In this document: positions 1 through 64,000 of the stretch, one piece after another
How the letters are laid out: the number at the start of each line of letters is the position of its first letter
How positions within the stretch are numbered: position 1 is the first letter of the stretch
Source: Rebecca billardiae RCC1528
Lineage: Eukaryota > Protista > Haptophyta
Direction: 5' to 3'
Assembly: GCA_965240325.2 (NCBI GenBank)
Contig: OZ251234.1
Span: 124,001 to 188,000 of the forward strand
DNA length: 64,000 bases
Notes under the pieces: model-generated
The model's database searches: none
What the model was told of the DNA's origin: nothing
Seen by the model: the letters and a program-made list of their open reading frames with translations, nothing else
Position numbers and translations under genes: made by a program

Positions 1-296
1 CCGCGCCGAGAAGCGCCGCTGCGAGCGCTGCCCGTTGCGAGCGCATGAAAAAGCCTCGGGGAAGACGAGGCAGATCTACAGCCACGCCCCGTCCTCCTTC
101 GCCCTCCCGCTGTCCGCGCTTTGCAATTCGTCAAGTCCGGAGGATCATGTGCCTCCCGTCCGGGTATACAATCTGAAGTCTCGTCTGCTTGGGTCTTGCA
201 TTCGGAATTCGCCGGACACCGCAGCCGCTGCACTCCCGGACTTTGGCGAGCCCCGCATTGTAGCCACGCGGCCACTCGCTTCACCAGCTCGCAAGC

Positions 297-994
297 ATGG
301 CACGCGCGCGTGACGCGCTCGGCAGCGCGCGGGCGCGCGGCCACGCGTGGCCACGGCCGCGCGGGCGTCGGCTGCGGGTGATGCTGAACGTATGCGCGCG
401 CCACCGCACCCCGGCTGCGTCGACTGCCCCGCCGTCCGCGCCCAACAGGGTCGCGTGCGCAACAAGGTGGTCAAGCGCTCTGCGCGCCAGATCGTCGAGA
501 AGTACTACCAGCGGCTGACGATGGACTTCCAGACGAACAAGCGCATCTGCGAGGATGTGGCTATCATCCCGTCGAAGCGCCTGAAGAACAAAATCGCTGG
601 CTTCGCGACGGTGCGCCATGCGCCCATGCGCGTGCGATGGCGCTGGCTCGGCGGGGTGGGTAGGGTGCCCCACACGCAGCGCGCTCACGCATACCCGCCT
701 GCGCGTGCGTGGGCCATCGCCGCGCAGCACTTGATGAAGCGCATTCAGCGCGGGCCAGTGCGCGGCATCTCGCTCAAGCTGCAGGAGGAGGAGCGCGAGC
801 GCCGCCTCGACTTCATCCCGGACGTGTCGCAGGTGGACGTGGAGAACATCCCGGTCGATGCGGACACCAAGGCGATGCTGCGCTCGCTCGACCTGCACAA
901 CCTGCCTGGCTTGCAGGCGGAGGTCGCGCCCATCGGCGGCGGCGGCGGCGGGGGCGGTGGCAACCGCGGCCCGCCGCACGGCGGCCGGCGATAA
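297..994 (+). CDS. RPS17: 40S ribosomal protein S17 (eS17); exons 297-299, 449-610, 728-994
   Basis: Spliced product M|[54 protein letters not shown]|[32 protein letters not shown] is the eS17 family sequence. Introns are 300-448 (GC..AG) and 611-727 (GT..AG). Confidence 0.97.
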
Positions 995-1581
995 GCGGGC
1001 GTGGCGCGGTGGCACGTTCAGCTGGCCGGTGGCGCGCTGAGCCGACGGCTCGGAGCTGCGCCGGGGAGCGCTGCTGGGTGAACGTGGCGATGTCTGGCGC
1101 AGTGGCAGGCTGCGCGAGCCTACCTCTGCCGCCTCGCGCGGCAGCTGTCGACGATGGGCTGTTTGAAGCGGCCCTACTGCTCACGCGGTTCGGTGCTCCT
1201 GAATCGCGTGTGGCCGAATCACACGACGTGCTCGATGCACACAGACGGTCGTGAGACGTGACCGAATCACGTGTCAATGTCAGTCGATGCAGCGGTGGCC
1301 CGGTGGGCTAGACTCTGAGCTGTCGAGTCTCTGACTGTGCGGGCGCAGACTGTCTCTGCTAGTGAGACTACCACGGCCAGTGGCCGCAGGGGCGGTCACC
1401 GGCCGAGGGCTCCGGAGCCCGGGACGGTGCGGCTGAGGCCTTCGGAGTGCGCAGGCACGCAACAAGTGGTCATCACAGAGCTCGCTCTCAAGCACACGAG
1501 TTGGGGGGCCGGCCGCCACAGCGGCGCGCGAATTTTCGGTTTCGCCGGCTGCCCGGGCGTGGGTTCCGGCCGCGGTTCACG

Positions 1582-3188
1582 ATGCCGGGCACGAGCAAGC
1601 CGCTGGCGCGGCTGCCGCCGCGGCGGGCGGACATGCGGCAGAAGCCCGTGAACGTCTTCGACTCGGGCCACATGTCCATCGACAACATCAAATCCGTGTA
1701 CATCACCGCCGCCATCAACGCGGAGAAGCGACAGATGCGCTCGATCCCTGGGCTGGTCCGCGCGCCGCCCGACACGGCGGGCGCCGCGGGCGTGGCACCC
1801 GCCAGGTTCGGCGGCACGCAGACGCCCGTTCTCGGGCGCGACGCTCCCGTCTGGTGGTACGGCGGGCCTCCGCTCAAGGCCTCGACGCGCGGCTTCACCG
1901 AGGAGTGGCAGCCGGAGATCCCGGCGCCGCGCGTGAAGGCGCCGATGAAGCTGCCCGCGGACGACGTTGTGGCCACGCCCCCGGAGGACACGGAGAAGCC
2001 GACGCGCTCCGCCGAGGGCTCGGAGGGCCGAAGGTTTCAGCGCCTCGGCGTCGTCCAGAAGGACATCCCGGACAAGGTGACGCGTATCTCGCACTCGCTC
2101 GACCGCGCGCCGACGCGCGCACCGGACGGGCTGGGGCACACGCTGCCGTCGCTGCAGGGCGCGATGGAGTACTTCCCGCGGAGGCCGGAGAAGGAGGAGT
2201 ACCTGCACGGGTACGAGCTGCAGAAGGCGCGGCGCGTGCGCCTGCGTGACGACCCGCCTGTCCCACCGCCCGTCGACCCGAGCAAGATGGCGGTCAAGGT
2301 GTCGCTCTTTGCTCCGGAGGACGCGGCCGTGCTCGGACCCGCCCCCTTTGACCCGTCGAGGCGGCGCGTGCCGCCGCCGCCGCACGGGCGCGTGCGGAAG
2401 CCCGGCGCGGTCAAGATCACGATCGCACCGCCGGGCGGGGTCGAGCCCAACCGCATGCCGGCCACGGGGCCCGCGGGCAAGGCGCGCGGCGCCCGCGACA
2501 ACGTGGGCGGCGGCGGGGACGGCGGTGTGGCCGAGGCGATGAGAGCGGACGCCCCCGCGCGTGCGCAGCGGGCGGAGGGGCGGGCAGCGGATGCGCGGCC
2601 CGCCGAGCGTGAGGCAGCGGCGCCACTCGCCGCCTCCGAAGGCGTGGGCGCCCAGACTCCGCCGCCGGACTCTTCCACAGGCGCGCGGCGCGGCGTGACG
2701 TTTGCCGCACCCGTGGACGGGGCGGGCGCGCAGCAGCAGGCCGCCAGCGCGGCCGCGTCCGCGGTGCTGCCAAGATCCAGGCCCATGGCGTTCGCGGGCG
2801 AGGTGCGTGCGTGCGCCGCGCGGGTCGCGCGACGCTGGGAGGTGGCCGCGCGCCGTTGCTCGGCGCGCGCGGCTGGTCTCACCGCTCGGTGCCGCCGGGC
2901 CGCCTCCCTGCCCGCGCCGCCCCGACTCCGCAGGACTCGAGGCAGACGTATCGCTTCGGCGAGGCGGCGACGCACGAGGAGATGGCCTTCGACCCGGTGT
3001 ACCCGGAGAAGCACGCGGCGAAGGACACGGAGGTCACGTACCGCTTCGGCGAGAGGGGCGAGGACGATCGGCGCCACCGCGACAACTTCGACTCGGTCTA
3101 CTCGAGCGCGCACGCGAAGAAGGACACGCGCTCGCAGATCCACTTTGGCGACTACGAGGGGCCGCTCGGACGCTCGGTGCTGTGGTGA
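1582..3188 (+). CDS. Pro-rich protein of unknown function with C-terminal repeats; exons 1582-2802, 2934-3188
   Basis: Long ORF with coding-like codon usage from ATG 1582. Intron GTGCGT(2803)..CCGCAG(2933) joins it to a terminal exon with duplicated TYRFGE..FD.VY...HA.KDT motifs. Stop TGA at 3186-3188. Confidence 0.75.
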
Positions 3189-4125
3189 CGAGCGCAGACG
3201 AGGCGCTGTCCACCGATCCTGCTTATTGGCTATTATTGCCGATCGATCGCTGCTGCCACACCAGGCGGTGGGCGATGGATGACTCGCCCGTTGCTGACAG
3301 TATACTGAACGTACCGCAACGGGGCCGGGACCCGAGGCGCGCCGGCGGCCGAGTTCAGCGGCGCGGCCTGGCGCGCCGTCGCAGACTGATGCTACGTACT
3401 ACGGCAGCTGATATATTACTTGATAGATAACTCAGATATTCATCAGATATAAGACTACGAGTGCTGCTGCATGAGCCGAGCCCGAGTCGCGAGACGACTG
3501 CCGTTCCGCGCGGCGCGAGTTTCCGCGACGCGTCGACGGTATATGCTATACGCTGCCAGGTGCCGCCAGGTAGTACTAGTAGTGGACCGTGGCGGCGCAG
3601 CAGCATGTGGGGAGGTTAGGCGGCGTGGCTGTGCCGCCTGATGCACGCTGGGCGCCCATGTACGTGGCGGCCTTCAACGCTGCGCCCGCTGAGGCCGGCG
3701 AGCGTCACGACCGCGCGACTAGTCCACGTGGTCAGCACGACGCGTCCGACTACTCGCGTGCCGCGACGCGCTATCGTCTACGCCCGCTTCATTGCCTCCG
3801 ACGACGCACGTCTTCTGCGGGCAACGGCGATCGCTCACCCATGCGGCGGCGAAGCCGCCATCCGCCACGCTTTGTCGTTGGACAGAGCGCGGAACACATT
3901 GATGATTCGTTTTGAAAGTACTGGAAGGCGTTTGTTCAGCTGGCGCAACGCCCCTGTATATCGACGACGACAGTAGCGGTCGTCCCAGGCGCCTGATATG
4001 GCGGCCGCCGGTTCGGACCGCCGGGGATCTTGCCGTCAAGTTTGGGCGCTTCCCACTGGCCACTCCCAGACCCAGTCAGACTGTCGATTGAGACTCAGAC
4101 CGTTGTTGAGTGTTGACCAGTGGCG

Positions 4126-5049
4126 TTACGACAACACTGCGACCAAGTCGTTCGCGACGACATCGTCCCGCAACACAAAGCCGCACACAAATGCCAGCGC
4201 CTGACTGCAGTCGGGCGGGAGCGCGATGGGATCGAAGCCACCGCTTGCATACCGCCTCGTCGCTTGCACGCTCACGCCAGCGTGGCTCGCCCACGGCGAA
4301 CGCCGCGCAGCCTCGGTGCGGGCAGCCGGGTGCAGCGCATGCATGCGCGCGCATGATGACGCCGGCCCGGTCGGCCCGGCGCGACGCGCCGGCGCCGGCG
4401 CGGGATAGGCGGCCTCAAGAGCGCGAGCTGGCCTCCACGGCCGCACGTGCACGCACATCACCTGCGAGGCTGACGCCGCCTGCTCGCTGGCACTCGGCTG
4501 CGGCTGCAGGGTGATCGCGCCCTCGGCCTCGCGTGCAGCTGGCCGAGCATGCATGTGCACGCGTTGCGAGACTGATGCGGTCTGCTCGGCTTGACGCGGC
4601 TGCGGCTGGAAGGCTGTGCGATTGCGATGGGCTTGGGCCCGATCCTCGCGCTCGAGCGCCTCGTACCTGTGCCGCTCCTCGGCGCTGAGCATGTTGAACG
4701 CGCTCCAGGCGGCTGCGCGGTCTTTGATCAGATTGAACTTGCGAGGCTTCGGCGGCTTGAACGTCGCGCTGAAGCGTTCACGGACGAAGAACTCGAGGGC
4801 AGTCTTGGCTCTTGGGCTACGTGCCGCAGCCTTGTTCGCCGGCAAGGCCGGAGCCGTGGCCGCGACGCTCGTGCTGCGCGTAGCGCGACGCGCGCGTGCG
4901 GCTGGCTTGGGCGTACCTGAGCCGCTCGGGTTGGCGATGGGCGCCCTCGGTGTGAGGAGCACGTCTCGGCAAGCGCCATCGTGGTCGACTCGAGCGATCG
5001 CAGCGAAGCCGTCGGCGCTCGTGTTCACCGAGTTGCGCGCCGTCAGCAT
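4126..5049 (-). CDS. HMG-box-like DNA-binding protein
   Basis: Segment PRAKTALEFFVRERFSA...AAWSAFNMLSAEERHRYEALEREDRAQ resembles an HMG box. First in-frame ATG is at 5049. No intron required. Confidence 0.6.
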   Translation of the reverse strand: MLTARNSVNTSADGFAAIARVDHDGACRDVLLTPRAPIANPSGSGTPKPAARARRATRSTSVAATAPALPANKAAARSPRAKTALEFFVRERFSATFKPPKPRKFNLIKDRAAAWSAFNMLSAEERHRYEALEREDRAQAHRNRTAFQPQPRQAEQTASVSQRVHMHARPAAREAEGAITLQPQPSASEQAASASQVMCVHVRPWRPARALEAAYPAPAPARRAGPTGPASSCARMHALHPAARTEAARRSPWASHAGVSVQATRRYASGGFDPIALPPDCSQALAFVCGFVLRDDVVANDLVAVLS

Positions 5050-5304
5050 GCTGCCCCGAACTCGATCGCCGTCGTTGGCGTCGTCCGCTGCGGCCTGCGC
5101 GGGACCGGTCGTCCAGCGCTTGCTCACGAGCGAAGCGGCTTGGCGCGCGGTCCGGGTTTTGCACGCAGTGCTTTTTCAGCTTCCGGACCGACCCCCACCG
5201 GCTGGAGGATGGCCAGTACACCGAGCGATTGGAGGGCTTGAATTTGATCGTCAAGAGTTTGGGCGCGGCCGCCGCCCCTCGCGAGGGCGTCGGGAGCTTC
5301 GACG

Positions 5305-7077
5305 ATGGGTCGCGTCATCCGCACGGTCAACGTGACGAGCGCCGGCGAGCTGCAGGCACGGCTCGTGCGCGCGTGCGACGCGCAAGGGCGCACCTCCGAC
5401 GGCACGCGGCTGCGCCTCGCCGACCGCGACGGCACGCTCGTGATCCAAGTGTTCTCCGCGTCGGCGATCGCACCGGTGGCGTCCTGGCCGCTCGTCGATT
5501 GCTGCCGGGAGGACGTCTCCGGCGTGAACCGGGGCGATGCCATCCTCCACTTCGACCCGATCGACGAGCGCCACGCCATCACCATCCAGGGCGCCGCCGC
5601 GCAGGAGCTGCAGGCGCTGCTGGTGGGCGTGCACAGCCTCAAGCGGGGCGCGCACCCGCTGATGGGCGCTGGCGCGGTGCGCGCGCACGCGCCGGCGGGG
5701 ATGGGGCTCGGCCGTGTCCCCGCCGGCTGCGCGTCGCGCGAGCCCGCCGCCTCGCCACGCAACGAGAACGTGCAGCCGGCGCGAGCGCGGGCGCACGGGA
5801 CGCCGCCGCGCCGGCCGCAGCCGCGCGCGCCGTCATCGGCCGATCGTCACGACGCGACGCCGCCGCGCGCGTCCGCGGGGCGTGCCGCGCCGGCGCAGAC
5901 GCCGCCGACGAAGCGCCGCCAGGCGCTCTCGCCCAACTCGCCCCTCGCCAACTCGCCCGCCCCGCCCTCGCCGCCGCCGCCCGCTCGCACCTGCGGCAAG
6001 CGCCGCCTCTCGTCCGCGTGGGCGGCGGGCTCGGGCTCGCCCAGCGGCGCCTGCTGCCCGGACGCGTCGGGCTCGCCGCCGCCGCCGCGCGGTCGGAAGC
6101 AGTCGCGCGTGAAGAGCAAGCCCACCATGACCGACGACGACGGCGTCGGCTTCGCGCTCCCCGGCGCGCTCGGCGCGCTCGACACCTCGCCGGCGCGCGC
6201 GGGCGGCGTGTTTGCGGAGGGCGGCGAGTGCGCCGACGCGGCCGCGGAGCGCGCGCGCGCGGGCGAGCACGAGACCTTCGGCGGGCGCGGCTTCGGCGGG
6301 CGCGGCGGCGCGGCGCGGCGTGTCTGGTCGCCCTCGCCCGACGTCGACCCCGCGGCCGACCAGCCCGTCATCCCCCGTGGGCTCAACTCGCTCTTCGAGC
6401 GCGCGCGCGCCGCGCCGGCCGAGGCGGGGCCTGTGCGCTCGGCCGCTGCGGACGCGGAAGCGCTGTGGACGGACGCGCTCGGCGGAGAGCACGCGCAGGT
6501 GCGCGCGAGCGCGCGGCGCGCGCGCGTGGCGAGCGCACGCGCGTACAGCCCACGCGGCGCGTGTGCCCGCGCGCGCCATCCCCGTCCGTCGGTTCGCGGC
6601 GCGCGCGCGCGCAGCCGGCCGGCGCGCGCGAGGCAGCAGCGTGGGGCGCGCACACGCCACCGGCGCGCACCGGCCGCCACGCCCTGCTCGCCATCCACGA
6701 CGAGAACGTGGACGCGCCCGGCTCGTCCGCGCGGCGCGCCGGCGGCTTCCGCCGCCCGTTCGGCCGCAGGCTCGGCGGCCCCGCGGACGCGCAGCCGGGT
6801 GCGCAGCCCTGCCTGCCCGCCTCAGGGCCGCCGTTACCCGCTGCGGCGCTCGACGCGCGCCGGCGCGGCTTGCCGAATGAGGGGAACAGCTGCTACATCA
6901 ACGCCGTGCTGCAGGCGCTAGCGTCGGCGCGCACGCTGCGGGGCGTGCTCGCGAGCACGGTCGCGCAGCTCGAGCCGCTGTGCGCGAGCGCCGAGGCCGC
7001 CGCCGCCCCGCCCTCGTTCATGCAGCACGCGCACCAGCCAGCCAGCGCGGCGCGCGCGGGCGCGGACGCGGGCGGCA

Positions 7078-7116
<39 letters not shown>

Positions 7117-8495
7117 TGTTCGGCTCGGCGCAGCAGCGCACCCGGCGGCCGCTGCGCCTCGCGAAGGCGCTGCTTCAGCTGGTGCACCCCGCGCCGCTCG
7201 GCGCCGACGCCCCGCCGGGCTGCCCCGCGCCCGCCCTGCCCGCCCTCGACGGCGCGCCGTGCGCCGAGCAGAGCGGCGCGGCCGTGCAGCGCGCCTCTGT
7301 GCTGCTGGGCAACCTGAGGCGCGCGCTCGCCCACCGCTCCGGGTCCAAGCTGGGCGCGCTGTCGTCGCACGCGCAGGAGGACGCGCACGAGTGGCTGGTG
7401 CTGCTGCTCAGCGCGCTCGAGGACGACTTCCGCCCGGCGCTGCTCCGCGCGTACGAGCAGGCCCAGCTCGCGCACACGCCCGACCACCCCGCGCGCGCGG
7501 AGGGCGCGCGCGCCGCGCTCACGCCGCCGGCGCCGACGCCGACGCCGACGCCCCCGCCGCCGCCGGGCGCGGAGGGAGGCTCGGCGAGCGGCGGCGCGGC
7601 CGGCGCCGACGCGTCGGCGCCGGACGGCGCGCTCGCCGCGCACTGCCCGCTCCGCCGCGCGCTGGGCTCGCAGCTCCGCCGCTCCTTCCACTGCGCGCGC
7701 CCCGGCTGCCCTGGCAGCACGCACGCGCTCGAGTGGAGCTCGCATCTCTCGCTCGACCTGGGCGAGCGCACTGCGCACTGCGCGGAGGGCGGGGCGCTCG
7801 GCGACGGCGGCGGCGGCGCGCTGGGCACGCCGCCGGGGCCCGGCGCGCCGCCCGCCGCGCCGCCCGCCTCCACCCTCTCGCAGCTCCTCGAGCGCTACTT
7901 CGCCACCGGCCGCGTGGAGCGCACGTGCCCGCGCTGCGCGTGCTCGGAGGCAGCGGTGGAGCCGAGCCTGGACGTGCCGCCCGCGTGTCTGCTGCTGCAC
8001 CTCAAGCGCTTCCGCCCCAGCCTGCTCGATGGCGGCGTGGCGTGGCGCAAGTGCACGGCGCGCGTGGGCCTGCAGGAGACGCTCGACCTCACGCGCTACC
8101 TCACCGCCGCCGAGGGTGAGCGCCAGCTCCCGCCGAGCGTGGGCGCGCAGCTGCGCGCGGCACGCGCCGCCGACGTGTCGCCGAGCGCGCGCTACCGGCT
8201 GAGCGCGATCGTGCGGCACCACGGCCGCAGCCTCGAGGCGGGGCACTACACGGCGGAGTGCGCGTGCCCGCCGCACGCGCCGCAGCCCGGCGCCACCGCG
8301 CCCGACGCCGAGACGCTGCGCGCCGCGTGCCCGGGCCTGGACGCCCCCGACGCCGCCGCCGTGCGCGAGGCTCTGGACGCGTGCGCCACGCCCTGGCTGC
8401 ACTTTGACGACCTCAGCGTCACCCAACGGGACGCGCCGCCGCTCGAGCTCGCGGCGGCGGACGCGTACCTGCTGGTGTACGAGCGCCTGCCCTGA
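5305..8495 (+). CDS. Ubiquitin-specific protease (peptidase C19), possibly USP37-like with an N-terminal PH-like domain; exons 5305-6498, 6615-8495
   Basis: Cys box GLPNEGNSCYINAVLQAL, QEDAHEWL, His box YRLSAIVRHHGRSLEAGHY, WLHFDD and AYLLVYE. Phase-0 intron 6499-6614 (GTGCGC..GCGCAG) joins the two ORFs. Confidence 0.92.
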
Positions 8496-9831
8496 GCCCG
8501 ACGCCAAGCCGACGACGGCGCCGATCCGCTGCTGAGCGGTGGGCGCCGCGCGGCTGGTCACGGCTGCTGCACCGCCGGGCAATACTACTTAATAACGACG
8601 GCAACCGGCGCAGCGCAAGCACGGCGCCGCCTACTGGCCAGTACAGCAGTACTATATATACTGTATACTCATCATCAATATACGATACATGCGGAATTGC
8701 GCTGCGCTAGCTGCTTGTATATCGTCAGCGTAGCAGTCGTACCGCGTGACGATGATGGGGCCGTGGGCGTGAATGTGATGGGCGATACTTAGCATCGTCC
8801 GCCCGCGCGGATCACATCATGATTGTGATTGAGCGCCAGGCCGAGCTGACGCAATGAACTTGATGAACTTGAAGTATAGCAGTGATGATGATCAGCATGA
8901 TGATGACGGATCGCGCGCGGAGCCGGAGGCAGCGCTGAGCGCACGCAGCACTTTACATCAGGAGTATCAGCTGAGCGGCCGAGCGCCAGTGACTCTGACA
9001 GCTCACGGTCGGTCGCGGGGGGCTGCTTAGTGCTGATATGTCGGCCTCCTCATCCTGACGCATCGCATCTATCGCCGTATATCGCGGCGCAGCATGCATG
9101 TCCGACGGCCGCCCAGATATCCGAGAGCATGTGATCGGATATGATTATATATATGTATACAGCTTGGAAGACGCAGCTCGAGAGCCGCCAAGCCGCACGA
9201 GAGCGAGGCACGAGGCACCATCGTGCAGAGGCGGGCGCCCTGAAAGATGCAGGCCCAGAACAGCTGCAGCCATCAGGACAGTGGGCGCTTCCGAAACGAA
9301 GGGCGTCGTCCGCTGCGTGAGCGAGAGAGACACAGGGCAGCGTCGGTCGGCTCGGCGCCAGATGAAAGAATCCAGGCCACCAATTGGCTGTCCAGAGCCA
9401 CCATGCCAACCCGCTCAAAGCTCAGGAGCAGCACAACGAGTTAGCTAGTTCTGGGCCGTTGTGCGCGCGCACAGAGCAGGCTCGAAAGACCCTCGTGGCA
9501 CGAGAAGAGGGTGGCCAAGATGGCAGCCGGACTTGCGCTCGGCCGCCTGCCTCGGGCCGATTGGCAGGCAGGTGTTGATACCATACGGCGCATTGCGCTC
9601 CCACCGTCCTCTTAGACAATCAGTTATTGTGCCAATAACCCCACATATATATATTATCATATTATATCAGCATACGTGATACGACTGATTGACCGCCCCG
9701 GCCAATAATAGGCAATATGCTGACGATGTGATGTTAAATTGTGATATATACTATATATATGATGATGGCCCCACGCCCTGACGAATCTCATCGGCTCGTC
9801 GTGTCGTCGTTAGAAGCTCGTCAGCTGACAG

Positions 9832-12800
9832 CTAGCCCACCCTGCGCAGCCGCTCCGCGATGTCGTCCATCGAGCCAGCGCTCGCCTCGTGCGGCTGCTT
9901 CGCCGGCCCCTCCGCGTCCATCAGCGCGGCGGGCGGCGAGCCGCCGCGCGACGACGAGCGGCGGCGCGCGCTCATCCGGCGCTCGGCGGCGGGCACGTAC
10001 GGCGCGGAGGTTGAGCCGACGCCGGCCTCGCCCAGGTCTGCCGGCACCATCGGGCCGGCGTGCAGCGCGGTCTCGAGGGCGCTGCTGCCCTCCGCGCCGC
10101 CCGCGGGCGCGTCGGGGCGCGAGCCGCGCCGCGCCACCGTCGCGCGGTCGCGCGACGCTCGGCGCGAGCCGAGCTTGGGCACCGCGGGCGGCGGCTGCGG
10201 CGGCTGCGGCTGCGGCGGCGAGGCGTGGCGCGGCGGGCGCCCCGCGCCGCCCGGCGCCGGCGTCGCGCCGGCCGGCCGCCTGCCTGCGCCGCCGACCGTG
10301 GGCGGCGTGCTGGCCGTGCGCGCGCCGCCGCTAAAGCTGAACTGGCTGGCGGTGCGCTCGAACTTGTGCGCGCTGCCGCCGATGCTCGCCGCCGCGCGGA
10401 ACGACGCGCCGGTGCTGCTGCCGCCGAGCGAGGGCGTGCGCGAGAGCCGCGTGCGCCGCTTCTGCGCCTCCGCCTCCTCGCGCTGCCGCGCCTCCGCCTC
10501 GGCGCGCGCGCGCCTCAGCGCCTCGGAGTGCGCGCCGGTCGCCGCGTCCACCGCGAGCAGCGCGGACGTGTCGTCGACCGTGGCGGGGCGCGTGGCCGCG
10601 CCCGCCGCGCGCGCCATCGCCATCAGGCTGGGCGCGTCGGCGCCCGCGCCGGCGGTGCCCGGCCGCGTCGCCACCACGTGCAGCGCGCGCGCGATCGCGT
10701 CCGCGTCGGTGGGCGCGCCGCCCAGCTGCGCGCCGGCCGCCGCCTCCGCCTCCGCGCGCTTGCGCGCGCGCCGCCGCGCGCGGCGCTCCTCCTTGGCGGC
10801 GGCGGCCGCGTCGGCGTGCGCGCTGAGCGGCTCGGCGTCCGACGGCTCGAACGCCTCGCCCAGCTCCGCGTCGAGCGCGGCCGACGCGCCGGGCTGCGCG
10901 CTGAGCGCCCGGCCGAGGTGTGCGCCGTGCGTCGCGCCGCGGTCGAGCGCTGAGCGCGCGCCGCGCCGCTCGGTCGGGTCGGCGGCGTCGGGCGGGAGGC
11001 CGTGCGCCTTGACGCCGTGCGAGTGCGCGCGCGCCGCGGCGGAGGGCCTGCGCCCGCGCCGCGCCTCGCCCTCCGCGCCGCCCCCGCCCTCCGCGCCCGC
11101 CTCGTCCACGTGCCTCCCCAGCGCCAGCGCCACCGCCCTGTGGGTGAGCGTCGCCTGCATCTTGGAGACCGCCTGGCGGATCTCGCGGGCGCCTGGGGAG
11201 GAGCGGCGGTGGGAGGGCGAGACCGAGGCGCGGTCCTTGGCGAGGGAGTGCAGCACCGAGGCGAGCCCGCCGCCCGAGGCGGAGAGCCGCTTGTTCGTCG
11301 CCTTGGCCACGACGGCGCCGAGCCCGCCGCCCAGGCCGCGCGGCGGCCCGGCGGCGCCGCCCGCGGCCGCGGCCGCGCCGAGCCTGCCGCCGAGCCGGCC
11401 GCCGCCCGCGTCCGCGCCGCCGCCGGCCAGCCGCCCGCCGCCCGGCGCGGGCAGCGGCTTCGGCTTGCGCTCCGCGCCCCACATCCGCGCGAATGCGCGC
11501 AGGCACGACTGCAGCAGGATGTCCGTGCGCACCACGCAGTTCTCCACCGTCGGGGACGCGTCCGCGCCCGACGCGCCCGCGCGCCGCGCAAGCGCCTCCC
11601 AGCTGAGGCCGCCCTTCTGCCGCGCGCCTGCGGCGTGGCGCGGTACGGCGGTGCGGCGGTGCGGTGCGCGTGAGCCGCGCGAGCCAGCGCGCGCGCCCCC
11701 CCCTCGCGCCCCTCCCCCCTCCCGCCGCCGCCGCGCACACCTGCGAACCCCGAGGCCAGCTTGCTGTGCGTGTGCGCGCGCACGTTGGCCTCATGCAGCC
11801 GCTGCAGCTGGGGCAGCTCGAGCTCGAGCGCGGTGCGGACGAGGCCCTCCCAGAACTCCTTCCACGTCATCTGCACGTCCACCGCCGCGTCCGCGCCCTG
11901 CGTCGCGGAGAGCAGGTCGCCCATCTCCTCCGACTGCGCAGCAGGAGCGGCGCGAGGGCGTGAGCGGGGCGTGAGCGGGGCGTTATGCGCGCGCGCGCGC
12001 GATCGATGCGCGCGATGCGCGGTGCGAGGCGCGCGGCGCGCGCGCGGCGCGCGCGCGGTGCGGCGGCGGCGCGTGCGCACCTGCGCGGCCAGGAAGACCT
12101 TCTGCAGCTGCGCCGCGTTGAGCGGCGGCGGCATCGGCTCGGCCGCCGCCCTGAGCTCCCGCCGCGCCGTCGGGCTGGCGGCCGGGCCGCCGCTCGCGTT
12201 GAGCGCGCCCGGCGCGCCCTCACCGCCCAGCAGCGCCTCGAGCGCGCCGGCCGGCCCTGCGCCAAAGATGGGCGACGGGTGCTGCGCGGCGCCGGGCGGC
12301 GGCCCGAGCGTCTCCGCCGCGCCGAGCCGCTCCTGCGCGCGCTCCTCCGCCATCTCCGCCTCGTCCTCCTCCAGCGCCGCCCAGCACGCCTGCCAGAACA
12401 GCCCCCACTCGCCAAAGCCCAGTGTGGGCCCTCTGTTGGCAATCCACTTGCGGATTGCGAGCCGGCTGGCGGCGTTGCGCGCGGCCGCGGCCGCGGCCGC
12501 GTCGGAGCCGCCGCGGCTGGCGGCGGCGGTCTTCCACTTGCCGCCCAGCTTGGCGAGCAGCCGCGCGTGGTAGTCGAAGATCGCCTTGAGCGAGTCCTGC
12601 GGCGGGCGCGGGTGCCGCACGGGTCGCGGGGCGCGGCGGGGCGCGGCGCGGGCGGGCGCGGGCGCCGTCGGCGCGCGCGCGGCGCGCGCGCGCGCGCGCG
12701 CGCGCGCACGGCGCGGGTGCGCGGTGGGTGCGGTGCCCCGCTGCCGCCGCCCTGCGCCCTACCCCACGCGCCGCCGCGCGCCGCGCCCGTCCGCGCCCCA

Positions 12801-15030
12801 CCTCGTACTCGTAGTACAGCTCGGCCATCGGCTTGGCGTCGAGCATCTGACGCAGCCTGTCGTCCGCGCGCTCGGACGCGAGTCTGAAGTGGTTGTTCCA
12901 GCAGCGCTCGAGCGAGGTGGCGAGGGTGGCGCCCGAGCCGCCGTACCGCGCGTGCGCCAGCCGCACCATCGACGAGAGGAACGACGGCAGCAGCAGCGCC
13001 GCGTCGGAGGAGACCACCGCCATCGGCGTGATCATCGGCCGCGGCGTGCGGCCGCGCGGCAGCTGCTTGGCGCGCGCGGAGGCGGAACCGTCGGCGCCGC
13101 GCGGCTGCTGCGCGGACGCCGCCTCCTTCGCCTGCGTGCCCACCGCGTCGGCCATCTGCACCGAGGCGATGAACACCTGGTTCACCTGCTCGGCGCTCAT
13201 CACCGCGCGGCCCGCCGCCGAGCTCGGCCGCTTGCGCGGGCTGCCGCCCTCCTCCCCGTCCGAGCAGCCCGCGCCCTCGTCCGCGCCCGCCGCCGGCTCG
13301 GCCGCGGGCGCGCCCCCGGCCTCCGCGCCCGCCGACGCGATCGACGCGCGCTTCTTCTTGGCCGCGGCGCCCTTCTTCGCGCCCTTCCCCCCGCCGCGCG
13401 CGCCGCCCCTGCCCGGCGGCGCGCCCGCCTCCGCGCGCCCCTCCTCCTCCTCCTGCTGCAGGTAGAAGACGCCGCCGTCCTCTGCGCCCTCCGAGTCGCC
13501 GCCCTGCACGCCGTGCTGCGAGGGCGGGAGCAGCCGCGCGTCGCGGCAGAAGGTGGTGAAGTCGTTCTTCGAGACCGTCGCCGCCTTCTCGATGGTGTGG
13601 ATGCGCATCTGCGCGCGCGCGAGGGGCGCGCGCAGCGCCGGCGCGTGAGCCGCGCCGCGCTGCGCGCCGCCGTCGAGCGGCTGGCGGCGCGCGCGGCGCG
13701 CGGCGAGTCGCGGCGCGGCGCTGCGGCGCGGCGCGGCGCACACCTGCGCCTCGCTCGTGCGGTCGAGCGCGGCGTACCGCCTGAACATGGCGAAGACGCC
13801 GACGTGCCTGCTCGCGAGGAACGCGCGCAGCTGCGCGATGTCCCACTCGTCGACCTCCGCCTGCTCGGCCGGCAGCAGGTCCACGATCTCCTCCAGCATG
13901 CGGTCCATGTGCCGGTCAAACTGGCGCGCGTCCGAGCCGTCGTTGTACGTGGGCTTGGTGCGCGCGAGCGAGGCGAGGGGGTCGTCGGAGGCGCCCTCGT
14001 TGCCCGTCGCCCAGCCGTGCAGCCCGGCGATCCCCGTCGGCCGGTCCACCATCGGCCGCACCAGCTGCCCCGTGCGCGCGTCTTCCTCCAGCTCGTACCG
14101 CTTCACGCGCGCGTGCTGCGTGCGCACCACGCGCCGCACCACGCGCGTGTCGAACCGGCCCGCGTACCGCGGGTCGCGCCAGCGGAGCTGGCGCAGCGCG
14201 AAGCGGAAGCCGGCCGAGTGCGTGTCGTACAGCTGCGGCTGCTCCGTCATCCCGCGCAGGTACGCCGCCGCGGCGAGCTCGTACTGCCCCGCGCTCAGCA
14301 GCCCGCGCGCGTCTGATGGCCGCACCGCCGCCATCATCGCCTCGTCGACGCCGGGCAGCAGCTCGTCCCACGGGTCGGGCGGGCCGTGCGAGTCGTCGGA
14401 GGAGGCGTCGGAGCGCGAGTCCGCGTCGCTGTGCGCCGAGCTCGACGCGCTGCCCTCCTCGCCGCCCGCCGCGCCGCCCTCCGCCCCCGGCCGCCCCTCC
14501 GCCGCGCGGAGCTCCTGCCGCTCGTGCAGCTGCGCGAGCGCGCCCTTCAGCTGCGCGGTGTGCCCAAAGTCGCTGGGCGCGGCCCAGCGCGCGTCGAGCA
14601 TGGCGATGAACTCCGCCGTGGGCATCGGCTTGAACGACTCGGCGCGCTCCACATTGGGCGGCGGCGGCGGCGGCGCCGCCTGCTCCAGGTAGACTCGGGA
14701 GTGGTGCCGCGCGGCCAGCTGCCGCCACTCGACCGGGTGGGACTGGCGGCTGGCGTGGCGGATGGTGAGCGAGCGCGGCGGGAGCGCGGCGAGCGCCGAG
14801 GCCGGGCGCGACGGCCGGCCGAGCGACGGCTGGCTGCTCAGCGCCGACTGGCGCGAGTGCGGCCGCTCGGCCGGGCGGCCGAGCGCCGAGGCCGATGCGG
14901 TGCTCGGGCGCTCGCGGCCCTGCGCCGGTGGGACGCGCGGCGGCAGGGCGCGGCCAGCCGGCCGGATGGGCGCATGGCTCACCGCCGAGATGGGCCGAGG
15001 CTCAGGCGGCCTGCGCACCGTGCCGTGCAT
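9832..15030 (-). CDS. Large protein with a TPR-like helix pair and two EF-hand/p25alpha-like helical repeats; exons 15030-13744, 13608-12802, 12596-12081, 11933-11741, 11627-9832
   Basis: Four GT-AG introns give one continuous frame. Motifs VFAMFRRY..KNDFTTFCRD..QVNQVF..PSFLSSMVRLA and LKAIFDYH..FGEWGLFW..QLQKVF..KEFWEGLVRTA repeat one pattern. The function call is tentative. Confidence 0.7.
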
Positions 15031-15298
15031 GCTGGGCGCACGGCGCCCTCCCCCAACCACCCTGGCTTGGCAAGGGCGGGCGTCGGCGGCAAGGGCCGAC
15101 ACCGTTACAAGGTGTCCACTGCACGCTCAAGCCTCAAGCGCCGGCGCGGCGGCTGCCGGCGCTGCCCATGAGCTGGCTGCATCATGGCCGCAAAAATGTT
15201 GCGCCCTTCGCCGCCGCAGGCGGGCGGTTGCCGGTTCGGCCTTGTTCGTCACCACAAACGCGCAGGCGTGCGGCCGCGACGAACGCGAAGGCGCCAGA

Positions 15299-15757
15299 AT
15301 GATGTCCGCACGCTTTGCCCTGCTCGCGCTGCTGGCGTCGCTGGGCGTCGCGCGCGGCGTGGTCCCGGCGTGCGCGCGTCCCGCGGGCTCCGTGCTCGCC
15401 GCGCGCGCGCGCACGCCGCGCTCCGCGCTGCTGGCCGGCCCGCGCGCTCCGAAGGAGGAGAGCGGCGAGGGCGAGAAGAAGAAGGGCCTCTCCCTGGGCG
15501 GCCTCGTGCAGCTCGTCACGATGGGCGCCGGCGCGCCGTCGCTCGGTGAGTACAAGGGAATGGACGGGAACACGGCGATGTTCGAGCTCGAGGCGAACAA
15601 CTTCGAGGACAAGGACGGCAACGTGCGCAAGGGGCGCTACTTCGAGGACGGGTACGTGGACGACCCGGCCGGCGGGGATGCGCCCCCGGGCTTCCTTGAG
15701 AACCTTCTCAGCGGCGGTCAGCTGCAGCGTGAGTACGACGAGCGGACGAGGAAGTAG
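15299..15757 (+). CDS. Small protein with signal peptide and basic transit-like region, probably plastid-targeted; function unknown
   Basis: MMSARFALLALLASLGVARG signal, then an Arg/Ala-rich linker, then a complex domain GLVQLVTMGAGAPSLGEY...FELEANNF...PPGFLENLLSGG. Confidence 0.75.
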   Translation: MMSARFALLALLASLGVARGVVPACARPAGSVLAARARTPRSALLAGPRAPKEESGEGEKKKGLSLGGLVQLVTMGAGAPSLGEYKGMDGNTAMFELEANNFEDKDGNVRKGRYFEDGYVDDPAGGDAPPGFLENLLSGGQLQREYDERTRK

Positions 15758-16337
15758 AGCGGGCACGCGCCCGTGCCCGTCGGCTGCGCCTCGCCGCGCG
15801 CACGCGAGGCGCGCCACCACTCAGTCAGGGGCAGCATCACACGGGCCGCTGCTGCCTGCCTGCCGTGCCGTCCATCGCCGGCCTCACTGAGTGAGTCACT
15901 CGCCGTCATCTGCTGCACCTGCGGGCACGGACTTTGCTGGGCAGCTGGCAGGCCCTGCCGGAGCGCCGCCAAGGCGAATCGGCACCGCCGCCCATACCGG
16001 CACTGGGCTCTGGCGCCACCACTGCGCGCAGCGCTACGGCCGTGCCGGGCCGGTGAGCAGACTGAGCTCACCTATGGGCCCCGCGGGCCCGGGCCGGCCC
16101 CGCAGGGGCGCAGGCGGCCCCGCGACAGTCACTTCTGTCAGTGGCGCGACACTCCGTGACGCCCGACACCATGGCGGCGCCGGCGGCGCACGGGCCAGCC
16201 TGGCACTGCCTCTCGGCGGGATGGCCCGGGATCGGCAGCGGATCCGACTCGCCCGGCACCGGGACGAGTGACGGACGGCACTCCGACAGGTATCGACTCG
16301 ACGTCGATACTGCTCGCACTATAGATCTGTCGTATAC

Positions 16338-16342
<5 letters not shown>

Positions 16343-16370
<28 letters not shown>
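16343..16370. repeat. (TA)14 microsatellite
   Basis: Perfect TA run in intergenic DNA. Confidence 0.95.
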
Positions 16371-16373
<3 letters not shown>

Positions 16374-17407
16374 GCTACAAAAACTGCAGACTCAGTCGCT
16401 GGCGTGCGCGAGTGTACAAGCTGTCATCAATGCTGTGACGGATGAGTCGGATGCTCATCGCCGTTGGTCGCCACCGTCAATTCGTGCTGACGGCGCTGAG
16501 CCGTCGGAAGGTCTGTCGGAAGGATGCAGGCCGGCATGTCGGGGCGCATGTCTCAGGCATGCTGAGGGGCATGGACGGAAGTGTGCTCTGGGATCGGGCA
16601 GAGCTTGTAGTTCCACTCGAGCGAGGCTCGCCGCTTGGCACGCGGCGCCAGCCCGGCCGAGCGCTGCGTCGCGTGCCGAGCGAGCTGCTGCAGCAGTGCA
16701 AGGCGTGGCGGCCGTTGTGGCCGGCCTGTGATTGCGCCAGCGGAATTATTGGACGGCCCTGACCATGTGATCCGTCGCCGCCGCCACCCTGCGCCGGGGG
16801 GGAGGTACCAGGCGCGTGAGCGCGAGTGTGCGCGTGCGCAGGCGCGAGGGTTCGCGTGGTGCGCGCGTACGTGCGGCGACCTCGAAGATGAGGCGCACGA
16901 CGAGGAGCTGCTTGACGAGACGCAGCACGCCACGCGCCTTGCGTGCATCGGTCTGGACCGCAGCCGCGGCCCACATGGGGAGAAGCGATGGCGGGGCTCC
17001 CGGCGTCCGCTCGATCTGCCACCGCCGTGTTTGCCCGCCCCCCAAGATGAAGGCAGCAGCTTGATGAAAGCTCTGCTGGAGGCTTGAGTGCTTTCAGGGT
17101 GTGGGCCTTGTTCAGGGGCTTCGGCCGCGTGTTCGGCTGTTCGCCCCGTCTATGTCGTCGGAGCGGAATCGCGCGCAGATTACTTGGAAAATGTCCATTA
17201 GGTGGCCACACGGCCCGTGAGTGGACGGATTCGGGGTGGAGATGATGATGCCGCGTACAAAACGCGTCTCGTCAAGTCACGGCCGTTATTAAAAAGCGAG
17301 ACGTCGTCGTCAACGAACAAGACTCCTGAGCCCCGGACTCCGTCGGTCACTGCTCAGTGAGTGCTCACGAAGCACGCGCGCCCGGAGCGATGCGGACGCA
17401 CGCACAC

Positions 17408-18821
17408 TCACGGTTTGCCCGTGGCGGCGCGCAGGGCGGCGTCGAGGTCCTTGGGCACGTCGTACCACGCGGAGAAGAAGCGCACCGCCGTCGCGACCAG
17501 CCGCAGCCGCCCCGCCGTGTCCAGCGCCTCCGCCTCGGCGCGCGTGAGCGGCGGCGCCGCCGGGTCGGTCGCAACGTCTGCGCGCCGGAAGACGAGCGCG
17601 AGCGACGCGCGGGGCTGGAGCGCGCCCTCGCGCTCGCACGCGGCGCCCCAGTGGACGACATTGCCGTTCCACCCCATCAGCGTCCCCGCGCGCACCGGCG
17701 CGAGCGGGCGCACGCCCTTCAGGTCCACGTCGGGCGCGAGCCGCCCCTGCCGGCCGCGCTCGTAGCCGTCGTCGTGTTGCCGCGGCAGCACGTACATGGG
17801 GCCGTTGGAGAGGGTGACGTCGTTGAGCGGCAGCCAGACGGAGAGCACGCGCGGCCGCCCATCCGCGTCGAGCGCCTCGGCGCGGCCGTAGTCGCGGTGC
17901 GGCCGCGCAAAGTTGTTGCCCGCGTAGCTGCGCGGCGCGCGGCGCGCGGTGGCGGCGGGGCCGCGCGCCGCGCGCGACGTGGCGTGGGCTCGCGGGCTCG
18001 GGGGCGGGACGGCGGGCGGGCGGGCGGCGCGCGCGCGCGCGGCGGGGCGGGGCGCGCGCGCGCGCACCGCCGCCCCGCGCGCCCCGCCTCGTACTCCAGC
18101 TTGAACGCCGCCACCGACGGCTCGAGCACGCACGCGCCTCCAAGCAGCGCCTCGGCGCAGCCCCACATGCCGCGCACCAGCTGCCAGGTGGCGTCGAACA
18201 TGAAGACGAAGGCGGGCGGGAGCGAGGGCGTGTGCGCGCGCAGCCGCGCCATCAGCCGCACGAGCGAGCGCAGCGCAGCCGCGTCCTGCGCGATCGCGCA
18301 CGCGCCCTCCGCGCCGCGCGCGCGCTCGGCGCGGCGCGCGCGCGCGCCGCCCGGCGCGCGGCCGGCGCGCGGCAGCGAGCCCGCGGCCGCGTCCGCCGCG
18401 TCCGCCTCGGGTGCGTCGGGCGCGGCGGGCGGCCCCTCCCACACGAAGTAGCCGTCGCGCTCGAGCCGCGCGGCGAGCCGCGCGCGCTCCTCGCCCGCGG
18501 GCGGCGCCCGCAGCGCCACGCTCGAGCGCTCGCACACGTGCGCGCAGCCGCTCGCCAGCCGCGTCCAGAACTCGGCTGAGCGCCACTCCGAGGCGGCGGC
18601 GGCGGCGGAGGGCGGGCGCGCGGGCGGCGCGGGCGCAGGCCTGGGCCTCTTGTTGCGCGTGCCGGCCTCGGCGTCGGCCTCCTGCGCGCCCGCGCCCTCC
18701 TCCGCCGCGTCGAAAAGCTCCCAACCGCCGCCACCGCCGCTGCCGCCGCTGCCGCCGCCAACGGCCGGCGCGGCCGGGCGCGCGCCGCTCCCTCCAGCGG
18801 CCGCCGCCTCGCCGCCGCCGC

Positions 18822-18857
<36 letters not shown>

Positions 18858-19428
18858 CGTCTGCGGCAGCCCAGGAGAGGGCGCACACGCGCGCGTCTGC
18901 CCACGAGCACTCGTCCAGCGTGAAAGGCGGCGGGCGCGCTGGCAGGCCCGACGCGCCCGCGGCCCGAGCGCGCGGCGGCGCGGCCGCGCGCAGCACCGCC
19001 GCCCAGCGCGCGCGCAGCTCCTCCTCGCGCTCCCCTTGCGCACCCGCACCCGCGCGCTCGGCCTCGGCTGAGCCCTCGGCGCGCGAGCGCGCGCGCCGAG
19101 CGGCGGCGGGTTCGGGCGGCGCGCGCGCACAGCAGTCGAGGACGAGGACGGGGCAGCGCTGCGCACGCGGCGCTGCGCCGGACGCGGGCGCGTGCCGCGC
19201 GCCCTCGGCGCCCGCCTCCGCCTCGTCCAGCGCCGCGCCATCAGCCACCCCGAACAGCCAGGCCGCGCCGTGCTGCGACCCAGTGGCGCTGCGCGCCTCC
19301 GCGGCCAGGACAGCGTGCGCGAGCTGCGCGCGCTCGGCCAGCGCGGCGGGCGCTGGGTCGGCCTCGCGCGCGGCCGCGCGCGCCGCGGCGCTGCCACGTG
19401 GCCGCTGCCGCTCCGCCGCCGCCTCCGC

Positions 19429-19473
<45 letters not shown>

Positions 19474-20907
19474 TGCGCGTGCTGAGCCGCTGACCACGAC
19501 GAGCATCGCGCCGTCGCGCCGCGCGCGCCGCGCGAGCTCGGCGAGCGCCGCGGCCTCAGCCCCGCGCGGCCGCGCGGCGCCGGCCTCCCCGCCGCCGCCG
19601 CCCAGCAGCGCGGCCGCGCGCGCCTCCCGCATCGCGCCCAGGTCGACCACGATCGCGGCGTAGCGACGGCTGGCCAGCGGCTGCGCTGAGAGCGCGGCTC
19701 GGAGGGAGGGCGCGCGCTCGTCTGGCAGGAGATGCACGGTGCACCCCGCGCCGCCCTCCGCAGCGCCGCCCGCCGCCTGGTCGGACGGGCCGCCGCCGCC
19801 GCCCTCGGCCGCGCTGACGCCGCCTGCCGCGCCCGCGCCCGCGCCCGCGTGCGTGCGGCAGCGCAGCCCAAAGTGCATGGCCGCCAGGTTGACGAGATCG
19901 GGCTCCACCTCGAGCGCGTCCACGAGGGCGTGCGGCGCGTGGCGGCGGAGGAAGGAGGGCAGGAGCCCGCCGCCCAGCCCGAGGAGCAGCACCGAGCCCG
20001 CGAGCGCCGGCGCCGTGCCGCGCTCCACGCCGTCAGCGCCCGGACCGTCCGCGCCGTCGGCGCACGCTCGGCCGCCGCCGCCGGCTTGGCCGCCGCCGCC
20101 GCCGCTGCCGGTCCCGCCGCCGCCGCCGCCGCCGCGCTGCGCGAGCGCCATCAGCGTGAGCGCGGCGGCGGTGGTCGTGTCCCAGCTCTCGAGCTGCGCG
20201 CCGGGCTCGTCGGCCAGGTCCATCTCCGCCGCGCGAGGCCCGTCCACGTCCCGCCACTCGCCGAGCACCAGCTGCCGCACCGTCGCGCCGTGCGCGTGCT
20301 CGCCCGTGTCCATCGCCACGTCCAGCACGGCCGTGCACGCGCGCGCGCAGTGGTGGAGGACGGCGACGGGCCAGCGGACGGCGCCGGAGGGGCGCACCTC
20401 GAGCGGCATGGCGAGCGAGAGCACGTCGAGCAGCAGCGCGCGCGCCCACGCGCCCGCCGCCTCGTCCCCCTCTCCGCGCGCCGCGCTCGGCAGCTGCGGC
20501 GTGGCGGTCTGCACCATGCCCGAGCCCTCGTGCAGGAAGGCGACGCGGTTGGTGTCGCCGTCGGGGACGACCTCCCAGCCGTGGCGCATGAGCAGCTCGG
20601 TCGCGCCGGCCGCGAGCTGCGAGAGCACCATCAGCCCCGCGTCCGCCTCGTCGATCGCCTCCGCCGAGTTGGCGCCCTCGCGCGGCGACAGGTCGTCGTT
20701 GCGCGTCACGCGCTGCGCCATCCGGAGCAGGGGCAGCACGGCGCCCGCGGCGACGACGCGCACGGCAGCGACGACGGCGTCTGGCGCCGCGACGAGCGCC
20801 TCGAACAGCTCGCGCGCCGCCTCCGTGCGCGCCGGCGCCTCGGCCGCGTCGACGACGGCCCGCACGCGCTGGTCCAATGACCCCGGCATCGTGGCCGATG
20901 TTGGCAT
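17408..20907 (-). CDS. Multidomain protein: degenerate WW-like motif + class I SAM methyltransferase (spermidine-synthase/METTL13-C-like) + PhyH-family Fe(II)/2OG dioxygenase; exons 20907(or 20889)-18068, 17927-17408
   Basis: [15 protein letters not shown]...[20 protein letters not shown] is SAM motif I plus the acidic beta2 residue. [13 protein letters not shown] (HxD), [21 protein letters not shown] and GNVVHWG are PhyH motifs. Phase-2 intron 18067-17928 keeps the frame. Confidence 0.8.
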
Positions 20908-21100
20908 GTTCGGGCGGAGCGCGCCGAGAGGCCTTCCGGACGCGGTCTGAAAGCCCCGGACCGCGCTCGCTTGATGAGTCCGGTAATTATGGCCGGATTG
21001 AGAACCCAAAAGCATCGCCGAGCTCGGCGATCGGGGCCAGAGCTGCTGCGCAGAGTGGTCGGGCTGCCCGAGACAGCACATCTTGGGGTGTCGTGGCGAG

Positions 21101-22126
21101 ATGGCGCCCGCACTCGATGACCCGATCTACGACAAGTGCTCGCCAATGTGCGTCGTGTGCGCGAGGCAGTGGGCCGAGCTCGCTCGACCTGCGGGCCGTC
21201 GCCCCGCCGTGGCCATCGCGCGCCTCTCTCATGCCCGCGGCCGGCCGAGTCGGGCCTTCATTTGCGGCGGCTGACGTGCAAATGCGCGGCGTGCGCGCCC
21301 GTCCCCTGCGCGCAGGGCGCCCTTCTGGGGCTTCGTTGGCGCGGCGAACGCGCTCATTTTTGCGAGTGCGCGCGCGCGCGCGCGATGCTGCCAACCCGCG
21401 CTCGAGCCACAGCTGCACCGAGCGCGCGCGTGTGCCGGCATGGGCGCACTGGCTCATCAGCGCGGCGCGTGCGCGTGCGCGTGCAGACATGGGCGCCGCG
21501 TACGGGACGGCGAAGAGTGGCATGGGCATCCAGATCATGGGCGTGAGTAAGCCTGAGCTCGTGATGAAGAGCGTGATCCCCGTCGTCATGGCGGGAGTGA
21601 TTGGCATCTACGGCCTGATCATCGCAGTCATCATTGGCAACAAGGGTGCGGCCACGCACGCGCGCGCGCGCGCGCCAGCAGGCCGGGTGGGCACGTGGCG
21701 CCGCGCTGGGCGTTCCGCGGCCGTCCGCCCGCCGAGCCCGCGCCCGTGCCGCGCGGGCGCGCCCTCGGCCTCGCGGCTCACGGCCCCTCCCCCTCGCCGC
21801 CCTCCGCGCGCCCGCCCCTTCGCGGCCGCCCGCCCGTGCGCGCAGTCGCCCCCAACCAGGGCGGGCTGCCGCAGTACTCCAACTTTGAGGGCTACGCGAG
21901 CTTTGCGGGCGGGATGACCTGCGGCCTGTCGGGCCTGTCTGCGGGCATCGCGATCGGCATCGCGGGCGACACGGGCGTGCGCGCCTCAGCGCAGCAGTCC
22001 AAGCTCTTCGTGGGCATGGTGCTGATCCTCATCTTCTCCGAGGCCCTCGGGCTGTACGGGCTCATTGTCGGCCTCATCCTCGCCTCGCGGTCGGGCAAGC
22101 CGTGCGAGGCGGCCATCGCCGCGTGA
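21101..22126 (+). CDS. ATP6V0C: V-type H+-ATPase 16 kDa proteolipid subunit c; exons 21101-21147, 21316-21365, 21487-21645, 21846-22126
   Basis: [52 protein letters not shown] and [27 protein letters not shown], which carries the essential Glu. Three GT-AG introns restore the frame. Confidence 0.96.
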
Positions 22127-24146
22127 GCGGGGCGGGCGCGGCGGCGGCGGGCGCGAGGCGGGGCGGTGGGGATGGGGCAGGCGCGCGGCATTCATCGCAG
22201 CTCGGCGATGAGGCGAGGCCGCGCACGCGGGCGGCACGGCGACCGCGGGACACGCCGCGCCGCTGGCGGCGAGCGGTGCGGAGAGGCATGATGCTGGCAG
22301 CGGCCGCCGACACGGTCTGGTCCGGCGGGCGTCGAGCACGCCGTGCGCCGCGGTGTCCAGCCTCGGGCACGGCGGCAGTGCCGATGGTGGGCGTGGCGGT
22401 TGCCCAACCAGCCGACCCGCAGCCTGTCGACGATTCCGAACCGCATCATCAGTGATGATGATGATGTCCGCGCACCCGAGTCCCGATGCCGGTTGGCCGA
22501 GTGAGCTGCTGCGTGCTGATCTGCGGCCCCGAGCGGCGCTGGACTGCTAGCAGGGTGCCAGTCATAATCCCCTGCCAGACCTCACAGATTGATCTAGATG
22601 CCTGACGATGCTCGGTTGACAGATGGCGATGCCATACCGCGGGCCTGTTTTATTTCTACCAGATTCCATTAACATTTACTATGTCACGGCGACAAACCCT
22701 TGCCCGCCAGTGGGAATCGGTGTCACGCCCCGTTGGGTGTACCTCTCACGGCCGATGGCGGCCCCCACGTGCGCGAGGAACGCGATTCCTGCACTCCTCG
22801 GTGACCGGTGAGTGCAGGAATCCAGTTGCGGCTCTCGTCCGCCTCGTCATTGTCGCACACGAGGTACACCCAACACCATGGGTCGGATCCTAGAACTCTC
22901 CGCGCGCTCGCAGCCGCGCGGCGAGGCACTGGCAGGCTTGTTCTCATCATCTTGTCCAAGACTGCCTGCTAGATGCGCGAGGACGCGTGTGCACGCCTTT
23001 CCGCGCGTCATGGGTGCGCGTGGCACGCAACTTGTCGTCATCTACGCCGAGGAGGCTTAAGCAACCGGCCCACCAACCTGCCGTGACCACGTTCAAATGC
23101 AGGCGGCAAGCTGCATGCGAGCGCACGCAACGGAAACATCTCACGCTCGACAAGGAAGTGGTGGCAGACCGAGTAGAGCTGGAATCATTTGCAGTCCATC
23201 TGTTGTTCAACGATCCTGGTTCACCAGCTGACACGGGCGCGACGCAGCCAAGGCATAGTGCTTGCAGCTTGCAGCGCGCCCGCAACTACTGCGGTCTGCC
23301 GCCGCGGCGCGGCGATCGTCACACTGCCGTGCGCTGCGAGTGACCTCTGTGTCATGGCGAAGCAAGCAGCATGTCTTGGCAACACATTTCGCTACAGCTC
23401 AGCGCCCTAGTACGAACATGCGCCAACGACGTGCCATCACTACTCCGCAATCGCGCCGGCACCCACCACCAGCGGGCAAGCCGCAAGCCGCCATTTTACC
23501 GCGTTTTGGCGAATGTCGCCGTTGGGCTCTCCTAGCGAAATAAAACAGGCCACCGACGCGCGATGACCACTTCATCCATACATAGTCGTCAGTAACTATC
23601 GTCTGATGATGACGAGTGATGACCTCGAGACGCGATGCCCGGCCGCGGCCGCGCCGCCGCCGCTCAGACCGAGACTCCGCCGGCCCCGGGCCTGAGCGGC
23701 GCCAGGCGCGCTGTCGGCTGAAGAGTGAAGCCGCGGTGCGGCGCGGGAACCCGCACTCCGCAGCGCCCGCGCGCGGAGGCTCGGCACGACGTGGTCCGCT
23801 CGTAACGGAGGTCACGCCGGACGAGTTTGCGACCGTCGAGTCCACCTCCAAGGCCGAGCACATGCAGCCTGGCGTCTTGGGCCGCTCGGTGGCGGCGGCA
23901 GCGGGCACGGCGGCTCGACGGCGGCCGCGCGCGTGGCACTTGGCACTTGCGCCGCGGCCGTCGCGCACGCGTCTGTCCCCCGTCAGCCCACCCACGGGCA
24001 CGCTCCAGAAGAGACTGGAGGCAACCAACGCCCTCACGGTTGGGCAGTGGACGAGCCCCGAGCCCACAGCACGGGCCGCTCGCGGCCCCGCGCTGCTGCC
24101 GCTGCGCAGTGCGCAGTGCGCGCGCTTGACGTCGTCCTTTCACGGC

Positions 24147-26654
24147 TCAGGCGGCCGCGGCCGAGGCTGCGCGTTGTGCGCCCGCGGGCGGCTCGACGGC
24201 GTAGGGCGACTTGAGCGCTGGCCGCACGTACCCCGGCTCGTGCAGCTCGCGCCCAAGCTTCTCGAACGAGTCCACCTGCGGGCGAGGCGGACAGGACGGC
24301 AGGGGGCGGCGCGCGCGTCAGCCCCGAGGGCGGCCGTGGGCGGCTGGCTGGCTGTGCGCGGGGCGCGGCACCCGGTGCGCGCGGCAGCAGTCCTCCTCAC
24401 CTGGATGATCTGCTCACGCAGAGCCTCCGCCTCGTCAATCACGCGCTGCTCGGCCGCGCTCGGCTCGCGCTTCTCCTTGCGCAGCGCGGACAGCACCCTG
24501 TCCGCCTCAAGGCACTGCGCGCCGGGGTGGGCGCAGCGGGCGGCGCGGTGGGGCAGTGAGCGCACGGCGCGCGCGCGCGCGCGCGCGGGCGGACGGCGAG
24601 GCGGCGCGCGCCCAATTGGCCGGCCGCACCTTGGGCAGGGCCGCGTTGATCATCGCGAGCCTGTCCGCCGGGTCCTTGCTGATGAAGATGTTGGGCGAGA
24701 GCAGGTGGCGCACCGGCGAGTCCGTGGTGAGCAGCTTGGACACCTGCTGCGTGAGCGCGTCCGAGGGCGGCGCGTAGCTCGGGCCGAGCGGGAAGGCGAG
24801 CGCGCGCATCAGCCAGCCGACCGGCCGGACGGGAAAGTTGGCGCAGATGCCGTACAGCTGCTGCTGCGTGTCGTACAGCAGCTCGCGCATCGCGTGGTCG
24901 AGCACCGCCTCGGAGCCCGCGCACTGGTGGTTGCGGTGGTAGTGCAGCATCGCGTACCCCGAGTACAGGTTGCCCAGCACGTCGGCGAACCGCCCCGAGA
25001 GCATCTCTGCGAACTTGAGCTTGCCACCGAGCACGAGTGAGAGGTCCGCCATCGCCGCAAACGCGCGCGCGAGACGGCCGAGCTGCGACTCGTGGTAGGC
25101 GAAGACGTCGGCGTGCGAGCGCGTGCGCGCGAGCGCGGCGAGGAGCGCGCCGGCCGAGTTGTGCGTCGCGTGGCGCACCAGCGCGCCCAGGTGCCTCGCG
25201 AAGCCGCTCGGGTCGTCGCCCTTGTTGATGGCCTCGATCATGCCGAGCAGGTTGGGGTGCGAGCGGTTCAGGCCCTGCCCAAACACGATCAGCGAGCGCG
25301 TGAGGATGTTGGCGCCCTCGACGGTGATGCCGATCGGGATCTGCTGGTACGCGTTGGCCGCGAGGTTCGCCGGCCCCTTGCAGATCCCCGCGCCGCCCAG
25401 CACGTCCATCGCGTTGTTGAGCGTGCTGCGCATGCGGTGCGTGAGCTGCTGCTTCATGATGGCGGAGAGCACGGGCGGCTGCACGTGCGCGTTCAGGATG
25501 CCGTTCATCGTGTACTGGCACGCGTTCATGCGGTACGTGGCGGAGGCGATGGCGGCGAGCGCCTCCTGCACGCCCTCCAGCTCGGCGAGCGGCACCTTGA
25601 ACTGCTTGCGCACGCGCGCGTACGCGCCCACCGCGTTGGCGGAGAGCTGCGCCGCGCCGACCGAGAGCGCGGGCAGCGAGATGCCGCGCCCCTCGGCGAG
25701 GCACTCCATCAGCATGTTCCAGCCGTAGCCCGCGCGCTCCTGCCCGCCGAGCAGGCACTCCATCGGCACGAAGACGTCCTCGCCCGACAGCGGCCCGTTC
25801 ATGAACGCCGTCGACAGCGGGTCGTGCCGCCGCCCGATGTTCAGCCCCGGGTGGTCGCGCTCGAGCAGCGCGATCGTGATCCCCTCGGCGCCCGCGCCCT
25901 TGAGCAGCCCGGACGGGTCCTGCAGGTTGAAGGCGAGGCCGACGACGTGCGCGACGGGGGCGAGCGTGATGTAGCGCTTGTTGAACGTCACGCTCACGCC
26001 GAGCACGCCGTCCTTCTCGCACACCACGCCCACGTCGCGCATGCTCGCCGCGTCCGAGCCGGACGCCGGGCCGGTGAGGCCAAAGCACGGGATGTACTCG
26101 CCGCGCGCGAGCTTGGGCAGGTAGTACGCGCGCTGCGTGTCGGTGCCGTAGCGCATGAGCAGCTCGCCCGGGCCGAGCGAGTTGGGCACCATCACCGTCA
26201 CCGCCGTCGCCGACGAGCGCGTCGAGATCTTCTGCACGATCTGCGAGTGCGCGTGCGCGGAGAAGCCCTTGCCGCCGTACTCCTTCGGGATGATCAGCCC
26301 GAGGAAGCCCTTCTGCTTGATGTAGTCCCACGCGTGCGCGGGCAGGTCCATGTCGCGAACGATCGTGTAGTCGTCCAGCATCTCGCACAGCGCCTCCACC
26401 TCGGTGTCCAGGAACGAGCGCTCCTCCGCCGTCAGCTCGGGCGTGAACCGGCTCAGCTGCTCGACCGACGGCGCGCCCGAGAAGAGGTCGCCGTCGAAGG
26501 AGACGTCGCCCGAGTCGAGCGCGGCGCGCTCGGTGGGCGAGATCTTGGGCATGATCCGCTTCGCGAACTCGTACGCCGGGCGGATGACGATCCCGCGCCG
26601 CGGGGCCGCCCGGCCCAGCCGGCCGCCCAACGCCCGCCGGCCGATGCGCAGCAT
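24147..26654 (-). CDS. fadE: FadE-type long acyl-CoA dehydrogenase with mitochondrial-type presequence; exons 26654-24630, 24514-24401, 24275-24147
   Basis: MPKISPTERAALDSG, VMVPNSLGPGELL, CFGLTGPASGSDAASM, KRYITLAPVA, ECLAEGRGISLP and IGITVEGANILTRSLIVFGQG are FadE-family motifs. N-terminus is Arg-rich (MLRIGRRALGGR). Confidence 0.93.
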
Positions 26655-26979
26655 GCTGGCCAACCTCCGCGCAGCCGGCAGGTTCGGGACCTCGGCGAGG
26701 TTTCGGCCGTCACGGCCGCACAAGCAAAATCATTGGCCCGTCCCGGAAATGTCGCGCGGTGATTGGCCCGCCGCGGGCCACGCGTGCGCTCGTCATCATC
26801 ATTCTGCTGCAAAAAAAGGCCGGCGCGCGTTTTCCACTTTTCTGCGGCTCGAAAAATAATCAGGCTCGGATGAGCGGCGGACCGGTTGCGTCCGAGTCCA
26901 AGCGATGACACGGAGCCACCCCGGGGGGCCGATCGGCCACGGCAGCTGCCACGCGCCGCGCCAGGCATGCACCGCCGAG

Positions 26980-29337
26980 TCACTGGGCGCCGCAGCTCGT
27001 CTGCAGCTCGCGCTCGGGCGGCAGGCTCGCGAGCCGGTGCCGCACCCACGCGCGCGCGCGCGCCTCGACCTTGGCCGCGCCCCCGCCCGCCGCGCGCGCG
27101 TCGCTCAGCAGCGCGCGCAGCGGGCGCGCGAGCTCGTCGGGCGCTAGCACCGCCGCCGCGCCGCCGCCCCCACCGTCCGCATCGAACGGGTGGCGCACCG
27201 CCGCGATGGCTGCCTGGAGCGGCGCGTCCTCCCCCGCCTCCACGGCCTCGGCAATCTCCCGCAGCGCGGCCGTGCGCAGCACGCGCGCAGGCACGGCCGC
27301 GCGCACGCGCGAGACGCGCTCCGCCTCGGCGGCGGCGGCGGCGCTGGGCGCGGCGGGCGCGGCCTCGCCGCTCGCGCCCGCCTCGCACTCGGCCCCGAGC
27401 CCGCCGCCGTCGATCAGCCGCGCGCACGCCGCCGCGTACGCCCGCAGCCACTCAGCCAGCGCCGCCTCCGAGCCAGCGGCCGCGTCGCTGGCGCGCGCTA
27501 CGTGCCACGCGGCGCCGATGATGGCGCCGTCCGCGTCGGCGGCGGCCGCGGCGGGCGCGAGCAGCTCGATGTCGGCGAGCGCGCGCGAGGCGAGCGGGTA
27601 GTCCGCGCCGGACGCCTCGAGCCACTCGTGCCACCCGCGCACCACCGCCTCCGCCATCGCCTCCGCGTCCGCGTCCGCACCCGCCGCGGCCTCGTCCGCG
27701 GCCGGCAGGCCGAGCCGCAGCCGCGCGCGCGCGCTCGCGCATGCGTCGAACGCGGCGTCGAAGCTCTCGAGGGCTCGGCGCGCGCGCTCGGCGGGCAGCC
27801 ACGCGGGCTCGCCCTCCGCGCCGCCCTCCGCGCCGCCCTCCGCGCCCGCGCGCATCCACGCGCGCGCGTCCGCGCCGCGCTCCCCCGCCCCGTCCGGGAG
27901 GCCACCCAGCGAGTCTGCAAGCCGCTCGAGCGCCCAGCGCGCGGCGCGCCGCTGCGAGCCAAACGCGTACCGGCGCTCGGCGTCGATGAGGTTGGGCGCG
28001 AAGGAGGCGTTGTACCGGTCGACGAAGCCGAAGACGTTCAGGTCGATCGTCACGCCGATCAGCGAGAGGTTGTCCGTGTTCATCACGCCGTGCGCAAACC
28101 CCGCCGCCATCCACGCGCCCACCAGCGCGCCCGTGCGCTCGGCGACGCGCGTCAGCAGACACTCGAACGCGCCCAGCCGGCCGAGCGCGGGGTCGGCGGC
28201 GCAGGAGGGCGCGGCGTCGCGCGGCGCGAAGAAGCAGAGCTCGCGCGCGCGCCGCGGCACGCGCAGCCGCTCGAGCGGCACCGAGCGCGCGCTCTCGTCC
28301 CCCGCCGCCTCGAGTCGCGCGAGCACGGCCAGCGCGTGCCGCGCCACGCGCTCCGCGCCCGCGGGCCCCTGCGTGCGCGCGGCGAGCTGCAGGGAGCCGA
28401 AGCGGAGGAAGGAGGGGGCGAGGCGCGCGAGCACGCCGGCGCGCACGCGCGCCGGACGCCCCGTGTACCACTCGTCGCGCACGATCCGATCCTCCTCGCC
28501 CGGCGTCGCGACGAGCGCGAGCGAGCGCGCGCTCGGCACGGCCGCGCCCACCAGCGCAGAGTCAGCAGCGAGCTCTCGCGCGCCGTTCTTCAGAGCGGCG
28601 CGGCCGTCGCCGCGGCGCGAGAAGGGGGTGCGGCCCGCGCCCTTGAGCGAGAGCTCGAGGGGCGGCGCCCCGCGCGCGCCCGCCAGCACGCCGAGCGAGA
28701 TGGCCCGCCCGTCGCCGAGCTGCCCCGCCCACGAGCCGAACTGATGGCCGCCGTAGTTGTGTGCGTACGGCAGCACGCCTGCCGGCAGCGCGCGCCCGCC
28801 GAGCAGCTCGGCGAAGGCCTGGCTCGAGGCGTCGGCGGCGTCGAGGCCGAGGCGCTCGAGCAGCTCCCCCTTACACGCCACGACGCGCACGCCGCGCGAG
28901 CGCGGCGGCGTCGGCCAGACGGGCGCGGCGACGCTCGCGTTGGGCACAGCCTGCGGCCCGAGCAGCTGCGCGCTCACGCCGCCGCGCTCAGCGGTGGGCT
29001 CGGGCAGCGCGTGCACGGCGAGCGCCGCGAGCGGACTCTGCTCGGGTGGGGCCCAGTCGAGATGCGCCTCCAGCCGCGCCATGCCCGTGCCGGCGCTCGT
29101 GCGCAGGTTGTCTGCGCGAGCGTGCAGCGCGGCGCGCGGGTGCTCGGAGCACCCGCCATCGCCACCGACGCCGTCGGCGCACAGCTCGGCCGCGGCGCAG
29201 TCACACCGGCGCGAGCACGTCGGCCCGTACCAGCCAGGGGCGCACGCCCCGTACGCCGGCTGGCAACCCACCGCGCGGAGCACCAGTGCCAACACGCACG
29301 CAGTGGAGGTGGCGGCGAGAAGCGGGCGACCGGCCAT
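26980..29337 (-). CDS. SELENOO: SelO/YdiU-family pseudokinase (AMPylase-like) with N-terminal signal peptide and EGF/laminin-like Cys module
   Basis: PYAHNYGGHQFGSWAGQLGDGRAISLG, LKGAGRTPFSRRGDGRA, FLRFGSLQ, GFAHGVMNTDNLSLIGVTID and C-terminal TSCGAQ. Intronless. An upstream in-frame ATG at 29379 is also possible. Confidence 0.92.
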   Translation of the reverse strand: MAGRPLLAATSTACVLALVLRAVGCQPAYGACAPGWYGPTCSRRCDCAAAELCADGVGGDGGCSEHPRAALHARADNLRTSAGTGMARLEAHLDWAPPEQSPLAALAVHALPEPTAERGGVSAQLLGPQAVPNASVAAPVWPTPPRSRGVRVVACKGELLERLGLDAADASSQAFAELLGGRALPAGVLPYAHNYGGHQFGSWAGQLGDGRAISLGVLAGARGAPPLELSLKGAGRTPFSRRGDGRAALKNGARELAADSALVGAAVPSARSLALVATPGEEDRIVRDEWYTGRPARVRAGVLARLAPSFLRFGSLQLAARTQGPAGAERVARHALAVLARLEAAGDESARSVPLERLRVPRRARELCFFAPRDAAPSCAADPALGRLGAFECLLTRVAERTGALVGAWMAAGFAHGVMNTDNLSLIGVTIDLNVFGFVDRYNASFAPNLIDAERRYAFGSQRRAARWALERLADSLGGLPDGAGERGADARAWMRAGAEGGAEGGAEGEPAWLPAERARRALESFDAAFDACASARARLRLGLPAADEAAAGADADAEAMAEAVVRGWHEWLEASGADYPLASRALADIELLAPAAAAADADGAIIGAAWHVARASDAAAGSEAALAEWLRAYAAACARLIDGGGLGAECEAGASGEAAPAAPSAAAAAEAERVSRVRAAVPARVLRTAALREIAEAVEAGEDAPLQAAIAAVRHPFDADGGGGGAAAVLAPDELARPLRALLSDARAAGGGAAKVEARARAWVRHRLASLPPERELQTSCGAQ

Positions 29338-29799
29338 CGCGCGACTGATATGCGCGATTCCCCTTCCGGGCTCCGGCATCTAGGGGCGCGCCGGCGCCCA
29401 CCGGTGACGATGATCGCGATCTCAAATGACAAATCGAATCTCGCTCCGCGCCAGATCGGCCCGACTCCCAACGGCCGCCCGCGGAGAGCGGCGGAGAGTC
29501 ATCCTCACGACCTCACTCGTACGTACCTACCGTTTTTAAATGAGCAGGCTGGAGGCTGGAGTCGACTCAGTAGTCTGTCCGACGACATACGTACAGAATT
29601 ATTGTCGTACGTAGTCGTCAAACGTGGTGACCGGAATTGTCGTCGGCCGGCACGGCGTAGACGTAGTAGTGCCACGAGGCAGCCACGGGCCGGGGCCGAC
29701 AACTGCCATGCGAGAGACCATGCAACGTGCGCACGAGGACAAGCGTGCGGGGAGGAGGCGGCTCGGGCGCGGCGCCATGAGCGAGCGCGCTCGACGTGC

Positions 29800-31410
29800 T
29801 CAGCACGCGCCCGACGCGATGGTGGTCAGCGCCTCGAGCGACGCGACGCGCGAGGGCGGCGTCAAGCTCACGTTGAAGTCGTCCCACGTGAGGCCGAGCG
29901 CGTTGAGCATTTCGAGCGAGGGCGCACGCGGCACGCGGCACGCGTCCGGCGCCCCCGCAAGGTGCTGCTGCAGCTTTTGCCTCGAGTCGGAGTGCGAGAG
30001 CTGCAGCTGCATCGCCTCAGACGACCGGTTGCGCGGCAGGCTGGCGAGCACGGCGCGCGGCTCGGCGGGCGGCCCGCTCGCCGGCGCGCCAACGTCCGCA
30101 TCGTCCGACTCGCCCTCGTCGCGCATCTCCACCGACGCGGCGGCGGCGGCCTCCGCGCCCGCCTTCTCCGTGATCACGCGGCGCAGGTCGCCGAGGACGG
30201 ACTCGACGAGTCGTTCGCGCCCGTGCTCGCCCAGGCGGCTCATCGCCGGCGTCTGCATCTCCGTGTCCGCGAGGATCATGAGCTGCTGCGCGAGCTCGCA
30301 GATGCGGTCGCGCCGCAGCGCGGGTGCGGACAGCGCGGCCGCGGCGGGCTGGTGCGGGCTGTGCTGCGCGCCGAGCAGCGAGGGGAGCGTGCTCGTCGGC
30401 AGCCCGCCGATCTGCGAGAGGGCCATGTACGGCGCCTGCTGCGCGCCGCCCATCGCGCTGCTCATCGCCATCGACGCCGCCGCCATCGACGACGGTGGCA
30501 TGCCGAGGGTGGCCGTGGCGATGGGGCCGGCGCCGCCGCCGGCGCGGAGGTGGGGCGAGGCGTAGCTGTGGTGGTGGCTCTCGCCGCCCGCGCGCTTGGC
30601 GGCCAGGTGCAGCCCGCTCGCCAGCGGCCCGCCGACGAGCTGCGCCGCGGCCGCCTGCTGCCGCAGCTGCTGCAGCTGCGGGTCGGGCTGCAGCTGCGAG
30701 CCGTACAGCCGCATCGGCCCGGGGCCGGCGCTCTCGACCGCGCCCATGTGCGGCATGCAGGTGGGCACGCCGCCGCTGCCCGCGGCCGCCGCGACGGCCA
30801 TCGGGTGGTGCGACTGCAGCCGGCGGCGCAGCGTGTGGTACCGGTTCTTCACGGCGTGGCCGGTGCGGCCAGGCAGCAGGTTCTTGATCTGGCACCACTT
30901 CTGCGAGCGGCAATAGGGCAGCGAGCGCGCGCGCGGACGCGGGCGGGTGAGACGCCGGGTGCGCGGGCGGATGCGTGCGCGGGCGGGTGTGCGACGTGAC
31001 GCGATGCGGCGCGACGCAACGACGCAAGCGCGCGCCACACGGCGCTCGAACCGCGCCGCGCTCGCAGGCGCGGTGCGCGGTGCGCGCATGCGGCCGCGCA
31101 CCTGGCCCATCACGTGCAGCGCCTGGATGATGATGGCGTCCTCCTCGGGAGTCCAGTCGGTCTTCTTGACGTCGGGCACGAGGTGGTTGTACCACCGCTC
31201 GCGGCACTGCCAGTCTTTGCGCGAGCCCATGTGCGACGCGATCAGCGACCACTGCCGCGCGCCGTACTTTGCCACGACGTCGCGCAGCTGTGCGTCCTCC
31301 TCCGCCGTCCACGTGCGGCGGGAGAAGTGCTTGGTGCGGGACTGCGGGTCCATGTCCGCCGCCGTCGAGTTCTCGGGAGTCAGCATCTCGACGAGCTTGG
31401 GCGACAGCAT
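29800..31410 (-). CDS. R2R3-type Myb transcription factor, copy A; exons 31410(or 31353)-31102, 30900-29800
   Basis: WTAEEDAQLRDVVAKYGARQWSLIASHMGSRKDWQCRERWYNHL / WTPEEDAIIIQALHVMGQ|KWCQIKNLLPGRTGHAVKNRYH. Intron 31101-30901. Confidence 0.9.
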   Translation of the reverse strand: MLSPKLVEMLTPENSTAADMDPQSRTKHFSRRTWTAEEDAQLRDVVAKYGARQWSLIASHMGSRKDWQCRERWYNHLVPDVKKTDWTPEEDAIIIQALHVMGQVRGRMRAPRTAPASAARFERRVARACVVASRRIASRRTPARARIRPRTRRLTRPRPRARSLPYCRSQKWCQIKNLLPGRTGHAVKNRYHTLRRRLQSHHPMAVAAAAGSGGVPTCMPHMGAVESAGPGPMRLYGSQLQPDPQLQQLRQQAAAAQLVGGPLASGLHLAAKRAGGESHHHSYASPHLRAGGGAGPIATATLGMPPSSMAAASMAMSSAMGGAQQAPYMALSQIGGLPTSTLPSLLGAQHSPHQPAAAALSAPALRRDRICELAQQLMILADTEMQTPAMSRLGEHGRERLVESVLGDLRRVITEKAGAEAAAAASVEMRDEGESDDADVGAPASGPPAEPRAVLASLPRNRSSEAMQLQLSHSDSRQKLQQHLAGAPDACRVPRAPSLEMLNALGLTWDDFNVSLTPPSRVASLEALTTIASGAC

Positions 31411-31720
31411 CTCGACGAGAGGCGAGCGGTCACCGGGGTTCAGGCGACGGGGAGCGTGCGGGTGGTGTTTCGAGCGCCCGGTGGCGGGGGTTGTCGCCAG
31501 ATTTTCATCTGGGCCTAAAGATTCCTTTCAGGGGTGCGATCTCAACAATCACCTCACGCGCCCTGCTTGTGCATGGGAACCACTATCTCCATATCTCCAC
31601 ACCGCCACAGCCACCCGGACGCAAGGGCCGTGCCGGACTGGTCCTTTGCTGATCAAGAGCCTGATCTGATGATCTGGAGGGCCCAGCCACCCGTTCCAGA
31701 AAGGCGATTAGTTCGGACAC

Positions 31721-31769
31721 GGTCCGGGAGCTCAAAAGGTGCAAGTTGCACCTTTTGAGCTCCCGGACC
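31721..31769. repeat. Perfect palindrome: 24-bp arms with a 1-nt spacer
   Basis: GGTCCGGGAGCTCAAAAGGTGCAA-G-TTGCACCTTTTGAGCTCCCGGACC. Confidence 0.97.
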
Positions 31770-31873
31770 ACAGTGGGAGCACGCGGGGCCGCGGCCGTTG
31801 AGAGGGGCGGGGGCGGGCGGGCGACGTCGACGTCGCGGCGTTCCACGCGCTCTGCTGTCGATGACTTGCTGTT

Positions 31874-32860
31874 GGCGGCGCGCGCCGCGCTGGCGAGGTG
31901 GCTCGGGCCCATGCGTGCCTTCGAGCGCCCGGCGACCGCGCGCGCATCGGCTTCCTCCGCCTGTGAGTCGCCCGCGGCCGCGACCGCCGCGCCCTTTGAG
32001 TGGGTTGACCGCGCCCGAGCCTGCTCGCCGCCGAGCGCAGGGATGAGTCGAGCGCGGCGCGAGGCGGCGATCGTGATCGGGCGATCGCATGCGCCCATAT
32101 GCGCCCCATCTGCCACGGCGCGACCGCTTCAGCGTGCGTATGTCACCCCACTTGTCAGGGATGTCGAGTAGCAGGCGAGCACCGTCGGCCAGTGTGTCCG
32201 CCCGCGCCGCGTGCGCACAGGGCCATACGACGCGGAAACACGTCACAACCGGCATCAGTGCATGGCCATGGCCGTGTACAGCCCCGCGTGGGCCACCAAG
32301 GTCATGCCATCCACTGCTCTGCCAGCTCGCAACGTGCGTCAATGCTGACGACAACTCTGGTCGAGAAGAAGTTGCTTCTTGAGTTCTGTCACAGTGGTGC
32401 ACACGGCATCAGTGGACGTCCCCATGACTACGGATGCGGACCAACCGTGCCCGCCAGCTTGCGTAGCGAAGACATCACGAGACGCCACGGAGCGACATCC
32501 GACGCGTAGAGCCCTTCGCGCACGCGGCGCAGGCGGACACGCTGGCCGACAGAGCTCGCCCGCTCCCCGACATGCCTGACAAGTGGGGTCACATACGCAC
32601 GCTGAAGCTGTCGCGCCGTGGCGAATAGGGCGCAGGTGGGCGCATGCGATCGCCCGATCGTGATCGCCGCCTCGCGCCGCGCTCAACTCATCCCTGCGCT
32701 CGGCCGCGAGCAGACTCGGGCGCAGTCAACCCCCTCGAAGCGGGCGGCCGCCGCGGGCGCGGGCGACTTGCAGGCGGAGGAAGCCGATGCGCGCGCGGTT
32801 GCCGGGCGCTCAAAGGCGCGCATGGGTCCGAGCCATCCCGCCCGCGCGGCGCGCGCCGCC
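31874..32860. repeat. Long inverted repeat (foldback 1): ~360-bp arms ~31874-32230 and ~32505-32860, ~270-bp spacer
   Basis: For example, CTTCAGCGTGCGTATGTCACCCCACTTGTCAGG (left) versus CCTGACAAGTGGGGTCACATACGCACGCTGAAG (right). By-eye alignment gives roughly 85-90% identity, almost entirely substitutions. Confidence 0.92.
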
Positions 32861-34071
32861 CAAGTCACGCATATCTCGGTCCGCACGGCCACGAGCCCAC
32901 CTGTTCGCCATCCTTCCGCCAGTCCGCCACCAGCCGGGGCGCCTGGCGGCGGAACAACACCCCGTGGAACGGGTGGCCCCGGGGAGTCCCCTCGGCCTCA
33001 CCGCCACCCTGCGCGTTCGGCGCCCAAGACGGAGTTCCAACGCGCCAAGCGCCTGCCTGCCTTGCACTCGGCGTGCATGCCACGCGCGCCTGCGCCGTGC
33101 AGCGTACCGCAAGGAAGGAGCCCGACCCGCCAAGCGTGTCACGCGCGACTGGCTGTTGGGCGAGTTCAGCCCGGTCTGCGCCGTTCGACCTGACAGCGAA
33201 AACGTCGTGATAGGCATTGCACATAATGCGCGCATTACCGCTTTTGGTGAACGGTCCTCATGCGAAGAGTAATGCGCGCATTATGTGCAGCAGGCCGCAC
33301 CACGGCAGCTCGGCGCTGCCGCGCGATGTCATCGAGGAGCGGCGTTGCCGCGTTGAGGCTCGTCAAACGGTCCGCGGGCCGACCGTCCGACACTCACGTC
33401 GACGTCAGCACATGGCCACAGGCTGGCGGCTCATCATCCACATTGCGATGCCAGGGTACGGTTAAGGACTACTTTGCCTGGACTCAGTCAACAAGCCGTG
33501 TAACGGTTCAACGCCCAGGGCGCGCGTGCCGGGTAGGCGTCACTACTCTGCTGTCGCGGCGGTCCGCGTGACCGAGTACCGACTCCCTATCGTCGGCTCC
33601 GCGCCCGCGGCGAATCCGATATGACCCGGTTGAGCGATTTAGTGTCACAGCCACCGCCAGTCCGAGGCGCCCGGCGGCGCCACTCGGCACTGACGACTGT
33701 GTCTTGCAGCCGCGGGCGCCACCGATGACTACTTGGCAGTACTTGAGAGTGAGTTGAGACTCAGACTACGTCTACTGTCGATGACCCTAAAGAGTAAAGT
33801 CTGCTAAGTCTTAGTCTAAGATGTACAGTAAGTAGGCCATGCATTCATCAGATCACTATGCACTTGTCCGAGCAAAGGACTGTCATCAAGTCCGAGCAAG
33901 GGGTGACCGAGATGCGCATTGAATTATATATAATATAATACTATATTAAATTATTTTATGAGTATTCAAAAATTTGACTTACCGGATGTAATGACTATGA
34001 GTATTGAGTGATCGGAGTCCCTGAGCCGGATTAATGATTATCCGGATTACCTGATGATTTAATTTACTCAG

Positions 34072-34386
34072 TGTCAGGGAACGCGTCTCGAGGCTTGACG
34101 GTCGCGAGGTCGTGGACGAGCTTCGGCTCTTTTTTTTGTGGTGGTGAGCTCAGCGTGTTTTGAGTGATCGGCTCATGTTTCGTTCACGAGTTTCGGAAGC
34201 ATCTAGAATGCTTCCAGATGCCGCCGCCAGCCATGCTGTCCTGCTGTATTTTAGGATGAGGTTCAGGTTGATTTTGGAGGATTTTGTGCGAGCGCCGCCG
34301 CAGCGGTCGCGCCGCCACTGTGTGACTGCGAGTAAAATGTTGGATTGGAAATTGGAAATCAGTGTAGATTGGCGATTCCTTTGACA
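34072..34386 (-). repeat. 3' LTR
   Basis: Identical to 37219-37533 except G34362/C37509. Contains the hairpin GGAAGCAT-CTAGA-ATGCTTCC (34195-34215). Confidence 0.96.
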
Positions 34387-34399
34387 CCCCCCCTCAATC
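34387..34399 (-). other. Polypurine tract
   Basis: Minus strand reads GATTGAGGGGGGG directly before the TG of the 3' LTR, a typical copia arrangement. Confidence 0.9.
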
Positions 34400-34651
34400 C
34401 AATATGCGCTCGTCTGTGAGGACTAAGCTTGGATTATGAGTGATTTTGGGCTTGGTATTGTTTGTGCATCTGTGTGCATGAGTGAATTGGAGTCAGTAAT
34501 GGTTGCCAATGCCAGGATACGGGTCATGTGCTGGGACTTCCGTGTGACGGTTTTGGGTAACCCGAGTCAGTCCTGGGCTTATTTGCACCATATGTTCACT
34601 CTTTGGCCTTGATTTTGGACCTTGTTATTGGGTCATGCCCTGCCTTGATAG

Positions 34652-37219
34652 TTAATCATAGGCATCCGGAGCAGGAATATCCAGGAAATGGATACGCTCC
34701 TTGGGAAATTTGTTGGCTCCCTTGTTTTTGCCTTTGTTGTAATTGTTGGCCTTGGGGCGTAGCTCTGGGTGGAGCTTCCAACACTGCTGGGCAGTATGGT
34801 CCTTGAGACCACAGTGAGTGCACCGTTTGCCGGTGTCCGAGTTATTCGGCCCGCTCTCGCCATTGGCTGGAGCCTTTTGGGCCTGAGCGGCGAAGACTTC
34901 GGCGCCCTCAAAGTCACCGCGTCGCCGCGTGCCTTGCTGATAATCAGCATTTTGGCGTATCTTGGAATAATTTTCGGTCTCTCTCCCCTTGGTATTGTTC
35001 TGATGGAGTAGCTTCATTGAGCCGTGCCGTTTGTAGGCATCTTCCATCTGGGCCATTATCTGGTCAGTGTTATCCACACATTGCTCGGGCGTGAGCGCTC
35101 CGAAGTGCGAGATAACTGACTCGTAGACTTGGGGATGGTCGTGCATGCTGTTATACAGCTTGAAGACCAACATCGTAGCATCGTCCAGATTCCCATATCG
35201 AGATGAGCGGACTTGCTCGACGGATTTCTTGATAATGTCCGATGCGCCAATGGGCGACACCTTTGTCGGGTATAACTTCAGGAATTCATCCCTGAGTTCG
35301 GACATAGTTGTGATCTTGAGCTCGCGCTCAAATATCTGTAGCAGCAGCGCCAGATCCAAGTAGTTCTTGGTCGGATCGCTGATGTGCAGCTTCGATTCCA
35401 GATAGGCGAATAACTGAGGCTCAATAGAGTCCTTCAGCTGCTTGAATATCGCTGCCGCAGATCGATCGTAGACCGATCCGATCTTGTTGGCGTCAGCGTT
35501 GTCAGCCTTGTATGGATCGATTTTGGCTGCGTCTTTCACCCATTTGTCTTTGGCAATGAGTTGAAAGCCGGATAGCTTGCTATCCTTGGGCTCCATTATG
35601 TCAGGTGTGACATCTGAGGATTTGCCCTTGTAGTAGGTGCTCACTTCTGCGAGTGCATCCCGTATCGCGCTGTGTACCGCGCGCTTGGATTTCAGAGCCG
35701 ACTGTGTCAGCTTGTGTGTGGCGGGTGTATCCACTCCTGCCGAGGATTCGCGTGCCATGAACACACGTTCCTTCTTGGTTGGATTAGAGTCTGTGACTCC
35801 TCCTTCGATGACTATCCAGTCACGTTTCTTCGACTCAAGTGCATTGGTCGATGTGTCGCGCGCGCTCTGTGGCGATTCGCGCTCTACCTTCGAGCGAGGA
35901 GTGACCCTCGTCGAGGCTGTGGTGCCTTCTTTGGGCTTCTTCACGCTCGTTCTGTCCAGCGGTGATGCATGTGCATCCGCGGCAGCTTCGGCGGAATACT
36001 CTTCCTTGCAAGAGTGTGGCGTTGTGATGGCTGACGCAGCTGATGCATGCGCACGCGCGTCGCGCTCGCCAACTTGGTTTTGCTGCGGCTTTGCCGTCAA
36101 GCAGGTGTATGATGCCCCCCCTGCATCGCATGCGCTTCCTACGTTCGACGCGAGTCGATACGTGCCAGACGAGGACTCTGCCGTCTCTGCGGCGGTCATC
36201 TCGCGGCTGCTTGTGTCGCTCGTGGCGAGCAGCTCGGCTTCGGAAGCCATCGTGAGGCTGGTAATTTTGGGGTAAACGTATTTGTTTGGGTCAGGCGCAT
36301 CAATAATAAATGCGGCCGCTGACTTGATGCTTGAGCTCGCTGTGACAGAGTCACGTGTCGTAGCATCTTGGAGCATAGTTTGCTCTGCCAGACCATACAG
36401 GTCGTTTGCGTCGCACTCATCGGTGTTAATGTCATCGTTCGATCGGTCAGACTCAGACACAGAGTCGTGCGAGCGAGGCTGCAGACTGACTGCGGTCACG
36501 ACCGCGCTGTCATTGGCGGCGGCCAGAAGGCCAGCACGCCGAGCAGCGTTGGCAGGCTCGAGGGCCTCGACGGTCGGAGCGGCATCAGCGGCAGCAGCGT
36601 CGAGCGCTACATCTGCCCCGGAACGCTCGGTGACCTCGTTCGATGACTCGGAGGCCGCAAGGCACTCCTTGAGCTGCGGGCTCTCAGCCGCGCGCTCTTG
36701 AACCGCGCTCGCGGGCGCAGAGTCCCGGGCGGTAGTTGTTGAGATCCCCTGCGCAACGACGTGCGTGCGGATGGAGTGGCGCGATGGCGGGGGATGCGAG
36801 CGGCAACGCTCCTCCTCACCGCGCTGTGCGCGAACCTCCTCCTCAAGGTGATCCTTGATGTCGGCTCGAGGCCTTGCGTGCGATGCAGCATTGCGCGCAT
36901 ACGACACGATGCTGCCTGAGTTCAGGTCAGCGATGTTGCCAGGCCCGGAGGCGCTGGAGATGGGCTTGCGGAGAAGCGTGAGCTTCTCGCCTTGCCGGTT
37001 CTTCTCAGCCTGCATGCCCCTCAGGGCAGCGGCGAGGTAGTCTGGCGTGCGCTTGCGCGCGATCGCCGATGAGCAGCGCGGCAATGCCGCGCGCTCTGCC
37101 ACGCCTGGCTTCAACCCAATGAGGGGAGCAACTGGGGCGGGCTGATGGCCGTTCACGTCCTTGCCGCTGTTCTCGTCGTCTCCATCCTTGCCCAAGTTCT
37201 CCCAGCACCGTGCTAGCAT
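34652..37219 (-). CDS. gag: Gag-like protein, 855 aa, with long low-complexity N-terminal extension
   Basis: C-terminal CTHCGLKDHTAQQCWKLHPELRPK is a copia-style CX2CX4HX4C knuckle. It is preceded by a helical gag-like region (AIFKQLKDSIEPQLFAYL). No PR/INT/RT/RH motifs follow. Confidence 0.88.
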   Translation of the reverse strand: MLARCWENLGKDGDDENSGKDVNGHQPAPVAPLIGLKPGVAERAALPRCSSAIARKRTPDYLAAALRGMQAEKNRQGEKLTLLRKPISSASGPGNIADLNSGSIVSYARNAASHARPRADIKDHLEEEVRAQRGEEERCRSHPPPSRHSIRTHVVAQGISTTTARDSAPASAVQERAAESPQLKECLAASESSNEVTERSGADVALDAAAADAAPTVEALEPANAARRAGLLAAANDSAVVTAVSLQPRSHDSVSESDRSNDDINTDECDANDLYGLAEQTMLQDATTRDSVTASSSIKSAAAFIIDAPDPNKYVYPKITSLTMASEAELLATSDTSSREMTAAETAESSSGTYRLASNVGSACDAGGASYTCLTAKPQQNQVGERDARAHASAASAITTPHSCKEEYSAEAAADAHASPLDRTSVKKPKEGTTASTRVTPRSKVERESPQSARDTSTNALESKKRDWIVIEGGVTDSNPTKKERVFMARESSAGVDTPATHKLTQSALKSKRAVHSAIRDALAEVSTYYKGKSSDVTPDIMEPKDSKLSGFQLIAKDKWVKDAAKIDPYKADNADANKIGSVYDRSAAAIFKQLKDSIEPQLFAYLESKLHISDPTKNYLDLALLLQIFERELKITTMSELRDEFLKLYPTKVSPIGASDIIKKSVEQVRSSRYGNLDDATMLVFKLYNSMHDHPQVYESVISHFGALTPEQCVDNTDQIMAQMEDAYKRHGSMKLLHQNNTKGRETENYSKIRQNADYQQGTRRRGDFEGAEVFAAQAQKAPANGESGPNNSDTGKRCTHCGLKDHTAQQCWKLHPELRPKANNYNKGKNKGANKFPKERIHFLDIPAPDAYD

Positions 37220-37533
37220 GTCAGGGAACGCGTCTCGAGGCTTGACGGTCGCGAGGTCGTGGACGAGCTTCGGCTCTTTTTTTTGTGGTGGTGAGCTCAG
37301 CGTGTTTTGAGTGATCGGCTCATGTTTCGTTCACGAGTTTCGGAAGCATCTAGAATGCTTCCAGATGCCGCCGCCAGCCATGCTGTCCTGCTGTATTTTA
37401 GGATGAGGTTCAGGTTGATTTTGGAGGATTTTGTGCGAGCGCCGCCGCAGCGGTCGCGCCGCCACTGTGTGACTGCGAGTAAAATGTTGGATTGGAAATT
37501 GGAAATCACTGTAGATTGGCGATTCCTTTGACA
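37219..37533 (-). repeat. 5' LTR
   Basis: Direct repeat of 34072-34386 with TG...CA termini. Confidence 0.96.
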
Positions 37534-37697
37534 CTCAGGAATTGTACGGTCAGCAGTAACGTCCACTGAGTTCGGCGAGGCTCGTGTACTAACAGGGTGA
37601 CACAGTCTTAATGCCATATACTAGGAGGCGGCTCGCCGGCGCAGCGCCACGTCCACGAGCGAGCTCAGCCGGCGCTGCCGCGGCGCGACCGCGGTGC

Positions 37698-38541
37698 TCA
37701 GTGCGCGCCCGACGCGATGGTGGTCAGCGCCTCGAGCGACGCGACGCGCGAGGGCGGCGTCGAGCTCACGTTGAGGTCGTCCCACGTAAGGCCGAGCGCG
37801 TTGAGCGCCTCGAGCGAGGGCGCGCGCGGCACGCCGCGCGCGTCCGCGTCCGCAACCGCCGCCGCGAGGTGCTGCTGCAGCATTTGCCTCGAGTCGGAGC
37901 GCGAGAGCTGCGCGTGCAGCGCCGAGAGCTGCAGCTGCATCGTCTCAGACGACGGGTTGCGCGGCAGGCTGGCGAGCGCGGCGCGCAGCTCGGCGGGCGG
38001 CCCGCTCGCCGGCGCACTCTCGTCCGCATCGTCCGACTCGCCCTCATCGCGCGTCTCCACCGACGCGGCGGCGGCGGCCTCCGCGCCCGCCTTCTCCGTG
38101 ATCGCGCGGCGCAGGTCGCCGAGGACGGACTCGACGAGTCGTTCGCGCCCGTGCTCGCCCAGGCGGCTCATCGCCGGCGTCTGCATCTCCGTGTCCGCGA
38201 GGATCATGAGCTGCTGCGCGAGCTCGCAGATGCGGTCGCGCCGCAGCGCAGCCGTCGACGGGTCGGGGCCGCTGGTGGCGGCGCGCGAGGCCGCGGCGCA
38301 GATCGTCGACATGAGCGCGCCCTGCGGCGGCGCGACCGCCGAGGCGGCGGGCTGCTGCACGTGGCCGTGCGGCGAGGCGCTCGTCGACGGCGCGGCGCTG
38401 GTCGGCACCTGGGCCTGGTGCAGCCCGGCGAGCCCAGCAGCCGCGTGCGGCGCGGCGCTCGTCGCGACGTGCGACGACACGGCGGTGCCCAGGAAGGGCG
38501 ACGCCTGCTGCGGCTGCGGCTGCGGCTGCGGCTGCGGCTGC

Positions 38542-38577
<36 letters not shown>

Positions 38578-39622
38578 GCGAAAAATGCGGCTGCGGCGGC
38601 ATGGTGCGGGTTGAGCTGCGCGCCGAGCAGCGAGGGGAGCGTGCTCGTCGGCAGCCCGCCGATCTGCGAGAGGGCCATGTACGGCGCCTGCTGCGCGCCG
38701 CCCATCGCGCTGCTCATCGCCATCGACGCCGCCGCCATCGACGACGGTGGCATGCCGAGGGTGGCCGTGGCGATGGGGCCGGCGCCGCCGCCGGCGCGGA
38801 GGTGGGGCGAGGCGTAGCTGTGGTGGTGGCTCTCGCCGCCCGCGCGCTCGGTAACCAGGTGCAGCCCGCTCGCCGGCGGCCCGCCGACGAGCTGCGCCGC
38901 GGCCGCCTGCTGCCGCAGCTGCTGCAGCTGCGGGTCGGGCTGCAGCTGCGAGCCGTACAGCCGCATCGGCCCGGGGCCGGCGCTCTCGACCGCGCCCATG
39001 TGCGGCATGCAGGTGGGCACGCCGCCGCTGCCCGCGGCCGCCGCGACGGCCATCGGGTGGTGCGACTGCAGCCGGCGGCGCAGCGAGTGGTACCGGTTCT
39101 TCACGGCGTGGCCGGTGCGGCCAGGCAGCAGGTTCTTGATCTGGGACCACTTCTGCGAGCGGCAACGGGGCAGCGAGCGCGCGCGCGGACGCGGGCGGGT
39201 GAGACGCCGGGTGCGCGGGCGGGCGTGCGATGTGACGCGATGCGGCGCGACGCAACGACGCAAGCGCGCGCCACACGGCGCTCGAACCGCGCCGCGCTCG
39301 CAGGCGCGGTGCGCGGTGCGCGCATGCGGCCGCGCACCTGGCCCATCACGTGCAGCGCCTGGATGATGATGGCGTCCTCCTCGGGAGTCCAGTCGGTCTT
39401 CTTGACGTCGGGCACGAGGTGGTTGTACCACCGCTCGCGGCACTGCCAGTCTTTGCGCGAGCCCATGTGCGACGCGATCAGCGACCACTGCCGCGCGCCG
39501 TACTTGGCCACGACGTCGCGCAGCTGTGCGTCCTCCTCCGCCGTCCACGTGCGGCGGGAGAAGTGCTTGGTGCGGGACTGCGGGTCCATGTCCGCCGCCG
39601 TCGAGTTCTCGGGAGTCAGCAT
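37698..39622 (-). CDS. R2R3-type Myb transcription factor, copy B (with polyQ/QP tract); exons 39622(or 39589)-39338, 39152-37698
   Basis: Near-identical Myb repeats to copy A (KWSQ vs KWCQ; HSLR vs HTLR). Intron 39337-39153. Carries an extra ~110-aa Gln-rich segment. Confidence 0.92.
38505..38576 (-). repeat. (CAG)n/(CAGCCG)n tract encoding polyQ-(QP)n in Myb copy B
   Basis: Direct reading of the ctgctg.../ctgcgg... repeats. Confidence 0.9.
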
Positions 39623-40494
39623 CTCGACGAGAGGCGAGCGGCCTGCTGGCGTCGCGAGCGTGTGTGCGCGCATGCGCGTCAGCCGGCAGTGCGTGCATGC
39701 GTGCGAGAGCGTCGCGCCCACCCGCGCGCGGGCAAGCGCGCGAGCGTGCCCCGCGAGCGCGCGCGGCCGGCTGGGACGGCGAAGAAACGTGCGGTCGCAC
39801 TGTCGGTGCGCGTTCGCTCGCAGAGTTTGGCGAGCTGCGCGGTGGCGCGCACCGGCGTTCAGGCGACAGGCAGCACGCGCGAGCGGTGTTTCGAGCGCGG
39901 AAGGTGGAGTTTGCGGTGAGATCATCATCTGGCTGGAGAGGATTCCAGTAGCTGCGATCTATTGCCGGAGATTCAGAACGGTGAGATCTCCCTCCAGGGA
40001 GATGACTTTTTCGGGAGGGTTTGTGACGGCGCACCGGCGCTGAACGGGGAATTATATTCAACGCCTCTACGATCTGGATGCAATCAGGGGTGAATAGGGC
40101 GAGAAGCGATGTTTTTGTTCGGCGATCCTATTGGCGGTAGGTTTGCGTCTCTCTGGTTCGTCGTTTTTGTATTTAATGAGCCTCCTGAACATTCGGAGAT
40201 GTTCCAGTGCGGTTCAGGTTTTTGCACGGCAAATCCTAGGAAACGCCAACAATTACTACCAAAATGGTCTCTCTGAGCAGTATTGTTGTGCAATGTGCAG
40301 GTACTTTTCACTTTTTTGTAGTGAGCTTTCGTCGATCGAGCACCGGCAAAAACTTCGAAAACGGAGAGCTTTCCGGCGCTCAAGGGTCTTCTTAAAAGGT
40401 GAGATCGCTGATGGGCGCCGATTCACCAATTAATGGACGTCGTTGATCAGGCAGTATGAACTTTCCAGTCATGAGTCGATGTTCGTCTACCCAC

Positions 40495-41590
40495 TCTACC
40501 CAGGACCAGGGGCGCGAAAGGGGGTCGCTCGCTATAATAAAGCCCCACCCGCTCCGGCCAGCATGGCTGCCTGGCCGGCGGCGGCGTGTTCAAGCGAGCC
40601 GTAGGCCGGGAATACACGCGCTGGCGGTGCGGTGTTGGCGGCGCAGGTGGCCTCACAGGTCATCTGCAGGTATGCTCAGAGCCTTAGGACAGCTTGGTGG
40701 CCCGCAACCCCGGCTCCTTGTCGCTGCTTGCCGACTGCAAGCGATCACGCGTCGACCGCGTGTGGTCCCGCGTTGCACGCGGCCCAACGTAGGGTGCTGC
40801 ACATGCCAGCAGATGGTGAAGGGGGGTCGCCCGCCACGCAGACGTCCTCGGAGAGGACGTCGACCCCCGTGCGTCGCCTTGATTGGGCGTTGTCCCGCAA
40901 GGAGTCGCTGATGGCCTGCTGCCCAGAGAGACACGGACAATGTGAAGTTCTAGCCCAAAAGTCGAGATAACATTTTGAAATGCCTACCCCCATATGGTTG
41001 TTCTCGACGTATGTCATTGCATTAGGAAGCACGCAAGCCTGGGCTGGAGAGGTCGGGATCGAGACGACGCACGGGGGTCGACGTCCTCTACTCCGAGGAC
41101 GTCTGCGCGGCGGGCCCGGGGACCCGCCCCTTCACCATCTGCTAGCGCCTAGGCCCTAGCTAGTAGCTAGCATCAGCATGTGATTGTGTGAGTCAAGGCA
41201 CCCCGGCGCTACGTTCCAGCCTTCCAGGCCCGAGAGTTCCCGAGGGCCGCGTGCCGACTGCAGGATTCCGGATTGGCACCGGGTCCGGGCGCCGGCGGTC
41301 GACGGCGACGCGTGATCGCCGTTGCAGTCGGCAAGCAGCGACAAGGAGCCTGGGGTCGGGGAGTGGGGTTGCGGGCCACCAAGCTGTCCTAAGGCTCTGA
41401 GCATACCTGCAGGCGACCCGCGAGGCCACCTGCGCCGCAAAAACCGCACCGCCAGCGCGTGGATTCCCGGCCTCTGGCTCGCTTGAGGCTGAGCACGCCG
41501 CCGCCGGCCAGGCAGCCATGCTCATGCTGGCCGGAGCGGGTGGGGCTTAGCGAGCGACCCCCTTTCGCGCCCTTGGTCAATGGGGGTAGA
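40495..41590. repeat. Long imperfect inverted repeat (foldback 2): arms ~40495-40884 and ~41058-41590
   Basis: For example, TGCAGGTATGCTCAGAGCCTTAGGACAGCTTGGTGGCCCGCAACCCC (left) is the exact reverse complement of GGGGTTGCGGGCCACCAAGCTGTCCTAAGGCTCTGAGCATACCTGCA (right). The right arm carries many small insertions. Confidence 0.92.
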
Positions 41591-41703
41591 TCCATCCGTC
41601 GTACATATTTTGCCACCGACAGCCTGACAGGCCTCGGCTTAGAAGGAGCACTTGCGCGCCAGCGGCAGCGGCAGCGGGCCGTGCGCCGCCTGCTGATGCC
41701 GAC

Positions 41704-43432
41704 TCACAGCAGCTCGTCATCGTCGTCGAGCAGCGCCATCTCCGCCTCGAGCGCCTCCATCTCCGCGGCTGCCTCGGCACGCGCGGCCTCTTCGGCGGCG
41801 GTCGTGCGCCCGGCCACGCCGGCGCCGCCCTGCGGCCGTGCCACCGCTGCGGCGACGCCAGCAGCGGCCGCCGGCGCGGCGCGCTCGTCCTCGCCATCGT
41901 CCATCCCCATCGCGAGCGCCGCTTCGAGCTCGAGCTCGGCCTGCGCGTCTGACGCGCCCATGCCCGCGGCGGGCGGGCCTTCGTCCATATCGTCCGAGTC
42001 GTGCGCCGCGCGTGCGGGCGGCACGCGTGGAGCCGCCTGGCCCCCGGCCGGCGCGGACGACGGCGCGAGTGGCGCGCCGCCCAAACCGCCGCCGAGCGCG
42101 GCCGCGAGGGTCGTCGGCGCCGGCGTGCGCGCGGGCGCGGCCGCTGCCTCGCGCATCAGCTCGTCCTCGATGGCCTCCTCCTCGTCGAGATCCTCCAGGC
42201 CGCCGCGCGCCGCAGCGCCCGCCCTCGCGCCCGAGGCCGCGGCCGCGCCGCCCGCTGCCGCCCCGCCGCGGTGCGCCGCAGCCTCGAGCTCCGCGAGCAG
42301 CTGGTCCTCCGCCTCCTCGTCCTCCTCGAGCGCGCGGCCCTCGCCCGCGCCGCCACCCGCCGCGGGCGCCGAGCGGTGGATCGCGACGCTCGCGCGCCGC
42401 GCGAGTGCGGCCGTGCGCTTCGCCTCGATCGCCGCGCGCTGCTCCGCGCTCAAGCCGCCGCCGCCGCCGCCGTCGCTGCCGTAGCCCGCGCCCCCGCCCG
42501 CCCCGCCGATGGCGCGCGCGTGCTCGTCCTCCTCGTCCGCGTCGCCGAAGCCCAGATCGTCGTGCGCATCCGCGCGGCCGAGCCCCGGGTCACCGGACAG
42601 GATGTCCAGCTCCTCCAGCGAGCGGTTGCCCGTCTCGACGTCCCGCAGGAAGACGAGATGCTCCTGCGCGCCGCGCGCCGCCGCGCGCGTGGGCGGGCGT
42701 GGGCGCGCGAGCGGTGGGGCCGATCAGCGGTCGCGAGGTGCCGCCGCGCGCGGGTGCGGGTGCGCGCGTGCGCGCGCACCCGCACACGCTTGTGCCCGCC
42801 AGCCTTCTCCGTGCGCTCGAGGATCACGCCAAAGTCCATGGCGGGCACCATCTTGTGCGCCCACTCCTTGTACAGGCCGAGGATGCGCCGCAGGTCCTTG
42901 GCCTCGTCGCGGCTGCGCTTGAGCGCGCCCTTGGCGCTCGCGATCGAGTAGAGCTTGCGCAGGCCGTCGGGCCCGCGCAGCACGGCCTCGTCGACCTTGG
43001 GCTGCGGGGCGCGCTTCTTCGCCGCGCGCTTCGGCTGCGCCTCGTCCGGCGCGCCGTGCGCGCCGTCCCCGTCGGCGCCCGCCGCCTCCGCGTCGCCGAG
43101 CTGCTTGGCGTGGCACGCCTCGCACGTGATGCGCTGGCCGGATTCGGCCTCCTTGTTGTACCAGCCCGCGCTGCCGGCGGGCACGTCGGCGCGGCACTGG
43201 TGGCATGTGTTCGCGTACTGCAGCGCCTTGATGAACGTGCCGTTGTCGTGCTGCCTGCGCGCGTGCTGGCCGTCGCGCTGCGCATGGCACGGCGGGCGAC
43301 GGCGCGTCGCGAGCGCACGGGTCAGCTGGTAGGGGCGGCAGGGCGGAGGCGCGGCCGGCCCCATACGCGAGCGGCGGACGGGAGGCGCGCGGCGCGACCC
43401 ACCGCCATCGCCGCTGCCATCGCCGCGGGCAT
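41704..43432 (-). CDS. TIPIN: Replication fork protection subunit TIPIN/Swi3/Csm3; exons 43432-43403, 43277-42780, 42663-41704
   Basis: QPKVDEAVLRGPDGLRKL...EAKDLRRILGLYKEWAHKMVPAMDFGVILERTEKAGGHKRVR is the Swi3 domain. Also present are EQRAAIEAKRTAALARR and an acidic tail. The first exon is less certain. Confidence 0.85.
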
Positions 43433-43611
43433 GCCGCCAAGCTGCTCGCCGCGCGAAGACCAACGCCAAGCACGAGCGTCGATCGATCGATTGAGGCCAA
43501 CCGCCTTTCTACTTCGACTTCAACCCGGGAAGCGGCGGCCGACTGCACCGGATCGGGCTGCGCATCCGGACTCGCCTTTTTGGCGGCTGCCGCGCGCTGC
43601 GACTCGCGGAC

Positions 43612-44307
43612 ATGGAGGCCAGGGTCCGCCGCTGCGCGCCGCGGGCGGGCGTGCGCGTGGTGCTCGCCGGCGACGGGGCGAGCGAGCCAACACATGTGCT
43701 GCGCGCCACAGGCTCATTCCACCGCCCCGTGCTGCCCCCTGCGCGGCCCGCACGCACGCGCAGCCCGCAGCAGCCGATGATCTGCGTACGCGGATGGCGC
43801 ACCTCAAGCACGCGCCGGCGCACCCGGTGGAGCAGATCGATCAGAGCGTATGCGCGTGGCGCGCAGCGCGCACCCGCGCTGCCGCCAGCCCGCCGCCTGC
43901 GCCGCGCCGTGACCCACGCGCGCCCCGCCCTCCGCGCCGCGCGCGCGCGCGCCGCGCAGTGGCGCGAGCGCGAGCTCGACTCAAAGCTGACGATGCTCGG
44001 ACAGGTGTACGGCGCGCACGTGCCGATGCGCAAGCGCATGGAGGCGCAGATTGTGTCCCGCGCCGGCCGGCTGCCCGGCCTGCCCTCGTCCAACCTCGGC
44101 CTCGAGGTCCTCATGAACACGCACGAGGACATCGAGTTTGACGACTTCCTCGGAGAGCCCGCACACGCCGCGGAGGCGATCGACGTGCACCTGGCGATGG
44201 AGAAGCGGCTCGGGATGGACCGCGCGGCGGGGAAGCCGCCGAGCGCGCTGCCGGCCAGCGTGGACGGCTCGCTGCGCGCACACCGCGCCCTCGCCCACGA
44301 CGTGTGA
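43612..44307 (+). CDS. POMP: Proteasome maturation factor UMP1/POMP; exons 43612-43623(or 43650), 43764-43847, 43960-44307
   Basis: HPVEQ motif, then LGQVYGAHVPMRKRMEAQIVSRAGRLPGLPSSNLGLEVLMNTHEDIEFDDFLG and HLAMEKRLG. Confidence 0.9.
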   Translation: MEARVRRCAPRAGVRVVLAGDGASEPTHVLRATGSFHRPVLPPARPARTRSPQQPMICVRGWRTSSTRRRTRWSRSIRAYARGAQRAPALPPARRLRRAVTHARPALRAARARAAQWRERELDSKLTMLGQVYGAHVPMRKRMEAQIVSRAGRLPGLPSSNLGLEVLMNTHEDIEFDDFLGEPAHAAEAIDVHLAMEKRLGMDRAAGKPPSALPASVDGSLRAHRALAHDV

Positions 44308-45036
44308 GCCGAGCGCACATGGGACCGCGCCCGCTCGCGCGCACCACGCTGCACCGGCCGGGCCGGAGGCGGCGGTGACGCCAATGACGTCGCTCGTCGC
44401 ACTGGGTGCGGGCGAGGCGGCCGCGACGGTGGGCATCAGGTGCACTGCACGCCAGCTTGGCGGGCAGGGCGTCGGCGTCCGGCGTGAACACCGCCTCGAA
44501 CCTCAGCTGGACACGACGAGTCGGGCAGTCAGTGTGACAGTGTCACCGCTCCCCGACTGGCGTGACTGGGTCTGGTTCGGGACGTTCACGTTGCGACCAG
44601 ACAACGCACAGACTGAATGACGCCTGGCACCGGGCCCCGCGCTCGCGCCTTGCCGTCGGCGGCCGAGTATGGTCGGCGCTGACTCGACGCATCCGACGAC
44701 ATGCAGCAGGTTTGCAGGAGCCTGTGCCCGGCGACACTCGACAGCTTCAAAGTGAAGATTGCCACCAGAGGCAGAGAGCTAGCTAGCCCTCGCGTGCTCG
44801 GAGCCGAAACCATGCCCGCAGTAGCTGTACTTGTATCATGTCGGAAATGTATGACGCGTACAGTATGTACCCGTAGTACGGATCGCACGATGTCGTCTGC
44901 TCGCGCCCTCGTCGCGGCAGCACAGTTCACGTTCCGCGCTCGACCGCTCGTGAGAGCCCGCCGTGTGCCCATGCACCATGGCCTGAGCCTATCCGCCACG
45001 CGCATCCCCATCGCCATCGCACGCGCCCAGCCCGCG

Positions 45037-45840
45037 ATGGCCCACCCAGCAGCCGCCAGCCTGCCGTTGCGCTGGCTGCAGTGCGTGAGGGCCCCACGCG
45101 CGTTGCATAGCTCGCAGCCGCGCGCGCCCCTCACGCGCGGGCAACGGCAGCTGTCCTCGCGTGCAAAGGACCTGTACGAGGTGCTCGGCATCGATCGGCG
45201 CGCCACGTCGGACGAGATCAAGCGCGCGTACTACCGCGAGGCCAAAAAGAATCACCCTGATCTGAACAAGTCGACTGCGGCGGCCGAGCGCTTCAGGGAG
45301 GTGGCGGAGGCGTACGAGGTGCTCGGGGACGAGTCGAGGCGGCGGACGTACGACTTCTCGGGCCACACCGGCGGGCACGCCGGCGCCTCCTCCTCGCACG
45401 GCTGGGGCGAGCACCCGCACGTCGACCCGATGCACGTGTTCCGCCAGGTGTGGAGCGACCTCGGCCTCGAGGACATCGAGGCGTACTTCAAGCGCGTGGC
45501 GGACGAGGCGGGGGTCGCGATGGGCTCGGCGATGCGGGGCGAGCTCGAGCCTGCGAGCCGCTTCGCGCGCGAGCACCGCGGCCTGCTGATCAGCGTCGCG
45601 CTGCCCACCATGCTGCTGCTGCGGTACCCGGGACTGGTGGTCGTGGTCACGCGCAACGTGCTCATCTTTGCGGTCGCCTTCTTCCGCGTGCTCCCGCCGA
45701 GCATACGGCTGCAGGTGCTCTCGGGCCTCTGGGCGAACGCGGTGCGGTACCTCGAGAGTATCGCGCGCGCCTCGCGAGGGGGGGCGGCGACCGGCGGCGG
45801 GCGCGGCGGCAGCTCGGGTGGCGGCAGTAAACGGCCCTGA
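45037..45840 (+). CDS. DnaJ-domain protein with probable mitochondrial presequence and C-terminal hydrophobic segments
   Basis: DLYEVLGIDRRATSDEIKRAYYREAKKNHPDLNK...FREVAEAYEVLGDESRRRTYD (HPD motif). Start ATG is uncertain; upstream in-frame ATGs exist. Confidence 0.9.
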   Translation: MAHPAAASLPLRWLQCVRAPRALHSSQPRAPLTRGQRQLSSRAKDLYEVLGIDRRATSDEIKRAYYREAKKNHPDLNKSTAAAERFREVAEAYEVLGDESRRRTYDFSGHTGGHAGASSSHGWGEHPHVDPMHVFRQVWSDLGLEDIEAYFKRVADEAGVAMGSAMRGELEPASRFAREHRGLLISVALPTMLLLRYPGLVVVVTRNVLIFAVAFFRVLPPSIRLQVLSGLWANAVRYLESIARASRGGAATGGGRGGSSGGGSKRP

Positions 45841-46405
45841 GCCCACGACTCGCCGTGCTGCATGCAGGCCCTGGCGGCCCCGCGCCGGCCGGCGTCGGCC
45901 CCACACGGCTGCGCAGGCTGCGCGGAGCCAGAGAAGTGCGCCCTGGCGGTTACCTGCGTCTCGGCGGAGCAAACCACCGCCTGGTGTGAGCAGTGCCGCT
46001 GCGCGCCGTGATGTTGGCTCACGGATGGCGGAGCGCCTCGTTGCCAGACTCGGTGAGACTGCTGTCGTAGCAGACCCGATGTCGATGAGCGACAGACCCG
46101 CGGACTCGCGGAGCCGCGGACTCCGGAGTCCGGTGACCGGTCGTCGCCGTCACGGCGCGGGTCATGCTGAGCCTCACTCCGGACGACGCAATCAGCAGCT
46201 GACGGGCGCGGACTTGCATGACGTGACATCGATACTCATTCTCATACAGCGGCGCGCATATATGGCGGCAGCGGACGACATCGATCTAATTAGCTACTGA
46301 GAACTAGGCTATAAGGCCGTACTCACTCACTCACTGGCAGCGTACTCAGCCACTCTCACTGACTCTGAAGTCTGAGATCTGATGATGCGCATATAATTAA
46401 AAAAA

Positions 46406-46408
<3 letters not shown>

Positions 46409-46440
<32 letters not shown>
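46409..46440. repeat. (AT)16 microsatellite
   Basis: Perfect AT run in intergenic DNA. Confidence 0.95.
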
Positions 46441-46444
<4 letters not shown>

Positions 46445-46676
46445 TGACTATACAGCTGATATGTATTCGTCGTGCTGATGCAGCACCAGCGCAGCAGCAC
46501 CTACTCGTCGCGACATCAGGCTGCGTCGCGGCGCGCATTGTTTTGATCGTCGTCAGAATACGACGCATCATACGACGTGCTGCGGCGGGGCAGCCTGACC
46601 GGCTACCGTGCCGCGCGGCACTACCTGAGCTGTGGTCGCGCGTCGCAGATGCTGGGCAAGCAGCGCGGTGCTGCTG

Positions 46677-47519
46677 TCAGCCGTTGCCCATCGCGCACAC
46701 GCCGCCTTCGTCGATGCGCAGCCGGCCGCTTGCTGCGGCTGCCCCGCCAATGGCGTGTGAGACGGTGAACGCCACGCTCGCGCCCTCCTCGCTAGGGCCG
46801 TGCCCATCGGCGCCTGCGGCGGCGGCAGCCGGCGGGCGGGTCGGCAGCGGCTGCAGCACGACACGCGCCTTGGCCAGCCGAGCGAGCGCCACGCTCGCGC
46901 CGTCGCGTGCGCCGCTCTCGATCACCGCGGCGGTGCCGACGAGGACAGCCGCCCGCCGCGTGCGCAGCAACTCTGCGAGCGAAGACGCCGCGCGTTCGTA
47001 CGGGTTGGTGCTGCCTCCGGCCTCGGCCTTGTCGAGCCAGAAGCGGCTGCTGAGGCCGTCGACGATGACGAGGAGCGACCGTCCGCCCGTCAGAGCGCGC
47101 GCTCTGGCGCGCACCTGTGCCAGCGTGGCCAGGAGCTGCATGCTGTCCACGCAGCGCGCAATGGCCACGCGCTCGCAGCACGCGCTGACGCACTGCTCGT
47201 CCGCTTCCGCCCCGCCGAGGGCGCGCTGGACGCCCGCGACGATACGGTGGAGCGGCACGCGTCCGTCGAGGTCGAGGTATACCACGTCCGTCGAGCTGCG
47301 CTCGGAGGCGGGCATGGTCGCTGCGTGCGACGCGGCAGCGCACAGCAGCGCCGACTTGCCCGCGCCCGACGGGCCGTGCACCTCGACGAGCTCCCCCGGC
47401 AGCAGGCGGCCGCTGGGGAGGGCGGCGGCGAGGAAGGGCAGGCCGCACTCGATCGCGTGGCTGCGAAGGGACGCGAAGAGCTCGAGCGCCGTCTCATCCG
47501 GCCGCACAAGCGCGAGCAT
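46677..47519 (-). CDS. XRCC2: RAD51 paralogue, XRCC2-like
   Basis: N-terminal DETALELF, Walker A GELVEVHGPSGAGKS, VVYLDLDGR and Walker B LLVIVDGLSSRFW. It lacks the RAD51 N-terminal domain, as XRCC2 does. Confidence 0.8.
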   Translation of the reverse strand: MLALVRPDETALELFASLRSHAIECGLPFLAAALPSGRLLPGELVEVHGPSGAGKSALLCAAASHAATMPASERSSTDVVYLDLDGRVPLHRIVAGVQRALGGAEADEQCVSACCERVAIARCVDSMQLLATLAQVRARARALTGGRSLLVIVDGLSSRFWLDKAEAGGSTNPYERAASSLAELLRTRRAAVLVGTAAVIESGARDGASVALARLAKARVVLQPLPTRPPAAAAAGADGHGPSEEGASVAFTVSHAIGGAAAASGRLRIDEGGVCAMGNG

Positions 47520-47775
47520 CGCCGCTAGCGAGGGCTGGGCTCAGCGGCCCGCGCGCGGCCGCGCGAATGACGTTGGCCAAGCCGCAGCGGCCAGCGGCCA
47601 CCTGCCATTCTGCCAACGTCCCAGCCAAGGGCGGTACTGTATCCCAGCGCTCCCGCGGACTGTCTTGCCGACTGGATCGAAAGTTGCGGCCGAGCGCCGG
47701 ACGCACGGCTGCGAGCCTGCGACTCGCCCGACTCCCGCCTCGCGGCCGCTCGGGCGGAGAATCATCGTCCGCGCC

Positions 47776-48168
47776 ATGTGGTGGGCGTGCTGGGGATCCG
47801 TGCCGGAGACGAGTGCCGCCGAGCTGCAGCGCTTGGTGGATGCGGCCGAGAAGGAGCCGTCGGCTGCCCCTCTGCAGATCGTCGACGTCCGCACCCACGC
47901 CGAGTACACCGCTGGTCACATTCCGGGTGCGGTGCACTGCGGCCTGTGGCCGGTGTGGTCCTTCCCGAGCCGTGTCGCGAGGCTGGGCCTCGACCAGAGC
48001 CAGCCGGTGTACACCATCTGCCTGTCTGCGCACCGCAGTATCGCAGCCCAGCGCCACTTTCAGGCGGCGGGCTTCGAGGCGAGCCAACTGCAGGGCGGCA
48101 TGCTGTCGTGGCGCAGCACGCGCAACAGGCAGGTGGCGGGCAAGCAGCCCACGGCCGCGCGCGCATGA
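47776..48168 (+). CDS. Single-domain rhodanese/sulfurtransferase
   Basis: IVDVRTHAEYTAGHIPGAV, active loop ICLSAHRS, and LQGGMLSW. Confidence 0.9.
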   Translation: MWWACWGSVPETSAAELQRLVDAAEKEPSAAPLQIVDVRTHAEYTAGHIPGAVHCGLWPVWSFPSRVARLGLDQSQPVYTICLSAHRSIAAQRHFQAAGFEASQLQGGMLSWRSTRNRQVAGKQPTAARA

Positions 48169-48805
48169 CGGGCGGCTGTGGGCTGCGCTGCGAGGCCGAC
48201 GGGCGGCTGCGCCTCGCAGCGCAAGTGCACACCTGCTCGCAATATATACAGTCCGTGCGCCAGCTGTGCCGCCGCATTCTGAGTCTGAAGAGTGCGGCGT
48301 GGCAGCCGCCGAGCCGACTGTGGCTGTGCAGGCGACAACGTGCGCAGTCGTGACAGTCTAGCTGTCTGTCGGCTTAGAATGATATATATATATACGACGT
48401 CGTATATGTGGATGCGTACGACATAGCACTGATGCTGGTGTACGACGTGAGTATTATATATATCGTATAGTCACCGTCAGTACTGCGTACAGGCTACAGC
48501 AGCGTGCAGTCGTTGTGTCTTGTGATGACAATGCGTGATGTGCGGAGACGACTCAGACTCACCGTGTCGTCGTAGCTGTGCGCCCACGCGGGCCCCACGC
48601 CCGGCCGGCCGCCATACGCCGGACGCGCGATCCCGCCGACGCACGGCACGCAGCGCGTCGTCGTCGTATACATATGCCGTGCGACGCAACTGTCACGACG
48701 CGTCGCCAGCGTCGGGTGGCTGATGAGCGCGTGACGATGCTCCCGCCGCCGCTGGCAGCGCAACGCGCCGCGCGTCCCACAGGAGCCCGCGCTCCCGGCT
48801 CAGCC

Positions 48806-49402
48806 TCAGCCCACGCGCCACGCCTCCGCCTCGCGCCGGTCGGCCTCGCTGCGCTGCAGGTCGAGCAGCGGCAGCGCGACCGAGCGGAGCATCGCCTCGC
48901 CGCAGAGCGCGCACTCGCGCTCCTCGAGGCTGAGCTCCGCGCACTCCGCGCCGAGCGCGGCCTCGGCGGGCGCGGCGGCCTCGGCGCCGCCGCCCAGCTC
49001 GGCGAGCAGCGCGCGCGCCTCGGCGCGCAGGAAGGCGTGTCCGCACGGGAACAGCAGCACATCACCGCGCGCGGCGGCGCGGCGGGAGAGCGCGCGGCCG
49101 GAGGCGGCGCAGCGCTGGCCCGGGCGGAGCGGGGCGGCGCGCGCGCGCACGCGCACGAGCCGCTGTCGCAGCGCCTCGGCTGCGCGCGCCGCCTCGTCCG
49201 TCGAGTGCTTGAGCGCGTCGATGCGCGCCGAGCCCTCGTCGAGCGCCGCGCAGATCGGCTCCTGCGCACGGCAGCACGGCAGCACGGCAGCACGGCAGCA
49301 CGGCAGCACGGCAGCACGGCAGCACGGCAGCACGGCAGCACGGCAGCACGGCACGGCGCGGCACCGCGCGGCGCGGCGCGGCGCGCGTCGGCTGCGCGCA
49401 CG

Positions 49403-49434
<32 letters not shown>

Positions 49435-51694
49435 AGGGGGGAGGGGGGCGCTGCCGCGCGCCGCGCGCCGCGCGTGCGCGCACGAGCAGCTCGTCCATGG
49501 GCGCGCTGTCGGGCAGCAGCGGCAGCAGCGCTTCGAGCTGCAGGCTGCCGCCCGACTGCGGCAGCAGCGCGAGCGCCGCGCGCACCGCCTCCGCGCCGAC
49601 CGGCGCGCCGGGCGCGGGCGTGAGCACGTGCCGCGCGAGCCGGGCCCACAGCCGGCGGCGCGCGTCGGCGTCCGGCGGCGCGCGCGCGATCTCCTTGGCG
49701 AGCTCGAGCTCGTCCGCCTGCAGCGCGCACGCCAGCCCGTCCTCGTGCAACCCGAGGTCCGCGTACAGCCGAGCGGCCGCGCGGCGCAGGCCCAAGGCTT
49801 CGCACGCGCCCAGCAGCGAGCGCGCGTCCAGCGGCGGCGGCGCGCGGCGCGGCGCGGCGGGCGCGCCGGCGGCGGGCGGCGCGGCGGGGCGCTGTGCGCT
49901 GAGCAGCGCCTCGAGCTTGGGCTCGTCGCGCGCGTGCGCGTACAGCAGCGCGAGGGCGTGCCACACCGCACCCGCCTCGCAGCCCAGCTCGGCCGTGGCG
50001 TGCTCGAGGTAGCGCGTGGCGTGCGCGCGCACCGCGGCCGCGTGCGCGCTCGGCGGCGGCGCGGCGGGCGGCGCGCTCGCGGCGGGCGCGGGCGGCGGCG
50101 CGCTCGCCGCGAGGATGGCGGGCAGCAGCCGCAGCGGCTCGAGCCTCGGCGCCTTGTGCGCCATCCAGTACTCCACCGTCTCCGCGGGCGCGGCGCGCAG
50201 CAGCTCGGCCGCGTACGTGTAGTGCAGCTCAGCGTCCGCACCGCGCACGTGCGCCCGCAGCGCGCTCAGCGCGGCGTGCGCGTCGCCCGCTTGCACGTGG
50301 TGGGCCACCGCGCGCTCAACGTCGCCCGCCGCTGCGGAGAAGAGCAGCAGCTCCTTCGTCGCGCCGTGCTGCGCCAGCAGCTCCTGCGCCGCGTGCACGT
50401 CCAGCGCGGAGGTGTGCGCGGCGGCGAACGCGCTGAGCTCGTGTGAGCGCGCCGCCTGCGCGCGCTCGGCGGCGCGCGCGGCCGCGTGCGCGGACGCGTC
50501 GTCTGCGGGGCGGAGCGCCGCGATCGCCGCCGCGGCCGTCGCCTCCGCCGTCGCCTCGTCGAGCTGCGCCGCGAGCAGCTCCAGCGCCCACATGGCGAGG
50601 AGCGTGCGCTGCGTCTTGTCCGACGGCTGCGCCGCGCGCGGCGGGGGCGGGGGCGGGGGCGGGGGCGGGGCGGGGCTCGGCCGCGGCGGCGAGCGGAGCG
50701 CGGCGCGGGTGCGCGCGCGCCGGCGGCGGCGGGAAGGGCGGCGGGCGGGCGCGCGCGCGCGCGCGCGCACGGGTGTGTGCTGCAGCCGCGCCGTCACGTA
50801 ACTGATCAGAGCGCGCGCGGGGTGGTCGGGGTCTGAGGGCGACACGCCCGGCTGCGGCCGCGCGTGCAGCAGCCGCAGCGCCGCCTCCTCGAAGGAGAGC
50901 GCGTGCTGCACCCTCGCCAGCGTGAGCGCGGCCGCGTGCAGCTGCCCGTGCGCCATCGCCGCCTCGCCCTCCGCGCGCAGCACCTCGTCGCGTTGGGCCG
51001 CGCTGTGGCATGCGCGCAGCGCGGCGGCAAAGGCTCCGCGCTCGAGCAGCTGCCGCCACAGCGCGCGCCCCTCCGCGTGCACGCCCAGGCGGAAGCTGCG
51101 GCGCGCGGCCGGCCGCGGCGCGGGCGCGGGGCAGGGGCGGCGCGCGCGCGGTCGGCGCGCGCGCGCGCGCGCGCCGCGCCGGCCGCACCGCTGCGGAGCG
51201 CGGCGGTGCTGTGCGGGCGCGAGCGCGGTGCGCGCGCGCCGCGGCCGCACATGCAGGCGCCCGTCGCCGCCCAGAAGGAGGCGCGCGCGCAGTCTGCGGC
51301 GCAGGCGACGAAGGCGAGCGCCGCCTCGTCGGGCGCGCGGGCCTGCGCGGGCGCGAGCGCGCGCGGCGCGTCGAACGGATTCGTCGAGGGCGGCGGCGCG
51401 TCGAAAGGGTTCCCGCCGCCGCCGCGGATCGCGGCGCGCGCCGCCGCGGCCGCGGCCGCCTCCGTGTCCTCCGCCTCCGCGCGGCTGATGCCGAGCGCGC
51501 CCGCCGCGCGCTCGAGGTGGAAGGTGCCGGAGAAGGCCGACTCCTCGCCGAGGTGCGCGAGGGCGAGGGCGGCGTGGGCGTGGAGCACGACGGTGTGCAG
51601 CCGGGTGCACAGCACGCCGACGGGCGGCGGCGCGGGCGGCGGCGGGCGCGCGCCCACCGCCGCCGCGCCCGCCGCCGCCTGCGCGCCGCCGCGC

Positions 51695-51731
<37 letters not shown>

Positions 51732-52896
51732 GCGGCGCGGCCACGACCAGCTCGAGCGGCAGCAGCCGCGCCTCGATCACGTGCGTGCCCTCGGCGTCGG
51801 CGTCCGCGTCCGCGTGGCCCGCGCCACTCGCGCCCCGCGTGCTGCTCACGCCGGGACCCGCCGGCGCGTCCGGCGCGCCGCCCGCGCACCGCGCGCCGCG
51901 CGCGCCCGCGCCGCCGCGCACCGCCAACGTCGCGCGGTAGATGCCAACGCGGGTGAGCCAGACGACGGCGAGGGCGGCCGCGTCGTCGGCGGTGGCGGGG
52001 CCGGGCGCGCCGAGCGCGGCCGCGGGCAGCCAGCCGAGCTCGAGCCGCGAGCGCGCACCCGCGTCGGGGCAGGGCACTTCAATCAGCAGCTGCGCACCCG
52101 CCGCGCCGGGCGCGCGCAGTGATGGCGGGCCGCCCGGTGCGCCTCCGCGCTCGGCCGCCGCGCTGAGCGCGAGCTCGGCGGTGCGGCCTCGGAAGAGGAG
52201 GAGGCGGCTCGGCGTGCCGAGGAGGATGAGCACGCCGCCCGCCTCCGACGACGCCGCCGACGCGCCGCCCGCGCGCCCCACCGCCTCGACCGCGAGCGCG
52301 CACACGGGCGTGGGTGGCTCCTCGCGCAGGCTGAGCAGCTGGCGCGCGCCGCGCTCCCTGCTGCCGTCCGCGCTCAGCGTGAGCTCGTGCACGCCGCCGG
52401 CGGAGGTGCCGAGGAGCGCGGTGTCCGACGGCGCGAGCGCGCCCGCGCCCGCCGCGCCGCCGCCCGCCGCGCCCGCGCCCGCGCCCGAGCCGGGCGGCGG
52501 CGGCACCCACGCGATGCACTCGGCAGCCGAGCCGCCGCGCAGCTTGGCGAGGCGCACGGGCGCGCGAGGCTTGGCGCCGCGCGGCGCGGCGCCCGCGTGG
52601 ACGAACAGCTCGCCGCTCCGCGTGCTCAGCAGCGCGAGCGTGCCCGTCGGCTCGACGCTCAGCGCGAGCGGCGCGTCGTCCGCGCGCAGCGGCAGCTCGA
52701 GCGATTCCGCCTCGCCGCTCGAGCCGCTCACGCGCACGAGGCGAGAGCGCGAGGTGACGAGCGCGACGGCGTTGGCGGCGGCGGCGAGGAGCACGACGCG
52801 CTCCGCGACGCCGCCCGTGCTCGCCACGCGCCACACCGGCCCGTCGAGCGTGAGGAGCGGGCCCTCCGCCGGATCGTCAGGCAGCGCGGCCGCCAT
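48806..52896 (-). CDS. VPS18: HOPS/CORVET subunit VPS18 (Pep3); exons 52896-51251, 51095-50771, 50626-49484, 49261-48806
   Basis: N-terminal beta-propeller-like region, EGRALWRQLLERGAFAAAL, SFEEAALRLL, QRTLLAMWALEL, LQLEALLPLLPD and C-terminal RING LFPCGHAF...ECALCGEAMLRSVALPL. Three GT-AG introns restore the frame. Confidence 0.9.
49271..49350. repeat. (GCAGCACG)10 perfect 8-bp tandem repeat in the last VPS18 intron
   Basis: Ten exact copies. A (GA)n run follows at ~49415-49434. Confidence 0.95.
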
Positions 52897-52961
52897 GCTG
52901 CGTCGGCAGCGTCGCGCACGAGCATCCGAAGTTGTTCAGACGCATGAACGCGGCGGGAGCC

Positions 52962-53843
52962 ATGATGACGCGCCACGCACTGGCGTGCGCGCTCGCGCTC
53001 GCGTGGCCCGCCGGCGCCGCCGGCGCGGCCGTCGTGCGCATGAGCTCCAGCGCCAGCTCCAGCCCGCCCGCCCAGCCGCCGCCCCGAGGCACGGCGATCG
53101 TGACGGGTGGCGGGCGTGGGATCGGCGCAGCGTGCTCGCGCTTGCTCGCCGCGCGCGGCTACGGCGTGGTGATTGCGTACCAGAGCGACGCCGCGGCGGC
53201 GCAGTCGGTGTGCGACGAGATTTCGCAGAAGGGCGGCCTCGCGCTCGCCGCGCGCGCCGACGTCAGCGTCGACGCCGACGTCGTGTCGCTCTTCGAGGCG
53301 GCAGACGGCGCGTGGGGCGGCGGCGTGCCTCTGACGGCGCTCGTCAACAACGCCGGCTACCTCGGGCCCGGCGGGACCGACCTGGGCGTGGTTGGCGACG
53401 TGGACGCGCTGGCGCGCATCGTCGCCACCAACGTGGGCGGCCCGCTCCTCTGCTGCCGCGAGGCGGAGAAGCGCATGTCCACCAAGCGCGGCGGGCGCGG
53501 CGGCAGCATCGTGCAGATCTCGTCAGGCTCCGCTTACATTGGCACGCCGCTGCTGTACGCGGCGTCCAAGGGGGCGCTCAACTCGCTCACCATCGGGCTG
53601 GTCCGCCCGCTCACCGAGGGCGGCATCCGGATCAACACCGTCTCGCCCGGCATGACCGAGACCGACCTCGTCAGCGCCGTCAGTAAGACCTTCGACTGGA
53701 GCCAGATCCCGCTCGGCCGCATCGGCCAGCCGGACGAGATCGCCGCGGCGGTGTGCTGGCTGTGCTCCGACGAGGCCAGCTACGTCTCTGGCGCCAACCT
53801 GCGCGTCGCCGGAGGCAGGCCGCCCGGGACCACCCTCGGGTAG
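52962..53843 (+). CDS. Classical short-chain dehydrogenase/reductase with signal peptide (probably plastid-targeted)
   Basis: TGGGRGIG, LVNNAG, ISS, YAASK and RINTVSPGMTET. N-terminal HALACALALAWPAGAAG signal. Alternative ATG at 52944. Confidence 0.92.
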   Translation: MMTRHALACALALAWPAGAAGAAVVRMSSSASSSPPAQPPPRGTAIVTGGGRGIGAACSRLLAARGYGVVIAYQSDAAAAQSVCDEISQKGGLALAARADVSVDADVVSLFEAADGAWGGGVPLTALVNNAGYLGPGGTDLGVVGDVDALARIVATNVGGPLLCCREAEKRMSTKRGGRGGSIVQISSGSAYIGTPLLYAASKGALNSLTIGLVRPLTEGGIRINTVSPGMTETDLVSAVSKTFDWSQIPLGRIGQPDEIAAAVCWLCSDEASYVSGANLRVAGGRPPGTTLG

Positions 53844-54190
53844 TAGTATAGGAGTCATCTGGCTCGTGTCTGGTGCGCGACAGCGCGGCTGATGATCACC
53901 CGCAGGGTAGCCTCGGGGCCATCCGACGAATCGGCGCCAGCGCACTGCCACTTGCTCAGCCTCAGCAGTCAGCTGCCGCTGGGCCACTGACAGTGACAAG
54001 TGACAGTGACACAGCACTTGGCAGTCTCATATCAGCTAATAATAATAAGTAGTGTCTCCGCCGCCGCCATATCACTATCAGCCACTGCGCGCGATTCAGC
54101 GCTGGCGCAAGTCATTATTGATATATATATGTATATATATATGGCCACGCCACTTCATCCGCACCAGCCGCCGCCCGCCGCGGGCGCGGG

Positions 54191-55164
54191 CTAGGCGGGC
54201 GGCGGCAGCGGCGGCATGTCGAACGCGGTGAGCACGCACGGCAACGGGAAGGCGACAGACGGGCCGGGCGCGCGCGCGCGCTGCTGCACGCCCGCGAGCA
54301 CGGCCTCGAGCCGATCCGCAAGTTGCCGCGCGCTCTGCTGCTCATCGACGATGGGCGGCAGCGGCATCTCGGCGAGGAAGCCGTCGAAGTCCATCGTGTC
54401 CACCGCCGTGAGCGTGACACCGCCGCCGCCCGGGCTGTGCAGCCCGCCGCAGCCGCAGCTGCCGCCGCTGCCGCCGCGGCTGGCGCTCGCGCCGTCGCTT
54501 GGCAGCACGGCGCTGTACAGCGTGTCGATGTCGAGCGACGAGCGCGAGTCCGACGGCTCGGGCGAGCCCTGCATCACGCTCTGCAGCGCCTCGCGCATCT
54601 GCGGGTCGAACACGCCCCCATCCTCTCGGTCGCGCGCGCCGCTGTGCTCGGCATCGCGCAGCGAGAGGCACAGCAGCAGGTCAGCCAGCAGCGAGGACGA
54701 CTTGCCAAAGAGCGTCGACTTGCCCCACTCGCGCGCGAACCAGTTGGCGCCGTCGTTCGAGCGGTGCTGCTTGTCGTGCTTCTTCACGATCTTGCGCGCC
54801 GCCGTCGAGTTGAGCCGCACCCAGCTCGCGAGCTTGCACGCCTCGCTCACGAGGCACTCGTCAATCGAGTTGATCACGTCCGCGAGCGCGAGGTTGAAGG
54901 AGACCTCGAGCTCACGGAGCGAGCCGCGCAGCAGGGTGAAGAAGTTGATCTCGTCCGCCTTCTTCAGCACCTTCTTCATCTGCTTGTACGGCAGGCACGG
55001 CTGCGCCCGGCGCATGCCGCGGAGCGAGCGGCGGGTGAGAGCACGCCGACTCGGCCACCGTCTCGCGCGACGCGCGCGCGCGACGCTATGCAGCCGCGGG
55101 TGGGCGGGGCGCATACCAGGTCGAATGTCGGCGCGACCGCCTCAATTTCCTTCCCGAACTTCAT
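54191..55164 (-). CDS. SPX-domain protein; exons 55164-55117, 55000-54191
   Basis: MKFGKEI...LPYKQMKKVLK and LNSTAARKIVKKHDK are SPX phosphate-binding and lysine clusters. Intron GTATGC..GCGCAG at 55116-55001. Confidence 0.9.
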
Positions 55165-55554
55165 CCCGAGCGGCTCGCTACCGCCCGCCCTGCGCCCGGC
55201 GAGCGGCGGCGCCTCCAGCCGCGCCGGGGCCGAGGGCTCGCAGGAGCAGGGCTCACGAGCCCATCAGCTATCAAGCGGCTAATAGCTGCTGCTAAATCGT
55301 CCATACTGTATCCGATCTCTTCGCGATCTCGCGCCGGAACGGACGGGCGGCCTTTGGCCTTGGAAGGAGATTCCACGTCGTCGCATCAAAGCTCACTCGA
55401 CACGCCTGCGCCTTGACGTCACCGGCCAACGATGACGCGCCAGATTTGCGCCAAACCGGCCCCGGACCGCGACAAGTCCCGCCCATCCTGGTCGCGACAA
55501 GGACCGACCTCCCGCCCGCCGCACAACGCATCACGAACACGACTCGCCACCGGC

Positions 55555-56610
55555 ATGGGCTGCATGCTTGCGACGATGGGCTTGGAGAGGGTGTTCGTGC
55601 GGAACGACGCGAAGTGCAAGGAGGAACCAAAGATCACCATCGACAACGCGACCGACGTCGAAGTCCTCATCTGGGTCAACGGTGGCGGGCCGCTGGCGCG
55701 TGTCGATGCGCACTCGCGGATGGACGTGACCGCGCCGCGCCACCTCGCCGGCTCGCAGCAGCGCTGGAAGGCGACGTGTGCCCTGCTGCCCTGGCGCCAC
55801 GGTACCAGCGCAGAGCGCATCGCCATCGAGGTCAAGTCGTGGCAGTTCAAGCCTCGCCAGGTGGGCACAAAGGACGCGCGCACCCTAACGATCGCGCATG
55901 CGTGCGGCATGACGGTCCGCGAGCTGTCCGTCGTCGTGTCCGCGCAGCGCGCGTTTCGCGGGCGGAGGTTGGAGCGCAAGATTGCCGCGGCAGAAGCGCT
56001 CGCCAAGGCGCGCGCCGCCGCCGCCCTCACCATCCAGGCGCGCGCGCGCGGCCGGCTGGCGCGCGCGCGCGCACCGTGCCCGATCTGCCTCGAGGAGATG
56101 CCGTGGCTGGCGATGGGCGCGCCGGCGCGCGGGAGCAAGTGCCACCGCGTGTGCAGCGCGTGCGCGGCGCAGTACGTGGACACCTCTCTCCGCGAGGGCC
56201 GGCTGTACGTCCGCTGCCCCGGCGGCGACTGCTCCACCCTCCTCTCGCCGGCCGACCTGAGGCGGCTCTCGTCCGCACGCGCGTTCGAGCACTACACGGA
56301 CGCGCTCGCGGCGACGCACGCGGGGCGGCTGCTCGAGGAGGGGGACAAGTCGTTCGTCGGCTGGTGCCGTGAGCACGCGCGCCAGTGCCCGGCGTGCACC
56401 GTTGTCATCTGGCGTTCCGTCGGCTGCGACAGCATGATGTGCCGCTGCGGCCGCGCGTTCAACTGGTCGTCCGAGGAGGCGCAGATCAAGGTGGGCAACG
56501 CTGAGCGCGCAGACGGGGCGGCCGAGGGCAACGAAGAGAAGACGATGACCCAGGCGGCGCGCACGGTGGTGCCCCGCATGTGCGCTGCGCGGCCCGCGGC
56601 GAGTGCCTGA
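55555..56610 (+). CDS. IQ-motif + RBR-like (RING1/RING2) E3 ubiquitin ligase
   Basis: IQ-like AQRAFRGRRLERK and IQARARGRLAR. RING1 CPICLE...CHRVCSAC...VRCPGGDC. RING2-like RQCPACTVVIWRSVGCDSMMCRCGRAFNW. Confidence 0.82.
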   Translation: MGCMLATMGLERVFVRNDAKCKEEPKITIDNATDVEVLIWVNGGGPLARVDAHSRMDVTAPRHLAGSQQRWKATCALLPWRHGTSAERIAIEVKSWQFKPRQVGTKDARTLTIAHACGMTVRELSVVVSAQRAFRGRRLERKIAAAEALAKARAAAALTIQARARGRLARARAPCPICLEEMPWLAMGAPARGSKCHRVCSACAAQYVDTSLREGRLYVRCPGGDCSTLLSPADLRRLSSARAFEHYTDALAATHAGRLLEEGDKSFVGWCREHARQCPACTVVIWRSVGCDSMMCRCGRAFNWSSEEAQIKVGNAERADGAAEGNEEKTMTQAARTVVPRMCAARPAASA

Positions 56611-57573
56611 AAAGCCCCATCGTGATTCCCGCTCGCTTCGAATAGCACGACGCGGCCCTTCGCTGATTCGCGGCCGGCGCGTTTAGTCGGCGTCATCGTC
56701 AGGGCGGCGACGATGATCAGCTATAGCATAGGCTTCGATCATGCTCATCAGACTGAATCAGAGTCAGCATCGCGTCATCACATCATCCGATGACATGATC
56801 CGCGCCGGTCATCGTCAATAGTTCGTCACGACTCGAGACGTAGTTACACGATAACGACGACTCGTCCGTCCGATGACGGTTATTGACGGGCGTCGCCACC
56901 GCGGGACCCGGCCGCCCGACGCTGACCGGCTGGCGAGTGGCGGGCTGTCGTGGCCGATCACGCATGCCTGCGCTAAATAATGATACCGATCGAGCGAGTC
57001 CTACCGACAGTACCGCGTCTACGACTACGCTGACTGACTGAGAGTAGCACGGATGACGACGAGTGTACTTGGCATCGATCTATATATATTCTATCTGATT
57101 ATATAGTATATATTCTATATATATGATATACTATTGTCTATTACTATATATATCTGAATGCAGCAGTGACTGAATCTGATTGGACGCCGTGTCCCGCGGC
57201 GGCGTCGGGCCGCTGTCTGTGTCTGACTCTGACTCTGACCGACTGCTGCTCGGATGATATGTGTGAGTATGTGTCGTCGGAGTGTGACGGCTCCGGCTCC
57301 GGTCCAACCCCCCCCCAGCTCCGTTACGTCTTGGCCCCGAGCCGAAGGCACTTTCCGGTGGCGGCCCGCGGCGGATTCCGGCCATTCCGCGGCGGCCGCG
57401 CGCGGCCATCCGCGAGATAGTGATCCTGCCGTGACTTGAGAGTCTTGAGAGAGAGAGCTCTTGAGTAGAGACGTCGAGGGTCTGTGCGCATCCGCGTCGG
57501 GCATGTTGCCCGGCGCCACCACTGGAGACTGGGCCCGCGCGCGCCGCGCGTCGCAGACTCTAAGCATACGCGG

Positions 57574-59565
57574 TTATGCTGACGACGATGCAGATGATCC
57601 GATGACGACCTCATCGGTGGGGCGCTCGGATGGCGATGCCGGCACGACGGTGGCGACGCTTTTGCCGCTTGCCGCGTACAATGATGATGGCCGCTTCCGG
57701 TCGCGCTGCAAGGCCTGGTCGTGCGTAGGTTGCGTCTGCGCCGGCGTGGCAGGGGGTGTCGACGCTGCTGTAGCACCCGCAGCGGTCGCCTGCGATGCAA
57801 CGACGTCAGCACGGGTGTCGCTCTCCTGGCCGGCTCGCTCGGCGCCCGCCTCGCTGGGGGAGGGCTGCGGATCCGAGCCGCTCCCGCCGCGGCTGCTCTG
57901 CGCTTGGCGCCCGGGGCCCGTGCCCCGCAAGCCCAGGGCCAGGCGGGCACCGCCTGGCCCTTGGCGGATCGCCGACTCCCACTGCGGCAGCCGTGCGTGG
58001 CTCGACTGCTGCAGGTGAGCATCCACCGTGACTTGCGCGCCGGGGAACAGGCCGACTTCCTCGAGGCTGTCGCGGATGAGCTGGCTCAGCACGAGCTGCA
58101 CGCGCCGCAGCGGCCCGGCGGGCACCTTGCGCAGCCCGATCGGCCGGAACGAGCCCACCTGGCGCGCGCACGGCCGCGGCGGCGGCGGCGGTGGCGGCAG
58201 CGGTGGCGTCAGCGGCGCGGCGGGCGGTGGGCGTGCGCGCGCCACGGCGCGGCACGCGCGCACGCGGGCGAGGCGCGCGGGGCGCCGACGCGCGCGCACG
58301 TTGACGTAGGACAGGGCGACGCGCGCGTGGAAGTAGGGCGGGATCGCGAGCACAAACGCCAGGGGCGAGAAGTAGGCGAACGTGATGCCGAAGGCGAGGA
58401 GGACGGCGGCGAGATTCCAGCGCATGTGCAGCCGCAAGCGCCGCGAGAGGCGCAGCACGAGCTGCAGGGGGAGCTGGCGCGTGGCGCGGCGCACGCGCTT
58501 CTCGGCGAGCGCGCAGAGCACGAGCAGCACCAGCGGCACGATGGTGCTCGCGAACAAGATGGCGGCGGTGAGCACGCCGAAGCGCAAGTTGACGAGCGTG
58601 CTGAGGCCGGGGGCGACCGCGAGCAGCAGGGAGATGGCCGTGGCCGCGAGCACCACCGGCGCGCGGCTGCAGTCGGCGGCGCTGACGACGACGGAGGCGA
58701 TACCCGAGAAGCCCGCCGCCGTCGAGAAGTAGTGCAGGAAGAGCGCCGTCGAGATCGTCGAGAGCGCCAGCCACAGCAGGTACACCTGGTAGTTGGCCGC
58801 GGTGGGCAGCAGCCCCGACGCTGCGGGCGTGGGGCAGATCGCCATCACAAAGGCGAGGAGGTTGGTGAGCACCTCGAGCGCGTGGATGACGTGGATGGCG
58901 GAGTGGAGGCTGAAGCCACCGTCGTCGCGCACGAACGCCCACAGCCGGCACGCCGCGAGCTCCACGACCAGCAGCGCGTGCAGCCCGAGCGCCGCCTGCC
59001 ACACGAAGAAGAGCGGAGACGTGCGGTACGGCTGCCACGGGTCGGCGGAGGGCTCGAGCGAGACGCGCACGGCGGCGCCTGCGACGAGCGCGCGGATGAC
59101 GGGCTCGAACGGCTTCGCCTCGATCTCCACCGACGGCGGACGCGCGAGCGCGCGCGAGTCGCCCGGGCTGTGGTCGTGGCGCTTGAGCCCAGGCACCACG
59201 TTCAAATACGACATCTGCCACGCGGCCCAGCCGGCGGCTCCGAGCTGCCCAGCGGCGCGCGCGTACTGCTCGCGTGAGCAGTACATATAGCTCACACCCT
59301 CAGACACCATGAACGCGCCTCGCAGCCGCGCGGGCTCGTCGCCGACGTATCGTGGCGGGCACGGCTTCGTGTCCCACTCATCCGCACGCACATACACAAG
59401 CGGCGCGTCGGCGAGGGCAAAGCGGTCGGGCGAGAAGGCGAACGGCACTGCCAAGACCGACACGCCCACTAGCTCGGGCGGGCCAGATGTCACGACGAGC
59501 TGCGCACGTGCTCCCACGAGCGCGCACGCCGCCACGCAGACAGAGAGGAGCTCGCGGGGGCACAT
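57574..59565 (-). CDS. Signal peptide + PA-like ectodomain + ~7 transmembrane helices (GPCR-like topology); exons 59565-58300, 58158-57574
   Basis: Hydrophobic leader, PA-like CPP..LRGAFMV..CSREQYARAAGQLGAAG..PPSVEI..VRVSL, then successive hydrophobic segments and a Ser/Thr-rich tail. In-frame intron 58299-58159. Confidence 0.7.
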   Translation of the reverse strand: MCPRELLSVCVAACALVGARAQLVVTSGPPELVGVSVLAVPFAFSPDRFALADAPLVYVRADEWDTKPCPPRYVGDEPARLRGAFMVSEGVSYMYCSREQYARAAGQLGAAGWAAWQMSYLNVVPGLKRHDHSPGDSRALARPPSVEIEAKPFEPVIRALVAGAAVRVSLEPSADPWQPYRTSPLFFVWQAALGLHALLVVELAACRLWAFVRDDGGFSLHSAIHVIHALEVLTNLLAFVMAICPTPAASGLLPTAANYQVYLLWLALSTISTALFLHYFSTAAGFSGIASVVVSAADCSRAPVVLAATAISLLLAVAPGLSTLVNLRFGVLTAAILFASTIVPLVLLVLCALAEKRVRRATRQLPLQLVLRLSRRLRLHMRWNLAAVLLAFGITFAYFSPLAFVLAIPPYFHARVALSYVNVRARRRPARLARVRACRAVARARPPPAAPLTPPLPPPPPPPRPCARQVGSFRPIGLRKVPAGPLRRVQLVLSQLIRDSLEEVGLFPGAQVTVDAHLQQSSHARLPQWESAIRQGPGGARLALGLRGTGPGRQAQSSRGGSGSDPQPSPSEAGAERAGQESDTRADVVASQATAAGATAASTPPATPAQTQPTHDQALQRDRKRPSSLYAASGKSVATVVPASPSERPTDEVVIGSSASSSA

Positions 59566-60860
59566 CTTGATGATCGGTTGACGCAGCCCACCCGCCGTGG
59601 GTCGCTCGTCGTCACGCACGTACCATACCGGCCTTGACGCACGCATCCGCACGGTTCGCGCGTGGCTTCTATATTCATTTCGCTCTCATCGGCCACATAT
59701 TCACTCTCTTTCACCCGATTCTCGATGATGAATACGGAGGGGTTTGGGATGATTGGGGATTTGGGCGTCATATACTTTCAATGAACCTCGTGGACTCGTG
59801 GACTACACTGGACTCGTGGTTTAACCAGAAAATCTATGGAACAACATATTGGCGGTTCATCAAATTCTATGATTTAATATGGGTTGGCGCTGCGCGTCAA
59901 CTTGGGCTGGAAACCTGTTTCTGAAACGCATGATGGCACGCCGGGCCGGTAGCTCGAGCTCGGAATTCCGACGCTGCCAACGGCGCCACAGGGGCGCAGC
60001 GGCGGGGCTGACGACGCGCGCGCGTGTGCACGTCTGACCACGGAGTGCGCGCTGCAATAACTGGCCCGTCCGCAGCACCACGCCCCGCGCTGTGAGTGAG
60101 AGTGTGGCCCGCGCCCAAGCGAGAACGCGGGCCGGGCGGCACTCCGCCGACCTCGCCGTCCGCCGACCAGCCCGCAGCCGCCTGCTGCAGCTCGTGGAAC
60201 ACGCAGTCGCGCGCTCGCGCGTGGAGGGCGGACCTGCGCGTATGCGCCCGCCGGGCTTGCCGCTTCATCCGCTGGCACCGCAGTGCAGGTCGAGCCGTCC
60301 GCCGCCCACCGAGCCGGCGCCACGCCTCGCGCTCGTGCTCGAGCTGAGGCGGCGCGTGTCGCCGGAGCCGGCGGGTTCGCGCGCGTGCGCGTGGTGGGCA
60401 GCCTCGCGCGTGCGCCCGCCGCGCGCCCCGCGTCGCTCGCTTGGCGCCGCACGCGAGCCGCTCGTCGCGCGACCGAACGAGACGTCAATCAAGGGCGACC
60501 CTTGGAATGGCGTGGGCTCTCCGCCTGTCGTCCTTCACGGGCCGTCGTCCGACGCGAGGCCGCTCGAGGTTGCTCCGATGCACATAGTCCAATGCAAGAT
60601 GATACCCGCGTGCCGCTATCAGCGCGCCCTTTCGCTCGTGAAATGTCTAGCGAGAATGTGACGGTTCGTGCGAATGTGAAGTGTGAACTCGCGACACGAC
60701 GAATAATGGGCCGATGCGATTCGCGCGAATGTGAGTACGCAAAGCGCCGAACGACGAGCGGTTCTTGACCGAACGACGAGCGGTTTTTGTCCTATCGAAC
60801 GCGTAAGTGGGTACGCGAATTGCGCTTATGTGACCGACAGACGACAGATCTGTGGCCGTG

Positions 60861-62597
60861 TCACACAGCCCCCGTGCCGGCAAGGATGGCCTCGCGCAGC
60901 TCGCGCAGCCGCGCCGCCTCGCGCCCGTCCCCGGCGCCGAGTGGCAGTGTGACGGCGCAGTGGAACGCACCGCCTCGATTGCTCGCGCTGAACCGGGAGC
61001 GACGGCCGGCCGCGGCGGCGGCTGCGGAGGGTGCGCGCGGCGCATCCGGCGGCGCGCGCGTTGCGCCCGCCCCGGACGCCAGACTGAGCGCGAGCGCGAG
61101 CAAGAGGGCAAAGGCGCCCACCGCGCCCACCACCGCGCGCCCGCCGCCGCGTGGGCCGTGCGCGCCGCGCACTGCGGCACTGCGCCCGGCTGTGCCCGGG
61201 CGCGGCGGCTCCCAGCTCGACGCGAGGCGCGCGTGCGCGCCGTCGGGCGCGGCGGCGAGCGAGTCGCGCTCGGCGATGCGCACCATCGCGCCGAGGGGCC
61301 ACGCCATCTCGAAGCCGTGCACGCGGCTCACGGCGACGAGCACGCCCACCTCGCCCTCCGCCGCGCCGCGCGCCCCGCTGCCGCCCACCGCCCCGCCGCC
61401 CGCCGCGTCGGCCGCCGCGTCGGCGCGCTCGAGCCCCGGCGCGCCCGGCGGCGGCGGCCCGTCTGGGAAGCCGTACCCCGTGCGCAGCAGGGCGACGGTG
61501 TACGCGCCGAGGAAGCACGGGTGGATCTCGCGCGCGAGCGCGGGGCGCAGGTACGCCAGCTCGGCCGCGGGCCGCGCGCACGCCGCCCGCGCCAGCCGCT
61601 CGATCTCGCCGAGCGTCACGCGCTCTCGGCCGGGCAGCTCGGTGCAGTTGCGCAGCGCGGCGACGCCAAGCGCAAAGTTGTCGAGCAGGTAGACAGGCCA
61701 CTGCGCGGGGGCGGGGAGCGCCGGCGCGGGGCGAGCGCCCGCGCGCCGCTCGGCCTCGGCGAGCCCGCGCACCAGCTCGGCGAGCAGGCCGAGGCACGCG
61801 TCGTAATCGCCCGCGCCCGCGATCGGCGTGCCGTCGGCTGCGAGCGCCGTGCGTCCGCGCTCGACGCACGCGCCGATGCGGTGGGCGAGGGGCGCGCGCA
61901 GCGTTCGGGCGTACGCCTCGTTCATGCCGAGGCCGAGCAGCGACGCGCCGATCACCGCCGGGCCGTTGCGCAGCGATGCGTACGCCGCCCGGCCGTCGTC
62001 GGACGCCTCCGGCGTCGCTGCGAACGCGAGCTGCGTCGACGCGCCGCCGAGGTCGGCGACTGCGACGGAGCGGCCGTCGCGCGTGGCGGCGGCGGCGCCG
62101 AGTGCGACGTTGACGGCGATCCAGTCGTACAGCGCCTCCTCCTCCCCGGGGATCACGCGCACGTCCGCGACGCGCAGCGGCGACGCGTCGAGCTGCGCGC
62201 GCACCGCGCGCAGCACCGCGGCGCGCAACGGCTCGTCCAGTAGACGCATGCCGCCCGTGGCGAGGAAGTGCGCGCGCACGGCGTCGGGCTCGTCGACGTG
62301 CGCGCAGGCGAACGAGATGAGCGGGGCGAGCGACGCGGCGGCCGCGGCGGCGCCGCTCGCCAGCGCGTGGCCGGACACGCCCGGCACCACGTCGCGCGTC
62401 GCGACCTCGCGGATCGTGCGCACCGGGTCGGCGCGCGCCCAGCGGAAGACGTGCACGCGCGAGCCGCTCGAGCCCGCGTCGATGATGACGCCGGAGCGCC
62501 AATCGTCCACGTCGGCGGACGCGCCGGCGGGCGCGGAGGTCACGCCGGAGGCGCCAGCGAGGGCCGCGAGCGCGGCGAGCGCAGCGCGGCGAGCCAT
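60861..62597 (-). CDS. GDA1/CD39 family nucleoside-triphosphate diphosphohydrolase (apyrase)
   Basis: ACR1 IIDAGSSGSRVHVF, ACR2 ATGGMR, ACR3 GEEEALYDWIAVN, ACR4 DLGGASTQ and ACR5 WPLG. Signal peptide and C-terminal TM present. The extreme 3' end is uncertain. Confidence 0.92.
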   Translation of the reverse strand: MARRAALAALAALAGASGVTSAPAGASADVDDWRSGVIIDAGSSGSRVHVFRWARADPVRTIREVATRDVVPGVSGHALASGAAAAAASLAPLISFACAHVDEPDAVRAHFLATGGMRLLDEPLRAAVLRAVRAQLDASPLRVADVRVIPGEEEALYDWIAVNVALGAAAATRDGRSVAVADLGGASTQLAFAATPEASDDGRAAYASLRNGPAVIGASLLGLGMNEAYARTLRAPLAHRIGACVERGRTALAADGTPIAGAGDYDACLGLLAELVRGLAEAERRAGARPAPALPAPAQWPVYLLDNFALGVAALRNCTELPGRERVTLGEIERLARAACARPAAELAYLRPALAREIHPCFLGAYTVALLRTGYGFPDGPPPPGAPGLERADAAADAAGGGAVGGSGARGAAEGEVGVLVAVSRVHGFEMAWPLGAMVRIAERDSLAAAPDGAHARLASSWEPPRPGTAGRSAAVRGAHGPRGGGRAVVGAVGAFALLLALALSLASGAGATRAPPDAPRAPSAAAAAAGRRSRFSASNRGGAFHCAVTLPLGAGDGREAARLRELREAILAGTGAV

Positions 62598-63022
62598 GCA
62601 GGAGACGCGGTCCCAGCCGACGACGCGCCGCGCCCAAGCTGCGCGCCAGCGCTGCCTCTCGGCCGCCCAGGCCAGAGCGGCTGGAATTTATTCGACGCGC
62701 GAAAATCTGCCACAGAGCCACAGAGGCTCCCGAGCAGACAGATGCGCCTGCAAACTGAAACTAGCGTGGTGTCAGAGCGCGCTCTCGAGCGCGTGCCTCC
62801 GAGCGCGGGGCGGCCGCTTGCTGCAATGGCCGCCTCGATGAGGTGCGGCAACGCGCCCCTCACCTGCCTGCGCCGGTCTGTTTTGTGGCGGTGTCTTTGT
62901 GCAGTGTTGGATGGCGTCAATCACGCCTTAACCAAGTGTGCACGTTAAAACATAGTAAACTGTAGCACTACTAGCAGTGAGGAACAGTGAGCACGGTCCG
63001 AATGGCGCGCGAAGCATCGGCC

Positions 63023-63964
63023 CTAGTAGTATGCAGGCGCGGGGACGCGCTCGCTAGCGGCGTAGCCTTCGCCAGCCGAGTCTGCGTCACCGGGCCAAGT
63101 CAAGATCTTTGCGCGCTGCTGCGCGCGCCGCCAGCGCGCGCGTGGCCGCGCGCCGCCGCATGGCGGGCACGGCGCTGCGGCGCACGAGGCCCTGCGGCGG
63201 CCGGCGGCGTCGCCGCCTCGGAGCGGCGCGGCGTCGGCGACGAGCGCGCTAGCGGTGCGCAGCGAGCCGATCAGCGCCGCGCCGAGCGGTGGCGCGCCAC
63301 GCGCGCCAAAGTAGCGCGCGTACACGTGCGCGTCCGCGTCCTCCGCCGCGCGCCGCGGGGGCGCGAGGGCGTGCGCAGCCACGCCGCCCGGTGGCGTCGG
63401 TGGCGCGACGAAGGACGAGCCGGCGTAGTACGCGCGCAGCGTGCGCACGCGCACGAAGCGCGCGCGCTCGTACATGCGCACCGCGGGCACGTTGCCGCGC
63501 AGCACGTGCAGGTACACGCACGCGCACTGCGCGAGCGCGTGCGCCTGCGCGACGCAGTGCTGCAGCAGCGCGCCGCCCAGCCCGCGCCCGCGCGCGCGCG
63601 GATGCACGCCGAGCGTGAGGATGTAGAGCACGCGCTGGTCGGCGGCGGGTGCGAGCGGGGCGAGGCGTGTGAAGAGCCGGCCGTCCTGCCGCACCGCGTG
63701 CCGCACGTCGCCCACCTCCCACACGGCGATGCCGACCAGCACCTCGGCCACGCCGCCCGGCGTCCCTAGGCCGCCCTGCGCGTACGCGCCGATCGCGCTG
63801 TAGCCGCCGGCGGCGAGGCGCTGGTAGAAGGCGTCGTCAAAGGCGATCGGGAAGATCGCCTCGTGCAGCGCGCGCAGCACCGCCTCGGGCTCGCCCAGGC
63901 ACGGCCGCAGCGCGACCGACTCGAGGAGGCCGTCGTCCTCGCTGTCGTCCGCGGCGGCCTCCAT
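63023..63964 (-). CDS. NAA60: GNAT N-alpha-acetyltransferase, NAA60-like
   Basis: LHEAIFPIAFDDAFY, LYILTLGVHPRARGRGLG, VYLHVLRGNVPAVRMYE and LRAYY...DAHVYARY. Confidence 0.82.
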   Translation of the reverse strand: MEAAADDSEDDGLLESVALRPCLGEPEAVLRALHEAIFPIAFDDAFYQRLAAGGYSAIGAYAQGGLGTPGGVAEVLVGIAVWEVGDVRHAVRQDGRLFTRLAPLAPAADQRVLYILTLGVHPRARGRGLGGALLQHCVAQAHALAQCACVYLHVLRGNVPAVRMYERARFVRVRTLRAYYAGSSFVAPPTPPGGVAAHALAPPRRAAEDADAHVYARYFGARGAPPLGAALIGSLRTASALVADAAPLRGGDAAGRRRASCAAAPCPPCGGARPRARWRRAQQRAKILTWPGDADSAGEGYAASERVPAPAYY

Positions 63965-64000
63965 CGTGCAACGGCGGCAGGCAAAATGATGAAATTGGCT

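Follow-up and report, generated by a model that had tools for sequence, protein, structure and literature searches.

To our knowledge, every SelO/YdiU enzyme characterised so far resides in the bacterial cytosol or in eukaryotic mitochondria, and no AMPylase is known from the secretory pathway other than FICD, which is unrelated to them. FICD/HYPE carries out protein AMPylation in the ER lumen and is thus a functional analogue of the protein described here, but it has an unrelated Fic fold, is a type II membrane protein and has BiP as its known substrate. A kinase-like fold is also taken into the ER/Golgi by a leader in Fam20C/Fam20A and VLK, whose disulfide patterns are family-specific; these proteins, phosphotransferases or pseudokinases, belong to a different kinase-like family and lack an EGF module. 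Within the SelO family itself, the canonical eukaryotic members (human SELENOO and yeast Fmp40) share with the present protein the Pfam family, the catalytic residues and a eukaryotic host, but they are mitochondrial (PMC3281104), carry a DYG motif, end in [C/U]xx and fall into a separate clade.

The window analyzed here, a 64,000-nucleotide stretch of contig OZ251234.1 from the haptophyte Rebecca billardiae RCC1528, contains a SelO-type gene at 26980..29379 on the minus strand, where all features described below also lie. The gene consists of one exon, as the first-pass annotation had reported, and is an uninterrupted ORF encoding 799 aa and closed by a TGA stop. An in-frame TAG lies directly 5′ of its first ATG (29379). 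The ATG at 29337 (Met15), at which the first-pass annotation began the gene, has a better Kozak context, with G at −3 and +4, and a start there would give a leader as short as in the relatives; judged by these features, it is the probable true start. The best homologues cover 95–96% of the protein at 47–53% identity, and because this coverage includes the N-terminal part, the architecture is more than a chance juxtaposition. From its sequence, the likely product is a soluble nucleotidyl transferase of the SelO type, transferring AMP or UMP, that is routed into the secretory pathway.

The SelO/YdiU kinase-like domain, described earlier as fused to a leader and a cysteine module, spans residues 168–650 (27430..28878; Pfam SelO PF02696, E = 1.7e-70, 238.5 bits, cut-off 22.8), and YdiU/SelO was matched in the PDB at 5e-50. 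The AF2 model (pLDDT 83, pTM 0.86) has the same fold as the bacterial enzymes (E. coli 6K20/6III/9JYM and P. syringae 6EAC), with Foldseek TM-scores of 0.81–0.83 and E-values of 1e-21 to 1e-22 against 6EAC, 6K20 and 9JYM. The nucleotide, metal and acceptor residues defined in E. coli YdiU (bioRxiv 10.1101/692707) map one to one onto the protein and are identical, being invariant in both the subfamily described below and the outgroup: Y209, Q213, F214, R225, K246, R255, D258, G259, E269, R319, R326, N434, D436, N437 and D446. The flipped-nucleotide Lys–Glu pair (K246 and E269), the Arg cluster (R225, R319 and R326), D258 and G259, the Asn/Asp metal ligands N437 and D446, and the Asp base D436 are thus all in place. 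The two motifs that had been read as retained are indeed so: K246 of KGAG (28642..28644) corresponds to E. coli K107, the phosphate-binding Lys partnered by E269, and HGVMNTDN (residues 430–437; 28069..28092) supplies N434, D436 and N437, equivalent to E. coli N244, D246 and N247, and by this equivalence holds the proposed catalytic base and a metal ligand. An Ala/Gly/Glu-rich insert (residues 497–522; 27814..27891) is predicted to be disordered and contains an in-frame 12-nt repeat. The activation-loop Cys of E. coli and P. syringae was considered as a residue lost in the subfamily and then dropped, as most sampled bacterial YdiU proteins have Pro at this position.

Alongside this shared core, the protein differs from bacterial YdiU/SelO in the metal loop, the C-terminal tail and several cysteines. 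D446-L-N-V (28033..28044) replaces D-Y-G-P, retaining the metal-binding Asp but substituting the three residues that follow it, so that neither DYG nor DFG is present. This substitution, which the first-pass annotation had pointed out as IDLN in place of IDYG (residues 445–448), is the hallmark of the subfamily: D[LM]NV occurs in all members, whereas DYG is found in 151/154 and 116/135 other proteins. The bacterial and present proteins both have a Cys near the C-terminus. Here the tail reads T-S-C-G-A-Q followed by the TGA stop (26980..27000), and TSCG[AG]Q-stop is common to the subfamily clusters; the Cys aligns with that of C-S-S ends, but the terminus is C-G-A-Q (Cxxx) rather than [Cys/Sec]-x-x. 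The two Ser residues of the usual C-S-S, which are self-AMPylation sites in E. coli YdiU (bioRxiv 10.1101/692707), are absent. Four extra cysteines are invariant in the subfamily. C382 (28234..28236) and C393 (28201..28203) are restricted to it and lie in the same subfamily-specific insertion, C407 (28159..28161) is likewise subfamily-only and replaced by A/R/E in other SelO proteins, and C547 (27739..27741) is mostly A/E/G elsewhere; bacterial YdiU/SelO have neither the C382/C393 insertion nor C407 and C547.

DFG/DYG has been called strictly conserved across SELO homologues (PMC3281104), and with this motif altered the activity of the DLNV protein cannot be assumed. The D-L-N replacement, the missing Ser-Ser self-modification sites and scores below the cut-offs of the bacterial NCBIfam YdiU/SelO models (302 bits against 431, 192 against 850 and 188 against 900) would all suit a catalytically dead pseudoenzyme of the secretory pathway that binds nucleotide or partners, like Fam20A for Fam20C. 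We regard this as rather unlikely, as the metal-binding Asp is kept and a dead enzyme would not be expected to preserve all 15 residues for nucleotide, metal and acceptor handling without change in a clade this deeply diverged. For an active nucleotidyl transferase, we speculate that the DLNV loop and the loss of Ser-Ser may instead reflect regulation, and perhaps a metal or nucleotide preference, unlike those of canonical SelO.

The stop codon itself raises a further alternative: SelO is a selenoprotein family and the stop is TGA, so the triplet at 26980–26982 could be read as selenocysteine and followed by a longer tail, as in canonical Sec-type SelO. Two relatives, however, stop with TAA at the same position, the sequence past the TGA is unconserved and contains stops, and C796 already aligns with the Sec/Cys of other SelO proteins. 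With no conserved read-through, selenocysteine at this stop was rejected, and a hidden selenoprotein appears extremely improbable.

At the N-terminus, a cleavable signal peptide is predicted at residues 15–38 (29266..29337), the call being a heuristic one in which n-, h- and c-regions are recognized from hydrophobicity and a −3/−1 site. The hydrophobic leader noted earlier, LLAATSTACVLALVLRAVG, is present at residues 20–38; its n-region (MAGRP) is short and charged, its hydrophobic core is 15 residues long, and A-V-G forms a site that fits the −3/−1 rule. Its Hmax9 is 2.8, and an N-terminal leader with Hmax9 of at least 2.0 was found in 22/22 subfamily members versus 0/138 mainly bacterial SelO proteins. 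The idea that such a leader is unique to the clade was dropped, as 15/111 DYG-type representatives have a hydrophobic N-terminal stretch; about 5 leaders among these 111 resemble true signal peptides, and with a few signal-like leaders in DYG-type lineages the leader alone does not set the subfamily apart. The neighbouring ACAD gene encodes an Arg-rich, mitochondrial-type presequence, which contrasts with the leader of the SelO protein.

Haptophytes have complex plastids, which are reached via the ER, and a signal peptide alone therefore leaves the final compartment unfixed. The predicted signal peptide might be followed by a second targeting element, making a bipartite leader that directs the protein to the complex plastid or the periplastidial space; the nearest named relative belongs to the haptophytes and further members to the dinoflagellates, two lineages with ER-routed plastids. 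Such a destination seems quite improbable, however, given that the conserved Cys module begins 5–10 residues past the hydrophobic core, leaving no room for a transit peptide. Moreover, a Cys follows the likely cleavage site rather than the aromatic residue typical of bipartite plastid leaders, and a disulfide-rich EGF module would be atypical for the stroma. The same architecture is also present in a diplonemid and in Sphaeroforma, both from lineages that are plastid-free and do not photosynthesise, as well as in Picozoa, for which an absence of plastids has been reported. The protein's probable site of action is the secretory pathway or the extracellular space rather than mitochondria.

The module downstream of the leader comprises six cysteines (C46, C55, C59, C61, C67 and C77) at residues 46–77 (29149..29244). 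This cysteine-rich stretch (CAPGWYGPTC...GGC), singled out in the first reading of the sequence, is conserved across the group, with 5/6 Cys invariant in an 18-row alignment (A2) and 6/6 in a 21-row module alignment (A3). Numbered within the module, C5, C14, C18, C20, C26 and C36 together with G11, G29, G32 and G34 are invariant in the 21 sequences, so that both the spacing of the six conserved Cys and the placing of the Gly residues are of EGF type. In the PDB, a profile of the module matched SCARF1 in its EGF repeats (3e-5) and Tie2 in EGF3 (2.9e-4), and 10/21 members matched Pfam EGF_STAB1-2 below its cut-off (best E 1.3e-4); the module of this gene scored 15.1 bits, below the gathering score of 27. 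Scanned against Pfam in full length with E allowed up to 1, the protein returned no EGF model, the EGF matches arising only from the module profile or single-module scans. In the AF2 model the module has a pLDDT of 88, and EGF proteins made up 23/24 Foldseek rows and 4/4 VIA rows of a fold search, with E > 1 and a Z of 2.4–3.0 that is low because the module is small. By its cysteine pattern, the module is EGF-like and of the SCARF1/Tie2/MEGF kind: it shares the motif C-x-P-G-x-[YFW]-G-x-x-C-x3-C-x-C and the Cys spacing with EGF repeats of SCARF1/SREC-I, Tie2 and stabilin/MEGF, but it occurs here as one module, N-terminal on an enzyme, in protists and below Pfam gathering thresholds.

Between the module and the SelO core lies a subfamily-specific, structured N-terminal extension that runs into the core (28915..29148), with helices at 81–94 and 100–106 modelled at pLDDT > 90. 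It includes a potential N-glycosylation sequon, N147-A-S149 (28933..28941); N-A-S/T occupies this site in 14/21 subfamily members versus 1/45 other SelO proteins, the others having G-A-C/L. Bacterial YdiU/SelO, which are cytosolic, lack the leader, the EGF module and the 75-residue N-terminal extension. High-GC DNA yields long spurious ORF extensions, and the N-terminal part might accordingly fall outside a protein that starts downstream as an ordinary cytosolic or mitochondrial SelO. This is very improbable: protein-level conservation extends over the N-terminal 160 residues in about 20 relatives, Cys and Gly being invariant, transcriptome-derived ORFs include this part, and the segment 81–130 is modelled at pLDDT > 90, which suggests ordered structure.

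The features of the leader, Cys module and DLN motif recur in about 25–30 protein clusters. The members with a name are from the haptophyte Diacronema (KAG8468406.1 in D. lutheri), dinoflagellates, Picozoa, a diplonemid and an ichthyosporean. The genome annotation of Sphaeroforma shows the same succession of leader, module and SelO domain. A transcriptome-derived ORF from Polykrikos is complete, with leader and module, and one from Namystynia contains part of the module, its N-terminus being truncated. Occurrence of the architecture in non-photosynthetic Sphaeroforma and in these two ORFs argues against both a mis-called start and a plastid leader. No synteny was seen between the present locus and that of Diacronema. 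Phylogenetic analysis, which the first-pass annotation had called for in proposing a distinct SelO subfamily with the DLN variant, placed the group, which consists of marine protist proteins, in a clade of its own (SH-aLRT 100) relative to bacterial, red-algal, green-algal and metazoan SelO. The clade is separate from both bacterial YdiU and canonical eukaryotic SelO, metazoan mitochondrial SelO included, with trematode, Mesostigma and Pedinophyceae proteins representing canonical eukaryotic SelO in the trees.

Metazoan SELO2 is likewise a non-Sec SelO paralogue in eukaryotes; it was described with a Cxx end in a study that accepted no SELO fusion domains (Dudkiewicz et al. 2012, PMC3281104). 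The subfamily does not fit this metazoan, DYG-bearing, Cxx-ended group, a distinction drawn from the description in that paper, and no metazoan proteins were found among the subfamily-level matches of an exhaustive search. A literature search found no published description of a DLNV/EGF SelO group, the DLNV and TSCGxQ strings were not found in the Dudkiewicz supplements, and a feature search of the ESM Atlas returned generic SelO clusters only. The group is apparently a small, undescribed branch of SelO, a variant of a known enzyme family.

As a prediction from sequence, the lumenal or extracellular character first proposed for the protein gains support from the leader (22/22), the EGF-like module, the four extra cysteines and the frequent glycosylation sequon. 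In the mechanism we propose, the leader would be cleaved near G38|C39 in the ER, and the EGF module and the additional Cys pairs would form disulfides there, with three predicted in the module and two more as C382–C393 and C407–C547 or in another combination of these four cysteines. No KDEL/HDEL signal, second hydrophobic segment or GPI-like tail was found in the protein, and the mature enzyme may act extracellularly, in a vacuole or within the ER/Golgi lumen, where it would attach NMP from an NTP to Ser/Thr/Tyr/His residues of proteins that are lumenal or secreted. More tentatively, and with doubt prevailing, the clade could represent an old lumenal or extracellular NMPylating enzyme shared by marine protists of several supergroups, and hence a second, kinase-fold family of secretory AMPylases alongside Fic/FICD, in which the DLNV loop and the lost Ser-Ser tail would confer an NTP/metal preference and a regulation unlike those of mitochondrial and bacterial SelO. 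One example of such a preference would be Mn2+ with UTP or another nucleotide. A secreted-type SelO clade with an intact active site predicts that lumenal or extracellular proteins are nucleotidylated in protists, and it supplies a natural variant of both the DYG metal loop and the regulatory tail.

The minus-strand SelO-type gene at 26980–29379 is a single uninterrupted ORF of 799 codons, and an in-frame TAG directly upstream of its first ATG (29379, residue 1) makes an upstream extension of the exon impossible. The start proposed in the first-pass annotation, the second ATG (29337, Met15), has G at −3 and +4 and leaves a leader as short as those of relatives; the hydrophobic core is unchanged with either ATG. 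The surrounding DNA has a G+C content of 74–83%, and long ORFs overlap abundantly on both strands, as is usual at such high G+C; the case therefore rests on homology, not on ORF length. Very long overlapping ORFs occupy several frames of both strands at 25092–31000 (e.g., 27190–30999, plus strand, 1269 aa). These are by-products of ~75–80% G+C without homology support, and ORF length by itself says little in the Rebecca billardiae genome.

Residues 168–650 match Pfam SelO (PF02696, E = 1.7e-70), and bacterial YdiU/SelO proteins are the only relatives with a solved structure (PDB, E = 5e-50). An AlphaFold2 model with 18 relatives as input (mean pLDDT 83, pTM 0.86) superposes on YdiU/SelO structures with a target-normalised TM of 0.81–0.83; the Pfam and fold matches show that the SelO domain first read from sequence is real. 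A 12-nt in-frame tandem repeat (27808–27846, minus strand), encoding (G)AEGG three times, falls inside a loop predicted to be disordered (residues ~510–522; pLDDT ~41–43 over residues 501–520). The nucleotide, metal and acceptor residues of YdiU, namely Y71, Q75, F76, R87, K107, R116, D119, G120, E130, R170, R177, N244, D246, N247 and D256 (bioRxiv 10.1101/692707; P. syringae counterparts in the review PMC8097203), align with Y209, Q213, F214, R225, K246, R255, D258, G259, E269, R319, R326, N434, D436, N437 and D446, none of which varies among the subfamily relatives or among 45 sampled SelO proteins from outside the subfamily. Judged from these residues, the domain looks catalytically competent. 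The difference lies just beyond the metal-binding Asp, where the next three residues are changed, giving D-L-N-V in place of the usual D-Y-G-P.

A word-index search found no identical protein but returned 25–30 clusters of relatives (700–860 residues, ~95% of the query covered, 35–53% identity). The closest named member is KAG8468406.1 from the haptophyte Diacronema lutheri; others come from Picozoa, the dinoflagellates Polykrikos kofoidii, Durusdinium and Symbiodinium, the diplonemid Namystynia karyoxenos and the ichthyosporean Sphaeroforma arctica, and the remainder derive from marine or environmental contigs. Two entries, from Polykrikos and Namystynia, are ORFs of transcriptome origin; that of Polykrikos is complete, so a single mRNA encodes its leader, Cys module and SelO domain. 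Conservation of the N-terminal features among relatives shows that they are no accident of the Rebecca ORF. The IDLN variant seen at first reading extends to every member as D-[LM]-N-V, whereas DYG occurs in 151/154 and 116/135 other proteins in two comparison sets. Four invariant cysteines, C382, C393, C407 and C547, are absent from other SelO proteins; the first two lie within a subfamily-specific insertion, and the others stand where other SelO proteins have Ala, Arg or Glu. Relatives also share a structured extension of ~75 residues. An N-A-S/T sequon is present in 14 of 21 members versus 1 of 45 other SelO proteins, which carry G-A-C/L at that position.

An exhaustive profile search recovered 9210 SelO-family representatives, ~25 of them at subfamily-level score; all of these that cover the site have DLNV, and TSCGxQ is found wherever the C-terminus is complete. 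We built three unrooted trees (IQ-TREE, 69 rows; FastTree, 149 rows; IQ-TREE LG+C20, 63 rows). As a phylogeny of the DLN variant, suggested in the first-pass annotation, they split off the subfamily by a branch with support 100; it stands alone on its side in the FastTree and LG+C20 trees, and is joined by one mislabelled fragment (P0194) in the 69-row tree. Bacterial-type YdiU lies opposite in all three trees, as do, in the 149-row and 63-row trees, a group that contains the red alga Cyanidiococcus and canonical eukaryotic SelO (including trematode 'SelO, mitochondrial', Mesostigma and a pedinophyte). The nearest neighbours of the Rebecca protein in the trees are Diacronema and two sequences of environmental origin (support 95–99). 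Being unrooted, the trees are compatible with both an ancient clade and spread by transfer.

Dudkiewicz et al. 2012 (PMC3281104) described DFG/DYG as strictly conserved in SELO homologues and their ends as Cxx or Uxx, discounted the three multidomain cases that they met as annotation artefacts, and defined SELO2 as a metazoan protein ending in Cxx; Mariotti et al. 2012 used 'SelO2' for a Sec-containing duplicate in zebrafish. In the searchable literature we found no paper combining selenoprotein O, a signal peptide and an EGF-like module, nor 'secreted AMPylase' or 'extracellular AMPylation' used for SelO; within that literature, the DLNV clade appears undescribed so far.

The leader was scored heuristically as the best 9-residue Kyte-Doolittle mean before the module (threshold 2.0). 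All 22 subfamily leaders scored at least 2.0 (2.8 in Rebecca), bearing out the hydrophobic leader noted initially, and none of 138 mostly bacterial SelO N-termini did. Read from Met15, the Rebecca leader starts with MAGRP as n-region, continues into a core of 15 residues and closes with A-V-G|C, a site that satisfies the −3/−1 rule by the same kind of heuristic. Within the window, this contrasts with the next gene downstream, a long, one-exon FadE-type acyl-CoA dehydrogenase (24507–26654, minus strand; NCBIfam PRK09463, 845 bits), whose N-terminus is an Arg-rich, non-hydrophobic, mitochondrial-type presequence (MLRIGRRALGGRLGR...) scoring 0.77. This FadE is of bacterial style, here encoded by an alga. 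No second hydrophobic 19-mer occurs elsewhere in the SelO-type protein, and its C-terminus, TSCGAQ, has no K/HDEL. Two features make the plastid or periplastid space an unlikely destination: the leader, which in relatives is short and immediately N-terminal to the Cys module, is not followed by a spacer of transit-peptide length, and lineages without plastids have the same architecture. A hydrophobic stretch at the N-terminus is also present in 15 of 111 more diverse DYG-type representatives, and about five of these resemble real signal peptides, in agreement with the remark of Dudkiewicz et al. 2012 (PMC3281104) that a secretory fate is predicted for some eukaryotic SELO. P0251, P0257, P0265, P0270 and P0290 are canonical DYG SelO proteins with signal-peptide-like N-termini and without the EGF module; most of them, though not P0270, end in C-S-S. 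The secretory pathway may thus have been entered by SelO proteins more than once.

The module consensus among relatives is Y-T-A-C-x-P-G-x-[YF]-G-x-x-C-x3-C-x-C-x5-C-D-D-G-x2-G-x-G-x-C, with two additional cysteines in many members. A profile of 21 modules aligned convincingly with the human SCARF1 EGF repeats (E = 3e-5) and Tie2 EGF3 (E = 2.9e-4) in the PDB; ten of the 21 match Pfam EGF_STAB1-2, every one under the gathering score. Modelled alone, the module forms two small hairpins (pLDDT 88). EGF proteins filled 23 of 24 Foldseek rows, SCARF1 and Tie2 foremost (rmsd 2.5–3.1 Å), with no match significant, and a structural search of representatives gave four chains at Z ≥ 2, all EGF proteins. 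The EGF-like label thus holds for the sequence pattern and, as modelled, for a probable EGF fold, with no particular Pfam family claimed.

The subfamily ends in T-S-C-G-[AG]-Q where other SelO proteins end in C-S-S, and C796 aligns with their Cys/Sec. A hidden selenocysteine at the TGA stop was rejected: two relatives have TAA after the same Gln, and read-through sequences beyond the stop are unrelated among relatives. E. coli YdiU self-AMPylates at its Ser-Ser tail, inhibiting its own UMPylation activity (bioRxiv 10.1101/692707); with that tail lost, the subfamily is likely regulated differently.

Computation shows the SelO fold with its active site intact, the existence of the clade, and the conservation of leader, module, cysteines and sequon. 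The most economical explanation of the product is a soluble SelO-type NMP transferase sent into the secretory pathway, where the leader would be cleaved and disulfides would form, and where the protein would reside and act in a lumenal or extracellular setting. The DLNV variant may also have shifted nucleotide or metal preference. YdiU structures released in 2026 (PDB 9JYM/9JYN/9L29) contain NAD and Mn2+, implying that the nucleotide repertoire of the YdiU family is wider than ATP and UTP, which bears on the choice of donor for the DLNV variant.

Follow-up and report, generated by a model that had tools for sequence, protein, structure and literature searches.

A candidate gag-only LTR retrotransposon in the haptophyte Rebecca billardiae

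Gag-only and other non-autonomous LTR elements

LTR retrotransposons that carry gag and lack pol – known as TR-GAG elements – have been published for angiosperms and for the brown alga Ectocarpus (PMC4350172; PMC12477816). Four families were predicted in Ectocarpus in the TR-GAG paper of Chaparro et al. 2015 (PMC4350172), and a 2025 curation confirmed gag-only Copia families in this alga, namely Copia-N1_Ec32 and Copia-11_Ec32 (PMC12477816). The preliminary description of the locus discussed here had such elements described from land plants, which is right for plants and incomplete as regards Ectocarpus (PMC4350172, PMC12477816). The ORF of a TR-GAG element is a GAG precursor that is recognised by its Gag domains, of the Retrotrans_gag/UBN2 family (PMC4350172).

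We describe here a young LTR retroelement from a 64-kb window of Rebecca billardiae DNA – the window being the whole stretch of 64,000 nucleotides that was analysed. It is complete in structure, carries one long ORF and lacks pol. We consider it probably a gag-only LTR element of the kind that has been found in plants and in a brown alga. With TR-GAG elements it shares LTRs, a 5-bp target site duplication (TSD), a polypurine tract (PPT), a length below 4 kb and a single ORF in the gag position, and in both cases mobilisation in trans is presumed. TR-GAG elements are, however, defined and detected via Pfam Gag domains, whereas the ORF of this element has no recognisable one; the ORF is also very long (855 aa) owing to a 480-aa low-complexity N-terminal extension, and no canonical primer-binding site (PBS) was found. 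The orphan Gag and the 480-aa extension are the unusual features of the element. Dispersed copies also belong to the TR-GAG definition; here, one copy was seen, within the 64-kb window.

In plants, TR-GAG families appear to have come repeatedly from a variety of autonomous elements, and no conservation is seen from one species to another. LARD and TRIM elements likewise combine LTRs and a TSD with the lack of pol and dependence on a helper; their internal region is non-coding, in contrast to the 855-codon ORF found here (0 stops, about 14 expected). Since Pfam misses its Gag, this element would be labelled LARD or unknown by domain-based TE pipelines.

Architecture and genomic setting of the element

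Two direct repeats of 315 bp (34072-34386 and 37219-37533) delimit the element, with the TG...CA ends of LTRs. They are identical at 314 of 315 positions (blastn E about 1e-162), the sole mismatch being G at 34362 against C at 37509. On the plus strand their termini read TGTCA...TGACA, forming a 5-bp terminal inverted repeat (TGTCA/TGACA). The ORF lies on the minus strand, which is therefore the sense strand of the element, so that the right-hand repeat (37219-37533) is the 5' LTR; in sense orientation the 3' LTR starts with TGTCAAAGG and ends with CCCTGACA. Directly outside both LTRs stands the same 5-mer, CTCAG (34067-34071 and 37534-37538, without strand), a TSD within the 4-6 bp typical of LTR retrotransposons, for which a chance match would be expected at 1/1024. 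The 315-bp LTRs with one mismatch and the perfect CTCAG duplication were thus both correctly described from the outset. From LTR to LTR the element measures 3462 bp, of which 2832 bp are internal; its sequence is continuous and contains no N, and no second copy of the LTR or of the element was found elsewhere in the 64-kb window (blastn).

At its 3' end, the sense strand runs into the 3' LTR as ...TTGGATTGAGGGGGGG, a G-rich stretch, and the PPT (GGATTGAGGGGGGG; 34387-34400, minus strand) adjoins the LTR directly. The preliminary description had called this tract copia-style: its presence and its position hold, while a copia style is established neither for the tract nor for the protein. The PPT closes a non-coding tail of 265 bp that separates the stop codon from the 3' LTR (34387-34651, minus strand), in which all three sense frames give only short, stop-ridden reads and no pol remnant. 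None of the PR, RT, RH and INT domains was found by Pfam, in the tail frames or by tblastn, and tblastn returned no retroelement polyprotein match within the element other than the zinc knuckle described below – all in agreement with the tail of about 265 bp and the missing pol domains that had been claimed.

Immediately after the 5' LTR the bases read TGCTAGCACGG. The expected PBS position (37196-37218, minus strand; sense TGCTAGCACGGTGCTGGGAGAAC) holds no canonical TGG PBS at the LTR junction, the first TGG occurring 15 nt past the LTR. Self-priming of the Tf1 type finds no support: pairing of the PBS region with the LTR has a duplex energy no better than shuffled sequences give, 34% of which do equally well. 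Each LTR also contains a perfect 8-bp hairpin, GGAAGCAT-CTAGA-ATGCTTCC (34195-34215 and again 37342-37362, minus strand), around which ARAGORN called a 78-nt 'tRNA-Pyl'; with no Rfam tRNA match at E<=1 and an atypical 8-bp hairpin for a stem, we treat the call as a false positive. ARAGORN called no tRNA elsewhere in the 64-kb window.

The insertion site is an AT-rich intergenic island in a very GC-rich genome. The element lies about 160 bp downstream of a Myb-like ORF; a paralogous empty site was sought via the duplicated Myb-like gene and not found, as the homology breaks off 145 bp before the point of insertion is reached. The left and right flanks hold no inverted repeats that would point to a host transposon at the target. 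The neighbouring host ORFs include SelO and DnaJ, neither with an identical protein on record; the best relatives of SelO are 53-54% identical, the nearest named one (53%) being from the haptophyte Diacronema lutheri.

The 855-residue ORF and its relatives

A single 855-codon ORF (34652-37219, minus strand; stop codon 34652-34654) covers 2568 of the 2832 internal bases. Its ATG straddles the boundary of the 5' LTR, the A being the final LTR base. In this the element resembles yeast Ty1, whose ORF starts at or before the PBS position. Read as it stands, with nothing joined, repaired or translated across a stop, the frame contains no stops, whereas in each half the five remaining frames have 5-21, and shuffling the N-terminal half gave a mean of 13.7 stops, with 0 of 20000 shuffles free of them.

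Three parts can be distinguished. Residues 1-479 (35783-37219, minus strand) form an Ala/Ser-rich N-terminal extension (A 17%, S 12%) that is probably disordered; it is open in the ORF frame only, and over its length GC3 drops from 0.80 to 0.59. A word-index search with residues 1-855 gave no match among proteins of 470-1496 aa, and neither this search nor those of Pfam and the PDB returned a relative of the extension. Residues 531-733 (35021-35629, minus strand) are the core of the Gag-like domain, predicted with low confidence to be all-helical. Residues 800-822 (34754-34822, minus strand) comprise a nucleocapsid-like CCHC zinc knuckle followed by the tail CWKLHPELRP; the knuckle itself, CTHCGLKDHTAQQC (CX2CX4HX4C), occupies residues 800-813 and lies 42 residues before the stop. 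The uninterrupted ORF ending just past a zinc knuckle is hence as first reported.

The same description took the ORF for a large Gag, a label that is partly supported: the gag position, the predicted helical character and a nucleocapsid-type knuckle that matches those of Gags speak for it, while Pfam, PDB, hhalign and structure comparisons yielded no capsid or Gag domain. Only the knuckle and CWKLHPELRP part of the ORF has many database relatives. Among its Gag-type matches, five carry Pfam Retrotran_gag_2 and three Retrotrans_gag/Ty3_capsid; one, P0022, comes from an autonomous copia element, of which it is the gag-PR ORF, with RVT_2 in the ORF that follows. The extended knuckle is thus common to several Retrotran_gag_2 proteins and to an autonomous member of Ty1/copia (Pseudoviridae), yet the Retrotran_gag_2/UBN2 domains of that group are unmatched by the ORF, and hhalign against the eight Gag-type matches aligned the knuckle alone. 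Since knuckle and tail match both copia-type and Ty3/gypsy-type Gags, the original assignment to copia is not established; with pol absent, the element also has no PR-INT-RT-RH order of the Ty1/copia kind to compare.

Nor did other searches add a domain. Pfam found no Gag domain in the whole ORF at E<=1 or in sub-pieces at E<=10; a LEF-4 match of the ORF and its sub-pieces was below threshold (E 0.015-0.18) and is taken as chance. PDB sequence and profile searches matched the knuckle only. Two AlphaFold models reached a pLDDT of 38 and 52, too poor to compare, and Foldseek with these low-pLDDT models against the PDB gave nothing usable (best E 1.5). No protein identical to the 855-aa ORF is on record.

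The body of the putative Gag nevertheless has one relative, a marine metagenome protein represented by P0002 and P0157, which phmmer identified as the sole relative among 1.84 billion proteins (E=9.8e-10). The core is 26-31% identical to P0002/P0157, its only homologue, with a pairwise BLASTP E=1e-18; a profile of the C-terminal part and P0002 recovers P0002 alone, and when metagenome and viral contigs were scanned with this profile, knuckle-level matches only (L002, L003) or none came up. A length-unrestricted search of the same 1.84 billion proteins returned no Gag-Pol polyprotein with the Gag core of this ORF.

Like the Rebecca protein, P0002/P0157 have a helical core and then a C-terminal CCHC knuckle, with the stop soon after. 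They differ in being only 335-366 aa long, without the N-terminal extension – Met1 of P0002 aligns at about residue 480 of the ORF – and in a knuckle tail reading CFKKAKDE instead of CWKLHPELRP, and they show no nucleotide similarity to the element. Between P0002 and P0157 themselves omega (dN/dS) is about 0.4, a comparison without power, since no more than 7 differences separate them beyond the first 30 codons.

The surroundings of these genes are similar as well: in both cases gag is followed by a short tail, a G-run and a repeat starting with TGTC, without pol, and the gag ATG of P0002 follows ...CGACA where that of the element straddles ...TGACA. One contig (L001; JGI 3300009023) carries gag, about 150 nt, then GAGCGAGGGGGGC and then TGTCGCG...; its composition shifts after position 1601. 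About 240 nt across its PPT/repeat junction recur, at 86% identity, upstream of gag in a Tara Oceans METAG scaffold (L004), although this repeat is documented over that length only, in two short contigs of different samples, and L004 could represent a tandem array or an assembly cycle. Taken together, the two contigs suggest for the P0002 family a layout in which gag, its short tail and a PPT lead into a terminal repeat that is followed by gag again, without pol.

Origin of the pol-less form and its implications

The reading that we favour, and consider reasonably likely, is that of a non-autonomous, gag-only (TR-GAG-like) LTR retrotransposon on the minus strand, recently inserted and mobilised by enzymes supplied in trans. 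The insertion itself is young and probably active. At about 0.3% LTR divergence it is too young for decay, which implies that the ORF was already complete in the RNA template. The 5' LTR would drive an LTR-to-LTR transcript, from which a Gag-like protein – the 480-aa N-terminal part, disordered, then the helical core and the NC knuckle – would be translated; this protein would bind and package its own RNA, while protease, RT/RNase H and integrase would be provided in trans by an autonomous element at another genomic site, and integration would leave the CTCAG duplication, which is of the kind produced by integrase. Standing against this explanation are the single copy in the 64-kb window, the lack of a known helper, of a Gag or capsid domain and of a canonical PBS. 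The near-identical LTRs and the TSD are also compatible with a deletion during reverse transcription or after insertion.

Such a deletion is at the heart of the foremost alternative, which we regard as rather unlikely: an autonomous Gag-Pol element may have lost pol once, through template switching or a post-insertion deletion, to give a defective copy that never propagated. LTR identity and TSD are expected equally in this case, a single copy is what the window contains, and the database and metagenome/viral contig searches retrieved no family members. However, the ORF ends cleanly 42 aa past the knuckle and the tail holds no fragment of pol, no Gag-Pol polyprotein with this Gag core exists among the 1.84 billion proteins searched, and the only detectable Gag relative is likewise without pol between repeats, which lowers the odds of a one-off deletion. 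It is also indirect support for the initial proposal that the pol-less form may itself have transposed. Probably, then, the lack of pol characterises the family and is not an accident of one copy.

A route by way of splicing appears quite improbable. Spliced RNAs limited to gag are known from Drosophila copia and from several Ty1/copia elements of plants, and the element could be a retro-copy of such a subgenomic gag mRNA from an autonomous copia-like element, R-U5-PBS and PPT-U3-R being kept and pol being spliced out; a retro-copy of this kind could also be the origin of a propagating gag-only family. The precise loss of all of pol with both ends retained fits this proposal, but there is no parent element to define donor and acceptor, the sequence bears no mark of an exon junction, and L001/L004 show the layout in metagenome DNA, so that it is not merely a transcript form.

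More improbable still is that the ORF is not a Gag at all and that the element is LARD-like, with a captured or de novo ORF ending by chance in a CCHC knuckle. This would accord with the failure to detect a Gag or capsid family, the low-confidence models and the empty fold search, as well as with an N-terminal 479-residue part whose composition is nearer that of the host (GC3 up to 0.80) and which lacks relatives. Set against it are the knuckle with an extended tail of the retrotransposon-Gag type, the Gag order of a helical domain and then a knuckle in the first ORF after the 5' LTR, and a homologue, P0002, with the same order in a similar repeat-flanked unit. An assembly artefact – a collapsed longer element or a chimeric join between LTR copies – is scarcely credible, having nothing positive in its favour and facing a sequence without N, a TSD that matches across the element, an uninterrupted ORF and an LTR mismatch that argues for two separately assembled LTRs.

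If the reading that we favour holds, the gag-only class would reach into a poorly sampled, very GC-rich group of protists. With LTR elements of this class one has to ask why something that parasitises a parasite should keep its own capsid gene. More tentatively – we consider this possible, though doubtful – the element and P0002/P0157 may be two branches of an old, self-sustaining Gag-only LTR lineage in marine protists, with shared TGTC(A/G)...GACA LTR ends, a G-run PPT, an orphan Gag core and a gag start codon that straddles the end of the LTR, having diverged to 26-31% protein identity while remaining pol-less. Should the link to P0002/P0157 hold, a gag-only lineage can endure and diversify; and if that lineage is truly old, its members would be long-lived obligate parasites of autonomous retrotransposons rather than short-lived deletion derivatives.

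Structure and setting of the element

The retroelement at 34072–37533 is bounded by two 315-bp direct repeats (34072–34386 and 37219–37533; blastn E ~1e-162) that differ at a single position (34362 G vs 37509 C) and run from TG to CA, with TGTCA...TGACA as a 5-bp terminal inverted repeat. An identical pentamer, CTCAG, adjoins both on their outer side (34067–34071 and 37534–37538) as a target-site duplication (TSD). Because the sole long ORF – 855 residues, at 34652–37219 – lies on the minus strand, minus is the sense strand and the right-hand repeat the 5' LTR; a polypurine tract (PPT), ...TTGGATTGAGGGGGGG, precedes the 3' LTR on this strand. The ORF carries a CCHC zinc knuckle, CTHCGLKDHTAQQC (CX2CX4HX4C), at residues 800–813 and stops 42 residues further on. 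Over the 265 bp from this stop to the LTR, stops interrupt all three sense frames, and pol is absent. The preliminary description, which left the strand unstated, is thus confirmed in what it observed: the near-identical LTRs, the perfect TSD, the uninterrupted ORF ending just past the knuckle and the short pol-less remainder.

At the other end, the A of the ORF's ATG is the final base of the 5' LTR. No canonical TGG primer-binding site (PBS) is present at this junction, where the bases are TGCTAGCACGGTGCTGGGAG and the first TGG lies 15 nt in, and the complementarity of these post-LTR bases to the LTR does not exceed that of shuffled sequence. Insertion age would follow from T = K/2µ, with K = 1/315 = 0.0032 and a host-specific µ. 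Both LTRs contain a perfect 8-bp hairpin (34195–34215 and 37342–37362), which may be a functional LTR element. It forms the centre of two 78-nt minus-strand 'tRNA-Pyl (cta)' calls by ARAGORN (34164–34241 and 37311–37388), probably false, as no Rfam tRNA match was found at E ≤ 1.

GC content is 65–84% across most of the window (~72% overall), and GC3 of host ORFs (e.g. SelO, DnaJ and a Myb-like gene) is 0.82–0.94. The element itself has 49–66% GC and outsizes every other low-GC island in the window, none of which exceeds 0.8 kb; it sits in an AT-rich intergenic patch of 28–46% GC, the range per 100 bp over 33700–34071 and 37539–37640 being 28–54%. Blastn revealed no further matches to it elsewhere in the 64-kb window. 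Since the stop of the Myb-like ORF (37698–40061), on the same minus strand, lies ~160 bp upstream, the element may sit in or beside the 3' end of that gene.

The Myb-like gene is segmentally duplicated in two blocks (38576–39631 vs 30324–31395, 96.5%; 37683–38249 vs 29785–30321, 89%) that together span 37683–39631 and 29785–31395, the C-terminal ends of both ORFs being almost identical; because the homology ends 145 bp before the insertion site, the duplication offers no paralogous empty site. Within the Myb-like ORF, a simple-repeat run at 38600–38800 translates as poly-Q and (PQ)n from the minus strand, whereas two plus-strand frames read it as poly-L and (RL)n and as poly-C and (GC)n, respectively. 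This is one of the reasons for the long spurious ORFs that overlap on opposite strands of the GC-rich window. The neighbouring SelO (protein adenylyltransferase) ORF (26980–29379, minus, 799 residues) has its closest database relatives at just 53–54% identity, the nearest named ones coming from the haptophyte Diacronema lutheri (KAG8468406.1, in the cluster of SelO relative P0038) and the dinoflagellate Durusdinium trenchii (48%).

Identity of the encoded protein

The ORF frame contains no stops in either half, against 5–21 per half in the other five frames, and shuffling the N-terminal half gave a mean of 13.7 stops, with zero-stop shuffles in 0 of 20,000. With LTR divergence at only 0.3%, what the intact frame mainly shows is that the full ORF was present in the copied RNA. 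The protein consists of an Ala/Ser-rich N-terminal extension (residues 1–479; A 17%, S 12%), along which GC3 falls from 0.80 to 0.59 and for which Pfam, the PDB and the rest of the window gave no match; a predicted helical core (residues ~531–733), poorly modelled; and the knuckle with its tail (residues 800–822).

That the ORF encodes something other than Gag is a rival to the earlier naming. Neither the full-length protein nor its pieces gave a Gag domain in Pfam, profile–profile alignment was restricted to the knuckle, and PDB searches likewise matched only the knuckle, including a CCHC protein, dArc1 and retroviral nucleocapsids (NCs). Two AlphaFold models were poor (pLDDT 38 and 52), with no Foldseek match below E = 1. 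A phmmer search of residues 480–855 against 1.84 billion cluster representatives, with no length restriction, gave 36 matches, 35 of them covering only the knuckle and its CWKLHPELRP tail. Five contain Retrotran_gag_2 (copia type) and three Retrotrans_gag or Ty3_capsid; P0022 comes from an autonomous copia, whose gag-PR ORF it is and whose following ORF has RVT_2, and P0021 is a Ty3-like polyprotein. Since Gags of both types match, the knuckle is of the retrotransposon-nucleocapsid type with no superfamily assigned, and the element cannot be filed under copia: the PPT earlier described as 'copia-style' does adjoin the 3' LTR, but a copia character is not established for it. From position, domain order and NC knuckle, the best reading is that the ORF is a Gag with a putative capsid part.

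Three short stand-alone Gag-like proteins (P0011, P0025 and P0026; 195–291 residues) have the extended knuckle tail in the form CW(K/E/D)LHPEL(R/K/N)P and terminate a short way past it. P0011 and P0025 come from Logan contigs; Pfam assigns Retrotran_gag_2 to P0025 and P0026 and nothing to P0011.

A distant relative in marine metagenomes

The one phmmer match that extends beyond the knuckle, the 335-residue metagenomic protein P0002, encoded on JGI contig L001, is 26–31% identical to the helical core (pairwise BLASTP E = 1e-18, phmmer E = 9.8e-10) and has the C-terminal knuckle in common with the ORF. P0157, on Tara Oceans scaffold L004, is 94% identical to P0002, with too few differences for a dN/dS test. 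Some 150 nt past the gag stop of L001 (position 1236) come GAGCGAGGGGGGC and, next, TGTCGCGG...; ~240 nt across this tail/repeat junction recur upstream of gag in L004 (L004 1–242 vs L001 1365–1601, 86%), and L004 492–1747 equals L001 1–1253. These overlaps give a cyclic order – gag, short tail, G-run, TGTC-starting repeat, leader, gag – with no space for pol at any point, the repeat being documented on both sides of gag for ~240 nt only.

By analogy with the window's element, we take the end of this repeat to be ...CCACGACA, immediately 5' of the gag ATG; at this point TGGTACCAACACTGGG has a TGG start that is PBS-like. Its ends would then be TGTCG...CGACA, with the ATG straddling the LTR as in the window's ...CCCTGACA/TGCTAGC. 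L004 may consist of two units in tandem, or its assembly may have cycled through an LTR. After position 1601, where similarity to L004 stops, the GC content of L001 falls from ~60% to ~46%, the contig being a chimera or else running into host DNA beside a truncated repeat; L001 1601–2535 encodes an Fe–S biosynthesis (HesB/IscA-type) protein.

The main rival is a single deletion arising during or after retrotransposition. Against it, the only two known carriers of the Gag core, this element and the P0002/P0157 family, are pol-less, and phmmer found no Gag-Pol polyprotein with this core among the 1.84 billion representatives, so weight moves from a one-off deletion to a gag-only family or lineage. 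Other rivals would make the element a retro-copy of a spliced gag mRNA or, lastly, an assembly error.

Proposed mobility and place among gag-only elements

The 5' LTR probably drives transcription of the element, and the RNA would be translated into the Gag-like protein, whose knuckle would bind that same RNA; once packaged, the RNA would be reverse-transcribed and integrated by the enzymes of an autonomous element elsewhere, leaving the 5-bp duplication. The window holds no such helper, tblastn with a Ty3-type polyprotein matching only the knuckle. The earlier interpretation is partly supported.

Gag-only terminal-repeat retrotransposons (TR-GAG) were defined in coffee and are present in 23 plant genomes; among algae, the same study predicts four families for the brown Ectocarpus but none for the red Chondrus (PMC4350172). 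A manual curation of 2025 confirms, for Ectocarpus, Copia families whose only ORF is gag-like (PMC12477816). The preliminary description, which names land plants, is incomplete on this point. In the haptophyte Tisochrysis lutea, a survey lists only TRIM and LARD as non-autonomous LTR elements (PMC5963040); the present element is neither, because its interior is coding. In structure – under 4 kb, with LTRs, TSD, PPT, one ORF and no pol – it agrees with TR-GAG; Pfam recognised in its ORF no Gag domain of the kind by which TR-GAG are defined at the domain level. The element thus joins an already known kind, the gag-only LTR elements, and what makes it worth following is its orphan Gag core, a 480-residue N-terminal extension lacking in its relative, and that distant, pol-less relative in ocean metagenomes.
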